Positions 1 to 64,000 of a stretch of DNA of 64,000 bases are shown here, one piece after another (within the stretch, counting starts at the first letter, position 1; every line of letters begins with the position of its first letter). Origin of the DNA: Methanocaldococcus indicus. GTDB lineage: Archaea; AGJL01; Methanococci; Methanococcales; Methanocaldococcaceae. The DNA lies in assembly GCF_049554935.1 (NCBI RefSeq), contig NZ_CP186926.1:512001-576000 (forward strand). Direction: 5' to 3'. Below the pieces are notes generated by a model that saw nothing but the letters and a program-made list of their open reading frames with translations, was not told the DNA's origin and made no database searches. The position numbers and the translations under genes were made by a program.

Positions 1-223
1 ACTAAAAAAAGGTTTGTTAAATCCAGAAGGTAGAACTATAAAACAGGCATTAAACTTTTTAGGATTTAAAGAAGTGAAAGAAGTAGATAGCTATAAAATG
101 TTAGATTTGATTATAGATTTAGATGATGAAGAAGAGGTTAAGAAGAGAGTTGATGAAATGTGTAAAAAACTCCTTGCAAATCCTGTTATACACAACTATA
201 ATATAAAGATTGAGAAATTATGA
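1..223 (+). CDS. purS: Phosphoribosylformylglycinamidine synthase subunit PurS (5' part outside window)
   Basis: Frame is open from position 2 (LKKGLLNPEGRTI); C-terminal LLANPVIHNY motif. Confidence 0.92.
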   Translation, partial: LKKGLLNPEGRTIKQALNFLGFKEVKEVDSYKMLDLIIDLDDEEEVKKRVDEMCKKLLANPVIHNYNIKIEKL

Positions 224-789
224 GAATGATAGATTTATCCCATGAGATTATAAATTTTCCATATCCAGGAGATTTTGGATTGAAAATAAGAGAGGAGATT
301 GATGAATATATAACCTCTATTATTTGTTTTTCTTCTCATTTATCTACTCATATAGATTATCCTAAGCATGTTCATCTAAAAAATAAAGAGTATGATATTG
401 TTAAAGGTGTTGGCTATTGCATAAAATTAGAAGATTTAGATAAATTAAATAATATAGATAATAATATAGATATTCTCCTTATATATTCAGGATATTCAGA
501 ATTATGGAGAAAAGAGGAATATTTTAAAAAATATCCTAAAATTGATGTTAATAAAATTTTAGAACTAAATATAAAATGTGTTGGAGTTGATGCATGTTCA
601 ATTGGTGATTTTGAAGAGCACTATGTTTTACTATCTAACAACATCCTAATTATTGAGAATCTAAATTCCAATCTTAAACATCTAATAAATGAAAAATTCT
701 ATTTTTTAGGAGTTCCTCTAAAAATTAAAAATGTTGATGCTTCTCCAATTAGATGTTTTGCTATTAAAAACTTTAATTACAGGTTTTAA
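220..789 (+). CDS. Cyclase / kynurenine formamidase-like metal hydrolase
   Basis: IDLSH, HxxTHxDxPxH (HLSTHIDYPKH), IIENL and DASPIR motifs; ATGA overlap with purS. Confidence 0.85.
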   Translation: MRMIDLSHEIINFPYPGDFGLKIREEIDEYITSIICFSSHLSTHIDYPKHVHLKNKEYDIVKGVGYCIKLEDLDKLNNIDNNIDILLIYSGYSELWRKEEYFKKYPKIDVNKILELNIKCVGVDACSIGDFEEHYVLLSNNILIIENLNSNLKHLINEKFYFLGVPLKIKNVDASPIRCFAIKNFNYRF

Positions 790-810
790 TTTTTCCAATG
801 GATATTAATA

Positions 811-818
811 TTTATATA
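811..818 (+). promoter_or_regulatory. Candidate TATA box of hmd
   Basis: TTTATATA about 60 bp upstream of the hmd start; weak evidence in AT-rich DNA. Confidence 0.4.
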
Positions 819-875
819 CCTACTAAACGGATTATATAATATTAGGAAATAATAAAAAATTTTTTTGGTGATAGA

Positions 876-1907
876 ATGAAAGTTGCTGTTTTAGGAATAG
901 GATGTTACAGAACTCATGCTGCTGCAGGAATAACTAATTTTATGAGAGCTTCACAAGTTGCTAATGAAGTAAATAAACCAGAAATAGCTATGACACACTC
1001 CTCTATAACAATGGCTGCTGAATTATTACACTTATGTGATGAAGTTGATAAAGTAGTTGTATCTGACCCATGTTTTAAAGAAAATCCAGGATTAGTTATT
1101 ATTGATGAATTTGACCCTAAAGAAGTTATGGAAGCACATTTAAATGGAGAACCTGAAAAAGTTATGCCAAAAATTAGAGAAACTGTTTTAGCAAAAGCAA
1201 AAGAATTGCCAAAACCACCAAAAGCATGTATTCACTTTGTCCATCCAGAAGATGTAGGTTTAGAAGTTGCTGAAAGTGATAAAGAAGCTGTAGAAGATGC
1301 AGATTTAATAATAACATGGTTACCAAAAGGTAAAAAACAACCAGATATTATTAAAAACTTTATTGATGCAATTCCAGAAGGAGCTATAATAACACATGCA
1401 TGTACTATTCCAACAGTTAAATTTGCAAAAATCTTCAAAGATTTAGGAAGAGAAGATATAAATGTTACTTCCTACCACCCAGGATGTGTTCCAGAAATGA
1501 AAGGACAAGTTTATATTGCAGAAGGATATGCATCAGAGGAAGCTGTTAATAAAGTATATGAATTAGCTAAAAAAGCAAGAGGTAATGCATACAAATTACC
1601 AGCTGAGTTAATAAGTCCTGTCTGTGATATGGGTTCAGCTGTTACAGCAGTTGTATATGCAGGATTATTAGCTTATAGAGATGCAGTAACTAAAATATTA
1701 GGAGCTCCAGCAGATTTCGCTCAAATGATGGCAGAAGAGTCATTATCTAAATTGTTAGATTTAATGAAAGAAAAAGGTATATCAAATATGGAAGAAGTTT
1801 TAAACCCAGCTGCTTTATTAGGAACAGCTGACAGTATGTGCTTTGGACCATTAGAAGATATATTACCACATGCTCTAAAAGTTTTAGAAAAGCACAAAAA
1901 AGAATAA
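876..1907 (+). CDS. hmd: H2-forming methylene-H4MPT dehydrogenase ([Fe]-hydrogenase)
   Basis: GCYRTHAAAGITNF N-terminus, Fe-ligand HACTIPT, SYHPGCVPE, LLGTADSM; GGTGA RBS. Confidence 0.97.
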   Translation: MKVAVLGIGCYRTHAAAGITNFMRASQVANEVNKPEIAMTHSSITMAAELLHLCDEVDKVVVSDPCFKENPGLVIIDEFDPKEVMEAHLNGEPEKVMPKIRETVLAKAKELPKPPKACIHFVHPEDVGLEVAESDKEAVEDADLIITWLPKGKKQPDIIKNFIDAIPEGAIITHACTIPTVKFAKIFKDLGREDINVTSYHPGCVPEMKGQVYIAEGYASEEAVNKVYELAKKARGNAYKLPAELISPVCDMGSAVTAVVYAGLLAYRDAVTKILGAPADFAQMMAEESLSKLLDLMKEKGISNMEEVLNPAALLGTADSMCFGPLEDILPHALKVLEKHKKE

Positions 1908-1910
1908 AAA

Positions 1911-2948
1911 CTAAATTAACTCTCTGATTATTTTTAATATTTCCTTACCTACTTCTTCTGTTTTTAAAGTTCCACCTAAATCAGGAGTTACTTTTTTGTT
2001 TAAGATACATCTTTTTACACTCTCCCTTATTATATCTCCTTTTTCTTTTTCATTTATATAATCAAAAATCATAGCTACTGATAAAATAGTAGCAAATGGA
2101 TTAGCTATACCTTTTCCAGCTATATCAGGAGCTGAACCATGAACTGGCTCAAATAAAGCTTTACCTTCACCAATATTAGCTGATGGAGCTAAACCTAAAC
2201 CTCCAATTAAAGCAGATGCTTCATCAGATAAAATATCTCCAAACATGTTAGTTGTTAGTATTATATCAAAATTCTCAGGATTTAATATAATTTTTAGAGC
2301 TGTAGAATCTACTAAACTGTCCTCAACCTCTATATCTTTATAGTTTTTAGCTACATTATAAAAACTTTCTAAAAATAGTCTATCAGTTAATCTTAATACA
2401 TTTGCCTTATGCACACAAGTTATTTTTTTTCTTTTGTTCTTTTTTGCATATTCAAATGAAAATTTAGCTATCCTTTCTGATGCCTCTCTTGTTATAACTC
2501 TTTTAGCTACTGCCTTATCTTCTCTCTCTTCCTCTTCCCCAACATACAAACATTCAGTATTTTCTCTTATAATAATAAAATCAATATTTTTAGCTGATAG
2601 ATATTTATATTCACCTAAATATCCCTCTATCCTTCCAATGCCAAAATTGTTTATTGGTCTAACATTTGCATAAAGGTTAAATATCTTTCTTAATGTTATT
2701 ATTGGGCTCTTATAGTTTTTAACTTCCCAAGGTTTAGGGGATGTTATAGCTCCAAATAAAATAATATCTGCTTTTTTAGCTTTTTCTATTGTTTCATCTG
2801 GGAGAAAAGAATTATTTTTTTTATAACATTCATATCCAGCTTCTCCAAAATCAATTTTAAAATTTCCTAACTCTTCTAAAACTCTTACACCAATTGGGAC
2901 TACTTCCTTTCCAATACCATCTCCTTCAATAACTAAAACTTTCTTCAT
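1911..2948 (-). CDS. aksF: Homoisocitrate dehydrogenase (coenzyme B pathway), isocitrate/isopropylmalate dehydrogenase family
   Basis: EGDGIGKEV, ITSPKP..KNYKSPIITLRK, NMFGDILSDE, FEPVHGSAPDIAG. Confidence 0.85.
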   Translation of the reverse strand: MKKVLVIEGDGIGKEVVPIGVRVLEELGNFKIDFGEAGYECYKKNNSFLPDETIEKAKKADIILFGAITSPKPWEVKNYKSPIITLRKIFNLYANVRPINNFGIGRIEGYLGEYKYLSAKNIDFIIIRENTECLYVGEEEEREDKAVAKRVITREASERIAKFSFEYAKKNKRKKITCVHKANVLRLTDRLFLESFYNVAKNYKDIEVEDSLVDSTALKIILNPENFDIILTTNMFGDILSDEASALIGGLGLAPSANIGEGKALFEPVHGSAPDIAGKGIANPFATILSVAMIFDYINEKEKGDIIRESVKRCILNKKVTPDLGGTLKTEEVGKEILKIIRELI

Positions 2949-3766
2949 ATTTCTAAACCTCTTTTTCTTAGTTCTTCATAAATTTCTTTTGGAACTTCTG
3001 GCTTTTTTATATGCTCCTTTGCCTTCTCTTTATCCAACAACCCTAACCTTACTAATGTTGCTACCCTATCTATTTCAAAACTAAAACCATACTTTTCATA
3101 AAATCTTTCTAATGCTACTCCTAAAACTAAGCAGTTAGTTGTATATCCATATAAATTAGGTTTTTTAAAAGGTAAATTTTCTAATAACTTATATTTTTCA
3201 TCTTCCTTAATTTTGTAAGGTGAGAGTAATCTAACCATCTTTATTCCTTCTTTCATATCTCTTATTGCAGAATGTCCAAAAGGTATCTCATGCCCAGTGA
3301 ATATATACTTTATGTTAAATCTTTTAGCAACTCTCCACACTTCTCTTAAAATTAACCTTGAACATCTCCTACAAGGACTTTCTCCTTTCTTTATAACTTC
3401 ATTAAATAGTTGTGTAAAATCTTTATTAATAATAAATAAGTCTACTCCATAGTAGTTAGTTATATTAATGGCATTCTCAATAGCATTTTGAGATAAATAT
3501 TTGTTATTAACTAAGACACATAATGGTTTTATTTTAAATTTTTCAACTAAAATTTTTAGAGCTATAATACTATCTTTTCCTCCAGAAAAAGCTAAAATAC
3601 ATGGATATTTTTTATTTTTATCTAAATTCTTTATAACCTCTTCAACTTCTTTTTTTAGTTTATCAAAATCTATTGGATATTTTTTATATGTGAGACAATC
3701 AATACACAAATCTCCAATTATCTTTTTAGTTTTTTCAGTGTGAATACAAATTTTACACTCTTTCAT
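2945..3766 (-). CDS. PP-loop ATPase family protein with Cys motifs
   Basis: AFSGGKDS PP-loop, N-terminal CxxC...CxxC, central PCRRC. Confidence 0.8.
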   Translation of the reverse strand: MKECKICIHTEKTKKIIGDLCIDCLTYKKYPIDFDKLKKEVEEVIKNLDKNKKYPCILAFSGGKDSIIALKILVEKFKIKPLCVLVNNKYLSQNAIENAINITNYYGVDLFIINKDFTQLFNEVIKKGESPCRRCSRLILREVWRVAKRFNIKYIFTGHEIPFGHSAIRDMKEGIKMVRLLSPYKIKEDEKYKLLENLPFKKPNLYGYTTNCLVLGVALERFYEKYGFSFEIDRVATLVRLGLLDKEKAKEHIKKPEVPKEIYEELRKRGLEI

Positions 3767-3781
3767 TATGGTTCACTCTTA

Positions 3782-3900
3782 AGGTTGGTTGTTGAAAAAT
3801 TATAGATATGGCAAAAAATTTAGTTTTCAGGACACATATTATAGCTTTTAATTTAGATTTTTCATTTGATTATGTTTTATTTCAGGTTGGTTGAAAAATT
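3782..3900. mobile_element. Decayed MITE-like remnant related to the IS at 26526-27081
   Basis: 3787-3824 GGTTGTTGAAAAATTATAGATATGGCAAAAAATTTAGT vs 26527-26562 GGTTGTCGAAAAATTATAGGATGGAAAAAATTTAGT; AGGTTGGTTGAAAAATT recurs at 3884-3900. Confidence 0.65.
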
Positions 3901-4044
3901 GGAAATAAAGTATTAAAGAATTATTGTCAATTAGGATTTATCATAGTTAATTAAAAGGCTATTAAAGATTTAGAGGTAAGGATATAAATTATAAGATAAC
4001 CTTAAAATTATGCACATTCCATAAAAAAATTTTTGTTGATAAAT

Positions 4045-5172
4045 ATGAAGTTTTATGCAACACTCTCACCAGGATTGGAAGAGATAGCAAAGGAAGACGT
4101 TATTAACTTAGGAGGAAAGATTTTAGAGGTTAGGGAAGGAAAAGGTAGGATATTTTTTAAAGGTAAAGAGGAGTTAATAGCAAAAACAAACTACTTATCA
4201 AGGACATTAGAAAGAATAAACATTCTTCTACATAGAGAAAAAGTGGAAAACTTAGAAGATATATATAAAATAATATATAATATAGATTGGAGTTTTATTG
4301 ATGAAAATCAAAGTTTTGCTATAAGACCTTTAAGAGTGGGGGTGCATAACTTTACATCAATAGATATCGGAAGAGTTGCAGGAGAAGCTTTAATAAAATC
4401 ATATCAAAAAGACAAAAATGTAAGATTGAAAGTAAATTTAGATAATCCTGATGTTATTGTTAGGGTAGAGTTAATATTTAATGAGCTATTAGTTGGTTTA
4501 GATACAACTGGGGATGTAGCATTAGATAAAAGAGGATGGAGAGTTTTTAATCATCCAGCACATTTAAATGCTACAATTGCTGCAAGTTTAGTTTATTTCT
4601 CAAATTTCAAAGATGATGAAACTTTGTTAGATGTTATGTGTGGTAGTGGAACTATTCCAATTGAAGCAGCTCTTTTAAAGAGAAATATCCCTCCTGGAAT
4701 ATTTAGAGAGAAAAAATATTCTTTTCAATTTTTAAAATTGTTTGGATATAACCTTTTAAATAAAATAAAAGAAAACATCTCAATGAATAATAATATTTAC
4801 AATATATATGGTTTTGATAAAAATCCTAAGTTTATAGATGGAGCTAAAGAAAATGCAAACAATGCAAATGTGTTAGATACAATTAATTTTGATGTAGGAG
4901 ATGCCGAACATTTTAATATGAAGTTTGATATTATTATAACAAATCCACCTTATGGTATAAGAATGGGAAGAAAGAAGTATATAAAAAAGCTTTATGAAAA
5001 TTTTTTATCATCAGCAAAGAAAAATATGCATGGAGATGCAAGAATTATTGTAATAACTGCTGAAACAAAACTGTTTAAAGATGCTATATATAAAAATAAT
5101 TTAGAAATAAAAAAGAATTTCAAAGTTATGTTTGGTGGTTTATTAACTGAGGTTTTTTATTTGACTTTATAA
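4045..5172 (+). CDS. trm14: tRNA (guanine-6-N2) methyltransferase, THUMP + Rossmann methyltransferase
   Basis: ATLSPGLE, THUMP region, LDKRGWR, DVMCGSGTIPIE, NPPYG. Confidence 0.88.
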   Translation: MKFYATLSPGLEEIAKEDVINLGGKILEVREGKGRIFFKGKEELIAKTNYLSRTLERINILLHREKVENLEDIYKIIYNIDWSFIDENQSFAIRPLRVGVHNFTSIDIGRVAGEALIKSYQKDKNVRLKVNLDNPDVIVRVELIFNELLVGLDTTGDVALDKRGWRVFNHPAHLNATIAASLVYFSNFKDDETLLDVMCGSGTIPIEAALLKRNIPPGIFREKKYSFQFLKLFGYNLLNKIKENISMNNNIYNIYGFDKNPKFIDGAKENANNANVLDTINFDVGDAEHFNMKFDIIITNPPYGIRMGRKKYIKKLYENFLSSAKKNMHGDARIIVITAETKLFKDAIYKNNLEIKKNFKVMFGGLLTEVFYLTL

Positions 5173-5607
5173 TAATCTAATATCAAATTGACAAAAATCA
5201 TGTCCTAAACCTGCACAATGTGTCTCCTTTGCAATTACTTTCTTATTTAATAAGTTCTCTAAACAACCTGCAATAAATCCTCCTTCAAAATAGCATAAAG
5301 TTTCACCCACATCTGGAAGTCCAGAACAAGATATACATTCATATACTCTTATCTTTAAAGGTTCTTTATTAACTATCTCAACCTTACCAATTTTAAACTT
5401 TTCACAAAATTTTATAATATCTTCAATAGATGATAACTCCAAAGATTTCCCAAAACTTTTTCCACACTGATAAATAATCATATTAGCACTTTTTCCTAAA
5501 TATCTATCTAAGTCCATATATCTAATAATCCTAAATATTGCAATGTCTATATTATTTCCAAATGACTTTCTATTATTTTTAGATAACTCATGAACATTAA
5601 ATTTCAT
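5167..5607 (-). CDS. Stand-alone V4R domain protein
   Basis: ECISC..LP..G..LCYFEGGFIAG and ETHC..LG...CQF V4R pattern. Confidence 0.88.
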   Translation of the reverse strand: MKFNVHELSKNNRKSFGNNIDIAIFRIIRYMDLDRYLGKSANMIIYQCGKSFGKSLELSSIEDIIKFCEKFKIGKVEIVNKEPLKIRVYECISCSGLPDVGETLCYFEGGFIAGCLENLLNKKVIAKETHCAGLGHDFCQFDIRLL

Positions 5608-5678
5608 AATATCCTCTATAAAAATATTTGTTAAAATTTTCTTTAGATTTTATATATAAAGTTTATCATGTGTTAAAT

Positions 5679-6977
5679 ATGACAATCTTAGACTTAACTA
5701 AGTATAAAATGATTACAAATGTGGAAAATAAGGGAAGTAAATTAATTTTAGAAATAAACAAGAATTATTTTGTTGAAGTAGAAATTTCTTATGAAGAAGT
5801 AGAAATTTTAGATAATGGTATTTTAAAGATTAATGCTCATCCAAAAAGAGCTGAGAATTTAAAGATGGGAATTTTAAATTTGATATCTTACAAAATAGCC
5901 AACAATTTAAAAAGTAAAATTACAAATAGAAGAGTTATTTATATAAATGAACCAATTCCATTAATAGGGCATACAGCTTTTGGTTTAATAGACAGGGGAA
6001 GAAATATAATTCAAGTTAGAGGGCACTGTGGATGCAATATGAACTGTATATTTTGCTCAGTTGATGAAGGGAAATACTCTAAAACAAGGAAAAATGATTA
6101 TTATGTTGATTTAGATTATTTAGTTAAAGAATATAAAAAATTAGCTGAATTTAAAGGAAATTATAAATTAGAGAGTCATTTAGATGGACAGGGAGAACCA
6201 TCACTTTATTATCCTTTAGTTGATTTAGTTCAGGAGTTGAATGATATTAATAAAGATGGAATTGTAACAATGCAAAGTAATGGAGTCCCTCTTACTTATA
6301 AGTTAATTGATGAGTTGGAAGAGGTAGGACTACATAGAATAAATCTCTCTATTAATGCAATTGATGAGAAAATGGCTAAACTTTTAGCAGGAGATAGAAA
6401 TTATAACATAGAGAAAATATTAGATATAGCTGAATATATAAAAAATTCTAAAATTCATCTTTTAGTAGCCCCTATCCTTTTACCAAATATAAATGATGAA
6501 GAATTTAAAAAAGTAATAGATTACACTATAAATTTAGATTTAAGAATAAAACAAAATGTTATAAACCCATTAACAGGAAAAAAAGACCCTATTTTAGGAT
6601 GTCAATTGTGTGAAATATACCCATTAGGAAGAAAGCCTAAAAAAATGAAAGTATGGAACTATAAAAAATTTTATTCATTGTTGGAGAGTTATGAAAATGA
6701 ATACAAAAAAAAGGGAATAGATGTAAAGTTAAAACTAAAACCAGAAGATTTTGGAACACATAAAAGGAAAAAATTACCTTATGTATTTAAATTAGGTGAG
6801 AAGGTTTTAGTTGATGTAGTTTTAGATGGGAGAGTAAAAGGAGAAGTTTTAGGAGTAGCAAATAATAGAATCATTCAAATAATCAACTGTAAGAATGAAG
6901 ATAAATTAATAGGAGAAAAGGTAAGAGTTAGAATTTTAAGAAATAAAGATAATATATATGTTGGAGAGATTTGTTGA
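5679..6977 (+). CDS. Radical SAM protein with C-terminal TRAM-like domain
   Basis: CNMNCIFC CxxxCxxC motif, DGQGEP, C-terminal GEKVRVRILRNKDNIYVG. Confidence 0.85.
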   Translation: MTILDLTKYKMITNVENKGSKLILEINKNYFVEVEISYEEVEILDNGILKINAHPKRAENLKMGILNLISYKIANNLKSKITNRRVIYINEPIPLIGHTAFGLIDRGRNIIQVRGHCGCNMNCIFCSVDEGKYSKTRKNDYYVDLDYLVKEYKKLAEFKGNYKLESHLDGQGEPSLYYPLVDLVQELNDINKDGIVTMQSNGVPLTYKLIDELEEVGLHRINLSINAIDEKMAKLLAGDRNYNIEKILDIAEYIKNSKIHLLVAPILLPNINDEEFKKVIDYTINLDLRIKQNVINPLTGKKDPILGCQLCEIYPLGRKPKKMKVWNYKKFYSLLESYENEYKKKGIDVKLKLKPEDFGTHKRKKLPYVFKLGEKVLVDVVLDGRVKGEVLGVANNRIIQIINCKNEDKLIGEKVRVRILRNKDNIYVGEIC

Positions 6978-6986
6978 GGGAGAATT

Positions 6987-7541
6987 ATGAAAAAACTAAT
7001 TATCCCTTTAATATCATTTTTAATGTTGTGTGGCTGTTTAAATAATCATCATGAGTTAAGAGTAGATGGGCATGAATTTAAATACTACTACTATGGAAAA
7101 GTTGTTAAAGTTGTTGATGGAGACACAGTATATGTTGATGTTAATGGAGAACTTTGGAAAATAAGACTTTTAGGAGTAGATACTCCTGAAATACACAAAA
7201 AAAATAATCCTTATGAATACTATCTCCTAAATGGAACTCCTATAACAAACACAACCTACCTAAAACTTTGGGGATATAAAGCAAAGCATTTTGCTGAAAG
7301 AGAACTTTTAAACAAAGAAGTCATAATAGTATTTGATAAAAATCTTCAAAAAGATAGATATGGTAGATACTTAGCATATATCTATTTAAATGAATCTGGA
7401 CATTTAGTTAATTTTAATGAACTTCTTCTAAAAGAGGGATATGCAAGAGTCTATATTTCTGATTTTTCTCTAAAAAATGAGTTTTTAAAAATTGAGAGAG
7501 AAGCAAAAGAGAGAAGAGTTGGCTTATGGGGATATAACTGA
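6987..7541 (+). CDS. Thermonuclease (staphylococcal nuclease-like), probably lipid-anchored
   Basis: VVDGDT, IRLLGVDTPE, DRYGRYLAY, LLKEGYA; hydrophobic N-terminus ending LCGC. Confidence 0.92.
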   Translation: MKKLIIPLISFLMLCGCLNNHHELRVDGHEFKYYYYGKVVKVVDGDTVYVDVNGELWKIRLLGVDTPEIHKKNNPYEYYLLNGTPITNTTYLKLWGYKAKHFAERELLNKEVIIVFDKNLQKDRYGRYLAYIYLNESGHLVNFNELLLKEGYARVYISDFSLKNEFLKIEREAKERRVGLWGYN

Positions 7542-7553
7542 ATAAGGGAAACT

Positions 7554-8324
7554 ATGAACCTTTTAGATGTTCTTATACTATCTTTTGTAGAGGGAGTAAC
7601 TGAATTTTTACCTATATCTTCAACTGGACATTTAATTGTTATAAGTTATTTAATGAATATTAAGAGTAATATTACTTTTGATATTGTTATTCAATTGGGA
7701 GCTATTTTGGCAGTTATATATGAATACTCTAACTATTTAAAGAAAGATTTAGATATATGGATTAAGGTATTAATCTCTTTTATACCAATAGGTATTTTAG
7801 GATTCCTACTAAATGACTTTATTGAAAAATATTTATTTAATCCAATAGTTGTGAGTTTTGCCTTTATAGTTGGAGGAATTATTTTTATTATAGTTGAGAA
7901 ATATTATAAAGAGGAGAATAGAATTAACAACTTAAAAGATATTAGTTATAAAAAAGCTTTTTTTATTGGAATTTTTCAAGCATTTTCTTTAATTCCAGGA
8001 ACTTCAAGGAGTGGAGCTACAATAATAGGGGGATTATTACTAAATTTAAATAGAAAAGTAGCTGTAGAATTTTCATTTTTATCAGCTATTCCTGTTATGG
8101 TTATTGCTTCTTTATATATTATAGTTAAAAATTATCACTCTCTAAATTTTAATGAGAAATTTAATATACTCTTAGGATTTATATTGTCTTTTGTTATTGC
8201 TCTGATAACAATAAGAATATTTTTAAGATATATCAAAAATCATAGTTTTGTAATTTTTGGTATTTATAGGATTCTGTTTGGAATATTGATTTTGCTATTG
8301 TATTATAGAATTTTAGGGTTTTAA
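7554..8324 (+). CDS. uppP: Undecaprenyl-diphosphate phosphatase (BacA family)
   Basis: EGVTEFLPISSTGHL and IPGTSRSGATI signature motifs; multi-TM. Confidence 0.93.
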   Translation: MNLLDVLILSFVEGVTEFLPISSTGHLIVISYLMNIKSNITFDIVIQLGAILAVIYEYSNYLKKDLDIWIKVLISFIPIGILGFLLNDFIEKYLFNPIVVSFAFIVGGIIFIIVEKYYKEENRINNLKDISYKKAFFIGIFQAFSLIPGTSRSGATIIGGLLLNLNRKVAVEFSFLSAIPVMVIASLYIIVKNYHSLNFNEKFNILLGFILSFVIALITIRIFLRYIKNHSFVIFGIYRILFGILILLLYYRILGF

Positions 8325-8326
8325 TT

Positions 8327-10432
8327 ATGATAATTAATGAGGAAGATTTTAGAATAAAATACGAGATTCCTATAAAAAGATTCATAAAAGAAGAGTTATC
8401 AAGGAATATTATAGATAAAGTTTTTGTTTTTGACATAAAAAAATTTTTAGAAGAATTTCCTGAACTTGGAGAGCTAAATGATATAATTATTAAATATCCT
8501 AAATTTTCAGAAGATATTATTTTAGATATTTTCAAAGAGGCATATTATGAGCTTTTTGGAGAAGAAAATAACTTAGAAAAGATGCAAATAGCATTTAAAA
8601 ATCCTATTGGATGCTATAAATTAATTGATGAAATTTCAGCAGAGGATATTAATAGATTGGTAGAATTTGAAGGAAATATTATAAAAGCTGGAAAAGTTTG
8701 TGCTCTATTAAAGAGAGCTTGCTTTGTTTGCCCAAAATGTGGAAAAATAATTTACAAAAACATATACAACTACTTTGAAAAAATATCTTCAACATGTATT
8801 GAATGTAATGAAAAAATGTTATTAGATGAAGATGAATCAACATATATAAATATCCAAGAATTAGAAATACAGCAACCAATTGATTTAATGAAAAATCCAG
8901 ATGACCCACCAAGGAGTATAAGAGTGTTTTTAGAAAATAGTAATGGGATATACTCTGGAAGAGTAAATGTAGTTGGGACAGTCTTAAAAAAAAGAAGTAA
9001 AAGCAACATTCCTGTTTATGAGATATTTGTAAGAAGTAATTTTGTTAGGATATCTGAAAGCTATCAGAAGATAGAAGTTAGAGATATCCTTTATAAAGAA
9101 GATATTTTAGAGACACTATATGAGTTAGGTAGAAAGAAAAATATTGTTGATATTCTATCAGAATTTTTAATATCACAAATTAAAGGCTATGAACTTGTAA
9201 AAAAATCTATTTTCTTACAACAAATTAAAGGTGCCTTTAAATATCTCCCAGATGGCTCACCTTTAAGGAGAGACAGTCATATTTTACTAATAACTGACCC
9301 AGGAATTGGAAAAACTACTATGCTTAAAAGGATAGCAAGACTCTTTCCACAGAATGCTTATGCATCAGTAACAACAGCAACAGGTGGAGGATTAACTGCA
9401 ATAGTAACAAGAGAATCAACAGAGATAGGTGATGGTTGGGTTGTAAAGCCAGGTGTTTTTGTTAAGGCAAATGAAGGAACAGCATGTATTGATGAGCTAA
9501 CAGTAGATAAAAATGTTATGAGGTATATTTTAGAGGCTATGGAAAATCAGACAATCCATATAAATAAAGGAGGTTTAAATGTAAAACTACCTGCAAGATG
9601 TGCTGTTTTAGCAGCATGTAATCCAAAAAGGGGGAGATTTGATAGGAACTTAACTGTTATAGAACAGATAGATATTCCAGCTCCTTTATTAAGTAGATTT
9701 GATTTAATCTTCCCACTAATGGATATACCAAATAAAGAAAATGATGAGTTAATAGCTGAGCATATATTGGAGACACATATAGAAACAGCTAAGAAAGAAT
9801 ACAATATTTTAGGAGAGATTGAAGTGGATGGAATAAAGGTAGATGAAAATCTTCTAAAATATTATATAATATTTGCAAGAAGTTGCTCATATATTGAAGA
9901 AAACCAGGAGATATATTTGGGAGAATTTGATGAAAAAAAGCTTATTATGCCTTATCTAACTAACGAAGCAAAAAAGATAGCTAAAAAATACTACTTAGAA
10001 ATGAGAAAGTTAGGAGAGGGAGATAATCCAATACCAATAACTGCAAGACAGTTAGAGGCAATAGTAAGATTGGCTGAGATGCATGCTAAGGCAAGATTGT
10101 CATATACAGTAGATAAGGAAGATGTAGAAAATGCTATAAATATTATTGATTATTGTTTAAAAGAGATAGCTTATGACCCAGAAACTGGAACAATAGATTT
10201 AGATAAAATATCTGGAACTCCAAAATCAAGAAGAGATAAAATGGATTTAGTTTTAGGGATTATAAGAGAGTTATGTAGTTTGAGAGATGATAAATTAGCT
10301 CCTGAGGAAGAGATTGTGGAGAAAGCTATAAATGAGGGGTTATCTGAGGATGATGTATATAAAGCATTAGAATATCTAAAAAAAGCAGGAGATATTTATC
10401 AGCCAAGATATGGATTTTATGCATTATTGTGA
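8327..10432 (+). CDS. mcm: MCM replicative helicase family protein (no intein)
   Basis: Zn finger CPKC..CIEC, Walker A DPGIGKT, Walker B CIDE, LSRFD Arg finger, ITARQLE, C-terminal wHTH. Confidence 0.95.
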   Translation: MIINEEDFRIKYEIPIKRFIKEELSRNIIDKVFVFDIKKFLEEFPELGELNDIIIKYPKFSEDIILDIFKEAYYELFGEENNLEKMQIAFKNPIGCYKLIDEISAEDINRLVEFEGNIIKAGKVCALLKRACFVCPKCGKIIYKNIYNYFEKISSTCIECNEKMLLDEDESTYINIQELEIQQPIDLMKNPDDPPRSIRVFLENSNGIYSGRVNVVGTVLKKRSKSNIPVYEIFVRSNFVRISESYQKIEVRDILYKEDILETLYELGRKKNIVDILSEFLISQIKGYELVKKSIFLQQIKGAFKYLPDGSPLRRDSHILLITDPGIGKTTMLKRIARLFPQNAYASVTTATGGGLTAIVTRESTEIGDGWVVKPGVFVKANEGTACIDELTVDKNVMRYILEAMENQTIHINKGGLNVKLPARCAVLAACNPKRGRFDRNLTVIEQIDIPAPLLSRFDLIFPLMDIPNKENDELIAEHILETHIETAKKEYNILGEIEVDGIKVDENLLKYYIIFARSCSYIEENQEIYLGEFDEKKLIMPYLTNEAKKIAKKYYLEMRKLGEGDNPIPITARQLEAIVRLAEMHAKARLSYTVDKEDVENAINIIDYCLKEIAYDPETGTIDLDKISGTPKSRRDKMDLVLGIIRELCSLRDDKLAPEEEIVEKAINEGLSEDDVYKALEYLKKAGDIYQPRYGFYALL

Positions 10433-10444
10433 GGGGATAACTAA

Positions 10445-10804
10445 ATGATATTTGACAACTATAAAAGATATTTAGAGTTTATAGAGAAAAAAAAGGTAGA
10501 ATTAAGAGGGGAGTATGGAAGTATATTAACTATGGAAGGATATGTTAGAAACTACCATGTAAAAGATGGAAAAAAGATTCCTGCTGAAAAGATGGTTATA
10601 AATAAAGAGGTTATAGATAAAATAAAAGATATCCCTCAAATTGCAAAAGAGAAATATAATTTATTGGAGGTTGTTATCTTTCATAATTATGGGGAGTTAA
10701 AGGTTGGGGAGAGAATAACATCTATAACTATATTTTCAAGACATAGATATGAGGCATTTGAAGCTATAAAGTATATAATAGATGAAATTAAAAAATTTCA
10801 TTAA
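10445..10804 (+). CDS. moaE: Molybdopterin synthase catalytic subunit
   Basis: EGYVRN, H..GELKVGE, RHRYEAF, IDEIK. Confidence 0.85.
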   Translation: MIFDNYKRYLEFIEKKKVELRGEYGSILTMEGYVRNYHVKDGKKIPAEKMVINKEVIDKIKDIPQIAKEKYNLLEVVIFHNYGELKVGERITSITIFSRHRYEAFEAIKYIIDEIKKFH

Positions 10805-12024
10805 ATTTTTTTATAAATATCTTCAATAATTTCTACTTTTTTTACAACTTCTAAAATATCTTTTCCTAAAACTCTTATTATTGGTTCTTTTCCAATATCT
10901 CCTGTATCATAGACAATATCAGCATCTTTATTTCTTGATAATGCCTCTTTTATTCCCCATTCCATAGTAGATACATTCTTTGGTTCTTTTTTTCTGTCAA
11001 AGTAAGATACTTTAAACTTATCTTCTAATTTTTCTATAAGTTCTTCACTATATTTTATATTCATCCCTGCTCTAATTGAAGGATTTATTTTATTGGCTGA
11101 TAACACTAACCTTGATACATGCCCTCTAATACCAAATTTAAACCTACCACAAACATAAAATTTATTTTCTTCTTCTTTATTTTTTACAATTCTACCTGTT
11201 AATGATGCTATATCTTCATAACTCTTTGGTAAAATTAAGCATTCAGCTAAATTACTTCCAATCTCTGGAATTAAAGAGAAATTTATTTTTCTTAGGTATT
11301 CTAATGCATAATATAAATTTTTTAAAATCTTTTCTTTATTTATATGTTTTGGATTTGAGTTGTATCCAAATTTTGTTTTTTCTGCATATATAACTGATGA
11401 TATAGCCAATTTTTTAGCTTCTTCAATACTTTCAAATAAGTTATAACCTAAAAATAAAAATGAAGTTATTGCTGTTGAATACACACAACCAGTTCCATGA
11501 ACATCTCTATCCAACTTAACTCCATAAAACTCCTTTATTAGTTCATTATTCTTTATCAATTTATCATTTATTCCAGTTATTAGAATATAGTTTTTATAGT
11601 CACTAAGATAGTCCTTTAATACTCTGTATTCTTTCTCATTTGGGGTTATTAAATAAGATGAATTGATTAACTCTAAATATTTATCTAAATTTTCTATAAA
11701 CTTATACTTTGTAGAAGACTCTAAAACAGGGTCTAAAATAACCTTTAAATCATATTTTTTTATATATTCAACAATTAAGTCAATACATTCCCCACTAACA
11801 ACTCCAACTTTTACCCACTTTATATAATACTCTTCAAAAATTGATTTTAGCTGATTTTCTATATTCTCAATTGGTAAGTCATATTTTTCATAAACCTTTA
11901 AGTTATTTTGTGGGATGATTGATGTTGTTACTACTCTTGGATTTATATTTAGTTCTCTACAAACCTTTAAATCTGCTAATACTCCTGCTCCACCACTTGG
12001 GTCATAACCAGCAATTATAAGCAA
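10801..12024 (-). CDS. thiDN: Bifunctional HMP(-P) kinase / thiamine-phosphate synthase ThiD-ThiN
   Basis: AGYDPSGGAGVLAD, TPN..E, HGTGC; ThiN IPEIGSN, STMEWG, GDIGKEP. Confidence 0.9.
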   Translation of the reverse strand: MLIIAGYDPSGGAGVLADLKVCRELNINPRVVTTSIIPQNNLKVYEKYDLPIENIENQLKSIFEEYYIKWVKVGVVSGECIDLIVEYIKKYDLKVILDPVLESSTKYKFIENLDKYLELINSSYLITPNEKEYRVLKDYLSDYKNYILITGINDKLIKNNELIKEFYGVKLDRDVHGTGCVYSTAITSFLFLGYNLFESIEEAKKLAISSVIYAEKTKFGYNSNPKHINKEKILKNLYYALEYLRKINFSLIPEIGSNLAECLILPKSYEDIASLTGRIVKNKEEENKFYVCGRFKFGIRGHVSRLVLSANKINPSIRAGMNIKYSEELIEKLEDKFKVSYFDRKKEPKNVSTMEWGIKEALSRNKDADIVYDTGDIGKEPIIRVLGKDILEVVKKVEIIEDIYKKI

Positions 12025-12028
12025 AATC

Positions 12029-12709
12029 TCACCAAAAATCAGTTAAACTCTTCTGTTTATACTTACTTTTTATTTTTTCTAATGTTTTCCACTTCTCTCT
12101 AACTATTTCAGGAAATTTATCATGTTTTTTATAATAATCCTCTAAAAATTTTATAGTTCTCTCATCAGAAGGATATCCACTTCCAAAATCTCCATATTTA
12201 TTTTTATAATCCTCAATTATTTTATCTCTAACAACCTTAGCAATAATAGATGCTGCTGAAACAACTGGATACTTATCATCTGCCTTATGCTCAGCAATAA
12301 TATTAATTTTAATATTTCTCTTCTTTACTTCATCATCAACTAACTTTAAAAACTTCTCTTTTAATTTCTCTGAATTTGTTGAGCATGAATCTATTACAAC
12401 AGTTATATTTTTATTTTTAATATTTAAATCTTTTATTAAATTTTTAAAAGCTTTTGAAAATAGCTCTATTTCAATATCATTTAAATTTTTTTGTTCCATT
12501 AACTCATTCAATTCCTTAGGAGATAGAACAATAATTTTATAATTTCCAATATTTTCCAATAGTTTCTTTAATTCTTCTCTTTTCTTTTTTGTTAGCTTTT
12601 TACTATCTTTTATTATTGAGCTATCTAACTCCTTATCTGTTGTGTAGCAACATACAACCAATGGCCCTATAACTGGCCCTCTTCCAGCTTCATCAATACC
12701 AAAAATCAT
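12029..12709 (-). CDS. rnhB: Ribonuclease HII
   Basis: GIDEAGRGPVIGP, DSKKL, SAASIIAKV, GSGYPSD, C-terminal PIP box QKSLTDFW. Confidence 0.96.
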   Translation of the reverse strand: MIFGIDEAGRGPVIGPLVVCCYTTDKELDSSIIKDSKKLTKKKREELKKLLENIGNYKIIVLSPKELNELMEQKNLNDIEIELFSKAFKNLIKDLNIKNKNITVVIDSCSTNSEKLKEKFLKLVDDEVKKRNIKINIIAEHKADDKYPVVSAASIIAKVVRDKIIEDYKNKYGDFGSGYPSDERTIKFLEDYYKKHDKFPEIVREKWKTLEKIKSKYKQKSLTDFW

Positions 12710-12710
12710 A

Positions 12711-14165
12711 TTAGATTACCTTACTCAATATTGAAACTATATTATACACCTTAATATTTGTATCTTCCAAAATATCTTTTAATTGATATTCACAAAATGG
12801 ACAGACAGTTATAACCCCTTCTACATCTAACTTCATAATGTCTTTTTTTCTTTTAGTTCCTATAATTTTAGATAACTCTGGATTGCCACTTCTAACTCCT
12901 CCACCAGCTCCACAACATTTGGCTGGAATTTCAACATATTCTAATTTAGGAATTGATTTTAAAATCTTTATTGGCTCATCTTTTATTTTTTGTCCTCTTA
13001 ACAGATGGCATGGATGGTGATAGGTAACTCTCATTTTTAGAGGTTTGTATTTTAAAAATCCTACTTCATTTATCAATTCAGTTATATCTCTAACATCCTC
13101 CAATTTATAATCATTTTTTAATGTGCTTCCACATCCAGCACATATAGTTACTATATATTTATAGTTGTATTTTTCTTTATATTCATTAAATATTCTTTTA
13201 TTCATCTCAATTAATTTATTTGCTATATCTCTCTGTCCAACTCTCAACATTGGAGATAAACAACATACTTGATTTTTAGGGACAACAACTGAAATATTGT
13301 GAGCATTCAAAACTTTTATTGTTTCATAAGCCAAATTTTTTAATCTGTAATCAACCAAACATCCTGTAAAAAATAGAACTTTAAATTTTTCATTTTCAGC
13401 TTTAAAATACTCTTTGTCTATCTCTTCCAAAAATGGAATATCTTCTTTTACAACACTTCTATTATATTTTAAAAGATTTTCTCTAACTTTTAAATGATTA
13501 TCTAAGTATAATCCTTTTTTAAAACTATATTCTCTTAATTTTTCAATAGCTTTTTTAACTATATCTATGTCCATTGGACAAACTTCAACACATTTGTGGC
13601 AAGTTGTGCAATTAAACAAATTCTCAAAGAATGCAATTTTTTCTCTATCTTCCTCATCCCTTACATCTTCTAAAAACCTTGCCAACTGTCTCATTATTGT
13701 AGCTCCAGGATAGTTTGAGTTTTCTCTTGCAGGACATAGAGATAAGCATGATAAACATTCAATACATGATTTTAGATTTTTTACTTTTTCAACTACATTA
13801 TCATCTATTTTTTCAATATACTCAGGATATTTTTTCCTAATTAAAAAGTTTCTTATATTTAAAAGCTTTTTATTATAGCTTTCTCTATCAACTATTAAAT
13901 CTCTAATTACTCTAAATCCCTTTAAAGCTTCTATAAGCATTCCATCTTTAACTTTTTCTACACATGCAAGTTTTGGCTCATTGTTTATTGTTAATGAACA
14001 ACTACCACACTGACAATTCCTACAAGAGTATCTAAATGCTATATCTGCATTATACTCTTTATTTATATATTCTAATGCTTCTAAGACAGTTAAGTTTTCT
14101 GGGACTTTATACTCTTCTATCCACTCCTTACCATCTTTAAATCTCTTTATTTTAATATTAATCAT
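12711..14165 (-). CDS. tfrB: Thiol:fumarate reductase subunit B
   Basis: SdhB-like 2Fe-2S (SCRNCQCGSC), two 4Fe-4S motifs, two CCG domains. Confidence 0.88.
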   Translation of the reverse strand: MINIKIKRFKDGKEWIEEYKVPENLTVLEALEYINKEYNADIAFRYSCRNCQCGSCSLTINNEPKLACVEKVKDGMLIEALKGFRVIRDLIVDRESYNKKLLNIRNFLIRKKYPEYIEKIDDNVVEKVKNLKSCIECLSCLSLCPARENSNYPGATIMRQLARFLEDVRDEEDREKIAFFENLFNCTTCHKCVEVCPMDIDIVKKAIEKLREYSFKKGLYLDNHLKVRENLLKYNRSVVKEDIPFLEEIDKEYFKAENEKFKVLFFTGCLVDYRLKNLAYETIKVLNAHNISVVVPKNQVCCLSPMLRVGQRDIANKLIEMNKRIFNEYKEKYNYKYIVTICAGCGSTLKNDYKLEDVRDITELINEVGFLKYKPLKMRVTYHHPCHLLRGQKIKDEPIKILKSIPKLEYVEIPAKCCGAGGGVRSGNPELSKIIGTKRKKDIMKLDVEGVITVCPFCEYQLKDILEDTNIKVYNIVSILSKVI

Positions 14166-15187
14166 AGACAATTCCTCAACAGTTTTTCTTCAACTTTTTC
14201 TTTAATAACTCTTCCAGATATACCTTTTGATATACAATAGACAGCTAATCCTCCAGCACCTACACCTTCCTTAACAGAGCCATAGCAATAATTTTTTAAT
14301 CCCTCTATTTTAGATTCTTCAAAGTATAATTTAGCTCCATAAACAGGAATTTTTCCAATTTCATTAACTAATCCTAATAAATCAGAGTTCTTATCATTAA
14401 TAACAAATTCAGTTGTAGCTAAGCAGATATTTTTTAAAGCTTTTTTATCAATCTCCTTAATAACTGATAAAACAGCAGCCATCTGTGTTCCTCCTGCCAA
14501 CATAACTTTTTTATTTTCTTCTGAGAAAGAGATAGATAAACCTGCAACAACAGGCATCATTTTGTCTCCAACAGCATTTAATACACTAAAAACATCTCCT
14601 CCTTTAATTTTTTTTAGACCTTCGTTGACAATCTTTAATTTTAAATCATGAGGATTGTTAATAGAGCCAGAGCTCACTTTTCCTTCAGCATTGTATCCTA
14701 AACCTAATAAAACACCTAATGCTGTTGTTGTTCCGCCAGGCACACATTCCCCCAATATTAAACTTTCACAATTTAAATTCTTTCCTAATAAATAAGATTT
14801 ATAGAAAAGTTCTTCACTATCTTCAATAGCTTCTCCTTTTTCAATCCTTCCAGTAGGTTTTTCATCCATATCTATATATGGAAGTTTTGGCTTAACAAAA
14901 GAGCCTGCATCTACAACAAGAGATTTAATATTTTTTAGTTCTATACACACTCTACTTATTATAGCAGGAGTAGGAGAAAAAGAGCTATCAAAAGGTATCT
15001 TTTTTAAAGTTTTTACTTCACCATAAAAAACTAATTCAGCATCTAAGGCTGGAGTATATCTAATAATATCTTTATGAACCCCAGAGATAGGATAATAAAG
15101 AGTTGTCTCAATAGATGATAATGTTAAAATAAAAAGGGGATTTTGAAAATCCTCTAAAAAATTAGAATCATTAAATTTCAAAATCAT
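14162..15187 (-). CDS. cobT: Nicotinate-nucleotide--dimethylbenzimidazole phosphoribosyltransferase, archaeal type
   Basis: TPALDAE, PTPAIISR, ECVPGGTTTA, LAGGTQM, VKEGVGAGG. Confidence 0.88.
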   Translation of the reverse strand: MILKFNDSNFLEDFQNPLFILTLSSIETTLYYPISGVHKDIIRYTPALDAELVFYGEVKTLKKIPFDSSFSPTPAIISRVCIELKNIKSLVVDAGSFVKPKLPYIDMDEKPTGRIEKGEAIEDSEELFYKSYLLGKNLNCESLILGECVPGGTTTALGVLLGLGYNAEGKVSSGSINNPHDLKLKIVNEGLKKIKGGDVFSVLNAVGDKMMPVVAGLSISFSEENKKVMLAGGTQMAAVLSVIKEIDKKALKNICLATTEFVINDKNSDLLGLVNEIGKIPVYGAKLYFEESKIEGLKNYCYGSVKEGVGAGGLAVYCISKGISGRVIKEKVEEKLLRNCL

Positions 15188-15208
15188 TCCTTTCACTCAA
15201 AGAACAAT

Positions 15209-15697
15209 TTAGAGCTGTTCTAATAACTCTTTCAATTTTTCTTTAACTAACTCTAACTTCTTAGATAGCTCTTCATTTTCTTTTTTAACTTTTTCTAATT
15301 CATCTTGTAGTTTTTTAATTTCTTCTACATCTTCTTTTATTTTTTCTCTTAAAGATACTGCTTCTAAGAATTTCTCAACTTCTTCAATACTCAACTTACC
15401 TTCTTTTAACAACTCATAAGTTTCCATAACCAATTTTCCAGCTTTTGTCTCTCCCTTTAAATGTTTTCTAATTGTTTGTTCAGTTCTACCAAGCTCTTCA
15501 GCTATCTCACTAACAGTATATCCTGCCTTAGCCCTTGCCAATGCACCTGCAGCAATAGCTAAAGAATCTACCCATGTAACTTTTTCTATTGGGTCTTTAA
15601 TTAACTCTAATATTTCTGGTCTGAAAAGAGTCCCTAATATTAAGACATGCTCTAACTTATGAATATCTGATTTTGATGTAGGAATTAGTGGAAGCAT
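15209..15697 (-). CDS. HTH transcriptional regulator with C-terminal coiled coil
   Basis: TWVDSLAIAAGALA..KAG.TVSEIAEELGRTEQTIRKHL..ETKAG archaeal family pattern. Confidence 0.8.
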   Translation of the reverse strand: MLPLIPTSKSDIHKLEHVLILGTLFRPEILELIKDPIEKVTWVDSLAIAAGALARAKAGYTVSEIAEELGRTEQTIRKHLKGETKAGKLVMETYELLKEGKLSIEEVEKFLEAVSLREKIKEDVEEIKKLQDELEKVKKENEELSKKLELVKEKLKELLEQL

Positions 15698-15759
15698 ATT
15701 TTATCACCTAATATTTCTACTACCTTATATTTTTATAACTATATTATATAATTTACTAT

Positions 15760-16398
15760 TTATTTCATTATAAAATTAATCCAATATTTCTCTTCATTCT
15801 CAATAACGCCTATTATTTTAGTTTTTCCATATTTTTCAATAGTTTCAAATGTTTTCTCATAAAATAAAACATCTTTTAAAGGAGTTATGCAGTTGATAAT
15901 AACTCCTTTCACATTAATGCCTTTATTTCTTAGATGCTCAATAGTTAATAAAGTATGGTTTATTGTCCCTAAATTTGGTCTTGAAACTATAACTGCATCT
16001 AAATCTAAAAATTTAATTAAATCACTCATTAGAAAGTTATCTTTTATAGGGACACAAACACCTCCAGCTCCTTCAACAATTAGAAAATCATATTTATTTT
16101 TTAAATATTCAAAACTTTCTTTTATTTTATTTTTTATTTCATCTAATGTTAAATGAGAATTTTCAACTTCAAAAGCAATATTGGGGGAAAGTGGAAGTTT
16201 TAAGTTTATTGGATTTATAATATTTAAATCATCATCTAAATTTAAAGCTTTTTTTAAAGTTATAGTGTCTTCTCTACCTCCTGTTTCTATTGGTTTTAAA
16301 TATCCAACATTTATTCCTTCTTTTTTTAGTTCTTTACCTAAAATTTTAGATGTATATGTTTTACCAACCCCTGTATCAGTTCCAGTAATAAAAATCAT
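15760..16398 (-). CDS. bioD: Dethiobiotin synthase
   Basis: ITGTDTGVGKT, KPIETG, VEGAGG, LGTINHT. Confidence 0.96.
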   Translation of the reverse strand: MIFITGTDTGVGKTYTSKILGKELKKEGINVGYLKPIETGGREDTITLKKALNLDDDLNIINPINLKLPLSPNIAFEVENSHLTLDEIKNKIKESFEYLKNKYDFLIVEGAGGVCVPIKDNFLMSDLIKFLDLDAVIVSRPNLGTINHTLLTIEHLRNKGINVKGVIINCITPLKDVLFYEKTFETIEKYGKTKIIGVIENEEKYWINFIMK

Positions 16399-16451
16399 TT
16401 TTTAATCACCAAAAGTTGCTAAAAATTGTAATATATAATGATATAACTCTT

Positions 16452-17819
16452 TTATCTATTCTTAACTTTTTTAAAGTTTATTTCTGTTGGATATTCTCCT
16501 GTTAGACAAGCTAAACATAAATCTTTTCTACCAATTGCTTTTAATAAACCTTCAATTGATATATAACCTATAGAATCTACACCAAGTTTTTTTCTAATTT
16601 CTTCTAAACTTTTATTATGTGCTATTAACTCCTCTTTTGTGGCCATATCTATTCCATAGTAACAAGGGGATATTATTCTTGGACATCCAATTCTTAAATG
16701 GACTTCTTTAGCTCCAACTTTCCTAACCATATTTACTATTCTTTTTGATGTAGTCCCTCTTACTATACTGTCATCTACCAATACAACTCTCTTATTTTCT
16801 AACAAACTTCTTACTGGGGCTAACTTTAATCTTACAGCTAATTCTCTCTCATTTTGAGAAGGCAAAATAAAGGTTCTTCCAGTGTATTTATTTTTTATTA
16901 AGGCTTCATAGTATGGGATATTTGACTCCTCAGCAAATCCAATTGCAAAAGCATTCCCAGAGTCAGGTATAGGAGAAACTAAATCAGCTGAAACTGGATG
17001 TTCCTTAGCCAACATCTTTCCTATATCTCTCCTAACTTTATATACACTTATCCCATCTATTGTAGAGTCTGGTCTGGCAAAGTATATGTATTCAAACATA
17101 CATGTTGTAGCTTTATTATTGTTAGAAATTTTATAACTCTCCATACCATCTTTATTTATAACTACTATCTCTCCTGGTTGAACATCTTTTAAAAAAGAGA
17201 CATCCAAAGTAGTTAAAGCACAATCTTCTGATGAGACATATATATTTTCTCCATCTTCTCCAATACATAATGGTTTAAATCCATGTTTATCTCTAACAGC
17301 AACTAAACAATCTTCAAACATAATTAACAAAGAATATGCTCCAACTAATTTATCTAAAACATTTTTTATAGCTTCAATTCTATCATCTGTTTTTAATAAC
17401 TCTCTAACTAAGAGTTGAGCTATAACCTCAGAGTCAGAAGTAGATGTGAATATATGCCCCTTCTTTTCTAATTCTATTCTTAACTCCTCAGAATTTACAA
17501 TATCTCCATTATGGGCTATTGCAATCTGCCCAAAAGAGCTTTTGACAACAAATGGCTGACAATTCTCAACAGATTTTATTCCAGTTGTTGAATACCTAAC
17601 ATGTCCTATTCCAATATGTCCAAACAAATTTTGTAAAATATCATCTTTGAAAACTTCTGTAACTAAACCTATATTTTTATAATACCCTATATTCTTCCCA
17701 TCACTTACTGCTATCCCAGCACCTTCTTGGCCCCTATGTTGTAAAGCAAACAATCCATAGTAAATCTTTTTAGATACATTTAAATTTTCATAAGAATATA
17801 TTCCAAAAATCCCACACAT
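16452..17819 (-). CDS. purF: Amidophosphoribosyltransferase
   Basis: MCGIFG, LQHRGQE, GHVRYST, VDDSIVRGTT. Confidence 0.97.
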   Translation of the reverse strand: MCGIFGIYSYENLNVSKKIYYGLFALQHRGQEGAGIAVSDGKNIGYYKNIGLVTEVFKDDILQNLFGHIGIGHVRYSTTGIKSVENCQPFVVKSSFGQIAIAHNGDIVNSEELRIELEKKGHIFTSTSDSEVIAQLLVRELLKTDDRIEAIKNVLDKLVGAYSLLIMFEDCLVAVRDKHGFKPLCIGEDGENIYVSSEDCALTTLDVSFLKDVQPGEIVVINKDGMESYKISNNNKATTCMFEYIYFARPDSTIDGISVYKVRRDIGKMLAKEHPVSADLVSPIPDSGNAFAIGFAEESNIPYYEALIKNKYTGRTFILPSQNERELAVRLKLAPVRSLLENKRVVLVDDSIVRGTTSKRIVNMVRKVGAKEVHLRIGCPRIISPCYYGIDMATKEELIAHNKSLEEIRKKLGVDSIGYISIEGLLKAIGRKDLCLACLTGEYPTEINFKKVKNR

Positions 17820-17821
17820 AT

Positions 17822-18121
17822 CTACTCACTTTTAAACAATTTTTCAATAACCTTGTTATCAATATAAAAATTAAATTTTTTAGCTTTGTATATTCTTTTT
17901 GTTCTGTTATTCTCTACAATTAAATTAGATTCTATTAAATTAGCTTTTTCTAATTTTTTTATATGAGCATATAGAACAGGCCTCGAAAGGTTTAAAATTT
18001 TTGATAGTTCATAGATGCTCATTGGTTTATTATCCAAAATATATAAAATCTTTAATCTTATGGGATTAGATAATGCATCACAAATTTTTACAACATTTTC
18101 TAAATCCATATATTCACTCAA
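17822..18121 (-). CDS. ArsR-family winged-helix regulator
   Basis: ALSNPIRLKIL...SIYELSKILNLSRPVLYAHIKKLEKANLI. Confidence 0.85.
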   Translation of the reverse strand: MSEYMDLENVVKICDALSNPIRLKILYILDNKPMSIYELSKILNLSRPVLYAHIKKLEKANLIESNLIVENNRTKRIYKAKKFNFYIDNKVIEKLFKSE

Positions 18122-18329
18122 TTTCTTCCCATTTTTTCTCTAATTTTTTAGTTGTTTCTTTTATCTCTTCTATATCTTTCTCTATCTTTGTTAGTTTTTC
18201 ATGGTTTCTATTTATTTGTATGATTATATAAATTGATATTATGATTAAGATGAGTATTAAAATTTCCCATATAATACCTAAACCTCCAACTCCAAAATCA
18301 TGATTTATATATGGAGGAATATAAATCAC
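18114..18329 (-). CDS. Small single-TM protein with C-terminal coiled coil
   Basis: Hydrophobic IIWEILILILIIISIYIII then heptad-rich tail; overlaps ArsR start. Confidence 0.7.
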   Translation of the reverse strand: MIYIPPYINHDFGVGGLGIIWEILILILIIISIYIIIQINRNHEKLTKIEKDIEEIKETTKKLEKKWEEIE

Positions 18330-18340
18330 CTTTTTTTAAT

Positions 18341-19381
18341 TCACTTTAATACTATATGTTTATTGTTATACTTTATAATAGAGCAATCCTCATATTCTTT
18401 ACCATCAATTTCTAACTTGTTATATACTCTACCAATTATATAGGCATCAATATCATATTTTTTAGCAATATCTATAATTTTCTTTACATCTTTCTCACTA
18501 ATTATAACACAAAAACCAATTCCCATATTAAAAGTTCTAAACATCTCTTCATCTGGAACATTTCCTAATCTTTGAATTTCTTTGAAAATTGGTAATGGTT
18601 CTGGTAGATTATCAATATAATAAACCATACTTTTTAATCTTCTTAATTTCCTAAAACTTCCTCCTGTTATGTGAGCAAGTCCTTTAACATTAACCTTCTT
18701 AATCATTTCTAAAACAGGTTTTACATAAATTTTTGTTGGAGTTAATAACTCTTCTTTTAATGTTTTTCCATAAGATAATTTATCATCCAACTTCATTTTA
18801 GCTATATCAAAAAATACCTTTCTTGCTAAACTAAGCCCATTACTATGTATCCCTGAACTTCTTAATCCAACTATAGCATCTCCTTCCTCTATTTTCTCTC
18901 CTGTTATAACAGCATCTTTTTTAACAATAGCTAAAACAGTCCCTGCCAAATCTATTCCATTTATTAAATCTGGAAGTGTTGCTGTTTCTCCACCTAAGAT
19001 GTTTATATTTGCTTCCTCAGCCCCTTTATTTAAACCTTCTCCAATTTGTTTGGCTATCTCTTCATCAATATATCCAACAGCTAAATAATCTACCAAAGCA
19101 ACAGGTTCAGCTCCTATACAGATAGCATCATTTACATTCATTGCTATCATGTCAATAGCAACTGTATCAAACTTCTTAGCTTTTTCAGCTATAATCATCT
19201 TACTTCCAACACCATCAGTTGATAAAACCAAATAATAGTCTCCAAACTCAATTCCTCCTGCATAATGTCCTAAAAAATTAGGTTTATAGTCATCTCTCTT
19301 AAATTTTATTTGTGAAATTAATGCCTTTATTACTTTATCCTCCTTATCAATATCTACTCCTGCATCTTTGTAGGTAACCAT
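18341..19381 (-). CDS. purM: Phosphoribosylformylglycinamidine cyclo-ligase
   Basis: TYKDAGVDID, TDGVGSK, GGETA, SSGIHSNG, TFNMGIG. Confidence 0.97.
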   Translation of the reverse strand: MVTYKDAGVDIDKEDKVIKALISQIKFKRDDYKPNFLGHYAGGIEFGDYYLVLSTDGVGSKMIIAEKAKKFDTVAIDMIAMNVNDAICIGAEPVALVDYLAVGYIDEEIAKQIGEGLNKGAEEANINILGGETATLPDLINGIDLAGTVLAIVKKDAVITGEKIEEGDAIVGLRSSGIHSNGLSLARKVFFDIAKMKLDDKLSYGKTLKEELLTPTKIYVKPVLEMIKKVNVKGLAHITGGSFRKLRRLKSMVYYIDNLPEPLPIFKEIQRLGNVPDEEMFRTFNMGIGFCVIISEKDVKKIIDIAKKYDIDAYIIGRVYNKLEIDGKEYEDCSIIKYNNKHIVLK

Positions 19382-19418
19382 AAAATATTACCTCCTAATT
19401 ATATTGTCTATGATAACT

Positions 19419-20723
19419 ATGAGAGTTGTTATATACACTCCAAAAATATATACTTATGGAGCTATGCTAATTGGAGGTATTTTGAAAGAGAAAGGTTATA
19501 AAGTTCATTTATCTAAAAATTTTGATAAAACACTATTTTTAAAAGCTGATGTAGTAATATATAGTTTATACTCAACACTTCATATTTTAGATGATAATAT
19601 AAAAAACTCTATAAAATATTTAAAAAATATTAAAAAAAAGTTAAAGATATATGTTGCTGGATGTGTTTCCACATATCCAGAGATTATTTTGAATGAGATG
19701 GATGTAGATGGAGTTATAATTGGAGAAGGAGAACTAATAACTCCAAAAATTTTGGAAGGAGATAATGAAGGATTAGCTTATAAAGAAGGAGATGAGATAG
19801 TTATTAACTATCCAAAAGAAAAACCTGAGTTAAATCATCCTATTCCTCTAATACCAAATGATATAGGAAAACAGAATATTAGAGGTGCTAATGTTTATAT
19901 TGAGACACATAGAGGTTGTTTAGGAAATTGCACATTTTGTCAAGTTCCTAAGTTCTTTGGTAAAAGTATTAGAAGTAGAGAGATAGATGACATAATAAGA
20001 GAGGTCTTAGAATTTAAAAAAAGAGGAGCTAAGAGAATAGCAATTAGTGGTGGGACTGGAAGTTTATACAACTTTAAAAAGTCAGTTGATAAAAATAAAT
20101 TTTTAGAATTGTTAGAAAAATTATCATCTATTTTGGGAAAAAATAATATATCTGTTCCAGATATGAGAGTTGATTATGTTGATGAGGAAATCTTAGAGGG
20201 AATTAAAAACTATACTATTGGATGGGTGTTTTTTGGATTAGAAAGTGGAAGTAATAAAATTTTGAGAGATATGAAAAAAGGAACTAATAGAGAGAAAAAT
20301 TTAAATGCTATTAAATTGGCAAAAGATTGTGGTGTTAAAGTTGCTGGAAGCTTTATAGTGGGATATCCAACTGAAACAGAGAAAGATTATCTTTTAACAA
20401 AGGATTTTATTGTTGATGCTGAATTAGATGACATTTTTGTTTCTATTGCTGAGCCAATACCAACAACAGAATTAGCTAAATTAGTAGTTGATACTCCAAA
20501 AGAAGAAAATCCAATTTTTATAGAATATAAAAATAATATGAGTTTAGCAGAATATAGATGTTTTGATTTATATCTACATGCTGAAATGTGGAAATCTAAT
20601 CCAAGAATATTAACTAAGCAACTTGTAAATATCTATTTAAATGATGCAAAACAACAAGGAGAAGATATAAGAAAAATTACAAATCTCTTGTTTAAATATA
20701 AAGAATATATTAAGAGATATTAA
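19419..20723 (+). CDS. mgmA: B12-binding radical SAM methyltransferase, probably MCR glutamine C-methyltransferase
   Basis: N-terminal cobalamin-binding-like domain (IGEGE), ETHRGCLGNCTFCQVP motif; family assignment from recall. Confidence 0.65.
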   Translation: MRVVIYTPKIYTYGAMLIGGILKEKGYKVHLSKNFDKTLFLKADVVIYSLYSTLHILDDNIKNSIKYLKNIKKKLKIYVAGCVSTYPEIILNEMDVDGVIIGEGELITPKILEGDNEGLAYKEGDEIVINYPKEKPELNHPIPLIPNDIGKQNIRGANVYIETHRGCLGNCTFCQVPKFFGKSIRSREIDDIIREVLEFKKRGAKRIAISGGTGSLYNFKKSVDKNKFLELLEKLSSILGKNNISVPDMRVDYVDEEILEGIKNYTIGWVFFGLESGSNKILRDMKKGTNREKNLNAIKLAKDCGVKVAGSFIVGYPTETEKDYLLTKDFIVDAELDDIFVSIAEPIPTTELAKLVVDTPKEENPIFIEYKNNMSLAEYRCFDLYLHAEMWKSNPRILTKQLVNIYLNDAKQQGEDIRKITNLLFKYKEYIKRY

Positions 20724-20736
20724 AGATTTAAATTTT

Positions 20737-21315
20737 TTATTTTTCCACCCTTTTAATAAGAGGAACAAACTCATAAATTAACTTAGGATTATATTTTTTT
20801 AGCTCATTTATTGTTATTATAGCATAATTATTAAAGTTCTCAAAAAGATTTAAAAGAATAGTATATTTATTATCTGCTTTTAAAATTAGTTTAGCTAATG
20901 TTTTAGCATATATCTCATTATCTAAGTTCTTTATTATTTTAGGATATGCATAAATTGCTACTTTTGAATCTATATTACCCAAAGCTTCTGCTGCTTTTTC
21001 TCTAATTTCTTTAAAATCACTATCTAAAAGCTTTATTAAGTATGGAATATATGGGGAAACAACATCTCCATAATTTTTTCCTACTTTTTCTATAATGTTT
21101 ATGCACAATATTATTATTTCTCTATTTCTTTCAGATGAATATAAATTATCTGAAATTAACTCCTGGAAACTTCTCTCTTTTGTAGATTCTAAAAGTTCAT
21201 ATACAACATCTAAAAAAGGAATAATTTCATCTACCTCTAATTTGTATATCTCTTTTAAAGCATTTATCTTCTCTTCATCTGAATAATTTAAAGTTAATAT
21301 TTTTATATAGTCCAT
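20737..21315 (-). CDS. HEAT-repeat protein
   Basis: YIPYLIKLLDSDFKEIREKAAEALGNI HEAT motif. Confidence 0.75.
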   Translation of the reverse strand: MDYIKILTLNYSDEEKINALKEIYKLEVDEIIPFLDVVYELLESTKERSFQELISDNLYSSERNREIIILCINIIEKVGKNYGDVVSPYIPYLIKLLDSDFKEIREKAAEALGNIDSKVAIYAYPKIIKNLDNEIYAKTLAKLILKADNKYTILLNLFENFNNYAIITINELKKYNPKLIYEFVPLIKRVEK

Positions 21316-21327
21316 AATATCTCATTT

Positions 21328-22452
21328 TTAAATTTCATTTAATAAATTTTCAATATATAAATTGAAATCCTCAGTTTCTTTTAAAACTTTATCAATAAAG
21401 TCAGTTGAACAATTTTTTAGCTCAGCTTCTCTTTTAATCTTTTTTAGTTCTAATCTAATCTTAGCCATCTTACTTAATATCTCAATCATCTTGTTGTAAT
21501 CTTTCTTACAAAGCTTTATTTTATTGACATCAATATATTTTAGCTCATTTTTTAAATTTTCAATAATTGCTAATTTTTCCAAAACATCTTCATAATACTT
21601 ATTTATATGTCTAAATACAATTTTAGAAACTTTAAAGAACTCATCTGGCTCATTCCAAAATATATGTCTTAATATATCCAAATCATTTACATCTGCTTTA
21701 TCCTTCCCATTTAGATATGCATAACTCTTAACTGCCTTAACTGATTTCTTTAATCTCCTATCTGATATATACACATGATTCTGTTGAAGAATCTTTTTTA
21801 TATCAATAATATAGCCTAATACACCATCAACTTCAACATATTTAGCTTCTTCTTGCAACTTTTTTAATTTATCTATATTAATGATAGTTTTTGGATTGTA
21901 CTCTTCCTCTAAAAGTAAAAGCTTTTTTAAGTTATTATCTCCTCTAATCTCTGAAACTATCTTCCTAAATAAGAATCTATCATAGAAAGCTAAAAGTTCA
22001 TTCTCCTCAGGGAGTTCATTAGATGCTGAAAATAAACTTATTAATGGAACTTTCTCTATCCTATCTCCATTGTGATATATCCTCTCATTTATTATTGTTA
22101 ATAGTGAGTTTAATATTGAACTATTCGCCTTAAACACTTCATCTAAAAACGCTATCTCGGCTGTCGGTAGATAATTATCTGTTTTCCTTACAAACCTATC
22201 GTTATCTTTCAATTCTTTAATACTTAACGGTCCAAATAACTCATCTTCTGTTGTAAATCTTGTTATTAGTTTTTCAAAATATTTAGCGTTGAAGTGAAAA
22301 GAGATAGCTCTAATTAATTGAGATTTAGCAGTTCCTGGATTACCTAAAAAAATAGTGTGCTCACTACATAATAAAGATGTTAATGCTATATCTATCTCTT
22401 CTCTCCTCTCTATAAAATAGTTATTCAACTCTTCCCTTATTCTATTAAGCAT
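21328..22452 (-). CDS. MoxR/RavA-type AAA+ ATPase
   Basis: GNPGTAKS, RFTTEDELFGP, FLDEVFKANSSILNSLL, ASNELP, SDRR. Confidence 0.9.
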   Translation of the reverse strand: MLNRIREELNNYFIERREEIDIALTSLLCSEHTIFLGNPGTAKSQLIRAISFHFNAKYFEKLITRFTTEDELFGPLSIKELKDNDRFVRKTDNYLPTAEIAFLDEVFKANSSILNSLLTIINERIYHNGDRIEKVPLISLFSASNELPEENELLAFYDRFLFRKIVSEIRGDNNLKKLLLLEEEYNPKTIINIDKLKKLQEEAKYVEVDGVLGYIIDIKKILQQNHVYISDRRLKKSVKAVKSYAYLNGKDKADVNDLDILRHIFWNEPDEFFKVSKIVFRHINKYYEDVLEKLAIIENLKNELKYIDVNKIKLCKKDYNKMIEILSKMAKIRLELKKIKREAELKNCSTDFIDKVLKETEDFNLYIENLLNEI

Positions 22453-22456
22453 AGTT

Positions 22457-23032
22457 TCACAAATCTATTTTAAATCTTTTTATCTCATCTAAGGACATTC
22501 TATTTTTTAAAAATTCCTTAGGGATTAGATATAAAAATTTTGGCTCATAAACTTCTCCTTTTAAACCTAAAATTACAGCATCTATATCCTCAGGATACTC
22601 TAATTTAATTATTTCATTGAGTGGATAACTTTTCTTATAAATTGGATATACTTTATATCCTTTAAAATAATATCCATCTTCCTTAATTTCTAAACCTTTC
22701 TTTTTTAAATATAAAATAAATGGTTTGAGATTTTCATCAATATTTATAATATTAGAATTAGCTTCTTCATTTTCAATAGGTATCCTTTTTGGAAAATGAA
22801 TAGAAATGTCTCCTTTACTATCAATATACTCAATCTTTATTTTTTTCTTTCTTAAATTCCTTATGAAATTTTTTATTTTCTTTTTAAATATAAAACTTAA
22901 AATAATTATTAGAATAATTAAAAAGATAATAATAAATAAAGGTAAAAATAAAATAAATAGAACTATCAATATAGCCAAAAATACTAAAATAAATAGTATA
23001 AATGTTAAACCACTTATTCTATAAATTCTCAT
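22457..23032 (-). CDS. Membrane-anchored hypothetical protein
   Basis: Long N-terminal hydrophobic hairpin then soluble domain; co-oriented with the AAA gene. Confidence 0.75.
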
Positions 23033-23036
23033 TGTT

Positions 23037-23192
23037 TCACTTAAAAATTATATATAGAATAAATATTACCCCTCCTATAAATACAGCAAGCCATACCCAT
23101 ATATTTATAATAAATAATATTTTAAATAATTTTTCTCTATACTCTTTCTTAGAAAGTATCTTTTTTATTGGGTCTTTACCATAATACTTCAT
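23037..23192 (-). CDS. Small single-TM protein, 51 aa (not in ORF track)
   Basis: [51 protein letters not shown]; GAGG RBS upstream; stop 4 bp before next start. Confidence 0.65.
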
Positions 23193-23275
23193 TATTAAAA
23201 ACCTCAAAATTTAATTAGTATTATTTATTTAATTTATTAATATTACTTAAAATATTTTTTATGTATGGTGATTTA

Positions 23276-23791
23276 ATGACAGATATAAAAACATTTGCTA
23301 AGATATTTTTAATAGGATTTTATGAGAACTTAGAAAAAATTATTTTTGGTTCAGGTAGATATACAGATGAAGAGCTAAAAAAAGCTATTTTAGAAGGAAA
23401 ATTAAAAGTTCCTAAAACTGTCTTAGAGGAGTTGTGTATTGGATGTGGTGGTTGTGCAAATGTCTGTCCAACAAATGCCATAGAAATGGTTCCAACAACT
23501 CCTGTAAAGATAACTGAGCACTATATAAAAGACAAAATTCCAAAAATTAACCATGAAAGATGTGTATATTGTTTATATTGCCATGATTTTTGTCCAGTCT
23601 TTTCCATATTTGGAGAAATCTCCCCAATACATCCAAGAGATGTAGGAGAAGAGATTGAAATAAATATATCAAAAATACTAAAAAAGAGAATTACTATTTC
23701 AGAGGAACAAATTAATAGAATTAGTTCTATCTTATCAATAAATTTAAAGAGGTTTTTAGATGAAGGAGATAACAGAGGAAAAACTAAATAA
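23276..23791 (+). CDS. ehbL: 2x[4Fe-4S] protein, energy-converting hydrogenase B subunit L-like
   Basis: [12 protein letters not shown] and [12 protein letters not shown]; [11 protein letters not shown]. Confidence 0.7.
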
Positions 23792-24053
23792 ATACTTTAA
23801 ATTGACAGAGGAGGCAATAAACATTATTAAAAAAGGTCTTCCACCAAAAAGAAGTTTATTGTATGATGTTGCAAAAGATTTTTTAGTTATGATAGAAAGT
23901 TACTACAAAGATGCAAAAGCTTTTAAAGAAAAAGGAGATTATGTTAATGCATTTGCATCATTGAATTATTTGTATGGTTGGATAGATGCTGGTGTTAGGT
24001 TAGGATTATTTGATGTTGGAGATGATGATATAAGATTTACATTAGCTAAATAA
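23760..24053 (+). CDS. DUF357 family protein
   Basis: [29 protein letters not shown]. Confidence 0.85.
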
Positions 24054-25091
24054 GCTCAAATATATAATTAAAGATAAAAGATGTAAGATATAAACAATGA
24101 TACTAAAAAATAAGAATGCTCCTATTGAAACATTTCTATTTGATAACCTCAAAGTTATTAAATTTGCAAAAGATGCAATTAATGTCCCATTTCCTCCAAT
24201 ATTAACTCCATAGGCAATTGGTATCCAATTGTTGTATATGTTAGATAATAATACAGTTGCTGGAACATTTGAGATAATTTGAGATAATAATGAGGAATAT
24301 ATCATTATAGTTATGTCATTTCCTTTAATGTCAAATAATTCTATAATCCCAAGCTTTTTAAGTCCATATATATCTATAAATAAAAATATGAATGTTACTA
24401 AAAATAGATAGTCAATTTTAGGTCTTTTAATAATTATTAAAGCTAAGATTATTGGCAAAATATATAGATAATTAATAACTCCAAAAATGCTAAATATAAC
24501 TAATAAAAATATAAAGATATAGAGAATCCATTCTTTTTTAAATGAAATATTAACATTTATGTTGTATCTATATTTCTTATACTCTAAGAAGAATAAAAGA
24601 ATAAATACACCTAAAATTTCATAAGGAAGCATATTTTTTAAAAATTCCAAAACTCCAATATGGTAGAAGTGATACAAAAATAAATTTTGTGGATTTCCAA
24701 TTGGTGTGAATCCACTACCTATATTAGCAGAAATGCCCTCAAATATTATAAGTTTTTCAAGGTCTTTCTTATCCTCAATACTTTCAAACATAATTAAAGT
24801 TAATGGAACTATAACAAACAAAACAACATCATTTGTTAAAAACATAGACAAAATCAAAGTTAAAAATATAATTGCTATAAAAACTCTTTTTGTTTTTCTT
24901 AATATAATTAAAGAGATATAATCTAAAAACTTAGAAGATTTTAATATCTCAACAACAACCATTAAGTAAAATAAGGATAGAATAGTTTTCCATTCTACAA
25001 TATAGACAATTTGAGATATATTCACGACAAAAAATAACATTAAAATGCCAATGAATATAAAAATTGAGAATATGAGTGTATCTGCTCTCAT
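24042..25091 (-). CDS. ArsB/NhaD/SLC13-type ion permease
   Basis: [42 protein letters not shown]. Confidence 0.85.
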
Positions 25092-25172
25092 ACAAATCCT
25101 AATTTACTAAATATATTAAAAAATATTATTGAACTATTATTAAATTTAGAGAGAATAATTAAATACTTAGAT

Positions 25173-26453
25173 TTATTCTAATTCTTTAAACACATCTTCC
25201 ATAGCCTTTATTGTTTTATCAACAACTTCATCATCATGTTTTATTGATGTAAAGCAACATTCAAATTGAGAAGGAGGAATAAAAATACTTCTCTTTAACA
25301 TCCCCCAGAAGTACTTCATGAATCTATCAACATTGCTTTGCTTAGCAATCTCATAATTCAAAACTTCTTTATCATTAAAGTATATTTGGAACATTGAAGC
25401 TATTTGATAAACCTTAGCTGGAATATTGTATTTATCAGCCAACTCTCTTAAAGTATCTGCCAATATTTTAGCTACTTTCTCTGTTTGTTTGTAAAAATTA
25501 TCATCTAACTGTTCAAGTGTAGCAATTCCAGCTGTTATTGAAATTGGATTTCCATTGAATGTTCCAGCTTGATATACACTACCTAATGGAGAGAAGTTAT
25601 CCATTATTTCCTCTTTTCCTACAATTGCTCCAATTGGGAAACCTCCTCCTAATATCTTTCCTAAAGTTGCTAAATCAGGAACTACTCCAAAATATTCCTG
25701 AGCACCTCCTTTGGATAATCTAAATCCTGTTATAACTTCATCAAAAATTAATAATATGTCATTTTCTTCTGTTATTTCTCTTAAAAATTTTAAATAACCT
25801 TCTTTTGGTAATATACATCCAACATTACCCATTACTGGCTCAACTATTATACATGCTAAATCATCCTTATGCTCTTTGACAGCTCTCTCAACTGCTTCCT
25901 CATCATTGAAAGGAACTAAAATTGTGTTTTTTGTAGTTTCCTCTGGGATTCCTGCTGAGTTAGGTATCCCCAATGTTAATGAGCCACTCCCACTCTTAAC
26001 TAATACATAGTCATGAGCCCCATGATATGCTCCATCAAACTTAATAATCTTTTTCTTTTTTGTATATCCCCTTGCTAATCTTATAGCAGACATTGTTGCT
26101 TCAGTCCCAGAATTAACAAATCTAACCTTCTCAGCACATGGAACACAATCAACTATCATCTTAGCTAAAATAATCTCCTTCTCTGTAGGACAACCATAAG
26201 AAAATCCTTTATAAAGTTGTTCTTCAACAGCTTTAGCAACTTTTTCATTTGCATGTCCTAAAACCATTGGACCATAAGCTAAACAATAATCAATATATTT
26301 ATTACCATCAACATCAAATAAATAGCAATCCTTAGCTTTCTCAACAAAAAAAGGATATGGCTTTATATATCTAACTGGACTATTTACCCCTCCAACTAAA
26401 TACTTTTTAGCCTCTTCAAATAATTTTTTTGATTTTTCTATATTTAATTGCAT
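25173..26453 (-). CDS. hemL: Glutamate-1-semialdehyde 2,1-aminomutase
   Basis: [47 protein letters not shown]. Confidence 0.97.
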
Positions 26454-26525
26454 TTTTATCACCATACTTTATTTGATTATTTTTAACATAAAATTACCTA
26501 ATTAATATTTTATACTATTCAGCAG

Positions 26526-27081
26526 AGGTTGTCGAAAAATTATAGGATGGAAAAAATTTAGTAATACTGATAGGTTAGAATATATAAGTAAGTGATAAGA
26601 TATTATGAGAAATTGCGGTTGATAATAAACAAATATCTCTACTTTTTTCTAATTTCTCGTTTAATTTTAGTCTGTCTTTTGTTTCAAATCCTCCAAATAT
26701 CGCTTCAATAACTCCTCTAAGTTTATATATCTCTTCATTAAAAAATTCTCTCGCTTTTTTTCTGAATTTATTTTCTTTACATTTGTGTTTAAACTCTCTT
26801 ATTTTTATTATTGGTTTTATTTCGTTATTAAACAAAAATTTAAGTAATTCAACATTATCATATGCACCATCAGCTAATAAATAATCTGATTTGAAATTAT
26901 TCAATTGTTTTTAACATTTTTAGTAACGTAGTACTATCTGAGCTGTATCCACCACCTCGTTGAGCTATATCTATTGAAATAATTCCATAATCCCTAAAAT
27001 AACACGACAAAATGTGTAATTTCTCCTCCGCTCATATTTTTTAATACTACCTTCCACATTTTTATGTTTTTTCGACAACCT
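26526..27081 (-). mobile_element. Internally deleted IS5-like insertion sequence (556 bp)
   Basis: Perfect 14-bp terminal inverted repeats AGGTTGTCGAAAAA (26526-26539) / TTTTTCGACAACCT (27068-27081) enclosing DDE transposase fragments. Confidence 0.88.
26575..27035 (-). pseudogene. DDE transposase pseudogene (deleted and frameshifted)
   Basis: ATG at 27035, then out-of-frame KLHILSCYF...YSSDS segment, then frameshift into LLADGAYD...YKLRGVIEAIFG. Confidence 0.85.
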
Positions 27082-27091
27082 TATTTTATTT

Positions 27092-28702
27092 TTAGTTTAT
27101 TTTTTGACACTCTTCTAATTCTTTATAAGCTTCATCCATAATAATTTTAATTTCATTTTCTGGAATGTTAAATTCTTTTTGAATATATTTTATTCTATCT
27201 TTTAAAGAAGGATGAGTCATAAAAATATTTAAGACACCTTCTTTTGGAATGTACGAAGCAAAGTGTATCTTAGATAATGCTTTAATATATATTTTTGGTT
27301 CAACTACTTTTGTAGCCAATAAATCAGCATCTTTTTCTATTCTCCTAGATATATATCTGCAAATAAGATAATCTAGAAAGTAAGAGATTAAAAATATGCT
27401 CATAAATATTACAGGACCCTCAAAATTAATAACTTTTAATAGATATATAGCAATAGAATAAATGACAGCTCCAATGATTATAAAGCCAATAAATCCAATT
27501 TTTATATGCATTCTTTTTTTGTGTGCTAATTCATGGGCAATTATTGCTTTTAACTCATCATCAGATAAAATTTCCAATAATTTTGAAGTTATTATTAACT
27601 TCTCTTTAAAAAGACCTTCAACAAAAGCATTTGCTACACTACTTTTTATAATCTCAATTTTTTTGAAAGGTTTAACATTTAATTTTTCAGATATTTCATT
27701 AACCATAGTCTTAATCTTGTTCAATTTATCCTTATCTTCCACATAATTTGAAATTTTTAATAATCTTAACACTGAATTAATAATTTTAAAAAATGCTTCT
27801 GCAACAAAATAATAAAATGTTATCCAAAATGCAACTCTTAAAACCACTGGAAGTTTATAAAACTCATTTTTAAATGGTTTTATTATTATATCTGGTATAT
27901 TATATAATATCATTAAAAATATTAAAATCATTGGAGCAAACATCAATAATAAGGATAATGCTACTATTAATGGAGATTTTTTTATTTCTTTTTCAAAATC
28001 TTCCTTATTTTTTGTTGAAAAAAACTTAACCATGTTTTTTGCTGATAATACTGGTGGTAATATAACAAAGAATAGCAGAATAAATATGTATATTAACATA
28101 GATAATTCTAAGCTTATATTTAGTATATATGCAAAAAATATTGGAGCATCACAATATATTAATGTAATTAAAAAAATTCCTGCTATATACAAAGAATATA
28201 TGAACATTGACCTGGTGTATTTTTTCATAACTTTTGATTTTTCTTTTATAGATGTTGCTTTATTTTTAAATAATTTATTTAAATATTTGGTATAATATAC
28301 TACACCAACAATCATTGAAAAAATTCCTAGGATAAGAAGAGATATTGAGAAGTAATTATATGAATATTTAACATCAATAATCCCATTTTTTACTTTATAA
28401 CTATCTATCTTTAAAAAATTTGATGATTCAACTTTATTTACTTTGAAATTTCCTATAGGTGATAAATTGTAAATTAACTGTTTGTGTTCTTTATCTAATG
28501 GAACCTTTAAGTTAAACTTATAAGTACCATTCTCTTCAAACTTATAAATATCTAAATAATTTAAATTATTTATCTTTGCAGATATATTTTTTTCGGAACT
28601 AATTTTTATCCATCCATAATTATCAATATACACACTAACATTAATTCCAAAATTATAGCTAATTACAAACAATACAAGTAAAAAATATAAAATTTTTCTC
28701 AT
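27092..28702 (-). CDS. M48 (HtpX/Ste24-like) membrane zinc metalloprotease with N-terminal extension
   Basis: ANAFVEG, AIIAHELAH (HExxH), EKDAD, THPS...RI; signal peptide and multiple TMs. Confidence 0.88.
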   Translation of the reverse strand: MRKILYFLLVLFVISYNFGINVSVYIDNYGWIKISSEKNISAKINNLNYLDIYKFEENGTYKFNLKVPLDKEHKQLIYNLSPIGNFKVNKVESSNFLKIDSYKVKNGIIDVKYSYNYFSISLLILGIFSMIVGVVYYTKYLNKLFKNKATSIKEKSKVMKKYTRSMFIYSLYIAGIFLITLIYCDAPIFFAYILNISLELSMLIYIFILLFFVILPPVLSAKNMVKFFSTKNKEDFEKEIKKSPLIVALSLLLMFAPMILIFLMILYNIPDIIIKPFKNEFYKLPVVLRVAFWITFYYFVAEAFFKIINSVLRLLKISNYVEDKDKLNKIKTMVNEISEKLNVKPFKKIEIIKSSVANAFVEGLFKEKLIITSKLLEILSDDELKAIIAHELAHKKRMHIKIGFIGFIIIGAVIYSIAIYLLKVINFEGPVIFMSIFLISYFLDYLICRYISRRIEKDADLLATKVVEPKIYIKALSKIHFASYIPKEGVLNIFMTHPSLKDRIKYIQKEFNIPENEIKIIMDEAYKELEECQKIN

Positions 28703-28798
28703 ATTAATATCACCAATAGTTTTATAGATTAAATATTGAATATAATCAAAATTATATATATTATATATATAAGATTACTTAAAAAAGAATGTGAGAGT

Positions 28799-31783
28799 AT
28801 GATTGTAGAGAGTATAAGTTTAATGAACTTTAAAAGCCATAAAAGTAGTGAAATTAAATTTAATAAGGGAGTTGTTGTAATAGTTGGAGATAATGGAGCT
28901 GGAAAATCCTCAATATTTGAGGCCTTATATTTTGCACTATTTGGAAAATTACAAGACCAAACAATTGAAGAAATTATAACAAAAGGGAAAAATAGAGTTA
29001 GAGTAGTTGTAGAGTTTAGTGTTAATGGAAATAAATATAAGATTATAAGAGAAAGAGAGAAGAGAGGAAGAAATATTGATTTCTTGTATAAAAATGGGAA
29101 ATTAATTGCAAGAACTGCAAGGGATGTTAATAGAGAAATAGAAAACATTTTGGGAGTTGATAAAGATATATTCTTAAATTCAATTTATATAAAGCAAGGA
29201 GAGATAGCTAAATTTTTGTATGAAACTCCTGCTAGAAGAAAGGAAATGATTGCAAAACTTTTGAATTTAGATAGCTATGAAAAATGCTATGAAAAATTAA
29301 AAGATGTTATAAAAGATTATGAATTAAAGTATAATCAACTAAATGAAAAGATAAAGATTTATGAAAAATATAAAAAAGATTTAGATAATAAAAAAGAGGA
29401 ATTAGATAAACTAAGAAATGAAAAGGAAGATTTAGAAAAAGTAGTAGAAGAAATTAACAAAAAGAAGTTAGAAGTTGAAAATAAACTAAATATTCTTTTA
29501 GAGAAAAAATCAAAATATGAGAAATTTTTAAATAAATTAGAGCTTAGATTTTTAGAAATTGAAAAAAAAGAGGATAAACTAAATAGATACAAAAAAATTT
29601 TAAATGACTATAATTTCTACAACAATGAAACTGAAAAATTAAGACCATATTATAAAGAATATTTGAATATAAAAAATAATTTGAGTAATTTACAAAATGA
29701 ATTAAAAAAATTAGAAAAAGATTATTATGAATATCTAAAACTATATGGAAACTATGAACAACTTTTAAAAGAATATGAAAAATATAAAAATCTTAACTTT
29801 GATGAGAAAAATGTTGAAGATGAAATAAAACATTTAAAAAATAGAAAAGATAATTTACTTGAAATAAAAAACAAAATAATGGAATACAATAACTTAAAAA
29901 CTAAATTAGATGAATATAACAAACATAAGGAAATTTTAGATAAGTTAGAAGATAATTATAATGAATATATAAAAATTAAAGATGAGTTGGAAAACATTTC
30001 AAAAATTAAAGATGAATATATAAAAATATGTGAAAAAGAGAATAACTTAAAAGAAAAATTAAAAGATTTGGAAAGGAAAATAAATGAGCTAAATGATAAA
30101 CTAAAAAATTATAATGAAGAAGAAATAAAAAATAAATTAAAAGAGATAGAAAAACTAAAAGAAGAAAAAGAGATAATACAGAAAGAAATTGAAAACTTAA
30201 AAGCTAAAAAAGGAGCTATTGAAAATGAAATTAAAAATATAAAAAAGATACTAAATGAGTTGAAAGATGTTAAAAATGTATGTCCTTTATGCAAAACTCC
30301 AATAAATGAAGATAAGAAAATAAAACTTATAAAAGAGTATGAAAAAGAGTTAAATAACTATAACAATGAACTAACTAAAATTGAAAATAAGATTAAAGAA
30401 CTAACTAATAAAATTGAATATATAAATAACTATATAAACAAAGAAATTGAGTATATCAATCTTTTAAATACTATTCAAAAGCTAAAAGAGGATATACATA
30501 ACTTAGAAAGTGAAAAAAATAGATTAATTAAAGAATTAGATAATTTAACCAAAGAAAAAGAAAAATATAATATCAATGGAAAAAACATTATTGAGTATAT
30601 AGATGAGTTAAGCAACAAATTAAAAAACTTAGAGGATGATTATAAAAACTATATAACCTCTGAGCAATTTATTAAAAGTGTTGATTTTGATAAAATTAAG
30701 GAAGAATATAATAATTTATATAACTATATTAAGGACTACTTGAATTTAAATATTGATGAAGAAATAAAGAACATTGATAAAAAAATAGAAGAAAAAAATA
30801 ACCTCTTAAATAATATTAGAAGAAAAATTGAAATAGAAAAGGAAATAAGTGAAATTAAAAATAAATTAAATTTATTAAAAGATAATTATAATAAATATTT
30901 AGAAGTTAGAAAGGAGATTGAGAAATTAAATAAAAAACTTGATGAGTTAGAGGAACCTTATAAAGACTATACAAAATACAAAAGTTTATTAGATGAAATA
31001 ATTAGAAACTATGGAAATATAGATAATATAAAAAATAAAATATCTTCTCTTGAGAATGAACTTAATGAACTAAACTTAAAAATAGATGTTATTAAGAAAA
31101 ACTTAGAAAAACACCTATATAGTGAGATTGAAATTGAAAAAGTAAATAAAGAACATGATGAATTAGATAAAATTTATAATAATAAAAAATCTAAATTAGA
31201 CGAAATTAGAGGTAGAATAGAGACTATCAAAAAGGATATTGAAGAATTAGAATCCAAATTAAATGAACTTAACAATCTATACAAAGAAAAAGAAAAATTA
31301 GAAAAATTTATTAACTACCTAAAAAAAGTTAGAGAAATTTTTGGTAAAGATAAGTTCCAAAGATATTTAAGGATGATATATATCCCAACAATTAAAAAAT
31401 ATATGTTTGAAATCTTTGAGAATTTTGACTTAAACTATCCATATATAAATATTGATGAAAACTTTGATATACAACTACAAACACCAACAGGAGATTATCT
31501 ATCATTTAAAAATTTAAGTGGAGGAGAGCAGATAGCTGTTGCTCTATCTTTAAGATTGGCAATTGCTAAGGCATTAGTTAAAAATATTGGTTGTTTAATA
31601 GTTGATGAGCCAACAGTTCATTTAGATGAAGATAGAAGAGCTAAACTAATTGAAATATTTAATAATGTAAAAAATATTCCCCAACTTGTTATTATTTCCC
31701 ACCATAAAGAGATTGAAGACATAGCACACCAAGTAATCCTTGTTGAAAAAATTGGAGGATATTCTAATGTAAGAGTTATTTAA
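28799..31783 (+). CDS. rad50: DNA double-strand break repair ATPase Rad50
   Basis: Walker A GDNGAGKSS, Q-loop, long coiled coil with central CPLC zinc hook, LSGGE, VDEPT. Confidence 0.93.
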   Translation: MIVESISLMNFKSHKSSEIKFNKGVVVIVGDNGAGKSSIFEALYFALFGKLQDQTIEEIITKGKNRVRVVVEFSVNGNKYKIIREREKRGRNIDFLYKNGKLIARTARDVNREIENILGVDKDIFLNSIYIKQGEIAKFLYETPARRKEMIAKLLNLDSYEKCYEKLKDVIKDYELKYNQLNEKIKIYEKYKKDLDNKKEELDKLRNEKEDLEKVVEEINKKKLEVENKLNILLEKKSKYEKFLNKLELRFLEIEKKEDKLNRYKKILNDYNFYNNETEKLRPYYKEYLNIKNNLSNLQNELKKLEKDYYEYLKLYGNYEQLLKEYEKYKNLNFDEKNVEDEIKHLKNRKDNLLEIKNKIMEYNNLKTKLDEYNKHKEILDKLEDNYNEYIKIKDELENISKIKDEYIKICEKENNLKEKLKDLERKINELNDKLKNYNEEEIKNKLKEIEKLKEEKEIIQKEIENLKAKKGAIENEIKNIKKILNELKDVKNVCPLCKTPINEDKKIKLIKEYEKELNNYNNELTKIENKIKELTNKIEYINNYINKEIEYINLLNTIQKLKEDIHNLESEKNRLIKELDNLTKEKEKYNINGKNIIEYIDELSNKLKNLEDDYKNYITSEQFIKSVDFDKIKEEYNNLYNYIKDYLNLNIDEEIKNIDKKIEEKNNLLNNIRRKIEIEKEISEIKNKLNLLKDNYNKYLEVRKEIEKLNKKLDELEEPYKDYTKYKSLLDEIIRNYGNIDNIKNKISSLENELNELNLKIDVIKKNLEKHLYSEIEIEKVNKEHDELDKIYNNKKSKLDEIRGRIETIKKDIEELESKLNELNNLYKEKEKLEKFINYLKKVREIFGKDKFQRYLRMIYIPTIKKYMFEIFENFDLNYPYINIDENFDIQLQTPTGDYLSFKNLSGGEQIAVALSLRLAIAKALVKNIGCLIVDEPTVHLDEDRRAKLIEIFNNVKNIPQLVIISHHKEIEDIAHQVILVEKIGGYSNVRVI

Positions 31784-31788
31784 GTTAC

Positions 31789-32679
31789 TTAAATTTTTGT
31801 TATAAAGTCCCAGAAAGATTTTACTGCACTTGGGTTTTTTGTTTTTTTATTTTTAACTAAATATAAATTCCTAACAAGTTCTAAATCTTTTATTGGGACT
31901 ATTTTTACTAATCCTGCATTTTCAGCTTTTTTTGCTGGAATCTCTGATATTACACTCACTCCATAACCTTCTGAAACAGCTGTTATAACAGCTGAACTAC
32001 TTCCCAACTTCATAATAACATTTAAATCCATCTCTGAATAGCCTTTTTCATTTAAAGCTTTAATAAATATTTCTCTTGTTCCAGAACCTTCCTCTCTATC
32101 TATAAAGTCCTCTTTTAAAATATCTTCAATAGTTGCATATCCTTTTTTAGCTAATTCATGGTTAGGAGGAACTATCAACACTAACCTATCCTTCCCAATT
32201 ACTGTATATTCATAACTATCATCTAATAGATAACCAACAGCAGCTATATCAGCAAGACCTTCATTTAAAGCTTTAAAACATTTTTTAGAATCTTCAATAG
32301 TTATCTCAAATTTTACATTAGGATATTTTTCAATATACTCCTTTATTAATGATGGTAAAATATGTTCTCCTGGTGTTGTTGAAGCATAAACTCTTATAAC
32401 TCCTTCTGGATTTGAATACATTGATTTCATTAACATTTTAGCTTCATTTAACAATTCCAAAATTTTTTTACTTCTTTCATATAATATCTCTCCCTCTGGT
32501 GTAAGCTCAACTCCTTCTGGAGTTCTTAAAAATAATTGAACATCAAAATATTTCTCTAAAGCAGATATATGATTACTTACAGTCCCTTGAGTAATGTTTA
32601 GCTGTTTAGCAGCTTTTGAGAAACTTTTTGTTTCACTTGCTACGATAAATGTTTTAAAATAGCTAATCTTAGGGTCCAT
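31789..32679 (-). CDS. hrsM: LysR-family regulator, selenium-metabolism-associated (HrsM-like)
   Basis: SFSKAAKQLNITQGTVSNHISALE HTH; ASTTPGEHILP; REEGSGTR. Confidence 0.75.
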   Translation of the reverse strand: MDPKISYFKTFIVASETKSFSKAAKQLNITQGTVSNHISALEKYFDVQLFLRTPEGVELTPEGEILYERSKKILELLNEAKMLMKSMYSNPEGVIRVYASTTPGEHILPSLIKEYIEKYPNVKFEITIEDSKKCFKALNEGLADIAAVGYLLDDSYEYTVIGKDRLVLIVPPNHELAKKGYATIEDILKEDFIDREEGSGTREIFIKALNEKGYSEMDLNVIMKLGSSSAVITAVSEGYGVSVISEIPAKKAENAGLVKIVPIKDLELVRNLYLVKNKKTKNPSAVKSFWDFITKI

Positions 32680-32784
32680 AATTTCTCACCAAGAAAATTA
32701 ATAACTATTAGGAAATTTAATAGAGCTTATATATAAAATTAATTGTCACATTTGTTATCCTATTTTAAAATTATGACGATTTTA

Positions 32785-32809
32785 GTATTCCTTCATCAAT
32801 AAGGATTAC
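32785..32809. promoter_or_regulatory. Imperfect inverted repeat in the divergent LysR/fprA intergenic region
   Basis: GTA-T-TCCTT-CATCAAT-AAGGA-T-TAC. Confidence 0.35.
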
Positions 32810-32904
32810 AAAAATCAAACCGATATTATAATATACCAATCAACTTAAGAATATATTAACGTAAATTTTAAAAAAGAAAAAAATTGTAATTAAAAGGTGA
32901 AAAT

Positions 32905-34143
32905 ATGAAAGCAGATGCAATAAAAATAGCTGACAGAGTATATTGGGTTGGAGTTTTAGATTGGGATATAAGAAAGTACCATGGATATACATTAAAAGGA
33001 ACTACCTACAACGCATACTTAGTATTTGGAGATGACAAAGTTGCTATTATTGACAATACATATCCAGGAACATCTGCACAAATGTGGGGAAGAATAAAAG
33101 ATGCATTTGAAAAAGAAGGTAGAGATTTAAAAATTGATGTTATAGTACAAAACCATGTTGAAAAAGACCACTCAGGAGCTTTACCAGAGTTACACAAAAA
33201 ATTCCCAGATGCTCCAATATACTGTACAGAAGTAGCTGTTGAAGGTTTGAAAAAGCACTATCCATCATTAGCAAATGCACCATTTAAAGTAGTTAAAAGC
33301 TTAGATAGTGTAGATTTAGGAGGAGCTACATTAACATTCTTAGAAGCTCCATTATTACACTGGCCAGATTCAATGTTCACCTTCTATGCAGAAGAAGGAA
33401 TTTTATTCTCAAATGATGCATTTGGACAACACTTATGTTTCCCAGCTCACATGAGATTTGATAAAGATATTCCAGAATATGTCTTAATGGATGCTAATAA
33501 AAAGTTCTATGCAAACTTAATAACTCCATTATCCAAATTAGTATTAAAGAAATTTGAAGAAGTTACTAACTTAGGATTATTAGAAAAAATAAAAATGATA
33601 GCTCCATCACATGGACAAATCTGGACAGACCCAATGAAAGTTATTAAAGCATATCAAGACTTTGCTACTGGAAAAGCTGCTAAGGATAAAGCAGTTATCA
33701 TCTATGACACAATGCACTACTCAACACAAAAAATGGCACATGCTTATGCAGAAGGTTTAATGAGTGAAGGAATAGAAGTAGTAATGTACTTCTTACACTA
33801 TGATGAAAGAAGTGAAATAGTTAAAGATATATTAGATGCAAAAGCTGTCTTATTTGGAACACCAACAATCTATGATGAACCATATCCATCATTAGGAGAT
33901 ATTATCTACTATTTAAGAGGATTGAAATTTAACAGAACAGGATTCAAGAGATTAGCATTAGTCTTTGGTTCAATGGGAGGTAATGGAGGAGGAGTTGATA
34001 TATTAGCAGAAGAAGTTGCAAAATGTGGATTTGAAGTAGTTGATAAAAATGAGTTATACTATGTCCCAACAGAAGATGAATTAACAAACTGCTACATGCA
34101 AGGTAAAGAATTAGGTAAAAAAATTAAAGAAATGAAAATCTAA
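32905..34143 (+). CDS. fprA: Flavodiiron protein / F420H2 oxidase
   Basis: [38 protein letters not shown]-terminal flavodoxin domain. Confidence 0.93.
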
Positions 34144-34176
34144 ATTATTTTAATTTTCAAGAAAATTATTCATAAA

Positions 34177-34213
34177 TTTTTTTAACTATCTATTTTTTTA
34201 TCTATTTTTATTT
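34177..34213 (+). terminator. Oligo-T archaeal terminator candidate after fprA
   Basis: Successive T7/T7/T5 runs (TTTTTTTAACTATCTATTTTTTTATCTATTTTT). Confidence 0.45.
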
Positions 34214-34364
34214 CTAATAAAATTAAAATTCAGTATTATTATATCTTATTTTTACTGTCCATTACTTATTACAAATTATACAATACAGTATTAACACTTA
34301 TTAAGATTTATAAAGTTTAGTATTATTTATTATATCATTCTCATACTTAAACTCAATAAATAGT

Positions 34365-34372
34365 TTTATATA
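34365..34372 (+). promoter_or_regulatory. TATA box candidate for the nitrate operon
   Basis: TTTATATA preceded by purine-rich AATAAATAG. Confidence 0.5.
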
Positions 34373-34389
34373 CTATATTTATAATTATA

Positions 34390-34403
34390 GGTAATAGCTT
34401 TCC
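34390..34403. promoter_or_regulatory. NrpR-like nitrogen operator 1
   Basis: GGTA-ATAGCT-TTCC, one mismatch to GGAA-N6-TTCC, within TATAGG...CCTATA palindrome. Confidence 0.7.
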
Positions 34404-34481
34404 TATATCCTTATGTTATATGTTTTAAATTTTTACAAAATTGTAGGAAATGGGTATCCTATAACATAGGAAATAGGAAGG
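34398..34481 (+). repeat. Long inverted repeat in narK leader (arms 34398-34420 and 34460-34481)
   Basis: CTTTCCTATATCCTTATGTTATA pairs with TATAACATAGGAAATAGGAAGG with one bulge, one mismatch and one G-U. Confidence 0.75.
34446..34459. promoter_or_regulatory. NrpR-like nitrogen operator 2
   Basis: GGAA-ATGGGT-ATCC, one mismatch to GGAA-N6-TTCC, flanked TA...TA. Confidence 0.7.
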
Positions 34482-34488
34482 TGGTAAT

Positions 34489-35949
34489 ATGAATTTAAAA
34501 AATCAAAAAAAAGAAAAAGAAAAAAAAGTTAAAAAAGTAGATATAATTAAGGCTTTAAAAAGTGGAGATATAAAAACACTAATAGCTTCTTTATTATACT
34601 TTGATACAGGATTTATGGTGTGGTTGCTATTTGGACCAGCTTTGGGGTTATTCATAGCTCAAGAGCTTGGATTATCTCCAGCTGAAAAAGGGTTTATGGT
34701 TGCTGTTCCTATCTTAGCAGCTGCTTTATTTAGAATTCCATTTGGGTATATGTATCAAGCAATTGATGGAAAATATATAGCCCTAGCAGGAATTTTGTTA
34801 TCTGCTTTACCAATTTTATATGTTAATTTATTCCCAATTGACTATACCACACTACTTGTATTAGGTGCTTTTTTAGGAATTGGTGGAGCAAGTTTTGCAA
34901 TTGCTTTACCTATGGCTGGAAGTAATTATCCAAAACAGTATCAAGGTTTAGTTTTAGGACTTGCAGCTGCTGGTAATTTAGGAGCAATGATGGATGGTAT
35001 GGTTTTTCCACCATTAGCAGAGATGTATGGATGGAGAAAAGCAGCTTTAGTTGCATTATTGTTTTTAGCTATTTCATTTATTCTATGTTGGAAATGGATT
35101 AAAGACAGTTCTCCAAAAAAACCAGAATTAAAAATAAAATCAATTTTAAACTTTGTAATAACTTTTGTATCATTTATTGTTGTTACATTACTGTTGTATA
35201 GTGGTGTAATTGGTATAAGTGGAAAGTTTGGACTCTTACTCCTTCCAATAATAGTTTGGATTATTTCAATAGCACTATTGTCCTCAGATTATAGAAATGC
35301 ACTTAAAAAGAAAGACCCTTGGGTATTTATGCTATTCTATGCCCTAACATTTGGAGGATTCGTAGGGATGTCTGGTTCAGTTGCATTTATAATAAATAGT
35401 CAGTATGGTTTTGACCCTGTATTAGCAGGATTAACTATGGCATTACTTTCATTTACAGGTGCATTAATTAGACCTATTGGTGGATGGATTTCAGATATAA
35501 TAGGAGGAGTTAGAGTTTTATTAGCAGTATTTTTAACAATAGCATTTTGTGATTTAGTTTTAGGAATATTTATTCCTCCTGCAATTATTGGAATACCATT
35601 ATTATGGTTATTATTTGCAGCATTTGGTTTAGGTAATGGAGCAGTATTCCAATTAGTTCCACTAAGATGGCCAAGAGCAACAGGTATGGCAACAGGATTA
35701 ATTGGAGCTGCAGGAGGAATAGGAGGATTTTACTTATCTTCAACTATGGGATTAGCTAAAGAATTAACAGGTAGTTATGGGCCAGGATATATAATCTTTG
35801 GAATATTAGCATTATTAGCATTTGGAATACTCTATTTACTTAGAAATGAATATATGGAGTGGGGATTTGTTAAACATCATGAAGAAGAAATTTTTGAGTC
35901 TAATAAGTTAGATACAAATGTAGTTTTACAATATCAATCTAAAAGATAA
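34489..35949 (+). CDS. narK: MFS nitrate/nitrite transporter (NarK/NasA type)
   Basis: LYFDTGFMVWLLFGP, FRIPFG, GIGGASFA, FYALTFGGFVG, IRPIGGWISD, GLGNGAVFQLVP, GAAGGIGGF nitrate-signature motifs. Confidence 0.92.
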   Translation: MNLKNQKKEKEKKVKKVDIIKALKSGDIKTLIASLLYFDTGFMVWLLFGPALGLFIAQELGLSPAEKGFMVAVPILAAALFRIPFGYMYQAIDGKYIALAGILLSALPILYVNLFPIDYTTLLVLGAFLGIGGASFAIALPMAGSNYPKQYQGLVLGLAAAGNLGAMMDGMVFPPLAEMYGWRKAALVALLFLAISFILCWKWIKDSSPKKPELKIKSILNFVITFVSFIVVTLLLYSGVIGISGKFGLLLLPIIVWIISIALLSSDYRNALKKKDPWVFMLFYALTFGGFVGMSGSVAFIINSQYGFDPVLAGLTMALLSFTGALIRPIGGWISDIIGGVRVLLAVFLTIAFCDLVLGIFIPPAIIGIPLLWLLFAAFGLGNGAVFQLVPLRWPRATGMATGLIGAAGGIGGFYLSSTMGLAKELTGSYGPGYIIFGILALLAFGILYLLRNEYMEWGFVKHHEEEIFESNKLDTNVVLQYQSKR

Positions 35950-36037
35950 CTCTAAATTCATATAACTCATTTTTCATAATATCTTTTTTATTTAAATTAT
36001 TATTTTGAGAAGAATAAATTTTTAAGGTGATGTTTTT

Positions 36038-38041
36038 ATGATAAAAACACAATGTCCTTACTGTGGATGTGGCTGTGGATTAATTATTGAGAAAAAAAAT
36101 GGAGAAATAAAAATTAAAGGAAATAGAGAACATCCTGCAAGTAAAGGTAGTATATGTATAAAAGCTGTTAAATTACCTAAAACCTTAGATAAGAATAGAT
36201 TAGATAAGGTATTATATAGAGAGTCAAAAAATGAAGATTTTAGAGAAATTAGTTGGGATTCAGCTTATGAAATATTAAAAGAAAAACTAACTAATCTATC
36301 TCCTAATGAAATCTATTTTTATATCTCTGGCCAGTTATTGACAGAAGAAATGTATGTTATAAACAAGTTTGTAAAAGGATTCTTAAAAACTAACAATATT
36401 GATTCTAATTCAAGATTGTGTGTTGCAAGTGCAGTAACAGCATACAAAATGGCTTTTGGTTCTGATGGACTACCAGGATGTAATGATGACATAGATGATG
36501 CAGATTGTTTTATCTTTGTTGGTTCTAATGCTGCTATTGCTCATCCAGGAATTTTTAGAAGAATTATAAAAAAGAAAGATAAAGAAATTGTTGTTATTGA
36601 TTTTAGATATACTGAAACGGCCAAATATGCTGACAAATGGATTCCAATAAAAGCAGGAACAGATGTAGCTCTTTTTAATTCAATACTCTATATTCTATAT
36701 AAAGAGAACAAAATATACTGGAATTTTATAAAAAAATATACTGATGGATTTGACAAAGTTTTGGAAGTCATAAAAAATTATCCACCTGAAAAAGTTGCCA
36801 AGTTGTGTGAAATTTCTGAGGAAGACATATACTATTTAGCTAATCTTTATGCAAATAAAAAGAAAGTTCTTACTTTTTGGAGTATGGGTATTAATCAATC
36901 TACAAATGGAACAATGAAAGCTCTTTCAATAATCAATGTGCATCTTGCAACAGGAAGATTAAATGATAGAGGTTGTCCTTTTTCTCTAACTGGACAATCT
37001 AATGCAATGGGAGGTAGGGAAGTAGGATATCTATCTAATGGACTACCAGGTTTTAGAGATGTTAGGAACAAAGAGGATAGAGAATTTGTAGAAAAATTTT
37101 GGGGTATTGAAGCTGGCTCAATCAAAGATAAACCTGGATTATCAATAACAGAAGCAGTAGATAAAATTTTAGATGGAGAAATAAAATTTATTTGGATTGT
37201 TTGCACAAATCCAGCAGTTTCTATGGCTAATTTAAATAAATTTATAAAGGCCTTAAAAAAAGAGGATGTATTTGTTGTAGTTCAGGATGCATACTTTACA
37301 GATACTGTTAAGTTGGCCAATCTTGCTCTTCCAGCTGCTCAATGGGGAGAAAAAGATGGTGTTATGACAGGAGGAGATAGAGTAGTTACATACTGCCAAA
37401 AATTTAGAGAAACAAAATATAAGCCTGATTGGAAAATTTTTGCTGAATTAGCTAAAAAAATGGGATTTGAAAAATACTTTAACTATAAATCTGCAAGAGA
37501 CATTTTTGAAGAATTCAAAAAACTTACAAAAGGTAGAATGTGTGACATATCTAATTTTAGTTATGAAGATTTACCTAAAAGATGGGGAAATAAACACCTA
37601 TATAAAGATTTAAAGTTTAAAACAGAAAATAAAAAAGCCAAATTTATACCAACTGAATTTAAAGAGCCAGAAGACTGGAATAAAGAAGGATTTATAATCT
37701 CAACAGGTAGGTTAAAAAAGCATTGGCACACTATGACAAGGACTATCCATATTAAAGAATTTTTAGATGAAATAGAGCCAATAGTTGAAATAAATAAAAA
37801 AGATGCCAAAGAATTAGGACTAAATGAAGGAGATATAGTTAAATTGGTGTCTGAAAGAGGAGAAATAATAAGAAAAGTGAAATTTGCAAATATAAAACCG
37901 AAACATTTATTTACCCCATTTGGATATAATAGGAACGTAACAAAGTATCAAACAAACCAGATAACAACTGATAAGTCAGACCCATATTCAAAAGAACCAG
38001 AGTTGAAATTTAGTAAGGTGAAAATATGGAATGGAAATTAA
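36038..38041 (+). CDS. narB: Assimilatory nitrate reductase, NarB type (Mo/W-bis-PGD, one 4Fe-4S)
   Basis: CPYCGCGC...C cluster, SGQLLTEE, DSNSRLC metal ligand, WSMGINQS, SLTGQSNAMGGREVG, TGR...HWHTMTRT; no signal peptide. Confidence 0.9.
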   Translation: MIKTQCPYCGCGCGLIIEKKNGEIKIKGNREHPASKGSICIKAVKLPKTLDKNRLDKVLYRESKNEDFREISWDSAYEILKEKLTNLSPNEIYFYISGQLLTEEMYVINKFVKGFLKTNNIDSNSRLCVASAVTAYKMAFGSDGLPGCNDDIDDADCFIFVGSNAAIAHPGIFRRIIKKKDKEIVVIDFRYTETAKYADKWIPIKAGTDVALFNSILYILYKENKIYWNFIKKYTDGFDKVLEVIKNYPPEKVAKLCEISEEDIYYLANLYANKKKVLTFWSMGINQSTNGTMKALSIINVHLATGRLNDRGCPFSLTGQSNAMGGREVGYLSNGLPGFRDVRNKEDREFVEKFWGIEAGSIKDKPGLSITEAVDKILDGEIKFIWIVCTNPAVSMANLNKFIKALKKEDVFVVVQDAYFTDTVKLANLALPAAQWGEKDGVMTGGDRVVTYCQKFRETKYKPDWKIFAELAKKMGFEKYFNYKSARDIFEEFKKLTKGRMCDISNFSYEDLPKRWGNKHLYKDLKFKTENKKAKFIPTEFKEPEDWNKEGFIISTGRLKKHWHTMTRTIHIKEFLDEIEPIVEINKKDAKELGLNEGDIVKLVSERGEIIRKVKFANIKPKHLFTPFGYNRNVTKYQTNQITTDKSDPYSKEPELKFSKVKIWNGN

Positions 38042-39873
38042 ATGAAATTGTAAATAATGGATTCTGTGCAGCTTGTTCAATATGTTCTGTTGTATGTCCT
38101 AATAATTTAATAGATTTTGATAACAAACCATTTTTAAAAGATGAATGTTTAAGAAAAGGGCATGGAATGTGTTATGAAGTTTGTCCAAGAGTCTCATCTG
38201 GAAAGTATCAAATTAAAATTAGAGAAGGATTTAAAGAGGAGTATTATTATGGAAAAGGAGATATAGAAGGACAAGATGGGGGTGTTGTAACTACTTTTTT
38301 AAAATATTTAATTGAAAATAAAAAGATTGATGGAGCTATTATTGTAGCAAGAGATGAGTATTGGAAACCTATTTCAATGATAGTTCAGACAGCTGATGAC
38401 ATAATAAAAGGAGCAAAATCAAAATACACAATATCAACTATGGAAGCTTTAAGAAAAGCAGGGGAGTTAGGTTTAAAAAAGGTTGCAGTTGTTGGATTAC
38501 CTTGCCAAGTTAATGCATTAAGAAAAATTAAATATTTCCCATATCTCTCCAAGCATGATTTTGAATTGGGAAGAGATGGTAAGCCCACAAAATTACCAAA
38601 AATTGAGTATTTAATTGGATTATTCTGTATGGAGAAGTTTGAATACAACAACTTTAAAGAAGTTTTAGAAAAACATAATATAAATATAAAAGATGTTAAG
38701 AAGTTTGACATTAAAAAAGGAAAGTTGTTAGTCTATTTAGATAATGAAGTTAAAGAGATTAAATTAAGTGAATTTAAAGTATTAGATGGATGTAAAGTTT
38801 GTAGAGACTTTACAGCTGAGTTGGCAGATATTTCAGTAGGTTCTGTTGGTTCTCCTGATGGATATTCAACTATCATTATAAGAACTGAGAAAGGAGAAGA
38901 AATTAAAAAGGCTATTGAATTAAAAGAAGGAGTTGATATTGAAAAAATAGAAAAATTAAAAGAGAAAAAACTAAAAAGATTTAAAGAAGAAATAAATAGA
39001 AGAAAAGAAAATAATGAATTCATCTCATACTATTGGGCTACTGATTATGGAGGAGTTAAAAAAAGAGGAGATGGAAAATTCTTTATAAGAGTTAGAGCTA
39101 AGCCAGCAGGATTTTATACAATTGATGAAATAGAAGGAATTTTAAAAGTAGCCAAAAAATACAATGCTGAAATAAAAACAACTGATAGAGGTGGATTTGA
39201 GCTTCATAAAGTAGATGGTTATTATATTGATGATATTATAAAAGAATTAAAAGAACTAAACATAACAACTGGCTCTGAAGGTCCATTGGTTAGAGCTGTC
39301 TTAGCATGTCCAGGATATTTAAATTGTGGAAATGGTTTAATTGAAACTAAAAAAATAGCTGAAATTATAGAAGAAAAATTTAAAGAGTATCCATCTGAAA
39401 ATAAATTTAAAATTTCTATAAGTGGATGCCCAAGTATGTGTGTTAGAGCAAATATCCATGATATTGGAATTGTAGGGGTAAAAATTCCAAAAGTAAATGA
39501 TAAATGTGTTGGATGTGGCAGATGTTATGAAACTTGCCCTGTAGAGGCAATTTATATAAGAGGAGAAACTTCATACACTAACTATAACATCTGTGTTGGA
39601 TGTGGAAAATGTATTAAAAACTGTCCAAATGAAGGTAGAGAGGCAAAATTTGAAGGATTTAGAATATATATTGGTGGAAAATCCGGAAGAACAGTTTATG
39701 AAGGATTCAGTTATTTAATTGAGAGAGATGTAGATAAAGTTTTAAAAATTATTGAAAATACACTAAAAACATATAAGAAATATACAGATAAAGTCCAAAG
39801 AGAAAGATTAGCTCATGTCATTAGAAAAGTAGGAGTAGAAAACTTCTTAAAAGAAGTTTTTGATAATATTTAA
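38026..39873 (+). CDS. fsr: F420-dependent sulfite reductase (Fsr) homolog, probable F420-dependent nitrite reductase
   Basis: N-terminal FrhB-like half (EWKLNEIV, GQDGGVVT, VGLPCQ) fused to siroheme half (ACPG..NC, SGCPSMC) with ferredoxin insert. Confidence 0.88.
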   Translation: MEWKLNEIVNNGFCAACSICSVVCPNNLIDFDNKPFLKDECLRKGHGMCYEVCPRVSSGKYQIKIREGFKEEYYYGKGDIEGQDGGVVTTFLKYLIENKKIDGAIIVARDEYWKPISMIVQTADDIIKGAKSKYTISTMEALRKAGELGLKKVAVVGLPCQVNALRKIKYFPYLSKHDFELGRDGKPTKLPKIEYLIGLFCMEKFEYNNFKEVLEKHNINIKDVKKFDIKKGKLLVYLDNEVKEIKLSEFKVLDGCKVCRDFTAELADISVGSVGSPDGYSTIIIRTEKGEEIKKAIELKEGVDIEKIEKLKEKKLKRFKEEINRRKENNEFISYYWATDYGGVKKRGDGKFFIRVRAKPAGFYTIDEIEGILKVAKKYNAEIKTTDRGGFELHKVDGYYIDDIIKELKELNITTGSEGPLVRAVLACPGYLNCGNGLIETKKIAEIIEEKFKEYPSENKFKISISGCPSMCVRANIHDIGIVGVKIPKVNDKCVGCGRCYETCPVEAIYIRGETSYTNYNICVGCGKCIKNCPNEGREAKFEGFRIYIGGKSGRTVYEGFSYLIERDVDKVLKIIENTLKTYKKYTDKVQRERLAHVIRKVGVENFLKEVFDNI

Positions 39874-39886
39874 AAATAAATTTTTT

Positions 39887-40756
39887 TTATTGAATTTTAA
39901 TTCCTCTCTTTGTTCTTATTTCTTTAAATTTCTCTCTTAATTTTTTTGTTATTTCTCCAACTTTTTTGTTGTTAATTACTCTACCATCTACTTCAAAAAC
40001 TGGAACTATCTCAGCTGCTGTTCCAGTTATAAATAATTCATCAGCTGTATATAAATCATGTAGTGTTAAAGGAACTTCTCTAACTTCTATACCTTCCTCC
40101 TTAGCCAATTCAATAACAACATCTCTTGTAATTCCTTTTAAAATACTTTGATATTCTGGAGGTGTCTTTAAAACTCCATTTTTAACAACAAATATATTAT
40201 CTCCTGTTCCTTCAACAACAAAACCTTTATCATCCAATAAAAAAGCTTCATCTACATTTGCATAGTTTGCCTGAATCTTAGCTAATATACTATTTAAATA
40301 ATTCAAAGATTTAACAGCTGGATTTAAAACATCTACTGGCAATCTTCTAACAGAAACAGTTATAGCTCTAATTCCATCCTCCCCCAACAATGGCTCCATT
40401 GGAACAGCTATACAGAAGATAGTTGGTTCTTTACATTTTCTTGGGTCTAATCCTAAATCACCTACACCTCTTGTTACTACTAACCTAATATAAGCATCTT
40501 TTAAATTGTTCTCTTTTAGAGTGTTTATAACAACATCAATCATCTCCTCTTTTGTTAGAGGTATATCTAAGCAAATAGATTTTGCAGAATCATACAACCT
40601 ATCTATATGCTCCTTCAACATAAAAACTACTCCATCATAAGCCCTAATTCCTTCAAATACCCCATCCCCATATAGAAGTCCATGGTCAAAAACAGATATT
40701 TTAGCTTCTTCCTTACTAACAAATTTTCCATTTAAATAAATTTTCAAAATTATCAC
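39887..40756 (-). CDS. ilvE: Branched-chain amino acid aminotransferase
   Basis: [42 protein letters not shown]. Confidence 0.95.
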
Positions 40757-40882
40757 CTCAAATAATTAAATTTGAAAATTATAAATTTAAGAATTACTAT
40801 TTTAAAAAGTTGAAAGTTAAATATAAAATTAATTGTTTTATTGAATTTATAATAATTTATTTAATTATGATGAGGTGAAAAT

Positions 40883-42823
40883 ATGAGATACTTGATAACA
40901 ACAGCTTTGGCTTATACTAATGGACCATTACATTTAGGGCATGTTAGAAGTACCTACATTCCAGCAGATATTCTATATAAATATTTAAAATTGAAGGGAG
41001 AAGATGTTATACATGTTGGAGGAACTGATAACCATGGTGTCCCAATTTTATTAAAAGCTGAAAAAGAAGGTAAAAATCCTGAGGAAATTGTTGAAAAGTA
41101 TCATAATGAAATAAAAAGGGATTTAGATAGCTTAAATATTGAGTTTGATGCCTTTGGGAAGACACACAGTCCTATACATATAAAAACTGCCCAAGAATTC
41201 TTTTTAAAACTTTTAGAAAATGGATATATTTATGAGAAAGAGATAGAGCAGTTTTACTGTGAAAGTTGTAAAAAGTTCCTACCTGATAGATATGTTGAAG
41301 GTATATGCCCATACTGTGGTGGAGAAGCAAGAGGAGACCATTGTGAAAGTTGTGGAAGACACTTAGAACCTTATGAATTAAAAGAAGTTAGATGTGTTTT
41401 ATGTGGAAATAAACCAGTAATAAAGAGAACAAAACACTACTTCTTTAAGTTATCTGCTTTAAAAGAGGAATTAGAGAATTATATAAAAAATTCCAAAGAA
41501 ATGCCAGAGCATGTAAAAAACTTAGCTTTAAATTGGATTAAAGAATTAAGAGATTGGGACGTTTCAAGAGATATTAGTTGGGGAGTTCCTATCCCAGGAA
41601 GTAATCAAGTTATGTATGTTTGGTTAGAAGCTCCAATAGGATATATAAGCTTTACAAAGATGTTGGGAGATATTTGGAAAAAGTATTGGTTAGAGGATTG
41701 TAAGATTTACCACTTTATTGGAAAAGATATAACTGTCCATCATGCTGTCTTTTGGCCAGGGATGTTAATAGCTCATGGCTCTTACAACTTACCAACAGCA
41801 GTAGTAAGTGGAGGATATTTAACATTAGAAGGAAAAAAGATGAGCACAAGTAAAAACTGGGTTATTTGGGTAAATGATTTTGTTAAATATATTGAGGGAG
41901 ATTATTTAAGATACTATTTAGTTATGGCAGCTCCTCTCTTTAAAGATTGTGACTTTTCATTTGATGATTTTAAAGCTAAAATAAACAATGAACTAATAAA
42001 CATTATTGGAAACTTTACACATAGAGTTTTAACATTCACACATAGAAAGTTTAAAGAGATTCCTATTGTTAATGAGGAAGAGTTAAAAGAAGAGGATAAG
42101 GGGTTTTTAAAGTTAATAAATAAGACAGTTGAAGATGTAGATAATTTAATTAGAACATTTAAATTTAGAGATGCATTAGTAAAAATCTTACATTTAGCAA
42201 GTGAAGGTAATACATACTTCCAAAAGATGGAGCCATGGAATATTAAAGATGATGAAAGATTAAAGCAAATACTATACTGCTGTTGTAAAGCTGTTAAAAC
42301 TATATCTTATCTACTATATTCCTACATGCCAAACAAATCTAAACAACTTTTAGAGTTAATGAATGAAGAATTAGATTTAAATTTGAGAGGAAATAAATTA
42401 AAAAAACCTAAAATTATATTTAAAAAGGTAGATGAAGAGGTTGAAAAATTAAAAAATCTCTTATACTCTAATAAAGATAATAATGGTGAAAAAATGGATT
42501 TAATAAGTATAGATGACTTTGCTAAGATTGATTTAAGAGTTGGAAAAATTATAGAAGCAGAAGATATTCCAAAATCTAAAAAATTGTTAAAAGTTATAGT
42601 TGATTTGGGTAATGAAAAGAGGCAAATTGTTGCTGGAATTAAAAACTACTATAAACCAGAGGAATTAATTGGAAAAAAAGTTATTATTGTTGCTAATTTA
42701 AAACCAGCTAAGTTGTGTGGAGTAAAATCTGAAGGAATGATTTTAGCAGCTGAAGATGATGAAGGTAATGTGAGCTTATTAACATTAGATAGAGATTTAA
42801 AAGAAGGTAGTAAAGTTAGATAA
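40883..42823 (+). CDS. metG: Methionine--tRNA ligase
   Basis: HLGH, Zn knuckles, YVWLEA, KMSTS, C-terminal tRNA-binding domain (KSEGMIL). Confidence 0.97.
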
Positions 42824-42835
42824 TTTTTAATTATT

Positions 42836-44122
42836 TTATTCTTTTAATAGTTCTAACTCATCTTCATTTGGAATATACCTTATTATTTTGCTTCCTGGTT
42901 TTAGTGTATATAGAAGAGCTCTATCAGTATAGTTTAATATTAAATGCATTAATTCATCTCCTCTTATTCTCAAATGTCCTAATGAGCATGCTACTTCATT
43001 AAATTCATTAACTTCATCAACTCTCACATTCTTTCCATAAAACAGTATTGGGACAGATTCACCAGAATGGATTAAATTACCTCCTGAAGGTGTTGAGTGG
43101 TCAGCAGTAATTATTAGCAAGTCATCATCTCTTAATTTTAAATTTTTAAGAGATTTATCAATTTTTTCAATAACTTTAACTTTATTTATTGGATTTTTTG
43201 TATGTGCTGCCTCATCTGTCTCTTTTGTATGCAGATGTATAAAATCATAATTTAAATTAGGTATCATCTTCAATCCTTCCTCAAAACTACTAATCTTTAT
43301 AAAATCAAAGCCCAAATATTTTGCTAAACCCCTAAATAATGAGCTTTCAGCTAATATAACACCTTTCATCCCCCATTTTTCTTTAAAACTTTCAACTTTT
43401 TTATATCTTGATGACCATTTTGTTAATAAAAAATTGGCTGGCATTTTATTACTCCTAATTCTTAAAACATTAATTCTATGATTTTTTAGAATTTTATAAA
43501 CTTTAATTAGATATTTATTTAAGACTTTTGCTGTTTCTTTTGCTTTTTTTAGTTCATCTACATTTTTACATAGTTCCTTAATTGGCTGAACTTTTAAAAC
43601 ATGTCTATTTTTATAAAACGGGTCTGAATCAGAAATTTTTTCAGAGATAAAATTATTTTTTTCAGATATTTTTAAAATAAAATGCACATCAAAAGAATAG
43701 TATAATTCAAATTTATATCCATCTAAGTATGTAGGAAAATCATTTATTAACTTCTCAATTTCCTCCTTCTCTATATTTTTTGTTCTTCTATCTAAAACAA
43801 GAAATCCTTTTTCATCTTCTTTAACATAGCCTAATGAAGCTCTCAAATATATTGCATTCTCATCAATATCGATATCCTCTCCCAAAGCTTCAATAACTCC
43901 TCTACCAGGAAAATCCTCTATTTTATAGCCCCAAAGTAAAAAATGAGCAATCTCTGTTCCTAAAGGAACTCCTTCTTTGTAAGGTATGTATAAGCCACAC
44001 ATACCTTTTTTAGCTAAGTTATCTAAATTTGGAGTTTTTGCATATTGTAGAGGTGTCTTATTATCTAAAATTTCAAATGCTCTATCCCCTAATCCATCCA
44101 ATAAAATTACTATTGCTCTCAT
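42836..44122 (-). CDS. apgM: Cofactor-independent phosphoglycerate mutase-like protein (ApgM paralog)
   Basis: LLDGLGDR, KTPL..AKTPNLD, GRGVIEALG, DEAAH, TADHSTP. Confidence 0.8.
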   Translation of the reverse strand: MRAIVILLDGLGDRAFEILDNKTPLQYAKTPNLDNLAKKGMCGLYIPYKEGVPLGTEIAHFLLWGYKIEDFPGRGVIEALGEDIDIDENAIYLRASLGYVKEDEKGFLVLDRRTKNIEKEEIEKLINDFPTYLDGYKFELYYSFDVHFILKISEKNNFISEKISDSDPFYKNRHVLKVQPIKELCKNVDELKKAKETAKVLNKYLIKVYKILKNHRINVLRIRSNKMPANFLLTKWSSRYKKVESFKEKWGMKGVILAESSLFRGLAKYLGFDFIKISSFEEGLKMIPNLNYDFIHLHTKETDEAAHTKNPINKVKVIEKIDKSLKNLKLRDDDLLIITADHSTPSGGNLIHSGESVPILFYGKNVRVDEVNEFNEVACSLGHLRIRGDELMHLILNYTDRALLYTLKPGSKIIRYIPNEDELELLKE

Positions 44123-44163
44123 TATTATCTTACATATAATTATTTTTTTATAATTATATTTAA

Positions 44164-44997
44164 CTATATTATATAATTTTTTGTTATTTCAATATAGTTG
44201 AAGTTTCCTTTATATCCCTCTTTAACTATATCTATTGAGGAAGGTATTATATATTCATTTAAAAATTTAACAACTTTATCCTTCTCATAAATAACTTTTC
44301 CATCTACATCTCTATAATTCTTACTAAAAACACATGAAAACTGTTTTTTTCCTTGCTCCCAATCCTCACCAACTATCTCTTTTATTTTCTTACCTTCTTT
44401 AATATTAACTATTGGCATTAACAAATTGATATTAAATTCTTCACAAATCTTTTTATAAGCTGTTAAAACTTCTTCTGTTTGGTCAATTTTAAAATCATTG
44501 TCATGGAACAACCTTTCTCCACATATAATTTTATTACCTAACTGTCTTGCTAATGGAATTCTTAAAATTCTTAGATAAGAATGACAACCTATACATGGTG
44601 TATAAAATCCATATTTTTTTATTAAGAGAGCTATCCATCTACCATTTAATGCATGCCAGAGTTCTGGCTCAAACATAAAATGTAAAGGTAATAAAATACT
44701 ATCTTTGTTAATCTCTCTCATCCTTTTATATGTTGTCTCCCAATTTTTGTAGAATATATTTATATCTCCATAATCAGTCCCAGTAAATCCAACAATTGGT
44801 AAAACAACATCAATATTGTAGTTTTCAATTGCTTTTATAATAGCTGCTGCACTATCTCTTCCTGAAAATTCACCAATAGCTATTTCACTAAATTTTATAT
44901 TATGCTCTTCAATTATTTTAATAGTTTCATTAGATAGCTCTAAACTATTAAATGATTTTTTAAAATCAATAAAATTATCAATATCCATGTTTATCAA
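44164..44997 (-). CDS. Hypothetical adenine-nucleotide alpha-hydrolase-like protein
   Basis: PP-loop-like EFSGRDSAAA and PCIGCH motif. Confidence 0.65.
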   Translation of the reverse strand: MINMDIDNFIDFKKSFNSLELSNETIKIIEEHNIKFSEIAIGEFSGRDSAAAIIKAIENYNIDVVLPIVGFTGTDYGDINIFYKNWETTYKRMREINKDSILLPLHFMFEPELWHALNGRWIALLIKKYGFYTPCIGCHSYLRILRIPLARQLGNKIICGERLFHDNDFKIDQTEEVLTAYKKICEEFNINLLMPIVNIKEGKKIKEIVGEDWEQGKKQFSCVFSKNYRDVDGKVIYEKDKVVKFLNEYIIPSSIDIVKEGYKGNFNYIEITKNYII

Positions 44998-45665
44998 ATT
45001 TTTTCACCAATAAATTGTTTTATGTATCCTCTAATCATTTTTTCTGTATTTAATATTTCATCTATGTTCATAAGCTCTATTAAAAATATATTACACTTAA
45101 TATCTAATAGAGCATCCAATATTTTTTTAAGATTATTGAGATTTTTAGGAGGTAGATGTTTTCCATCTTTTTCAATTTCATAAATATGTGTGTTATATAC
45201 CCTATCAGAGCATATCTCCAAAAATTCTAATCTATCTTTATAGGGAATATGCCCAACATCATAAGTTATATAACAATCAACAATGTCAGCAATCTCTATT
45301 AAATTGTTTGGATTTGATGAAAATCCTACTCTTAAATTTTCAATACATAGCTTAATATTGTTTTTTTTGGCATACTCATTAATAATTTGTAAATTTTCTA
45401 TTAAATTATCTATATTTATATTTTTAACTCTTCCATTATGCAAATGTATTGTTAAATAGTCAGAACCTCTAATATTCATAATTATATTTTTTAAGATACT
45501 GATACTTTCTTTCTTATCTATATTTAAAATTGGAGCATGATATCCAATAATATTGTTATCTTTTACTATCTTTTGAGAAAAATGTAAGCCCCAATCCATA
45601 TATTTATTCCTTAAAAAAAATTCTTTTTTAGAACGCATGCAAGTTCCAATAATCATATTCATCAA
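44994..45665 (-). CDS. Sugar phosphate isomerase/epimerase (xylose isomerase-like TIM barrel)
   Basis: YHAP, TIH, LCIENL, TYDVGH, THIYE, HLPP. Confidence 0.8.
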   Translation of the reverse strand: MMNMIIGTCMRSKKEFFLRNKYMDWGLHFSQKIVKDNNIIGYHAPILNIDKKESISILKNIIMNIRGSDYLTIHLHNGRVKNINIDNLIENLQIINEYAKKNNIKLCIENLRVGFSSNPNNLIEIADIVDCYITYDVGHIPYKDRLEFLEICSDRVYNTHIYEIEKDGKHLPPKNLNNLKKILDALLDIKCNIFLIELMNIDEILNTEKMIRGYIKQFIGEKI

Positions 45666-45791
45666 AAATATTAATAAAAATTAAGAAATATAAGTATTGA
45701 TATTAAAATTTTTAATAGCAAATTAAACAAGTAAAAAATTATTAATAATTCAAAAATTAAATAAGATTAAAGAAGATAAAGCAAAATTTAG

Positions 45792-47710
<1,919 letters not shown>

Positions 47711-47714
47711 ATTT

Positions 47715-48125
47715 TTACCTATTCCATTTTTTTATATTTTTTATGATTTTGTTAATGTTCTTTTCTTTTTCTTTGTATATGTTATTTAAACTAACTATTG
47801 CATTTGTTGGACAAACATCTTCACATACTTTTTTGTCTAAACTTATACAGTTATCACATTTTATTGCTACTTTTTCTATTCTAATAGCTCCAAATGGACA
47901 AGCAAATGCACATAATCCACATCCTATACATCTATCTTCTAAAATTAAAACTGTTTCATCTTTTTTTACAATTGCATTTATAGGACAAGCTTTTAAACAT
48001 GGTGGATTTTTACAATGAAAACATTTTATTGGATAAGAATAAAAGTATATTGCATTTTTTGGACAAGATTGCTCACAAACTCTACATCTTACACATCTAC
48101 TATAATCTATCATAGCTATCATCAT
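47715..48125 (-). CDS. Multi-[4Fe-4S] ferredoxin-type protein (CooF/HydN-like)
   Basis: [38 protein letters not shown]...CEDVCP. Confidence 0.85.
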
Positions 48126-48625
48126 TCTGAATTGATAAACTCTCTTAACTTATAAACAAGTCTTTTAAAATCTTCAAAATTATTTACTCTTAACTCTCTA
48201 TTTATAGGAAACTTTAAAATTATATCATCAAAAATATTAGTATTTTTTGGATATCTAATCATATAGTAGTATCTTGCTATACAGTTTATTCTATAATTTA
48301 TAATTTCACTTAAATAGTTTAAGCAAGTATTATCATTAACTAAACTCATGAAATTGCTCTTATCATCCTTTAAAAAAGCTATTCCCACCAATACTTTAAT
48401 TATATCAAAACTAATTAACTCATTACTTTCTTTCTGTTTTTTACTAATTTCATATAAGTAGATAGCTAACTCTCTAATATTTTCCCAAGGTAAATTTAAA
48501 TCAACTTCATCAATGTTAATATTCTCTTCTTTAACCTTCCATAATGGAAGTTTTCTGTCCTTATATTTTACTTCATACTCTAAACATAAGTTAAATAAAA
48601 TATCATAAACATCCATAATCTTCAC
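48122..48625 (-). CDS. Hypothetical protein
   Basis: ORF overlapping neighbours in a co-oriented run; no recognised motif. Confidence 0.7.
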   Translation of the reverse strand: MKIMDVYDILFNLCLEYEVKYKDRKLPLWKVKEENINIDEVDLNLPWENIRELAIYLYEISKKQKESNELISFDIIKVLVGIAFLKDDKSNFMSLVNDNTCLNYLSEIINYRINCIARYYYMIRYPKNTNIFDDIILKFPINRELRVNNFEDFKRLVYKLREFINSE

Positions 48626-49196
48626 TTAAAAAATTACTAATCATCTTTAATCCAAATTTTGGAAAGTCCATATTTTTAGATTTTGTTAAAATACTCTCTG
48701 GATGATATTGAACTCCCTCTATTGGAAGTTTTTTATGCCTAACACCCATAATATAGTTATCATCCAAACTTTTAGCAGTTATTTTTAACTCTTTTGGAAC
48801 TTCCTTAGCTATTAAAGAATGATATCTTCCCCCAAAAAATGGATTATCTAAATCTTTATATATCCCCTTTCCATCATGCTCTATTAAAGAAGATTTACCA
48901 TGCATTACTCTATCAGCTCTTCCAACAACTCCTCCAAAAGCTTCAACAATACATTGATGCCCTAAACATACTCCTAATATGGGTATATCTATTTCCTGTA
49001 TAATTCTTATACAATTTCCAGCCTCTTTTGGAGTTTTTGGTCCAGGGCTAATAATTATCCTATCAGGATTTATCTTTTTTATCTCTGAGAGAGTTATCTT
49101 ATTATCAACTAACTTAACCTTATGTCCTAATGTCCCAACATATTGAACTAAATTCCACACAAATGAATCAATATTATCAATAATTAATACTTTCAT
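48603..49196 (-). CDS. trpG: Anthranilate synthase component II (class I glutamine amidotransferase)
   Basis: IDNIDSF, ISPGP, GVCLGHQ, RYHSL, QYHPES. Confidence 0.9.
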   Translation of the reverse strand: MKVLIIDNIDSFVWNLVQYVGTLGHKVKLVDNKITLSEIKKINPDRIIISPGPKTPKEAGNCIRIIQEIDIPILGVCLGHQCIVEAFGGVVGRADRVMHGKSSLIEHDGKGIYKDLDNPFFGGRYHSLIAKEVPKELKITAKSLDDNYIMGVRHKKLPIEGVQYHPESILTKSKNMDFPKFGLKMISNFLSEDYGCL

Positions 49197-49200
49197 AATT

Positions 49201-50322
49201 TCACATAAATAAATCTTTTATTATTTCCATAGCTTTTTCAATATCTTCATACTTTGTAGCATAACTAAACCTTATATATTTATCATCTCCAAAAGCTCTT
49301 CCTGGGACACATAATACACCATTTTGAATAATTTTTTTAGCTACTTCTTTTCCCTCACCATATTCAGAAACATCTGGGAAGATATAGAAAGTTCCTTCTG
49401 GCTTATAAACTTTAAATATTTCTTTTAAATTTTTATATATTAGGTTTCTTCTTCTCTCAAATTCCTTAACCATATCTTTAACACATTCTTGACTACATCT
49501 TAAAGCAGCTAATGCACCATACTGGGCAAAAGTAGTACAACAAGCAAAACCATACTGATGGATTTTTAGCATATTCTCAATTAAATTAAGCTCTTTATTG
49601 AGATTATCACTAACTGCTAAGTATCCTATTCTCCAACCAGTCATGGCATAAGTTTTTGAGAAACTATTTATTAAAATAGCTCTATCAGTAAATTGTAAAG
49701 GTGAATAGTGTTTTTTTTCATAAACTATTTTATCATAAACTTCATCAGATAAAATAATTAAATTATAATCCTCAGCTAAGTCACATAATGCCTTTATATC
49801 TTTCTTATCATAAACTTTACCAGTAGGATTTGTTGGAGAATTAAAAATAATTAATTTAGTTTTTTTGTCTATTTTTTCTTTTATATCTTCTATATCAAAA
49901 TTAAAGTTGTTATCTAAACCTATCTTTATAGGAATTCCCTCAGCTAATTTAATAAGTGAGAGATAAGAGACAAAATAAGGATTGAAGATGATAGCTTTCT
50001 CTCCTCTATCTAATAATGATAATATAGATAAAAGTAAAGATTCAGAAGCTCCACAAGTAACTATAATATTTTCTCTATCAATATCTAAGTTATAATCTAA
50101 CTTCAATTTTTTGCTAATCTCTTCTCTCAATTCTAAAATTCCTTTATTATGTGAATAATGTGTTTCTCCCCTATCTAAAGCTTTTTTTGCTTCCTCTACA
50201 ATATGTTTAGGTGTAGAAAAATCAGGCTCACCAATTCCCAAATTTATACTATCTGATTTAGCCAAATTAAAAATTTCCCTTATCTCAGATGGTTCTATAT
50301 TTTTTACCCTGTTAGCTATCAA
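49201..50322 (-). CDS. PLP-dependent class I/II aminotransferase (aspartate aminotransferase-like)
   Basis: GIGEPDF, NSPTNPTG, SDEVY, SFSKTYAMTGWRIG. Confidence 0.92.
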   Translation of the reverse strand: MIANRVKNIEPSEIREIFNLAKSDSINLGIGEPDFSTPKHIVEEAKKALDRGETHYSHNKGILELREEISKKLKLDYNLDIDRENIIVTCGASESLLLSILSLLDRGEKAIIFNPYFVSYLSLIKLAEGIPIKIGLDNNFNFDIEDIKEKIDKKTKLIIFNSPTNPTGKVYDKKDIKALCDLAEDYNLIILSDEVYDKIVYEKKHYSPLQFTDRAILINSFSKTYAMTGWRIGYLAVSDNLNKELNLIENMLKIHQYGFACCTTFAQYGALAALRCSQECVKDMVKEFERRRNLIYKNLKEIFKVYKPEGTFYIFPDVSEYGEGKEVAKKIIQNGVLCVPGRAFGDDKYIRFSYATKYEDIEKAMEIIKDLFM

Positions 50323-50332
50323 TATATACCAC

Positions 50333-50896
50333 CTAAAAGATTAATCTCAATGAGATTATTAAATTTATAAACAGCAGAGTTAATGTAATATAGAGGACTA
50401 ACTTTATATTTTTAAGATTCTGTTTAATTTCAATTTGAGACTTAATAATATTTTTTATTTCATCAGATAATTTTTTAATATTTTCTTCATGTTCTTTTAA
50501 TTTTTGCTCTATTTGTGCCTGTTGTGCATTTATTGCATTTGAAGATTCTTTAAATGAACTTTTAATATTGTCTAGTTCATCCTTTAACTTTAAAAGGGAT
50601 TTATAAACATCTTCAAATGATTCATTTATGTTTTTAGATACTTTTAAGTAATCTTCAAGTTTTCTTTGTAGTTCAGCAAGTTCTTTTAATGATTTTGAAA
50701 TATTTTCATTAGTAATATTAAGTCCATAATGAGTTTCTGCAATGTAGCTATTTATCTCAGATATTAATGTGTTTATTTTATCTAAAATTTCCTCTACAAC
50801 CAAATCAAAATCTCTAATATTTTTATAATTTTTATCAAGTTCTAAAATTATCTGTTCAATCCAATTGTAATTGTCATTTTTTTTCATCATAACCAC
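50333..50896 (-). CDS. Coiled-coil protein with C-terminal membrane anchor
   Basis: Heptad-rich body; hydrophobic tail LVLYITLTLLFINLIISLRLIF. Confidence 0.7.
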   Translation of the reverse strand: MVMMKKNDNYNWIEQIILELDKNYKNIRDFDLVVEEILDKINTLISEINSYIAETHYGLNITNENISKSLKELAELQRKLEDYLKVSKNINESFEDVYKSLLKLKDELDNIKSSFKESSNAINAQQAQIEQKLKEHEENIKKLSDEIKNIIKSQIEIKQNLKNIKLVLYITLTLLFINLIISLRLIF

Positions 50897-51038
50897 TGGT
50901 TTTTATATTATTCAATAAACTAAAACTAATGGATAATATTTAAAAGCATATTTTATTTTTACTGATAATTTATAAATTCAAATTAGTTTAGAGGTAAAAT
51001 ATATATATTACTACTGTAAATTTTAATTTTTGTCTTTT

Positions 51039-51155
51039 GGGGGTGTGGTGTAGCCTGGCCTATCATCGGGGACTCCAGTTACCTACAGGGTGCTGGACCA
51101 CCCCGTTGGTAGGAGAAATCCCCGGACCTGGGTTCAAATCCCAGCACCCCCACCA
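51039..51155 (+). tRNA. tRNA-Trp(CCA) with 39-nt intron (51079-51117) and encoded CCA end
   Basis: GGGGGTG/CACCCCC acceptor stem, GGGGA/TCCCC anticodon stem, anticodon CCA 51075-51077, bulge-helix-bulge (CTCC/GGAG), GTTCAAATC T-loop. Confidence 0.95.
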
Positions 51156-51205
51156 ATTATTTATTTTTATACTACCATATATTAATCTATTTGCATAAAT
51201 TATAA

Positions 51206-51727
51206 TTGGTGTTTATTTTGGAACTGGACATAATATTAAAAAATATCAAAAATCTTAAAAAAATTTTAGATTCTAAAGAAACAGATATCTTTATTAACAA
51301 AATATTATCTTCTAAAAGAATATTTATTTTTGGTATAGGTAGAAGTGGATACGTTGGAAGATGCTTTTTTATGAGATTAATGCATCTCAATTTTAATGTT
51401 TATTTTGTTTCTGAAGCTCCTGCTTTTAAAGAAGATGATTTATTGATAGTTATATCAAACACTGGAAAATGTGTAACAATAAAGACAATAATTGAAAAAG
51501 CTAAAAAAATTAGTAATAATATTGTTGTAATTACCTCCAAAAATAGTAAAATTAAAGATATATCCTTTTCTATTGTGTTAGATGTTGATAAAAATAATTA
51601 TCTTCCAATGGGTACAACTTTTGAACATACAGCTTTAATATACTTAGATTTGGTTATAGCTAAAATAATGAAAGTATTAAATAAGAGTGAGGAAGATATT
51701 ATAAAAGAGCATAACAATCTACTATAA
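51206..51727 (+). CDS. phi: 6-phospho-3-hexuloisomerase (SIS domain)
   Basis: IFIFGIGRSG, MRLMHL, ISNTG, LPMGTTFE, HNNL. Confidence 0.88.
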   Translation: MVFILELDIILKNIKNLKKILDSKETDIFINKILSSKRIFIFGIGRSGYVGRCFFMRLMHLNFNVYFVSEAPAFKEDDLLIVISNTGKCVTIKTIIEKAKKISNNIVVITSKNSKIKDISFSIVLDVDKNNYLPMGTTFEHTALIYLDLVIAKIMKVLNKSEEDIIKEHNNLL

Positions 51728-51758
51728 ATGTAAGTTAATAAGTTTTTTGGTGTTAATT

Positions 51759-52844
51759 ATGAAATTTGGTTGGGTTTTAGTTGATGGTAAAAATTGGGAA
51801 GATAGGAAAGAGATTGTAAAGATGGCATTAGAAAGTTCAATTCCTGTTGTTGTTTGTAAGCCAGAAGATATAGAAAAAATAAAAGAACTTGGTAATATAA
51901 AAGTAGCTTCTCACAGTTTAGATGCTGATATTGTCTTAATTAATAAAAATGATAATATAGAATTTTTGAAAGAAGCAAAAGAGAAAGGTAAGGAGACAGC
52001 AGTATATATTCCAATTGAAGGGAAAGAAGATGAAGAACTTGCATCAGAAATTGCAAGATTTGGTTTTGTTGATTACATAATTATAGAGGGTAAGGATTGG
52101 ACAATAATTCCATTAGAGAACTTAATAGCTGATTTGTTCCATAGAGATGTTAAAATTGTTGCAAGTGTAAATAATATTGATGAAGCAAAAACAGCTTATG
52201 AAATCTTGGAGAAAGGAGTTGATGGAACTCTACTTTACCCTAAAAAATTGGAAGATATTAAAGAATTATCAAAACTAATTGATGACTTAAATAAAGAAAA
52301 AGTTCCATTAGATACAGCTACTATAACAAAAGTTGAACCAATAGGTAGTGGAGATAGAGTTTGTATTGACACCTGCTCATTAATGAAGATTGGAGAAGGT
52401 ATGTTAATAGGTTCTTATTCAAGAGCTTTATTCTTAGTGCATTCAGAAACTGTTGAAAATCCTTATGTTGAGACAAGACCATTTAGAGTAAATGCTGGAC
52501 CAGTTCATGCTTATATCTTAACTCCTGGAAATAAAACAAAGTATTTAAGTGAATTAAAAGCAGGAGATAAGGTTTTAATTGTAGATAAAGATGGAAATGC
52601 AAGAGAGGCAATAGTTGGAAGAGTAAAAATAGAAAGAAGACCTTTAATTTTAATTGAAGCAGATTATAAAGGAGATAAAATAAGAACTATTTTACAAAAT
52701 GCTGAAACAATTAGATTAGTTAATGAAAAAGGAGAGCCAGTTTCAGTTGTAGATTTAAAACCAGGAGATAAAGTTTTAGTAAAAATAGATGAAAATGCCA
52801 GACATTTTGGGATGGCTATCAAAGAGACAATTATAGAAAAATAA
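51759..52844 (+). CDS. aroB': 3-dehydroquinate synthase II (archaeal)
   Basis: DWTIIPLENLIA, GDRVCIDT, RPFRVNAGPVHAY, LQNAETI, RHFG. Confidence 0.93.
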   Translation: MKFGWVLVDGKNWEDRKEIVKMALESSIPVVVCKPEDIEKIKELGNIKVASHSLDADIVLINKNDNIEFLKEAKEKGKETAVYIPIEGKEDEELASEIARFGFVDYIIIEGKDWTIIPLENLIADLFHRDVKIVASVNNIDEAKTAYEILEKGVDGTLLYPKKLEDIKELSKLIDDLNKEKVPLDTATITKVEPIGSGDRVCIDTCSLMKIGEGMLIGSYSRALFLVHSETVENPYVETRPFRVNAGPVHAYILTPGNKTKYLSELKAGDKVLIVDKDGNAREAIVGRVKIERRPLILIEADYKGDKIRTILQNAETIRLVNEKGEPVSVVDLKPGDKVLVKIDENARHFGMAIKETIIEK

Positions 52845-52863
52845 ATAAAAAAGGGGATATTAA

Positions 52864-53235
52864 ATGTTCAGAGTTTTTGGTAGATTAAAAGAGATTAAAG
52901 TTAAAAAGGAAGATATAAAAAAACATTTAAAGATAACAGGAGATGTTATAGTTGAGCCTATAATTGCAGATGAATCCAAGGAGATTAAAAAAGGAGACAT
53001 TATCCCAATAAAAATTAGAAAAATTAAGATACCTCCAAAATCTGTCATTATATTATGTCCTTATGCACTTAATAGACATGGACATGTCTTAGCTGTTGGT
53101 GAAGAGATTCCTCTACCTATAGATGTTGAAAGATGTGTTGATTTGGCTACATTTGTATGTGTATTAGATGGAGAGATAAAAGAAGGTGATGTATTAGGAA
53201 CTCTTTTAATATCCTCTGGAGATATTAAGGAGTAG
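52864..53235 (+). CDS. DUF22-like protein
   Basis: EPIIADE..EIKKGD..PIKIRKIKIP, DGEIKEGDVLG. Confidence 0.7.
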   Translation: MFRVFGRLKEIKVKKEDIKKHLKITGDVIVEPIIADESKEIKKGDIIPIKIRKIKIPPKSVIILCPYALNRHGHVLAVGEEIPLPIDVERCVDLATFVCVLDGEIKEGDVLGTLLISSGDIKE

Positions 53236-53294
53236 CTTTTAATATAATAATTCAATACAATTTTTAAGTTATAAGAAGATGTAGGGAGATAGCA

Positions 53295-54341
53295 ATGAAG
53301 ATAAAAGTTGGAGTTTTAGGAGCTACTGGTAGTGTTGGGCAGAGATTTGTTCAGTTGTTGGCTGAGCATCCAATATTTGAGTTAGAAGTTTTAGCAGCAT
53401 CTGAGAGAAGTGCTGGAAAGAAGTATAAAGATGCATGTTATTGGACACAAGATACAGATATTCCTGAAAAAATAAAAGATATGGTAGTTGTTCCAACAGA
53501 TGCAAAGCATGAAGCTTTTAAAGATGTAGATATTGTTTTTTCAGCTTTACCATCTGATTTAGCAAAGATTTATGAGAAAGAATTTGCAAAAGAAGGAAAA
53601 ATAGTATTTTCTAATGCATCAGCTCATAGAATGGAGGAAGATGTTCCTTTAGTTGTTCCAGAAGTTAATGCAAATCATATGGAAATAATTGATATACAAA
53701 GAGAAAAAAGAGGATGGGATGGAGCAATAATAACCAATCCTAACTGTTCAACTATTTGCTGTGTAATAACTCTAAAACCAATTATGGACAAGTTTGGATT
53801 GGATTCAGTTATTGTAACAACTTTACAAGCTGTTTCAGGAGCTGGATGGAATGGAGTTCCTTCAATGGCTATCTTAGATAACCTAATTCCATATATAAAA
53901 AATGAAGAAGAAAAGATGCAAACAGAAAGTTTAAAAATCTTAGGAGATTTAGAGGATAACAAATTTAAATTTGCAGATTTCAAATTATCAGCTTCATGTA
54001 ATAGAGTAGCTGTTATAGATGGACATACTGAATGTATATTTGTTAAAACTAAGGAGAAAGTTGAGCCAGATGAGATAAAAGAAGTTATGGATAAATTTGA
54101 CCCACTAAAAGACCTAAATCTCCCAACCTATGCAAAGCCAATAGTAATAAGAGAAGAAGTAGATAGACCACAACCAAGATTAGATAGAAATACTGGAAAA
54201 GGAATGAGTATAGTTGTTGGTAGAATTAGAAAAGATAATATCTTTGATGTTAAATATGTTGCATTGGAGCATAATACAATAAGAGGAGCAGCAGGAGCAA
54301 GTGTGTTAAATGCAGAATACTTCATAAAAAAATACTGGTGA
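53295..54341 (+). CDS. asd: Aspartate-semialdehyde dehydrogenase
   Basis: [37 protein letters not shown]. Confidence 0.96.
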
Positions 54342-54347
54342 TATTAA

Positions 54348-54596
54348 ATGCCATCAGAAAAATTAACTGAATTATTAAATGAATTAGAAACTTTAATGAA
54401 CAAAGAAAAAAAGTATATAGAGTTAATCACTACTGTTGAATATCTTTTAAATTTAATTGAGCCATCTAAAAGAGATAAATTTAGAGAAGCTTTAAATGAT
54501 GCTGAAACAATAGAGGATGTTTATGAATTAATAAAAGCTATAAAATTACAATTAGGAATACAAGGAGCAAAGAAATATATTTTAACAATTGAATAA
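54348..54596 (+). CDS. Small hypothetical helical protein
   Basis: GGTGA RBS, directly downstream of asd, typical codon usage. Confidence 0.75.
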   Translation: MPSEKLTELLNELETLMNKEKKYIELITTVEYLLNLIEPSKRDKFREALNDAETIEDVYELIKAIKLQLGIQGAKKYILTIE

Positions 54597-54634
54597 ATGA
54601 ATACTTTTTTTAATAAATTAAAAATAAAAAAATT

Positions 54635-55690
54635 TTATGTGGTAGAGCTTTCAGAGTCATTATATAACTCATCTCCTATATTAACCTCTTCTTCAAATCC
54701 TTTACTATCTTTTAATGTCTCTATCCTAAACATATATGACTTATACCAAATCTTTTCAGGTTTCTTTTTTACAGGAGATAGTTTCCAAGCTCTTGTTTCT
54801 TCTTCATAACCCCAATTAATGTAATGGTTAAAATCTTTTATTAAATCTGTTATAACTACATTAAACTCATTTAATAATATTTTTTGAATTTCTCTCCATT
54901 TGTCTAATGAACTCTCTCTTCTTGTAATTCCAAAATAACCAGCACATCTCTCTCCTTTTAAGGAAGATATTCCTCTACCAATAAATGTTCTTATAGCATA
55001 GACAGTTTCTGGAGGGTCAGTTATAAAAGTATCAAATTTTTTAGCATAACTTTCTGGAAGAGGTTTTCTTAAATCTAAGGTTATAACTTCTATATTTTTA
55101 TAGTTCAATTTTTCAGCAGTCTCTTTTATAAAGTTCATTAACCTTTCATCAATATCAACAGCTACAATTCTTTTTGGTAAGTTTGTGAGCATTAAGGCAA
55201 TTGATGTTAAGTCATCATCTCCTAAAACTAAAACCTCTTTATTAAATAAATCTCCTCTTGAATGCATTAAAGCAACTCTTGCAATTGTACATTCAGGAGT
55301 AACAAAACCTTGGTCATATTCATGTTTTGGTAGAGGTCTATCTTTTGTTATTTCTTTAAATTTCTCTAAAATATCTGAAAATTGCTTTATACTAACTCCT
55401 CTACCTTCACAACAACCACAAACTAACTCCTCTCTCTTGCTTATTCCATATTTTTTAGTAAGTTCTAAACCTTTCTCTGTTAATTTTATTGTGTTATTTT
55501 CTATTTTAACTAAACCTTCTTCCTCTAAAACTTTTATTATCTCAGCAACCAATGGTAATGGCTCTTCACTCAAAGCTACTATATTCCAAAAGTCTCCATT
55601 TGCTAAAATAGCTGATAAAACATTTTCAATACTTCTCTTATATACTGGAATATCTATCCTTTTTTTTACTTTTTCTAATATATTTTCCAT
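54635..55690 (-). CDS. bpsA: Branched-chain polyamine synthase A
   Basis: CGCCEGRG, EYDQGFVT, LGDDDLTS, TDPPET, WGYEEETRAW. Confidence 0.9.
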   Translation of the reverse strand: MENILEKVKKRIDIPVYKRSIENVLSAILANGDFWNIVALSEEPLPLVAEIIKVLEEEGLVKIENNTIKLTEKGLELTKKYGISKREELVCGCCEGRGVSIKQFSDILEKFKEITKDRPLPKHEYDQGFVTPECTIARVALMHSRGDLFNKEVLVLGDDDLTSIALMLTNLPKRIVAVDIDERLMNFIKETAEKLNYKNIEVITLDLRKPLPESYAKKFDTFITDPPETVYAIRTFIGRGISSLKGERCAGYFGITRRESSLDKWREIQKILLNEFNVVITDLIKDFNHYINWGYEEETRAWKLSPVKKKPEKIWYKSYMFRIETLKDSKGFEEEVNIGDELYNDSESSTT

Positions 55691-56157
55691 TATCTCACCA
55701 ATCTATAAACTGCTTTTTGTCCTAAACCTTCATAAATAGATGTTTCAATCCACTTAATATTATCTAAATTTAGCTCTTTGTTTATTTTATTTGCAATATA
55801 GATAGCTAAATCTTCTGCTGATGTTGATGGTATAGGAAGAAGTATAACATCTTCAACAGGAATTAAATACTCTTTCTCTTTATATTTAAAATATATGCTC
55901 TTATCTCTCAGTTCATAAATCAGGTGTTTATGATACTTAGGAAGTAGAAGTTTGTGGTCTAACTCCTTACAGATATTTTTAGCTATTTTTTTAACAATTT
56001 TAAAGTCACATAAAAACTCATCTTTTTTTTCTCCAAATAGTTTAACATCTAAATAGTATGTGTGCCCATGAATTCCTCCACAGGTTTTATGTCCAAATAC
56101 AATATGTGAAGAAGAAAATTTTAAATTTGAATATAGCCCATTAATTTCTATAATCAT
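55690..56157 (-). CDS. queD: 6-carboxytetrahydropterin synthase / PTPS family
   Basis: FSSSH, CGGIHGHTY, LDHKLL, SAEDLA. Confidence 0.8.
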   Translation of the reverse strand: MIIEINGLYSNLKFSSSHIVFGHKTCGGIHGHTYYLDVKLFGEKKDEFLCDFKIVKKIAKNICKELDHKLLLPKYHKHLIYELRDKSIYFKYKEKEYLIPVEDVILLPIPSTSAEDLAIYIANKINKELNLDNIKWIETSIYEGLGQKAVYRLVR

Positions 56158-56648
56158 TATGTTTTCACCTTTTTTTCTTTGAAATAGTAAATTAGCCCAC
56201 CAGCATTAAGAATCTCTCTTTCAATGCCCTTAGGAGCTGAGCATTTAATGGTTTTATTTTTATTTAAAATCTTTATTTCCTCTTTATCTAAATCTATCTC
56301 AATAATATCTCCTTCCCCTATCTCATCAGTATTTGCCAATATTGGAATTAATCCGTTATTTATTGCGTTTCTATAAAAGATTCTTGCAAAACTTTTAGCT
56401 ACAACCGCTTGAATTCCTAAGTATTTTATAGACAGAACAGCTTGCTCTCTTGAAGAACCACATCCAAAATTTTCTCCTGCAACTATTATATCTCCTTCTT
56501 TAACTTTCTTTGAAAAATCTTTGTCTATTCCATACATACAATACTTAGCCAACTCATAAGGATTTGTTGTCCTCAAATAAGCTCCTGGAATTATTATATC
56601 TGTATCTATGTCATCCCCAAATTTCCAAACTCTTCCTTTTATTTTCAC
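56157..56648 (-). CDS. aksE: Homoaconitase small subunit (LeuD family)
   Basis: DDIDTDIIIPG-AYLRT (YLRT loop), NFGCGSSREQA, SFARIFYRN. Confidence 0.8.
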   Translation of the reverse strand: MKIKGRVWKFGDDIDTDIIIPGAYLRTTNPYELAKYCMYGIDKDFSKKVKEGDIIVAGENFGCGSSREQAVLSIKYLGIQAVVAKSFARIFYRNAINNGLIPILANTDEIGEGDIIEIDLDKEEIKILNKNKTIKCSAPKGIEREILNAGGLIYYFKEKKVKT

Positions 56649-56652
56649 AATT

Positions 56653-57315
56653 TCACCTAAATCTTTCAATAATTTCTTTTAATCTTAGAGTTCCATTATG
56701 GATAGCTGTTCCTATTAAAACTCCATCTATTCCTAAATTGTAGCATTTTTCTAAATCTTCTAAATCTTTAATACCTCCTCCAACATAAATAGGATTGTTG
56801 GTTTTGTCTAAAACCTCTTTTATAAGAGGAAGGTTTAACCCTCTCTTAGTTCCAACTGCTGAAATATCTAAAATAATTAAAGGAACATTTTTATTTACAA
56901 TACTTAATATAAAATCTAAATCATAGTTTAATAATTTACCATTTTTAAAATCTAAGCTCACTATAATATCTTTCTCTTTAAGAAGAGTTAAATCTCTTAA
57001 AGTTTCTAATCCCAATATTGGAGTAAATAAATCTTTGACTTTTTCATAATCTTCTCTCTTTCTTATACCACAATCGACAATCTTATTTATATCTAAATTA
57101 ACAATAATATCAAGATTATTCCCTTTTCTTTCTATAGCATCTAAGTCTGCTATATACACAGTATTGGCTAATTCTTCTTTATATTTATCTACAATCTCTA
57201 TAGGATTTGAAGAATTAACAAGAACTGACTTTAATGGTTTATAGTTCTCTCTATCCCCAGATTTCCCTGAAACAGCAATTCCATTTTTTATATCTAAGAC
57301 AGGAATTATTTCCAT
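56653..57315 (-). CDS. HisA/HisF-related TIM barrel protein
   Basis: IIPVLDIKNGIAV.G..G.R..Y.P, YIADLDAI, YVGGGI, LIGTAIH. Confidence 0.85.
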   Translation of the reverse strand: MEIIPVLDIKNGIAVSGKSGDRENYKPLKSVLVNSSNPIEIVDKYKEELANTVYIADLDAIERKGNNLDIIVNLDINKIVDCGIRKREDYEKVKDLFTPILGLETLRDLTLLKEKDIIVSLDFKNGKLLNYDLDFILSIVNKNVPLIILDISAVGTKRGLNLPLIKEVLDKTNNPIYVGGGIKDLEDLEKCYNLGIDGVLIGTAIHNGTLRLKEIIERFR

Positions 57316-57342
57316 AAAATCCCTCTAATTTGTTGTGATACA

Positions 57343-58245
57343 ATGAAATGCTCCTGTGGAAATGAAGCTATATATTATCAAAAATATTCAAACAAATATT
57401 TATGTAAAGAGTGCTTTATTAAAGATGTTGAAAGAAGAGTAAAAAAAACATTAGGAAAAGATATCTTAAGAAGAAATGTAAAGATAGCTATTGGTATTAG
57501 TGGTGGAAAAGATAGCTTAGTAATGGCACATATATTAAAAAAATTATTTAAAAATATTCCTAATGTTGAACTAACAGCTGTATTTATTGATGAGGGTATA
57601 AAAAATTTTAGAGATAAAGCAAAAGAGATAATTGTTGATTTTTGTAAAAAAAATAGTTTAGATTTAAAAATTGTCAAGTTTAAAGATGAGATTAAATTCT
57701 CATTAGATGAAATTGTTAAAAACAACTATTTAGAAAAATTAAATATTGGGAAACCATGCTCATTCTGTGGAGTTGTTAGAAGATACCTATTAAATAAACA
57801 TGCAAAAGGTTATGACTTTTTAGCTATTGGACATAATTTAGATGATTTTGCTCAAACTATTTTAATGAACTATATTGAAGGAAATATAAAAAATCTTATT
57901 CAATTTGGAAAATCCACAGAAGGATTTGTTAAAAGAATTAAACCACTAAAATTAATCCCTGAGGAAGAAGTTAAGTTATATGCAAACTTGTTAAATATAA
58001 GATATCAAAGTACTCCATGTCCTTATTCATCATTATCATATAGACATAGAATTAAAGACATACTAAATAACTTAGAAAGTTTTAAACCAGGTGTTAGATA
58101 CAGTATATTAAGAGGATATGAAAAATTAATAAGCTTAGTTGATTACAAAGAAAAAGTAAATAGATGTAAAATTTGTGGTTATCCTTGTAGCGGAGAAGTA
58201 TGTAAGGTTTGTGAATGGTTAAAAAAATTGAATGTGATAGAATGA
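57343..58245 (+). CDS. tRNA 2-thiolation PP-loop protein (TtuA/NcsA family)
   Basis: N- and C-terminal Zn fingers, SGGKDS, PCSFCGVVRR, GHNLDD, CPY. Confidence 0.88.
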   Translation: MKCSCGNEAIYYQKYSNKYLCKECFIKDVERRVKKTLGKDILRRNVKIAIGISGGKDSLVMAHILKKLFKNIPNVELTAVFIDEGIKNFRDKAKEIIVDFCKKNSLDLKIVKFKDEIKFSLDEIVKNNYLEKLNIGKPCSFCGVVRRYLLNKHAKGYDFLAIGHNLDDFAQTILMNYIEGNIKNLIQFGKSTEGFVKRIKPLKLIPEEEVKLYANLLNIRYQSTPCPYSSLSYRHRIKDILNNLESFKPGVRYSILRGYEKLISLVDYKEKVNRCKICGYPCSGEVCKVCEWLKKLNVIE

Positions 58246-58610
58246 TTGAATTAGCTAAAAATCATTTTAAAAAAGTTATATTGTTAAATATAAATAGAAA
58301 ATGTCAATACTACCCATGTCATTTTGATGGACAAACTTGCTTATGGTGCTTTTGCCCATTTTATCCATGTGAAGATGAAGATTTAGGGGAGTATATTGAA
58401 AGAAAAGATGGAACTAAAATATGGAGTTGTATGAATTGTTTATGGATACATAGAGTAGATGTATCAACAGAAATCCTAAAAGAAATTTTATACCTAATTA
58501 AAGATAAAGATTTAGATACTGCAATAAATATTTTTGAAGATAGAGAGCTGTTGTTAAAAATAAAAGAAAAAGTTAAAGAGAAGTATCCTAACAATGTGGT
58601 GGAAGGTTGA
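58242..58610 (+). CDS. Cysteine-rich small domain protein
   Basis: CQYYPCH...CLWCFCPFYPC...WSCMNCLWIH. Confidence 0.85.
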   Translation: MIELAKNHFKKVILLNINRKCQYYPCHFDGQTCLWCFCPFYPCEDEDLGEYIERKDGTKIWSCMNCLWIHRVDVSTEILKEILYLIKDKDLDTAINIFEDRELLLKIKEKVKEKYPNNVVEG

Positions 58611-59602
58611 ATTTATTAGATGTTGCATATATAATAAATCTTATTATATTAATTTTAGCTTCAATTGAAGATATTAAATATAAAATAATCCCTCATAAGT
58701 ATGTCATTTTAATGTTTTTAATAAATCTTTCAATTGGATATTTTTATTTTGGAGTTGATGCTATTATTGCTCTATTTTCAACATTTATTTTATGTTTAAT
58801 TTTAAGTATTGGTATGGGAGGAGGGGATGTAAAGGTTTTTACTGCTTTATCTCCTATATTTGCTTATGATTTTATCTATTATATCCCAAAACCTATTTTA
58901 ATCATAATCTCTCTAAGTATGATTTTGGTAGCCATCTTTCCTCTCTATAAAATCTTTATAAAAAATTATAAGGATATTTTACTCTCATCTGGATATTTAG
59001 CAACAGTTATGGGAGTATTAACATATTTAGTTAATTCTTACAATATAAAGTTTGGAAGTTTAATAATTTGGGGTTATATAATTCTTTCAATATTTATCTC
59101 AAGAAAATACAAAAAATATAAGGAAATTATGAAAAAATTAGGGTTTATTTTTCCTATTTATTTAATAATTATTTTTTTATTAAATCATGAGTATGCCAAA
59201 CTTTCAATAATCTATTTTTTAGAATTAATAATGATATCAGTTGTTATATATGCACTAACTGGTGAAGAAATATCTGAAAAGAAAAAGATTGATGAGTTGG
59301 AGGAAGGGGATATTTTAAAAGATGTTATTATATATAATGATGACAAAGTTGAAATAAAAAATCTTAATATATTTGGTAGAATAAAGTTTTTAATTGATAA
59401 TGAACTAAAAAAGATAAATAAAGAGGATATTAATTATATTTTATGTGATGGAGAAGGTTTAAGTAAAGAAAATATTAAGAAAATCAAAGATTTATATAAA
59501 AAAGGGAAAATTCCTGAAACTCTTAATGTAATTAAAGTTTATCCTTTCTTACCATTTGTCACTGTAAGTTATGCTTTATATTTATTGTATGTGAAACTAT
59601 GA
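58607..59602 (+). CDS. eppA: Type IV prepilin peptidase EppA (A24 family)
   Basis: SIED, GMGGGDVK (GxGD), YPFLPF; multi-TM; followed by class III signal pilins. Confidence 0.85.
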   Translation: MNLLDVAYIINLIILILASIEDIKYKIIPHKYVILMFLINLSIGYFYFGVDAIIALFSTFILCLILSIGMGGGDVKVFTALSPIFAYDFIYYIPKPILIIISLSMILVAIFPLYKIFIKNYKDILLSSGYLATVMGVLTYLVNSYNIKFGSLIIWGYIILSIFISRKYKKYKEIMKKLGFIFPIYLIIIFLLNHEYAKLSIIYFLELIMISVVIYALTGEEISEKKKIDELEEGDILKDVIIYNDDKVEIKNLNIFGRIKFLIDNELKKINKEDINYILCDGEGLSKENIKKIKDLYKKGKIPETLNVIKVYPFLPFVTVSYALYLLYVKL

Positions 59603-59952
59603 GAGGACAGCTATCCTTAGAGTTTGCTATTATATTTTTAGGAATTTTAGTTTTATCTATTGTAACAATATACAACTTTTTAAATATCACTTTATTTCCA
59701 AATGATTCTTTATCTACAATAGATATTGAAAAAATTTCATCAACTGCAAGAACAGCCATAAACTTGGTAAATTCTGGATATAGAGGTTTTAATGAAACTG
59801 TTTATTATGTTGGAATAACTTATGAAGGATACAATGTTACTGTTTATATAACTCCAAATGTTTCAGAAGATGTTAAAAATTTTATTGTATCATATATTAA
59901 GAATAACTCTAATATTAATAAAAATTATTCATTGATTATAGCTGCATATTGA
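59599..59952 (+). CDS. Class III signal peptide pilin-like protein (EpdA-like)
   Basis: MRG|QLSLEF followed by hydrophobic helix. Confidence 0.85.
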   Translation: MRGQLSLEFAIIFLGILVLSIVTIYNFLNITLFPNDSLSTIDIEKISSTARTAINLVNSGYRGFNETVYYVGITYEGYNVTVYITPNVSEDVKNFIVSYIKNNSNINKNYSLIIAAY

Positions 59953-59962
59953 GGAGGTATTT

Positions 59963-61129
59963 ATGGTTGATATTTCAAAGATTAAATCTCTAAAAGAAAA
60001 AAGTAAAGGAAGAAGACCAAAAAGTAATATTAAACTGTTAATATTTGTTCTTGTTGTTATTATTGTTGCTGGTGTTTTGGCCATAATTGTTCCTGACATA
60101 ATTAAAACTATCCAGTTGGAGAAAGAAACTAAATTAAAGTTAGAAATTGAAACTTTAAATAAAGCTAAAGAATCTGCTAAACAAACTATAAATAATCTTT
60201 TTAAAAATTTCCCAAATGACCCAATGAAAAATGTATTTTTAAGTAAAATAGACAGTGCTAAATCTGTTGATGAAATTAATAAAATTATTGATGAAGCTAA
60301 AAAATATGTTGAGCTTAAACAACTAAAAGAAAAGTTAATTAATAATATAAAAAATATTTATGGTAAGTATTACCAAATTAGTCCATTAGCTCAAGAAGTA
60401 ATAATAAAAATACAAAATGCTCAAACATCTGAAGAAGCAAGTAAGATATTTGAAAGATATATAAATGAGATGTATAATGATGCAAAAACATATTATATAA
60501 ATGATTTAAAAAATCAAGTTTCTGGAGCTAAGTATGTAAGAGTTGATATTAATGGTATTAAAGAGTTATATACCTATAATGAATTTATTAGTGTGCTAAA
60601 TACTTATGGTTTAGAGACATTAAAGTCAATAAAAGTATATAAAGTAACATTGGTTGAAATTCCTTTATTAATTAAAGCAGACAAATGTGGTTTATTGCCA
60701 AAAGATGGAGAAAAAATAATTATTGTAGATAAAAACAATAAAAACACTACAATTTATGGATTTGTTAAAGAAGCTTTTGTAGTAACTCCTAAATCAATAT
60801 CATACAGTGAATCAAAATCAGTATCTTCAGAGGTTAATTATGATGGAACTACATTAAACTCACAAAGTAAAAATGAGCAAATATCTTATTCATTGAATAA
60901 TTTAGATAATATCTTACAAGCAGCAATAATTGGGAAAGTTAATTACAATTTAGTAATATCAAAATTAAGAGATTATGGATATAGATTAAATAGGATTTCA
61001 GAAAGCACACAACTATTTAACAAAGATACTGAGTATTTATTGATAGTTTCAGTACCTAATGATGAAATAAACAATATTCTAAAAATACCATCAGATAATT
61101 TATACATAATAAAACCTGAAAGTGAGTAG
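59963..61129 (+). CDS. DUF515-like pilus-associated protein
   Basis: Basic N-terminus, single TM, helical stalk, ISYSESKS and SYSLNNL..IL.A motifs; position in epd locus. Confidence 0.75.
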   Translation: MVDISKIKSLKEKSKGRRPKSNIKLLIFVLVVIIVAGVLAIIVPDIIKTIQLEKETKLKLEIETLNKAKESAKQTINNLFKNFPNDPMKNVFLSKIDSAKSVDEINKIIDEAKKYVELKQLKEKLINNIKNIYGKYYQISPLAQEVIIKIQNAQTSEEASKIFERYINEMYNDAKTYYINDLKNQVSGAKYVRVDINGIKELYTYNEFISVLNTYGLETLKSIKVYKVTLVEIPLLIKADKCGLLPKDGEKIIIVDKNNKNTTIYGFVKEAFVVTPKSISYSESKSVSSEVNYDGTTLNSQSKNEQISYSLNNLDNILQAAIIGKVNYNLVISKLRDYGYRLNRISESTQLFNKDTEYLLIVSVPNDEINNILKIPSDNLYIIKPESE

Positions 61130-61131
61130 CT

Positions 61132-62049
61132 ATGAAAAAATTAATGATATTACTTATCTTTTTTTCTTTAACTTTTGTTAATTCAGAAGATTTTGGTTAT
61201 TTGGATATTGATTATACAATATCAGGAGATATAACTAATTTAAATCCCTATCCTGTCTTTATAGCTATACCAATTATAGAGAACAATGAAAGTATGGACT
61301 ATAGTTATGTGAAATCTTTGCCAATTCCAAATGTTGATGTTGTTGAAATTAATGTTGAGTATCCAAATACAACAATAATATATATATACAAACCAGATAA
61401 AATAGTTAAATTTAATGGAAAATATGGTTTTTGGCTGCCACCATATACAACAGCTAAGCTAATATTCAGAACAAACTATACTTTAAATCTAAATTTTAAC
61501 TATAACAATGAAAATACTTTTAGAGTATTAGGTCCAGCAGTTTTGGACAAATATGAAGTCATTGATTTGAACAAATTATTTTCAAATAAAAATATTGACA
61601 ATATAAAGTTAGATAACTTTAAATTAACAGTTTTTTGTACTTTGAGATTTAATGAAAATACTGTTTCTTATAAGTTGTTTAATGTTTATGACAATAATTC
61701 AATTAATATAGAAGGTGTTAGCTTAATTATTCCAGCTCCAATAATTTTAAATGACTACTCTGAGATATATACATCCACTCCATCAAACACACCAGATATA
61801 TGGATAAATTATTATGATTGGTATAATAGATTTATAGAATCAAAATATAACAATATATATAATATATATAATGAAAATAATGATGATTGGTTAGACAGTG
61901 GAAGCTTATTGTTAGATGATGAAGCTAATGAAGATATAAATTTATACTACCCAGCAGTTGCCTTTACTACTACAACACTAAAACCAATTGATTTTTACTA
62001 TACTGTCTATTGGAAAGCACCAAAACCTAAATTTCCAAATATTATTTAA
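61132..62049 (+). CDS. Secreted pilus-locus protein
   Basis: Signal peptide; beta-rich; GFWLPPYT; within epd locus. Confidence 0.7.
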   Translation: MKKLMILLIFFSLTFVNSEDFGYLDIDYTISGDITNLNPYPVFIAIPIIENNESMDYSYVKSLPIPNVDVVEINVEYPNTTIIYIYKPDKIVKFNGKYGFWLPPYTTAKLIFRTNYTLNLNFNYNNENTFRVLGPAVLDKYEVIDLNKLFSNKNIDNIKLDNFKLTVFCTLRFNENTVSYKLFNVYDNNSINIEGVSLIIPAPIILNDYSEIYTSTPSNTPDIWINYYDWYNRFIESKYNNIYNIYNENNDDWLDSGSLLLDDEANEDINLYYPAVAFTTTTLKPIDFYYTVYWKAPKPKFPNII

Positions 62050-62058
62050 GTGATAATT

Positions 62059-62475
62059 ATGAGAGCACAACTTTCCTTAGAACTTTCTATACTTATATTA
62101 GCTTTTTTAGTAATTATATTACTAACTTCTGGATATATAGGGATTTATGGATTAAATAAGGTTTCTAAGATATCAGTTATGGGTATGTCCAATGCAGCAC
62201 TATCTAAGATAAAGAATGGAGTTGAGTTAGTTTCATCAGCAGATGTTAATACAACTATATCAATAAAAGTAAGATGTCCTCCTGGATATATTGAAAGTAA
62301 AGGAAAAGAGCTATTATATTTTAGAAATGATACTTTAAAATATACTATCTCAACAAATTGCTCTGTTAATGTTGAACTATCAGAAAATCCTTATGTTGTT
62401 AATGAACCAAGAATATTAAACTTTGTTATCACAAAAATAAATGATACAACTGTAAAAATAGATATAACAAGTTAG
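62059..62475 (+). CDS. Class III signal peptide pilin-like protein
   Basis: MRA|QLSLEL followed by hydrophobic helix. Confidence 0.85.
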   Translation: MRAQLSLELSILILAFLVIILLTSGYIGIYGLNKVSKISVMGMSNAALSKIKNGVELVSSADVNTTISIKVRCPPGYIESKGKELLYFRNDTLKYTISTNCSVNVELSENPYVVNEPRILNFVITKINDTTVKIDITS

Positions 62476-62479
62476 GTAA

Positions 62480-64000
62480 TTAAGGTTTTAAAAATCTTCT
62501 ATCTTTTAACTCTTCTATTTTTGCTCTATTCCAGTTGGAGATATTTTGTAGATATCCAGTTATTCTACTAAACTTTGCTATATTGTTAGATGAACAGTTA
62601 GGACATCTATTTAATAATCCTCCTGTTCCATATCTACAATCATTACATATACTTAGATTTTTTGTATATGTCCAATATCCTATATTTGTTTTAGTTATTT
62701 TCTTTGTTAATTCATATAAAACCTCTGGGTCTGAAGCTTTTTCCATATTCCATATATGTAAGATGTGCCCTCCATTACAAATAGGATGGAACACTTCTTC
62801 AATTCTAACTTTTTCTCCAATAGATATTGGAGCATCTACTCTAACATGTGAGGAATTTGTGTAATATAAACTACTTGGCTCATCTGGATTACCTCTAACA
62901 ACTGATAGAGTTTCTTCTTTGTAGTGTTTATAGTCCAATCTTGCAAATCTTCCAGCACAACTCTCAGCAGGAGTTTGAGTTATTGTCCATCTTAATCCAG
63001 TCTCACTTTTTAATTCATCAGCATAATCTCTCATAAATGAAATAACTTTCTCACCAAACCTGACAGCTTCTTTATCTTCATGCAACTCTTTCCCAATATG
63101 GAACTTTAACATTTCATTTAATCCAACAAATCCAAAGGTTTTGGTTGTATTCTCATATCTGTAATAATCTTCTCCATCAAACTTCTGAGTTAAGAAGGGT
63201 AGCATTTTATCTTCATATAATCTTTCTAATGTTATATTGTGCTTAATTAATAAAGCCTCTTTTAATACTTCTAATCTTTCTCTTAGAATTTCAAAGAGCT
63301 TATTATCATCTCCTCTTGCTTCATAGGCAATTCTTGGGAGATTTACAGTGTACCACTGCATATTTCCAGTTCTTAGAGTATCTACTTCTGGATTTCCTGT
63401 CCAATTGTTTGATAATCTTGTTCTACAACCCATTGAATTAGTATTCTCTCCCTGCCAATCTGGGAACATATTTATAAAGTAAGGAATACCATATTTAGCA
63501 GATAATTTATGGATTTTTTCCATTAATTCTTTATTTTCATCTTTAAATGCTTTTTCTCTCAGTTTAATTATAAAGTTTGGGAAAATAAAAGGTTTTCCCA
63601 TTGCATCTCCTTCCATCATAACATCAACTAATGCCTCTAAAATAAGCTTTGCTTCTTCTTCATACTCTTCATAAGTCCCTCTTTCAGTTCCTGCTATTAT
63701 AGCAGGTTTATCTTTTAGATAGTTAGGAATCTCTAATTCTAAATTTATTGAGGAGAAAACACACTGTCCTCCTCTACTAACATACATCTGATTCATTTCA
63801 TATATAAACATCTGCATAAGTTGTTTTATTCTTTTATAATCTAAACCTTTGACATAAGGAGCCAACCAAATATTAAATTCATCTATACTTTGCCCACCAC
63901 TCATGTTTGTTTGGGCAGCCATCATAACCTTAGCTGCATGTTGTATAGCCACTTCTGGATGTTTTGCTGGTTTTGAAACACAAGTATGTTGTCCATGTCC
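62480..64000 (-). CDS. nrdD: Anaerobic ribonucleoside-triphosphate reductase (5' part outside window)
   Basis: Frame open to window end; SMGCRT active-site loop, TPAES, YYTNS, CxxC..CxxC, glycyl-radical SRITGY. Confidence 0.96.
   Translation of the reverse strand, partial: GHGQHTCVSKPAKHPEVAIQHAAKVMMAAQTNMSGGQSIDEFNIWLAPYVKGLDYKRIKQLMQMFIYEMNQMYVSRGGQCVFSSINLELEIPNYLKDKPAIIAGTERGTYEEYEEEAKLILEALVDVMMEGDAMGKPFIFPNFIIKLREKAFKDENKELMEKIHKLSAKYGIPYFINMFPDWQGENTNSMGCRTRLSNNWTGNPEVDTLRTGNMQWYTVNLPRIAYEARGDDNKLFEILRERLEVLKEALLIKHNITLERLYEDKMLPFLTQKFDGEDYYRYENTTKTFGFVGLNEMLKFHIGKELHEDKEAVRFGEKVISFMRDYADELKSETGLRWTITQTPAESCAGRFARLDYKHYKEETLSVVRGNPDEPSSLYYTNSSHVRVDAPISIGEKVRIEEVFHPICNGGHILHIWNMEKASDPEVLYELTKKITKTNIGYWTYTKNLSICNDCRYGTGGLLNRCPNCSSNNIAKFSRITGYLQNISNWNRAKIEELKDRRFLKP

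Follow-up and report, generated by a model that had tools for sequence, protein, structure and literature searches.

Does the long hairpin that can be drawn across the leader of an archaeal narK gene act in the RNA, or is it a by-product of the DNA sites that control the promoter? The question is raised by an imperfect inverted repeat of about 22 bp, which extends from near the predicted 5′ end of the narK transcript to its Shine-Dalgarno (SD) sequence. The repeat lies in the window examined here, a 64,000-nucleotide stretch of DNA (G000:C1:512001-576000) from a 1.44-Mb genome of the order Methanococcales with a G+C content of 28%. A first-pass annotation of the window had interpreted the hairpin as a device that sequesters the ribosome-binding site of narK, forming a dedicated post-transcriptional switch superimposed on repression by NrpR. 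The reading favored here, with moderate confidence, is that the region is an NrpR-controlled narK promoter carrying three operator-like sites, and that the inverted modules of these sites create the hairpin.

The narK operon and its host

The organism from which the window derives is probably a hyperthermophile, because the G+C content of its 16S rRNA (64.0%) matches that of two genomes of the same genus, G001 and G013 (64.5% and 64.8%) and differs from that of two Methanococcales genomes of a sister family (58.8% and 57.3%). The genes flanking the leader are as follows.

31789-32679, minus strand: LysR-type regulator gene, 1.7 kb upstream of narK (profile match)
32905-34143: flavodiiron-type gene, upstream of narK (profile match)
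34489..35949, plus strand: narK-family nitrate/nitrite MFS transporter gene (Pfam MFS_1)
36038..38041, plus strand: molybdopterin oxidoreductase gene, assimilatory nitrate-reductase-like (profile matches)
38026..39873, plus strand: gene for a fusion of FrhB-like and sulfite/nitrite-reductase parts (Fsr-like, F420-dependent; profile matches)

The top NCBIfam match of the narK product is the NarK family model TIGR00886, with 254.5 bits against a cut-off of 311.7. The product of the second gene matches the NasC and NasA models with E values of 1e-131 and 1e-113, both under the respective cut-offs, and is scored more highly by an Fdh-alpha model, likewise under its own cut-off.

A probable NrpR-type promoter precedes narK

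The sequence between the flavodiiron-type gene and narK contains candidate elements of a promoter under NrpR control.

34365..34372, plus strand: TATA box of promoter P1 (TATA1), TTTATATA, an exact match with an A-rich, BRE-like stretch upstream
34378..34385, plus strand: alternative TATA-like sequence, TTTATAAT
34390..34403, unstranded: operator O1, GGTAATAGCTTTCC, with 7/8 half-site bases, overlapping the predicted P1 start site
34446..34459, unstranded: operator O2, GGAAATGGGTATCC, with 7/8 half-site bases
34469..34482, unstranded: half-site O3, GGAAATAGGAAGGT, an operator left half-site plus spacer in which the SD sequence replaces the right half

The sequence context of the P1 TATA box, TTTTATA(T/C)(T/A)..TAT(A)TT, is also present ahead of narK in three related genomes (leaders L002, L003 and L004). 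In the survey of Methanocaldococcus jannaschii transcripts, start sites are reported 23 ± 2 nt past the TATA box's 3′ edge for 126 of 134 promoters, A or G being favored (PMC2699501). By this rule, transcription from P1 would begin at about 34393-34398, inside O1, and the P1 transcript would therefore hold the whole helix. The alternative TATA-like sequence pointed out in the first-pass annotation is indeed present, and a start directed by it, predicted near 34406-34411, would cost the hairpin roughly half of its 5′ arm, but it has no conserved counterpart at the corresponding place in L002-L004.

The operator-like sites resemble others of the same regulon. O1 is identical to a perfect operator at G000:C1:743203 except for one base, and its GGTA variant recurs in the same genome in the main operator of amtB and the distal site of modA. 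At the distal nifH site of G001 (L026), the ATCC variant of O2 is found again, and O2 aligns with the perfect operators GGAAATAGGCTTCC of L002 and L003 and GGAAGTAGGTTTCC of the metagenomic leader L024. Together with their flanks, O1 and O2 form direct repeats (34383-34407 and 34439-34463) that a repeat finder reports as 80% identical at a distance of 56 nt. O3 is situated 23 nt after O2, an interval at which the repeat finder also detects a repetition of TAGGAAATGGG as TAGGAAATAGG, and the same tandem spacing is found in the narK promoters of L003 and L024. In the P-II promoter, it separates the middle site from the proximal one.

The wider genome is consistent with an active NrpR system. A single 547-aa open frame matches PF01995 twice, corresponding to the two NRD domains of NrpR. 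The operator consensus given for Methanococcus maripaludis, GGAAN6TTCC (PMC2723118), occurs 56 times in the chromosome, compared with 9.3 occurrences expected from base composition, and 14 of the 56 are intergenic in a chromosome whose intergenic portion is 9.3% by a crude ORF map. Ten of these 14, at eight loci, adjoin glnA, nifH, modA, amtB/draG-like, P-II, two ABC-transporter genes and one unknown gene. One of the other four intergenic matches falls in a CRISPR array.

Five promoters of this regulon (among them those of nifH, modA, amtB and P-II) share a layout in which a distal operator-like site is followed after 10-19 nt by a TATA box and then by the main operator, the sites being 53-66 bp apart. 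The P-II promoter resembles that of narK in layout: its three sites are spaced by 54 and 23 bp, compared with 56 and 23 bp at narK, and over 49 nt its TATA-operator module shares 81.6% identity with the TATA1-O1 module (34365-34411). An origin of the region from a repeat or mobile element was rejected: a blastn comparison of 34360-34495 with the genome revealed no second copy, the matches consisting of A+T-rich, low-scoring segments and the P-II promoter.

Promoters of related narK genes tell the same story. A search of 41 relatives and then of 40 genomes of the order recovered a full narK gene only in G013, G001 and G032, and a 105-aa remnant in G010; one metagenome scan added two contigs, L024, with a leader that shares 92% identity with the one in G001, and L025, which matches G032 exactly over this region and so duplicates L004. 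A TATA box and an operator are present at all narK promoters examined, the operator being perfect in L004 and L025 and having one mismatch in L002, L003 and L024. It begins 29-31 nt past the first T of the TATA box in the orthologues (25 nt in the window), so the start site predicted for them is the first G of the operator. Further perfect operators reside 49-78 nt before the ATG in L002, L003 and L024.

Because operators accompany the narK promoter in every narK-bearing Methanococcales genome examined, the narK operon probably belongs to the NrpR regulon. The claim of NrpR repression in the first-pass annotation is well supported in silico, as judged from the operators, the regulon and the orthologous promoters.

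The leader contains a long, non-random inverted repeat

The elements of the hairpin and its surroundings are the following.

34398..34420, plus strand: 5′ arm of the hairpin, comprising the right half of O1 (TTCC, 34400-34403), a second TCC (34408-34410) and the non-operator core TATGTTATA (34412-34420)
34430..34449, plus strand: small inner hairpin (RNAfold), 34430-34437 with 34442-34449, 8 bp including two U.G pairs, its 3′ side formed by the GGAA of O2
34460..34481, plus strand: 3′ arm of the hairpin, comprising the core TATAACATA (34460-34468) followed by GGAAATAGGAAGG
34479..34485, plus strand: SD sequence AGGUGGU, with a predicted duplex with the 3′ end of the 16S rRNA of the same genome
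34413..34469, plus strand: 18-codon upstream ORF (MLYVLNFYKIVGNGYPIT), spanning the 5′ core to the 3′ core, probably untranslated

The pairing between the two arms is as originally drawn, with one bulge, one A-A mismatch and one G-U pair. The outer part consists of C34398-G34481, the wobble pair U34399.G34480 and the pairing of 34400-34406 with 34473-34479; further in are the mismatch of A34407 with A34472, the pairing of 34408-34410 with 34469-34471 and the bulged T34411, followed by the perfect 9-bp core in which TATGTTATA pairs with TATAACATA. When 34390-34495 is folded with RNAfold, this helix is both the minimum free energy (MFE) and the centroid structure, extended by a G34397.U34482 pair. 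A repeat finder independently reports 34400-34411 and 34468-34479 as an inverted repeat with 92% complementarity. The small hairpin in the loop, likewise proposed at the outset with closure by G-U pairs, is also predicted by RNAfold, with only 5 bp left at 70 °C and above.

The leader has an MFE of −28.7 kcal/mol at 37 °C, compared with −17.2 ± 2.74 kcal/mol for 200 dinucleotide shuffles (z = −4.20), none of which is as stable. When the −100..+6 regions of 1387 crude ORF calls on the chromosome are folded, that of narK ranks 18th by MFE (genome mean −12.2, sd 5.4). On the strength of the shuffles and this rank, the inverted repeat is a real feature and not a product of chance. The 15 most stable regions have G+C contents of 52-64%, and several are visibly tRNA-like or lie inside the two rRNA operons; the narK region has a G+C content of 27%.

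Attenuation by way of the upstream ORF was considered and set aside: no SD sequence precedes the ORF, and there is no counterpart in L002 or L004. An open frame of this length has a chance of about 0.15 at the local A+T content, as estimated from base composition.

Operator modules make up most of the hairpin

Much of the repeat can be traced to the DNA sites described above. The TTCC of O1 pairs with a GGAA at 34476-34479, and the second TCC pairs with the GGA of O3, such that the outer 13 bp of the arms consist of oppositely oriented half-site modules of the operator. Operator-like modules are present in both orientations, as TTCCTATATCC on the left and GGAAATAGGAA on the right, and therefore the DNA carries a long inverted repeat and any P1 transcript can fold. 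The 9-bp core alone falls outside this consensus, bearing out the earlier remark that it is not an operator half-site.

The operators are nonetheless not the entire explanation. When O1, O2, O3 and the SD sequence are held fixed and the other leader bases are shuffled, the mean MFE is −16.8 kcal/mol (sd 2.6) and none of 1000 sequences reaches −28.7 kcal/mol; operators alone therefore do not account for the helix. The outer stem by itself is predicted to contribute −16.3 kcal/mol and the core −6.4 kcal/mol, and the core together with the operator flanks contributes real complementarity beyond the operators. A perfect adjacent 9-mer would arise by chance with an estimated probability of about 1e-4. 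Conceivably, a local inverted duplication made both the hairpin and its core.

Comparable folds are predicted upstream of other genes with multiple operators, namely the draG-like gene (−26.5 kcal/mol), amtB (−25.7), P-II (−23.8) and modA (−23.2). In the P-II case, the helix is predicted between the distal operator and the proximal one, spanning the TATA box, and therefore cannot be entirely RNA. The narK leader is thus the extreme member of a class in which DNA palindromes account for all the others.

Related narK leaders lack the hairpin

The absence of the pairing from orthologous leaders had been named beforehand as evidence that would speak against a switch. No long helix closing on the SD sequence exists in the five related narK leaders, three from genomes and two from metagenomes (one of the latter duplicating L004). 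Measured from the conserved promoter, the narK leaders of the window and its orthologues would be about 94, 151, 233 and 95 nt long, and they cannot be aligned outside the operators. Across five leaders, RNAalifold retains only the 7-bp operator palindrome, with −1.09 kcal/mol and no compensatory pairs. The mean unpaired probability of the SD sequence at 37 °C is 0.29-0.45 in the orthologues, compared with 0.15 in the window, and the MFEs of the orthologues vanish at 80 °C. Opening of the −13..+13 region at that temperature is predicted to cost 1.31-1.91 kcal/mol in the four other leaders, as opposed to 4.27 kcal/mol for narK of the window.

Because it is built largely of NrpR sites and is absent from relatives, the hairpin looks like a side effect of a repressor-controlled promoter. 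According to this reading, 34365-34485 would be the control region of the narK/nitrate-reductase/Fsr-like operon, governed at the DNA level by NrpR. When nitrogen is sufficient, NrpR bound to O1, aided by O2 and O3, would block transcription; under nitrogen limitation, rising 2-oxoglutarate would free NrpR, by analogy with the M. maripaludis system. The hairpin would be a lineage-specific by-product of the operator array that may constitutively dampen narK translation, and it would not be operated by a ligand, an sRNA or temperature. The start site within O1, the binding of NrpR to the array and the lack of an RNA function are what we infer from these comparisons.

The dedicated post-transcriptional switch of the first-pass annotation accordingly finds no support: the pairing is unconserved, the arms are built from operators, similar folds are predicted at other NrpR promoters, no Rfam family matches and the helix is AU-rich.

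Possible roles for the hairpin in the transcript

The more serious competitor of the by-product reading, possible yet distinctly less probable, is that in the P1 transcript the hairpin functions as a lineage-specific RNA element. It might serve as a constitutive or temperature-graded brake on translation, in which partial cover of the SD sequence and start region would allow little NarK to be made from leaky transcripts or below the optimal temperature, or as a 5′ stabilizer, since a 5′-terminal stem might shield the mRNA from 5′-3′ exonuclease. The stability statistics given above speak for such an element, including the failure of operator-preserving shuffles to reach the stability of the hairpin, as does its suggestive geometry, with a helix that begins 1-5 nt from the predicted 5′ end of the P1 transcript and ends in the SD sequence. 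If it is functional, the hairpin would represent a rare instance of structure-based translational control in a hyperthermophilic archaeon.

In the first-pass annotation, the 3′ arm runs into the AGGTG motif (34479-34483) ahead of the ATG at 34489 and would sequester the ribosome-binding site. The helix does run into this motif, but it pairs only 34479-34481 (A, G and G) and, through the terminal G.U pair, U34482, or 3-4 of the seven SD bases, at an end closed by G.U pairs. Moreover, the predicted stability of the leader declines with heating, being −28.7, −13.9, −4.1 and −1.9 kcal/mol at 37, 60, 80 and 85 °C, respectively, such that this AU-rich helix is marginal at 80-85 °C. Sequestration of the ribosome-binding site would thus be partial.

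What remains of the occlusion is appreciable by the standards of the genome. At 80 °C, opening of the −13..+13 region of narK, at the 4.27 kcal/mol given above, exceeds the mean for its own genome (2.08, sd 0.77; z about +2.8), and the narK start region is the 20th costliest to open among the 1387; the draG-like gene and amtB, ranked 16th and 24th, also fall within the 24 most occluded start regions. Freeing the SD sequence in the predicted P1 transcript would cost 6.0, 3.2, 1.9 and 1.5 kcal/mol at 37, 65, 80 and 85 °C, respectively, a cost that climbs as the temperature falls. These opening costs at 80 °C make a modest, constitutive damping of narK translation plausible, although nearest-neighbor parameters, when carried over to 80 °C and the ionic milieu of a hyperthermophile cell, are uncertain.

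Several observations weigh against a functional RNA element. The hairpin occurs in none of the five related leaders, and its arms overlap DNA operators that already account for most of the complementarity. A cmscan search of 33900-34800 against Rfam, with E values up to 10, returned four sub-threshold matches, the best being ES036 with 25.6 bits against a gathering score of 37.6. The M. jannaschii survey also argues that such structures are rare, in that it reports a stable fold at 85 °C as predicted for only one of 134 mapped 5′ UTRs, and it describes the stable RNAs of such genomes as standing out by G+C content (PMC2699501).

A related, rather less probable proposal is that NrpR operator arrays act twice, first as repressor sites in DNA and then as transcribed hairpins that occlude the translation start. 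Transcripts escaping repression would then be poorly translated, and narK would be the extreme case, extended by the 9-bp core. Such a combined DNA/RNA element, which could grade NarK synthesis with temperature, would be without a described archaeal counterpart.

A possible internal promoter or second regulator

It is improbable that the main promoter instead resides within the hairpin, at the following element.

34416..34423, plus strand: candidate second TATA box TTATATGT of a hypothetical promoter P2, 12 nt past O1 and 30 nt short of O2, with 6/8 bases matching TTTATATA

From P2, mRNA would start near 34445-34448, without the 5′ arm, and no hairpin would form. This arrangement, with TTATATGT between O1 and O2, would reproduce the order of distal operator, TATA box and main operator found at the five regulon promoters, and it would leave the SD sequence free, as the predicted cost of opening it at 80 °C is 0.4 kcal/mol in a transcript that begins at O2. 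In a count of the 91 exact TTTATATA boxes in the genome, the commonest distance to the start codon is 50-69 nt (30/91), which the resulting 43-nt leader would match; TTATATGT lies 73 nt and TATA1 124 nt from the ATG. However, TTATATGT has only six of the eight consensus bases, whereas TATA1 is exact, conserved in the orthologues and P-II-like. In addition, P1 and P2 could coexist.

The least credible proposal is that the 22-bp inverted repeat, and especially TATGTTATA...TATAACATA, is the DNA site of a second, nitrate/nitrite-specific transcription factor working alongside NrpR. In its favor, the core is not random and falls outside the operator consensus, and a pathway-specific signal would make sense because NrpR responds only to general nitrogen status; L004 has TGTTACA at −40 with the complementary TGTAACA at −6, and 1.7 kb upstream of narK in the window is a gene for a LysR-type regulator. 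Against it, the motif is missing from L002, L003 and L024; the intergenic DNA, 131.5 kb in all, contains the half-motifs 42 and 41 times, so the shared pair of 7-mers is weak evidence; the LysR gene is not adjacent, nor is it syntenic in L002-L004; and a dimer site would not usually have its arms 39 bp apart.

Comparison with known regulatory systems

If the hairpin is a by-product of the operator array, as favored here, it illustrates that palindromic operator arrays in A+T-rich genomes can give rise to impressive but probably incidental leader hairpins, which is a reason for caution in scans for structured RNAs.

Leader hairpins that sequester the SD sequence are known in bacteria, including the ROSE and fourU RNA thermometers. 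The narK hairpin resembles these in its AU-rich helix, which includes a mismatch, a bulge and G.U pairs, in its partial cover of the SD sequence and in its gradual predicted melting. It differs from them in lacking an Rfam match and conservation, in covering just 3-4 SD bases and in being nearly open, by prediction, at the likely growth temperature.

The first-pass annotation had also invoked bacterial NasR and NasS-NasT antitermination. With such leaders, including NasR-nasF, narK shares a structured leader before the first nitrate-assimilation gene. This analogy finds no support, in that no terminator-like T-run follows the stem after 34482. The control proposed here is promoter repression, not antitermination. 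The ANTAR domain (PF03861) has no match in the window genome, nor in any of 14 control genomes, in a search without a working control. In archaea, translation can be controlled through a structured 5′ leader by L7Ae, which recognizes k-turns (PMC6298567). That system requires a k-turn bound by L7Ae, and the narK helix is a nearly continuous duplex. A keyword search of open-access text for an archaeal nitrate leader that sequesters its SD sequence found nothing of the kind.

The closest parallel is the NrpR regulon of M. maripaludis, where the operators of nif, glnA and glnK-amtB have the same palindrome, are positioned after the TATA box at or after the start site and are followed by more operators in the leader; glnA, nif, mod, amtB and P-II are regulon members in both. 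A TATA box with two leader operators is the classical NrpR arrangement at nif, and a Methanococcus-like nif promoter (L028) has a TATA box and operators O1 and O2 33 bp apart. Unlike the M. maripaludis cases, the target in the window is a nitrate-assimilation operon, O1 and O2 each deviate from the consensus by one base, O3 combines a half-site with the SD sequence and the modules form a 22-bp inverted repeat that spans the whole leader.

Growth on nitrate is mentioned for Methanocaldococcus infernus (PMC9765008). The same paper reports that narK, narB and a co-located fsr isoform of M. thermolithotrophicus are "unexpectedly" highly expressed during diazotrophy, a situation that its authors describe as unique so far; in its text, the word operator appears once, in the reference list, and no NrpR operator at narK is stated there (PMC9765008). 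By analogy, such induction of narK, narB and fsr is what NrpR control would predict, and the NrpR operators on narK promoters thus offer a simple explanation for the published observation.

Structured elements in the narK leaders of relatives

In the narK leaders of a related genome (locus L003) and a metagenome contig (L024), which are 92% identical overall, a short hairpin lies between the two tandem operators (NrpR sites, GGAA-N6-TTCC), and an upstream reading frame begins about 20 nt past the predicted start site:

L003:1410-1455 and L024:230-275, 9-bp hairpin TCCTAYATC-TTAG-GATRTAGGA
L003 about -213 and L024 about -212 from the narK ATG, 43-codon upstream ORF

Within the hairpin, the two leaders are distinguished by a pair of substitutions that compensate each other, T>C and A>G; in the spacer of the tandem's upstream operator, an A>G change occurs in parallel, turning GGAAATAGG into GGAAGTAGG. 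Selection on a palindrome or on an RNA stem could account for these changes; alternatively, they could have arisen by templated correction or conversion among repeats. The frame of the upstream ORF is open in both leaders despite many amino-acid differences. Because no Shine-Dalgarno sequence precedes it, the ORF is probably not coding.

In a further genome, G032, a motif that resembles the core of the hairpin in the window's narK leader occupies a different position, where it would form a local stem overlapping the narK Shine-Dalgarno sequence and AUG:

L004:1455-1500 (G032), local stem GTGTTACA ... TGTAACAT

This stem is predicted at 37 °C only, with the start region open at 65 °C.

The gene itself is being lost in one lineage, as seen in G010, where about 105 codons are still open:

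L005:1400-1800 (G010), narK remnant

The remnant has 82% identity to residues 14-103, it is preceded by a decayed operator-like sequence, GGAAATAGGTTTTC, and its upstream gene is the same as in G013, a relative with a full narK.

Loop and core of the narK leader hairpin

The loop of the window's hairpin contains two oligo-T runs:

Window 34423-34434, T4 and T5 runs (TGTTTTAAATTTTTAC)

In archaea, tracts of T residues can signal termination, and premature termination in the leader is conceivable; runs of this type are common in such A+T-rich DNA. A weak Rfam match to the ES036 (CssrF) sRNA at 34427-34460, spanning the small hairpin within the loop and the operator-like site O2, scores 25.6 bits, below the gathering score of 37.6 (E 0.014 for a 901-nt search), and is regarded as chance.

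Both 10-mers of the hairpin core, TTATGTTATA ... TATAACATAG, recur on the same chromosome, outside the window, in the first spacer of a CRISPR array:

G000:C1:441185-442290, CRISPR array of 16 repeats, ending ...CCGTCCCGGTATGGAAAT

They are 13 nt apart in the spacer versus 39 in the hairpin, and the chance of finding both there is roughly estimated at 0.003-0.05. One of the "perfect operator" matches, at 441663, consists of the boundary between a repeat and a spacer in this array.

Operator layout in the regulon promoters

Two overlapping perfect operators (GGAAGGAAATTTCCTTCC) lie between the divergent DraG-like gene and amtB, whose start regions are both among the 24 of 1387 costliest to open at 80 °C:

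G000:C1:479405-481550, divergent DraG-like / amtB intergenic region

Five regulon promoters share a common arrangement:

G000:C1:469114-469230, nifH promoter
G000:C1:473063-473194, modA promoter
G000:C1:480298-480384, amtB/draG-like promoter
G000:C1:819423-819525, BCAA-type binding-protein gene promoter
G000:C1:973666-973765, P-II promoter

Operators that bracket the TATA box are not known to have been described in M. maripaludis, as judged from sources other than the primary NrpR papers. In all five promoters here, an operator-like site resides 10-19 nt before the TATA box and the main operator follows it, at a distance of 53-66 bp from the first site, and thus the repressor sites bracket the TATA box.

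Follow-up and report, generated by a model that had tools for sequence, protein, structure and literature searches.

Nitrate use by methanogens was long held to be impossible because nitrite poisons methanogenesis. An operon of the type narK-nas-fsr is already known in Methanococcales, where Heidenreich, Gouveia, and Wagner (Front Microbiol, July 2026; PMC13381448) describe it as a "nitrate reduction salvage pathway." In that work Methanocaldococcus infernus grows on nitrate as the sole nitrogen source with no nitrite in the medium, MiFsr reduces nitrite with F420H2 and has a crystal structure with bound nitrite, and Nas is affiliated with the Aquificales, the proposed origin. The fsr gene lies within the operon in M. 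indicus, FS406-22, and M. thermolithotrophicus, and a second fsr is listed only in the last two, which fits the single copy found in the M. indicus genome. As far as its accessible text goes, the transcriptome study of Maslac et al. (2022; PMC9765008) first flagged the operon, with narK, narB, and fsr up-regulated during diazotrophy (nitrogen limitation) in M. thermolithotrophicus.

The window analyzed here is a stretch of 64,000 nucleotides from the genome of the heat-loving methanogen M. indicus (1.44 Mb, 28.2% GC, Methanococcales), a host whose GTDB genus also includes the genomes named Methanocaldococcus infernus ME and M. sp. FS406-22 at NCBI. Between positions 34489 and 39873 the open reading frame (ORF) listing contains three intact genes on the plus strand, narK, nas/narB, and fsr, with coordinates exactly as the original prediction had placed them and with the 16-nt overlap of narB and fsr (38026-38041) that it had described. 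The locus shares gene order, protein types, and Aquificota affinity with the published narK-nas-fsr of Methanococcales (PMC13381448), and there is no difference in kind. The FS406-22 and M. infernus ME copies are 70-71% identical to the M. indicus NarB and 79-82% identical to its NarK after trimming (78-84% by BLASTP). The features of the locus are the following.

34365..34372, plus strand: TATA-box-like element TTTATATA of the narK promoter, a pattern match 17 nt before O1
34390..34403, no strand assigned: operator-like site O1, GGTAATAGCTTTCC, with one mismatch to the NrpR consensus, 99 nt before the narK ATG
34446..34459, no strand assigned: operator-like site O2, GGAAATGGGTATCC, also one mismatch from the consensus, 56 nt downstream of O1 and 43 nt ahead of the narK ATG
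34489..35949, plus strand: narK, predicted MFS nitrate transporter of an unusual 14-helix NarK type, 486 aa (Pfam, NCBIfam, alignment)
36038..38041, plus strand: nas/narB, predicted cytoplasmic, Cys-ligated Mo- or W-bis-pterin nitrate reductase, 667 aa (domains, motifs, tree)
38026..39873, plus strand: fsr, predicted Group I F420H2-dependent sulfite/nitrite reductase, 615 aa (domains, structure matches)
39881..39888, plus strand: T8 run, likely an archaeal terminator, 7 nt past the fsr stop
39887-40756, minus strand: ilvE, convergent to fsr and faced by the T8 run

A gap of 88 nt separates narK from narB, and the gap between narB and fsr is -16 nt; the AAGGTGA ribosome-binding site lies inside narB, 5 nt 5' of the fsr ATG. 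Because fsr overlaps narB, there is no intergenic fsr promoter. Among the three genes only fsr is followed by a T8 run, and narK, narB, and fsr are probably cotranscribed.

The sequence itself shows how the genes are ordered, which domains and catalytic residues they encode, where they come from phylogenetically, how many copies exist, and which motifs the promoter carries; on these grounds narK-nas-fsr is very probably a three-gene nitrate-assimilation ("salvage") operon. NarK would import nitrate into the cytoplasm by a presumed mode of transport. The leaderless, single-subunit Nas/NarB, with one [4Fe-4S] cluster and either W or Mo as its likely metal, would reduce nitrate to nitrite with electrons from a low-potential donor, probably ferredoxin. 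Fsr would then oxidize F420H2 and pass six electrons via FAD and iron-sulfur clusters to siroheme, turning toxic nitrite into ammonium for assimilation by glutamine synthetase. NrpR would probably repress the operon when ammonium is plentiful, acting at the two putative operators past the TATA box. In composition, narK-nas is an Aquificota-type module and fsr the lineage's own gene.

The narK product has the Pfam domain MFS_1, and its best NCBIfam match is the NarK family TIGR00886 (254.5 bits, E 1.6e-75), a score below the curated cut-off of 311.7 bits. Both NarK/NarU substrate arginines are kept in an alignment to NarU and NarK structures: R82 (FRIPFG) and R327 (IRPIGG) stand opposite LRVPYS and ARSVGG of NarU (4iu8). 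In E. coli NarK and NarU these substrate-binding arginines lie in TM2 and TM8. A hydropathy scan gives 14 hydrophobic segments rather than the canonical 12-helix MFS topology, and the two extra segments (219-235 and 248-264) fall in a region left unaligned with NarU; the M. infernus orthologue, modeled with 14 helices (PMC13381448), agrees. Against the other three Methanococcales copies, NarK is 75.5-81.7% identical when the alignment is trimmed and 77-84% identical by BLASTP.

The operator consensus of NrpR is GGAA-N6-TTCC (PMC2723118), and M. indicus encodes both NrpR and nifH (profile score above cut-off). With the TATA box 17 nt before O1, transcription would be expected to start about 25 nt further on, within O1. 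The extended O1 sequence (...TTCCTATATC) matches the perfect site upstream of narK in FS406-22 (genome G006). Contig C1 has 1232 ORFs of 150 aa or longer, and among them only narK and eight others have two or more near-consensus sites within 150 nt upstream. This set of nine also includes nifH, modA, and amt (paired sites starting 53-66 nt apart), host promoters that the TATA-then-two-operators layout at narK resembles. Perfect GGAA-N6-TTCC sites precede nifH, glnA, amt, and modA in M. indicus, and perfect operators stand upstream of narK in the three other Methanococcales carriers. Each narK site departs from the consensus at one position, unlike the perfect sites of nifH, glnA, amt, and modA in the host, so the M. 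indicus operon may have weak NrpR control or have lost it.

A different role for the cluster would be detoxification or an electron sink, in which leaked nitrate and nitrite are cleared and methyl-coenzyme M reductase (Mcr) is protected, rather than nitrogen supplied. An importer gene upstream of a reductase makes little sense for such a role, even though the NarK phylogeny of PMC13381448 assigns the transporter to the NarK2 (nitrate/nitrite antiporter) subfamily. Nitrite does inhibit Mcr, and Fsr is known to act in detoxification (PMC13381448), but M. infernus, with orthologous narK-nas, grows on nitrate as its only nitrogen source and no nitrite appears in the medium (PMC13381448). The operator-like sites at the narK promoter are of the nitrogen-regulon type, and the M. 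thermolithotrophicus operon is induced by nitrogen limitation in the accessible text of PMC9765008. Detoxification as the main role is improbable, and assimilation is the preferred reading.

The fsr product contains the Pfam domains FrhB_FdhB_N/C, NIR_SIR_ferr, and NIR_SIR with a 4Fe-4S ferredoxin insert (Fer4), the Group I combination of ferredoxin, FrhB-like F420H2 oxidase, and siroheme sulfite/nitrite reductase in one chain, and its residues 1-611 align to the structures 9tn7 (E 9e-297), 7np8 (1e-284), and 7npa (1.5e-276). The substrate-binding residues R355, R423, K460, and K462 are all present and are conserved in 32, 31, 32, and 32 of 32 aligned Fsr, respectively; the substrate-coordinating residues of MiFsr are R356, R424, K461, and K463 (PMC13381448). 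The Fsr alignment also has 23 invariant Cys columns. In domain order, the four substrate residues, and cysteines, the window Fsr is like the Group I enzymes (MjFsr 7npa, MtFsr 7np8, MiFsr 9tn7/9tn9), and its gene differs from theirs only by genomic position, in a nitrate operon as the sole copy. FsrII of ANME archaea is likewise an F420H2-driven siroheme nitrite reducer in the accessible part of PMC9295563, but it belongs to a separate phylogenetic group with both arginines substituted (PMC13381448), whereas the window Fsr keeps both, as in Group I.

The operon fsr is the only fsr, and the only gene for a NIR_SIR-domain or siroheme enzyme, in the M. indicus genome; with this copy sitting in the operon, Fsr must therefore also handle sulfite. 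A separate observation, counted on the negative side, is that repression by ammonium would leave this only fsr without an evident expression route for sulfite detoxification. The gene might also be regarded as a housekeeping sulfite reductase that adjoins narK-nas incidentally, with no functional unit between them. Its sole-copy status is consistent with this, as is the use of an unlinked fsr by M. infernus, which carries narK-nas elsewhere in its genome. In the Fsr tree the window protein clusters with stand-alone Fsr from its nearest relatives, a pattern that mirrors the MetRS tree. It is 69% identical to the 613-aa Fsr of genome G003, presumed to be MiFsr. No residue separates operon from stand-alone copies among the 32 aligned Fsr. 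An incidental neighbor is nevertheless very unlikely, given the 16-nt overlap with a ribosome-binding site within narB, the repetition of the narK-nas-fsr order in genomes G006 and G037 despite the separate fsr of each, and the position of Fsr as the only candidate nitrite reductase in M. indicus. The functional unit of three genes is again preferred.

The narB product has the Pfam domains Molybdop_Fe4S4, Molybdopterin, and Molydop_binding, and its translation contains the nitrate-reductase motifs claimed for it: residues 123-128 read SNSRLC and residues 318-330 read TGQSNAMGGREVG. All 16 relatives aligned with NarB share the four [4Fe-4S] cysteines (C6, C9, C13, and C40) as well as C128, the ligand to the metal. 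When NarB is aligned to a solved F420-dependent FdhA, C128 occupies the selenocysteine position, C-V stands in place of Sec-H, and LTGQSNAMGG lies opposite LRGQNNVQG, the formate dehydrogenase (FDH) Arg being replaced by Thr. By inspection, the protein begins (MIKTQCPYCG) directly at the FeS motif with no N-terminal extension or twin-arginine leader; judged from this N-terminal sequence, NarB is cytoplasmic and has no export signal. Cyanobacterial NarB and Klebsiella NasA ("NC-type" in a scheme cited by PMC13381448) are cytoplasmic and Cys-ligated as well, and bacterial Nas/NarB resemble the window Nas in having one [4Fe-4S] cluster and an external low-potential donor (domains; comparison in PMC13381448). 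Unlike bacterial Nas, the window NarB is possibly tungsten-dependent, as PMC13381448 infers for M. infernus Nas, and its identity to proteins of Pseudomonas and Actinomycetota Nas-type loci is only about 38-40%.

A maximum-likelihood tree of 43 rows places NarB among six archaeal sequences that form a clade at 100/100. This clade is nested in an otherwise Aquificota-only NarB group (82/87), to which the Campylobacterales are sister. The Sec-containing FdhA of Methanococcales are 1.7 substitutions/site from the window NarB, across a 100/100 split. The top named relatives are two Methanocaldococcus proteins, followed by Aquificota nitrate reductases at 55-61% identity (58% for Aquifex aeolicus NarB). 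The nearest named relatives and a tree position far from FdhA support the earlier claim that the Mo/W enzyme is no formate dehydrogenase, and the Cys for Sec and the absent FDH His and Arg also speak against that identity. NarB scores under all curated nitrate-reductase equivalog cut-offs of NCBIfam (NasC 437/1100, NasA 380/1000, NapA 357/904), its clade being without a model of its own, and its single best match is Fdh-alpha (497 versus a cut-off of 666). Nas activity in M. infernus is weak and lost on purification (PMC13381448). That the enzyme acts on formate, chlorate, selenate, or arsenate and is wrongly labeled is scarcely credible: these profile scores and the lack of any purified member of the Aquificota/archaeal Nas clade (PMC13381448) are set against the Cys in place of Sec, the missing FDH His and Arg, the 100/100 split from FdhA, linkage to a NarK bearing both nitrate-binding arginines, and the reports that M. 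infernus extracts show nitrate-dependent viologen oxidation and that growth on nitrate correlates with an intact gene (PMC13381448).

Of 40 Methanococcales species genomes, only 4 have the nitrate reductase gene, and 32 have Fsr. Fsr is absent from all 80 bacterial loci surveyed; in 12 of these loci (11 Aquificota, 1 Campylobacterales) a NarK with 45-63% identity lies directly upstream of narB. The Aquificota narK-narB modules are adjacent and co-oriented as in the window (NarB 55-61% identical; NarK adjoining narB 45-53%), and the NarB of both is leaderless, single-subunit, and about 670 aa in length. The C-terminal globin domain on many Hydrogenothermaceae NarB is absent from the window NarB. 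Beside narK-narB, the two Aquificota loci examined have siroheme-synthesis genes and a siroheme nitrite reductase of the NirB type (942 aa, NAD(P)H-linked) or the NirA type, with no Fsr. The Aquificae-like donor guessed in the original prediction gains support from the adjacency in 11 Aquificota loci and from the position of NarB inside the Aquificota radiation, and its view of Fsr as a native archaeal enzyme holds on the genome and locus counts and on the NirB and NirA types in the two Aquificota loci examined.

The narB-fsr junction is a 16-nt overlap in M. indicus, a 1-nt gap in G006, and at least 74 nt in G037, and the genes flanking the operon are not shared between carrier genomes. Where a genome has a second fsr, as two do, its operon copy and its stand-alone copy are mosaics formed by recombination; such paralogue recombination would mislead any whole-gene Fsr phylogeny. 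It is possible, if somewhat short of probable, that the cassette was built once in the M. indicus subclade and then spread sideways, with M. indicus keeping the founding arrangement. In this scenario an Aquificota narK-nas would have been put upstream of the fsr native to that subclade, with NrpR operators ahead of it, and the assembled cassette would then have moved to G006 (FS406-22) and the G037 lineage. There, gene conversion from the fsr already present would since have replaced part of the incoming copy.

The original prediction's caution that the cluster might be rare rather than wholly new was correct but too mild: the accessible text of PMC9765008 (2022) flags the operon, and PMC13381448 (2026) describes it. 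The main text of PMC13381448 makes no mention of NrpR-type operators or fsr recombination mosaics. The additions made here are modest, namely the NrpR-type operator-like sites on a horizontally acquired operon, its rarity (4 of 40 genomes), the recombination between fsr paralogues, and the sole fsr residing in the operon. That a bacterial import-and-reduce module becomes safe once coupled to an archaeal F420-driven Fsr is already in print. The value of the M. indicus locus is confirmatory, as another genome with an intact operon and one in which a single Fsr would serve both nitrite and sulfite.

The original prediction placed three co-oriented genes at window positions 34489-39873, the third overlapping the second by 16 nt, and the open reading frame (ORF) coordinates agree exactly with this arrangement. 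The three genes, as given in the ORF listing, and the two genes 5′ of them are:

31789-32679, minus strand: LysR regulator, above the cut-off of the “selenium metabolism-associated LysR” model
32905-34143, plus strand: FprA-like flavodiiron protein, whose top NCBIfam matches are NO-reductase flavorubredoxin models, below cut-off
34489-35949, plus strand: narK (ORF 1), 486 aa
36038-38041, plus strand: narB, or nas (ORF 2), 667 aa
38026-39873, plus strand: fsr (ORF 3), 615 aa

An 88-nt gap separates narK from narB, and the ribosome-binding site of fsr (AAGGTGA) sits within the 3′ end of narB. The fsr stop codon is followed by a run of eight T residues, and the next gene, ilvE, is convergent. The flavodiiron gene is co-oriented with narK and the LysR gene is divergent; because this pair was not found adjoining narK in the other three cluster-bearing genomes, both genes are left out of the system. 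A 1015-aa ORF at window 28736-31783 (plus strand; GC 18-20%, purine-skewed) encodes an unremarkable Rad50 ATPase that contains a long coiled-coil region. Two antisense ORFs of about 100 aa inside fsr (38385-38711 and 38733-39023, both minus strand) recur within the fsr of other genomes; rather than being genes, they most likely arise from the purine richness of the coding strand.

The best family of ORF 1 is NarK (TIGR00886; E = 1.6e-75), yet the match is under the curated NCBIfam cut-off. Alignment to the solved NarU/NarK structures indicates that both substrate arginines are kept. The protein has 14 hydrophobic segments rather than 12, the extra two lying in a central stretch that does not align to NarU/NarK, and this feature is also described for the M. 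infernus orthologue (PMC13381448). ORF 2 has Fe4S4, molybdopterin, and dinucleotide-binding domains and lacks a leader, its N-terminus starting directly at the FeS motif. Its top NCBIfam match is Fdh-alpha, with no equivalog cut-off reached. The prediction that narB does not encode a formate dehydrogenase (FDH) holds: in residue-level alignment to the solved F420-dependent FdhA, Cys128 occupies the selenocysteine position, the FDH His after the metal-ligand position is absent, and the FDH Arg is replaced by Thr, and in the NarB tree FdhA is split off at 100/100. Cys128 and the four FeS cysteines are invariant across 16 relatives. The sequence of ORF 3 identifies it as a complete Group I Fsr (E = 9e-297 against PDB 9tn7; E of about 1e-280 against the M. 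thermolithotrophicus and M. jannaschii proteins), which retains the substrate-binding residues R355, R423, K460, and K462 and all 23 cysteine columns that are invariant in the Fsr alignment.

NarK would import nitrate, Nas/NarB would reduce it to nitrite, and Fsr would convert nitrite to ammonium. That this pathway holds for the window genome is very likely, a reading based directly on domains and residues and, for physiology, on orthologues; we infer how nitrate is transported, which donor and metal serve Nas, and that the genes are co-transcribed. The observed operon is real and was read correctly; it is also already in print, two earlier papers having reported it and its induction. Heidenreich, Gouveia, and Wagner (2026; PMC13381448) describe the Methanococcales narK-nas-fsr operon and report that M. 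infernus grows on nitrate independently of Mo, which suggests a tungsten enzyme. They also affiliate Nas and NarK with Aquificales, model the two proteins with AlphaFold, and give structures of M. infernus Fsr at 1.2-1.6 Å with endogenous nitrite. PMC9765008 reports that narK, narB, and fsr are induced during diazotrophy.

The operon had been called chimeric, with an Aquificae-like donor as a guess, and the relatives of its genes support both readings. ORF 2 is closest to proteins of Methanocaldococcus sp. FS406-22 and M. infernus ME, at 70% each; Aquificota nitrate reductases follow at 55-61%, Aquifex aeolicus NarB among them. In a maximum-likelihood NarB tree (43 rows picked from the relatives found, with three Methanococcales FdhA as the outgroup), six archaeal sequences form one clade (100/100) that is nested in an otherwise Aquificota-only group (82/87), with Campylobacterales as sister. 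Among 80 fetched bacterial NarB loci, 12 (11 Aquificota and one Campylobacterales) encode, immediately upstream of narB and in the same orientation, a NarK of 45-63% identity. An Fsr-like ORF is found in none of the 80, whereas fsr is present in 32 members of a set of 40 Methanococcales species genomes; 10 of the 40 are less than 90% complete. Of two Aquificota loci examined, one has a NirB-type reductase with siroheme-synthesis genes and the other a NirA-type reductase beside narK-narB, whereas the window operon has Fsr instead. No compositional sign of transfer was seen: GC is 31.7% in narK, 29.6% in narB, and 28.5% in fsr, and GC3 is 14-17%, all within the range of the genome, so the transfer is not recent. 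Many Hydrogenothermaceae/Persephonella NarB relatives (e.g., proteins P0013, P0016, and P0022) are about 820 aa long with a C-terminal globin domain (PF00042), located at aa 710-810 in the NarB of locus L082:6983-9460; the archaeal copies lack this nitrate reductase-globin fusion.

Nitrate reductase occurs in only four of the 40 genomes: the window genome (G000), M. sp. FS406-22 (G006; NarB 71% identical to the window copy), M. infernus ME (G003; 71%), and a third other genome (G037; 68%), whose narB contains an internal TAA. The remaining narB matches in the set are 33-40% identical with one TGA each, and are therefore selenocysteine formate dehydrogenases. The synteny survey proposed as a check of the prediction recovers the gene order narK-nas-fsr in three genomes (G000, G006, and G037) and narK-nas alone in the fourth. 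A second, stand-alone fsr is present in G006 and G037; G000 has a single fsr, which is also its single NIR_SIR-domain gene genome-wide. This gene content fits four statements in PMC13381448: a premature stop in M. thermolithotrophicus DSM 2095, an M. infernus operon without fsr, extra Fsr isoforms solely in M. thermolithotrophicus and FS406-22, and all three operon genes intact in M. indicus. In G037, a methionyl-tRNA synthetase (MetRS) match at C1:520061-522124 (minus strand) falls in two adjoining pieces (query 1-276 and 251-645), which points to an insertion or frameshift in that gene, or to faulty assembly.

The history of fsr is complicated by recombination. In the whole-gene Fsr tree each operon copy is close to the stand-alone copy of its host, and an AU test, run after the tree had been seen, rejects a single clade of the three operon Fsr (p = 0.00078). 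Independent recruitment of fsr, the first reading of these results, was withdrawn, because recombination between operon and stand-alone copies, which are mosaics of one another, confounds both tree and test. The pairs compared are:

G006: operon fsr, L034:10221-12089; stand-alone fsr, L046:1465-3354
G037: operon fsr, L036:10208-12109; stand-alone fsr, L055:1486-3351

The G006 pair has a 524-nt identical tract within 62-88% DNA identity. The G037 pair shows 97-100% identity across most of its length and 53-71% around nt 1000-1450, a divergent central segment that includes the R424T site published for the operon-linked Fsr of M. thermolithotrophicus (PMC13381448); this change was also seen in the Fsr alignments here. 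In both genomes the N-terminal 62 columns, a short segment, are unconverted, and there the operon copies of G006 and G037 show 87-92% identity to each other and have a one-residue insertion in common. The 62-column tree separates them from their own stand-alone copies and unites them and the window copy with the Fsr of G003 and of two further Methanococcales genomes, G008 and G015 (99/91). On these trees the window fsr is the lineage's own, since the clade of G000, G008, G003, and G015 is common to the whole-gene Fsr tree (100/99) and a MetRS tree (99 SH-aLRT, quick method). A literature search found no earlier report of Fsr gene conversion in Methanococcales; the supplements of PMC13381448 may hold Fsr phylogeny or synteny.

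One reading of these relationships is that the cassette may have been put together in the G000/G008/G003/G015 subclade and spread afterwards. In the tree of NarB alone, the root of the archaeal clade falls on the long branch of the window sequence. The NarK and NarK+NarB trees, rooted on eight Aquificota loci, give (G037,(G006,(window,G003))), with the g1 grouping at 80-84% (not starred). Because this topology matches the species relations, vertical descent with many losses is a possible alternative that these trees do not separate from lateral spread. The neighbors of stand-alone fsr in G008, G003, G015, G006, and G001 are scattered in G000, and an empty-site comparison does not place the ancestral fsr.

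The promoter of narK carries sites resembling the operator of the nitrogen repressor NrpR, for which PMC2723118 gives the consensus GGAA-N6-TTCC. Both an NrpR gene and a nifH scoring above its cut-off are present in G000. Perfect sites stand directly before nifH, glnA, the ammonium transporter gene amt, modA, and an ABC substrate-binding protein gene, a likely NrpR regulon (G000:C1, 468260-469114 minus, 261715-263055 plus, 480384-481550 plus, 472296-473063 minus, and 818167-819423 minus); at most of these genes another site, with one mismatch, lies 53-66 nt from the perfect one. Exact matches in the window number three, not above chance, and none precedes narK. One perfect site each is found in the 350 nt upstream of narK in G006, G003, and G037 (background 56 perfect sites in 1.41 Mb, equivalent to about 0.014 per 350 nt), with further one-mismatch sites in G006 and G003. 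In G000, operator-like sites before narK are detected only when one mismatch is allowed, at -99 and -43; a TATA box (pattern match) stands 17 nt before the first, so that the -99 site should overlap the transcription start. At least two such sites within 150 nt upstream occur at only 9 of 1232 ORFs (at least 150 aa, contig C1): nifH, modA, amt, two divergent neighbors of these, narK, the N-type ABC binding-protein gene, its divergent neighbor, and one other ORF. The paired sites at narK start 56 nt apart; at the nifH, modA, amt, and binding-protein genes this spacing is 53-66 nt.

The words NrpR, operator, promoter, and duplication do not occur in the main text of PMC13381448, and neither the main texts of the known operon papers nor literature searches mention NrpR-type operators at narK. 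A strict but crude TATA pattern, applied to the 3′ part of narB in search of a possible separate fsr promoter, has no plus-strand match in the roughly 790 nt nearest fsr. The only fsr of this genome, with no intergenic space before it, probably lies behind a nitrogen-repressed promoter. The operator-like sites, their spacing, and the rarity of two-site ORFs support the view that the acquired narK-nas module may have been connected to the host's own nitrogen regulon; the strength of NrpR control in G000 is less certain because the sites there are mismatched. The operon itself being known, the interest of the locus rests in these added details.
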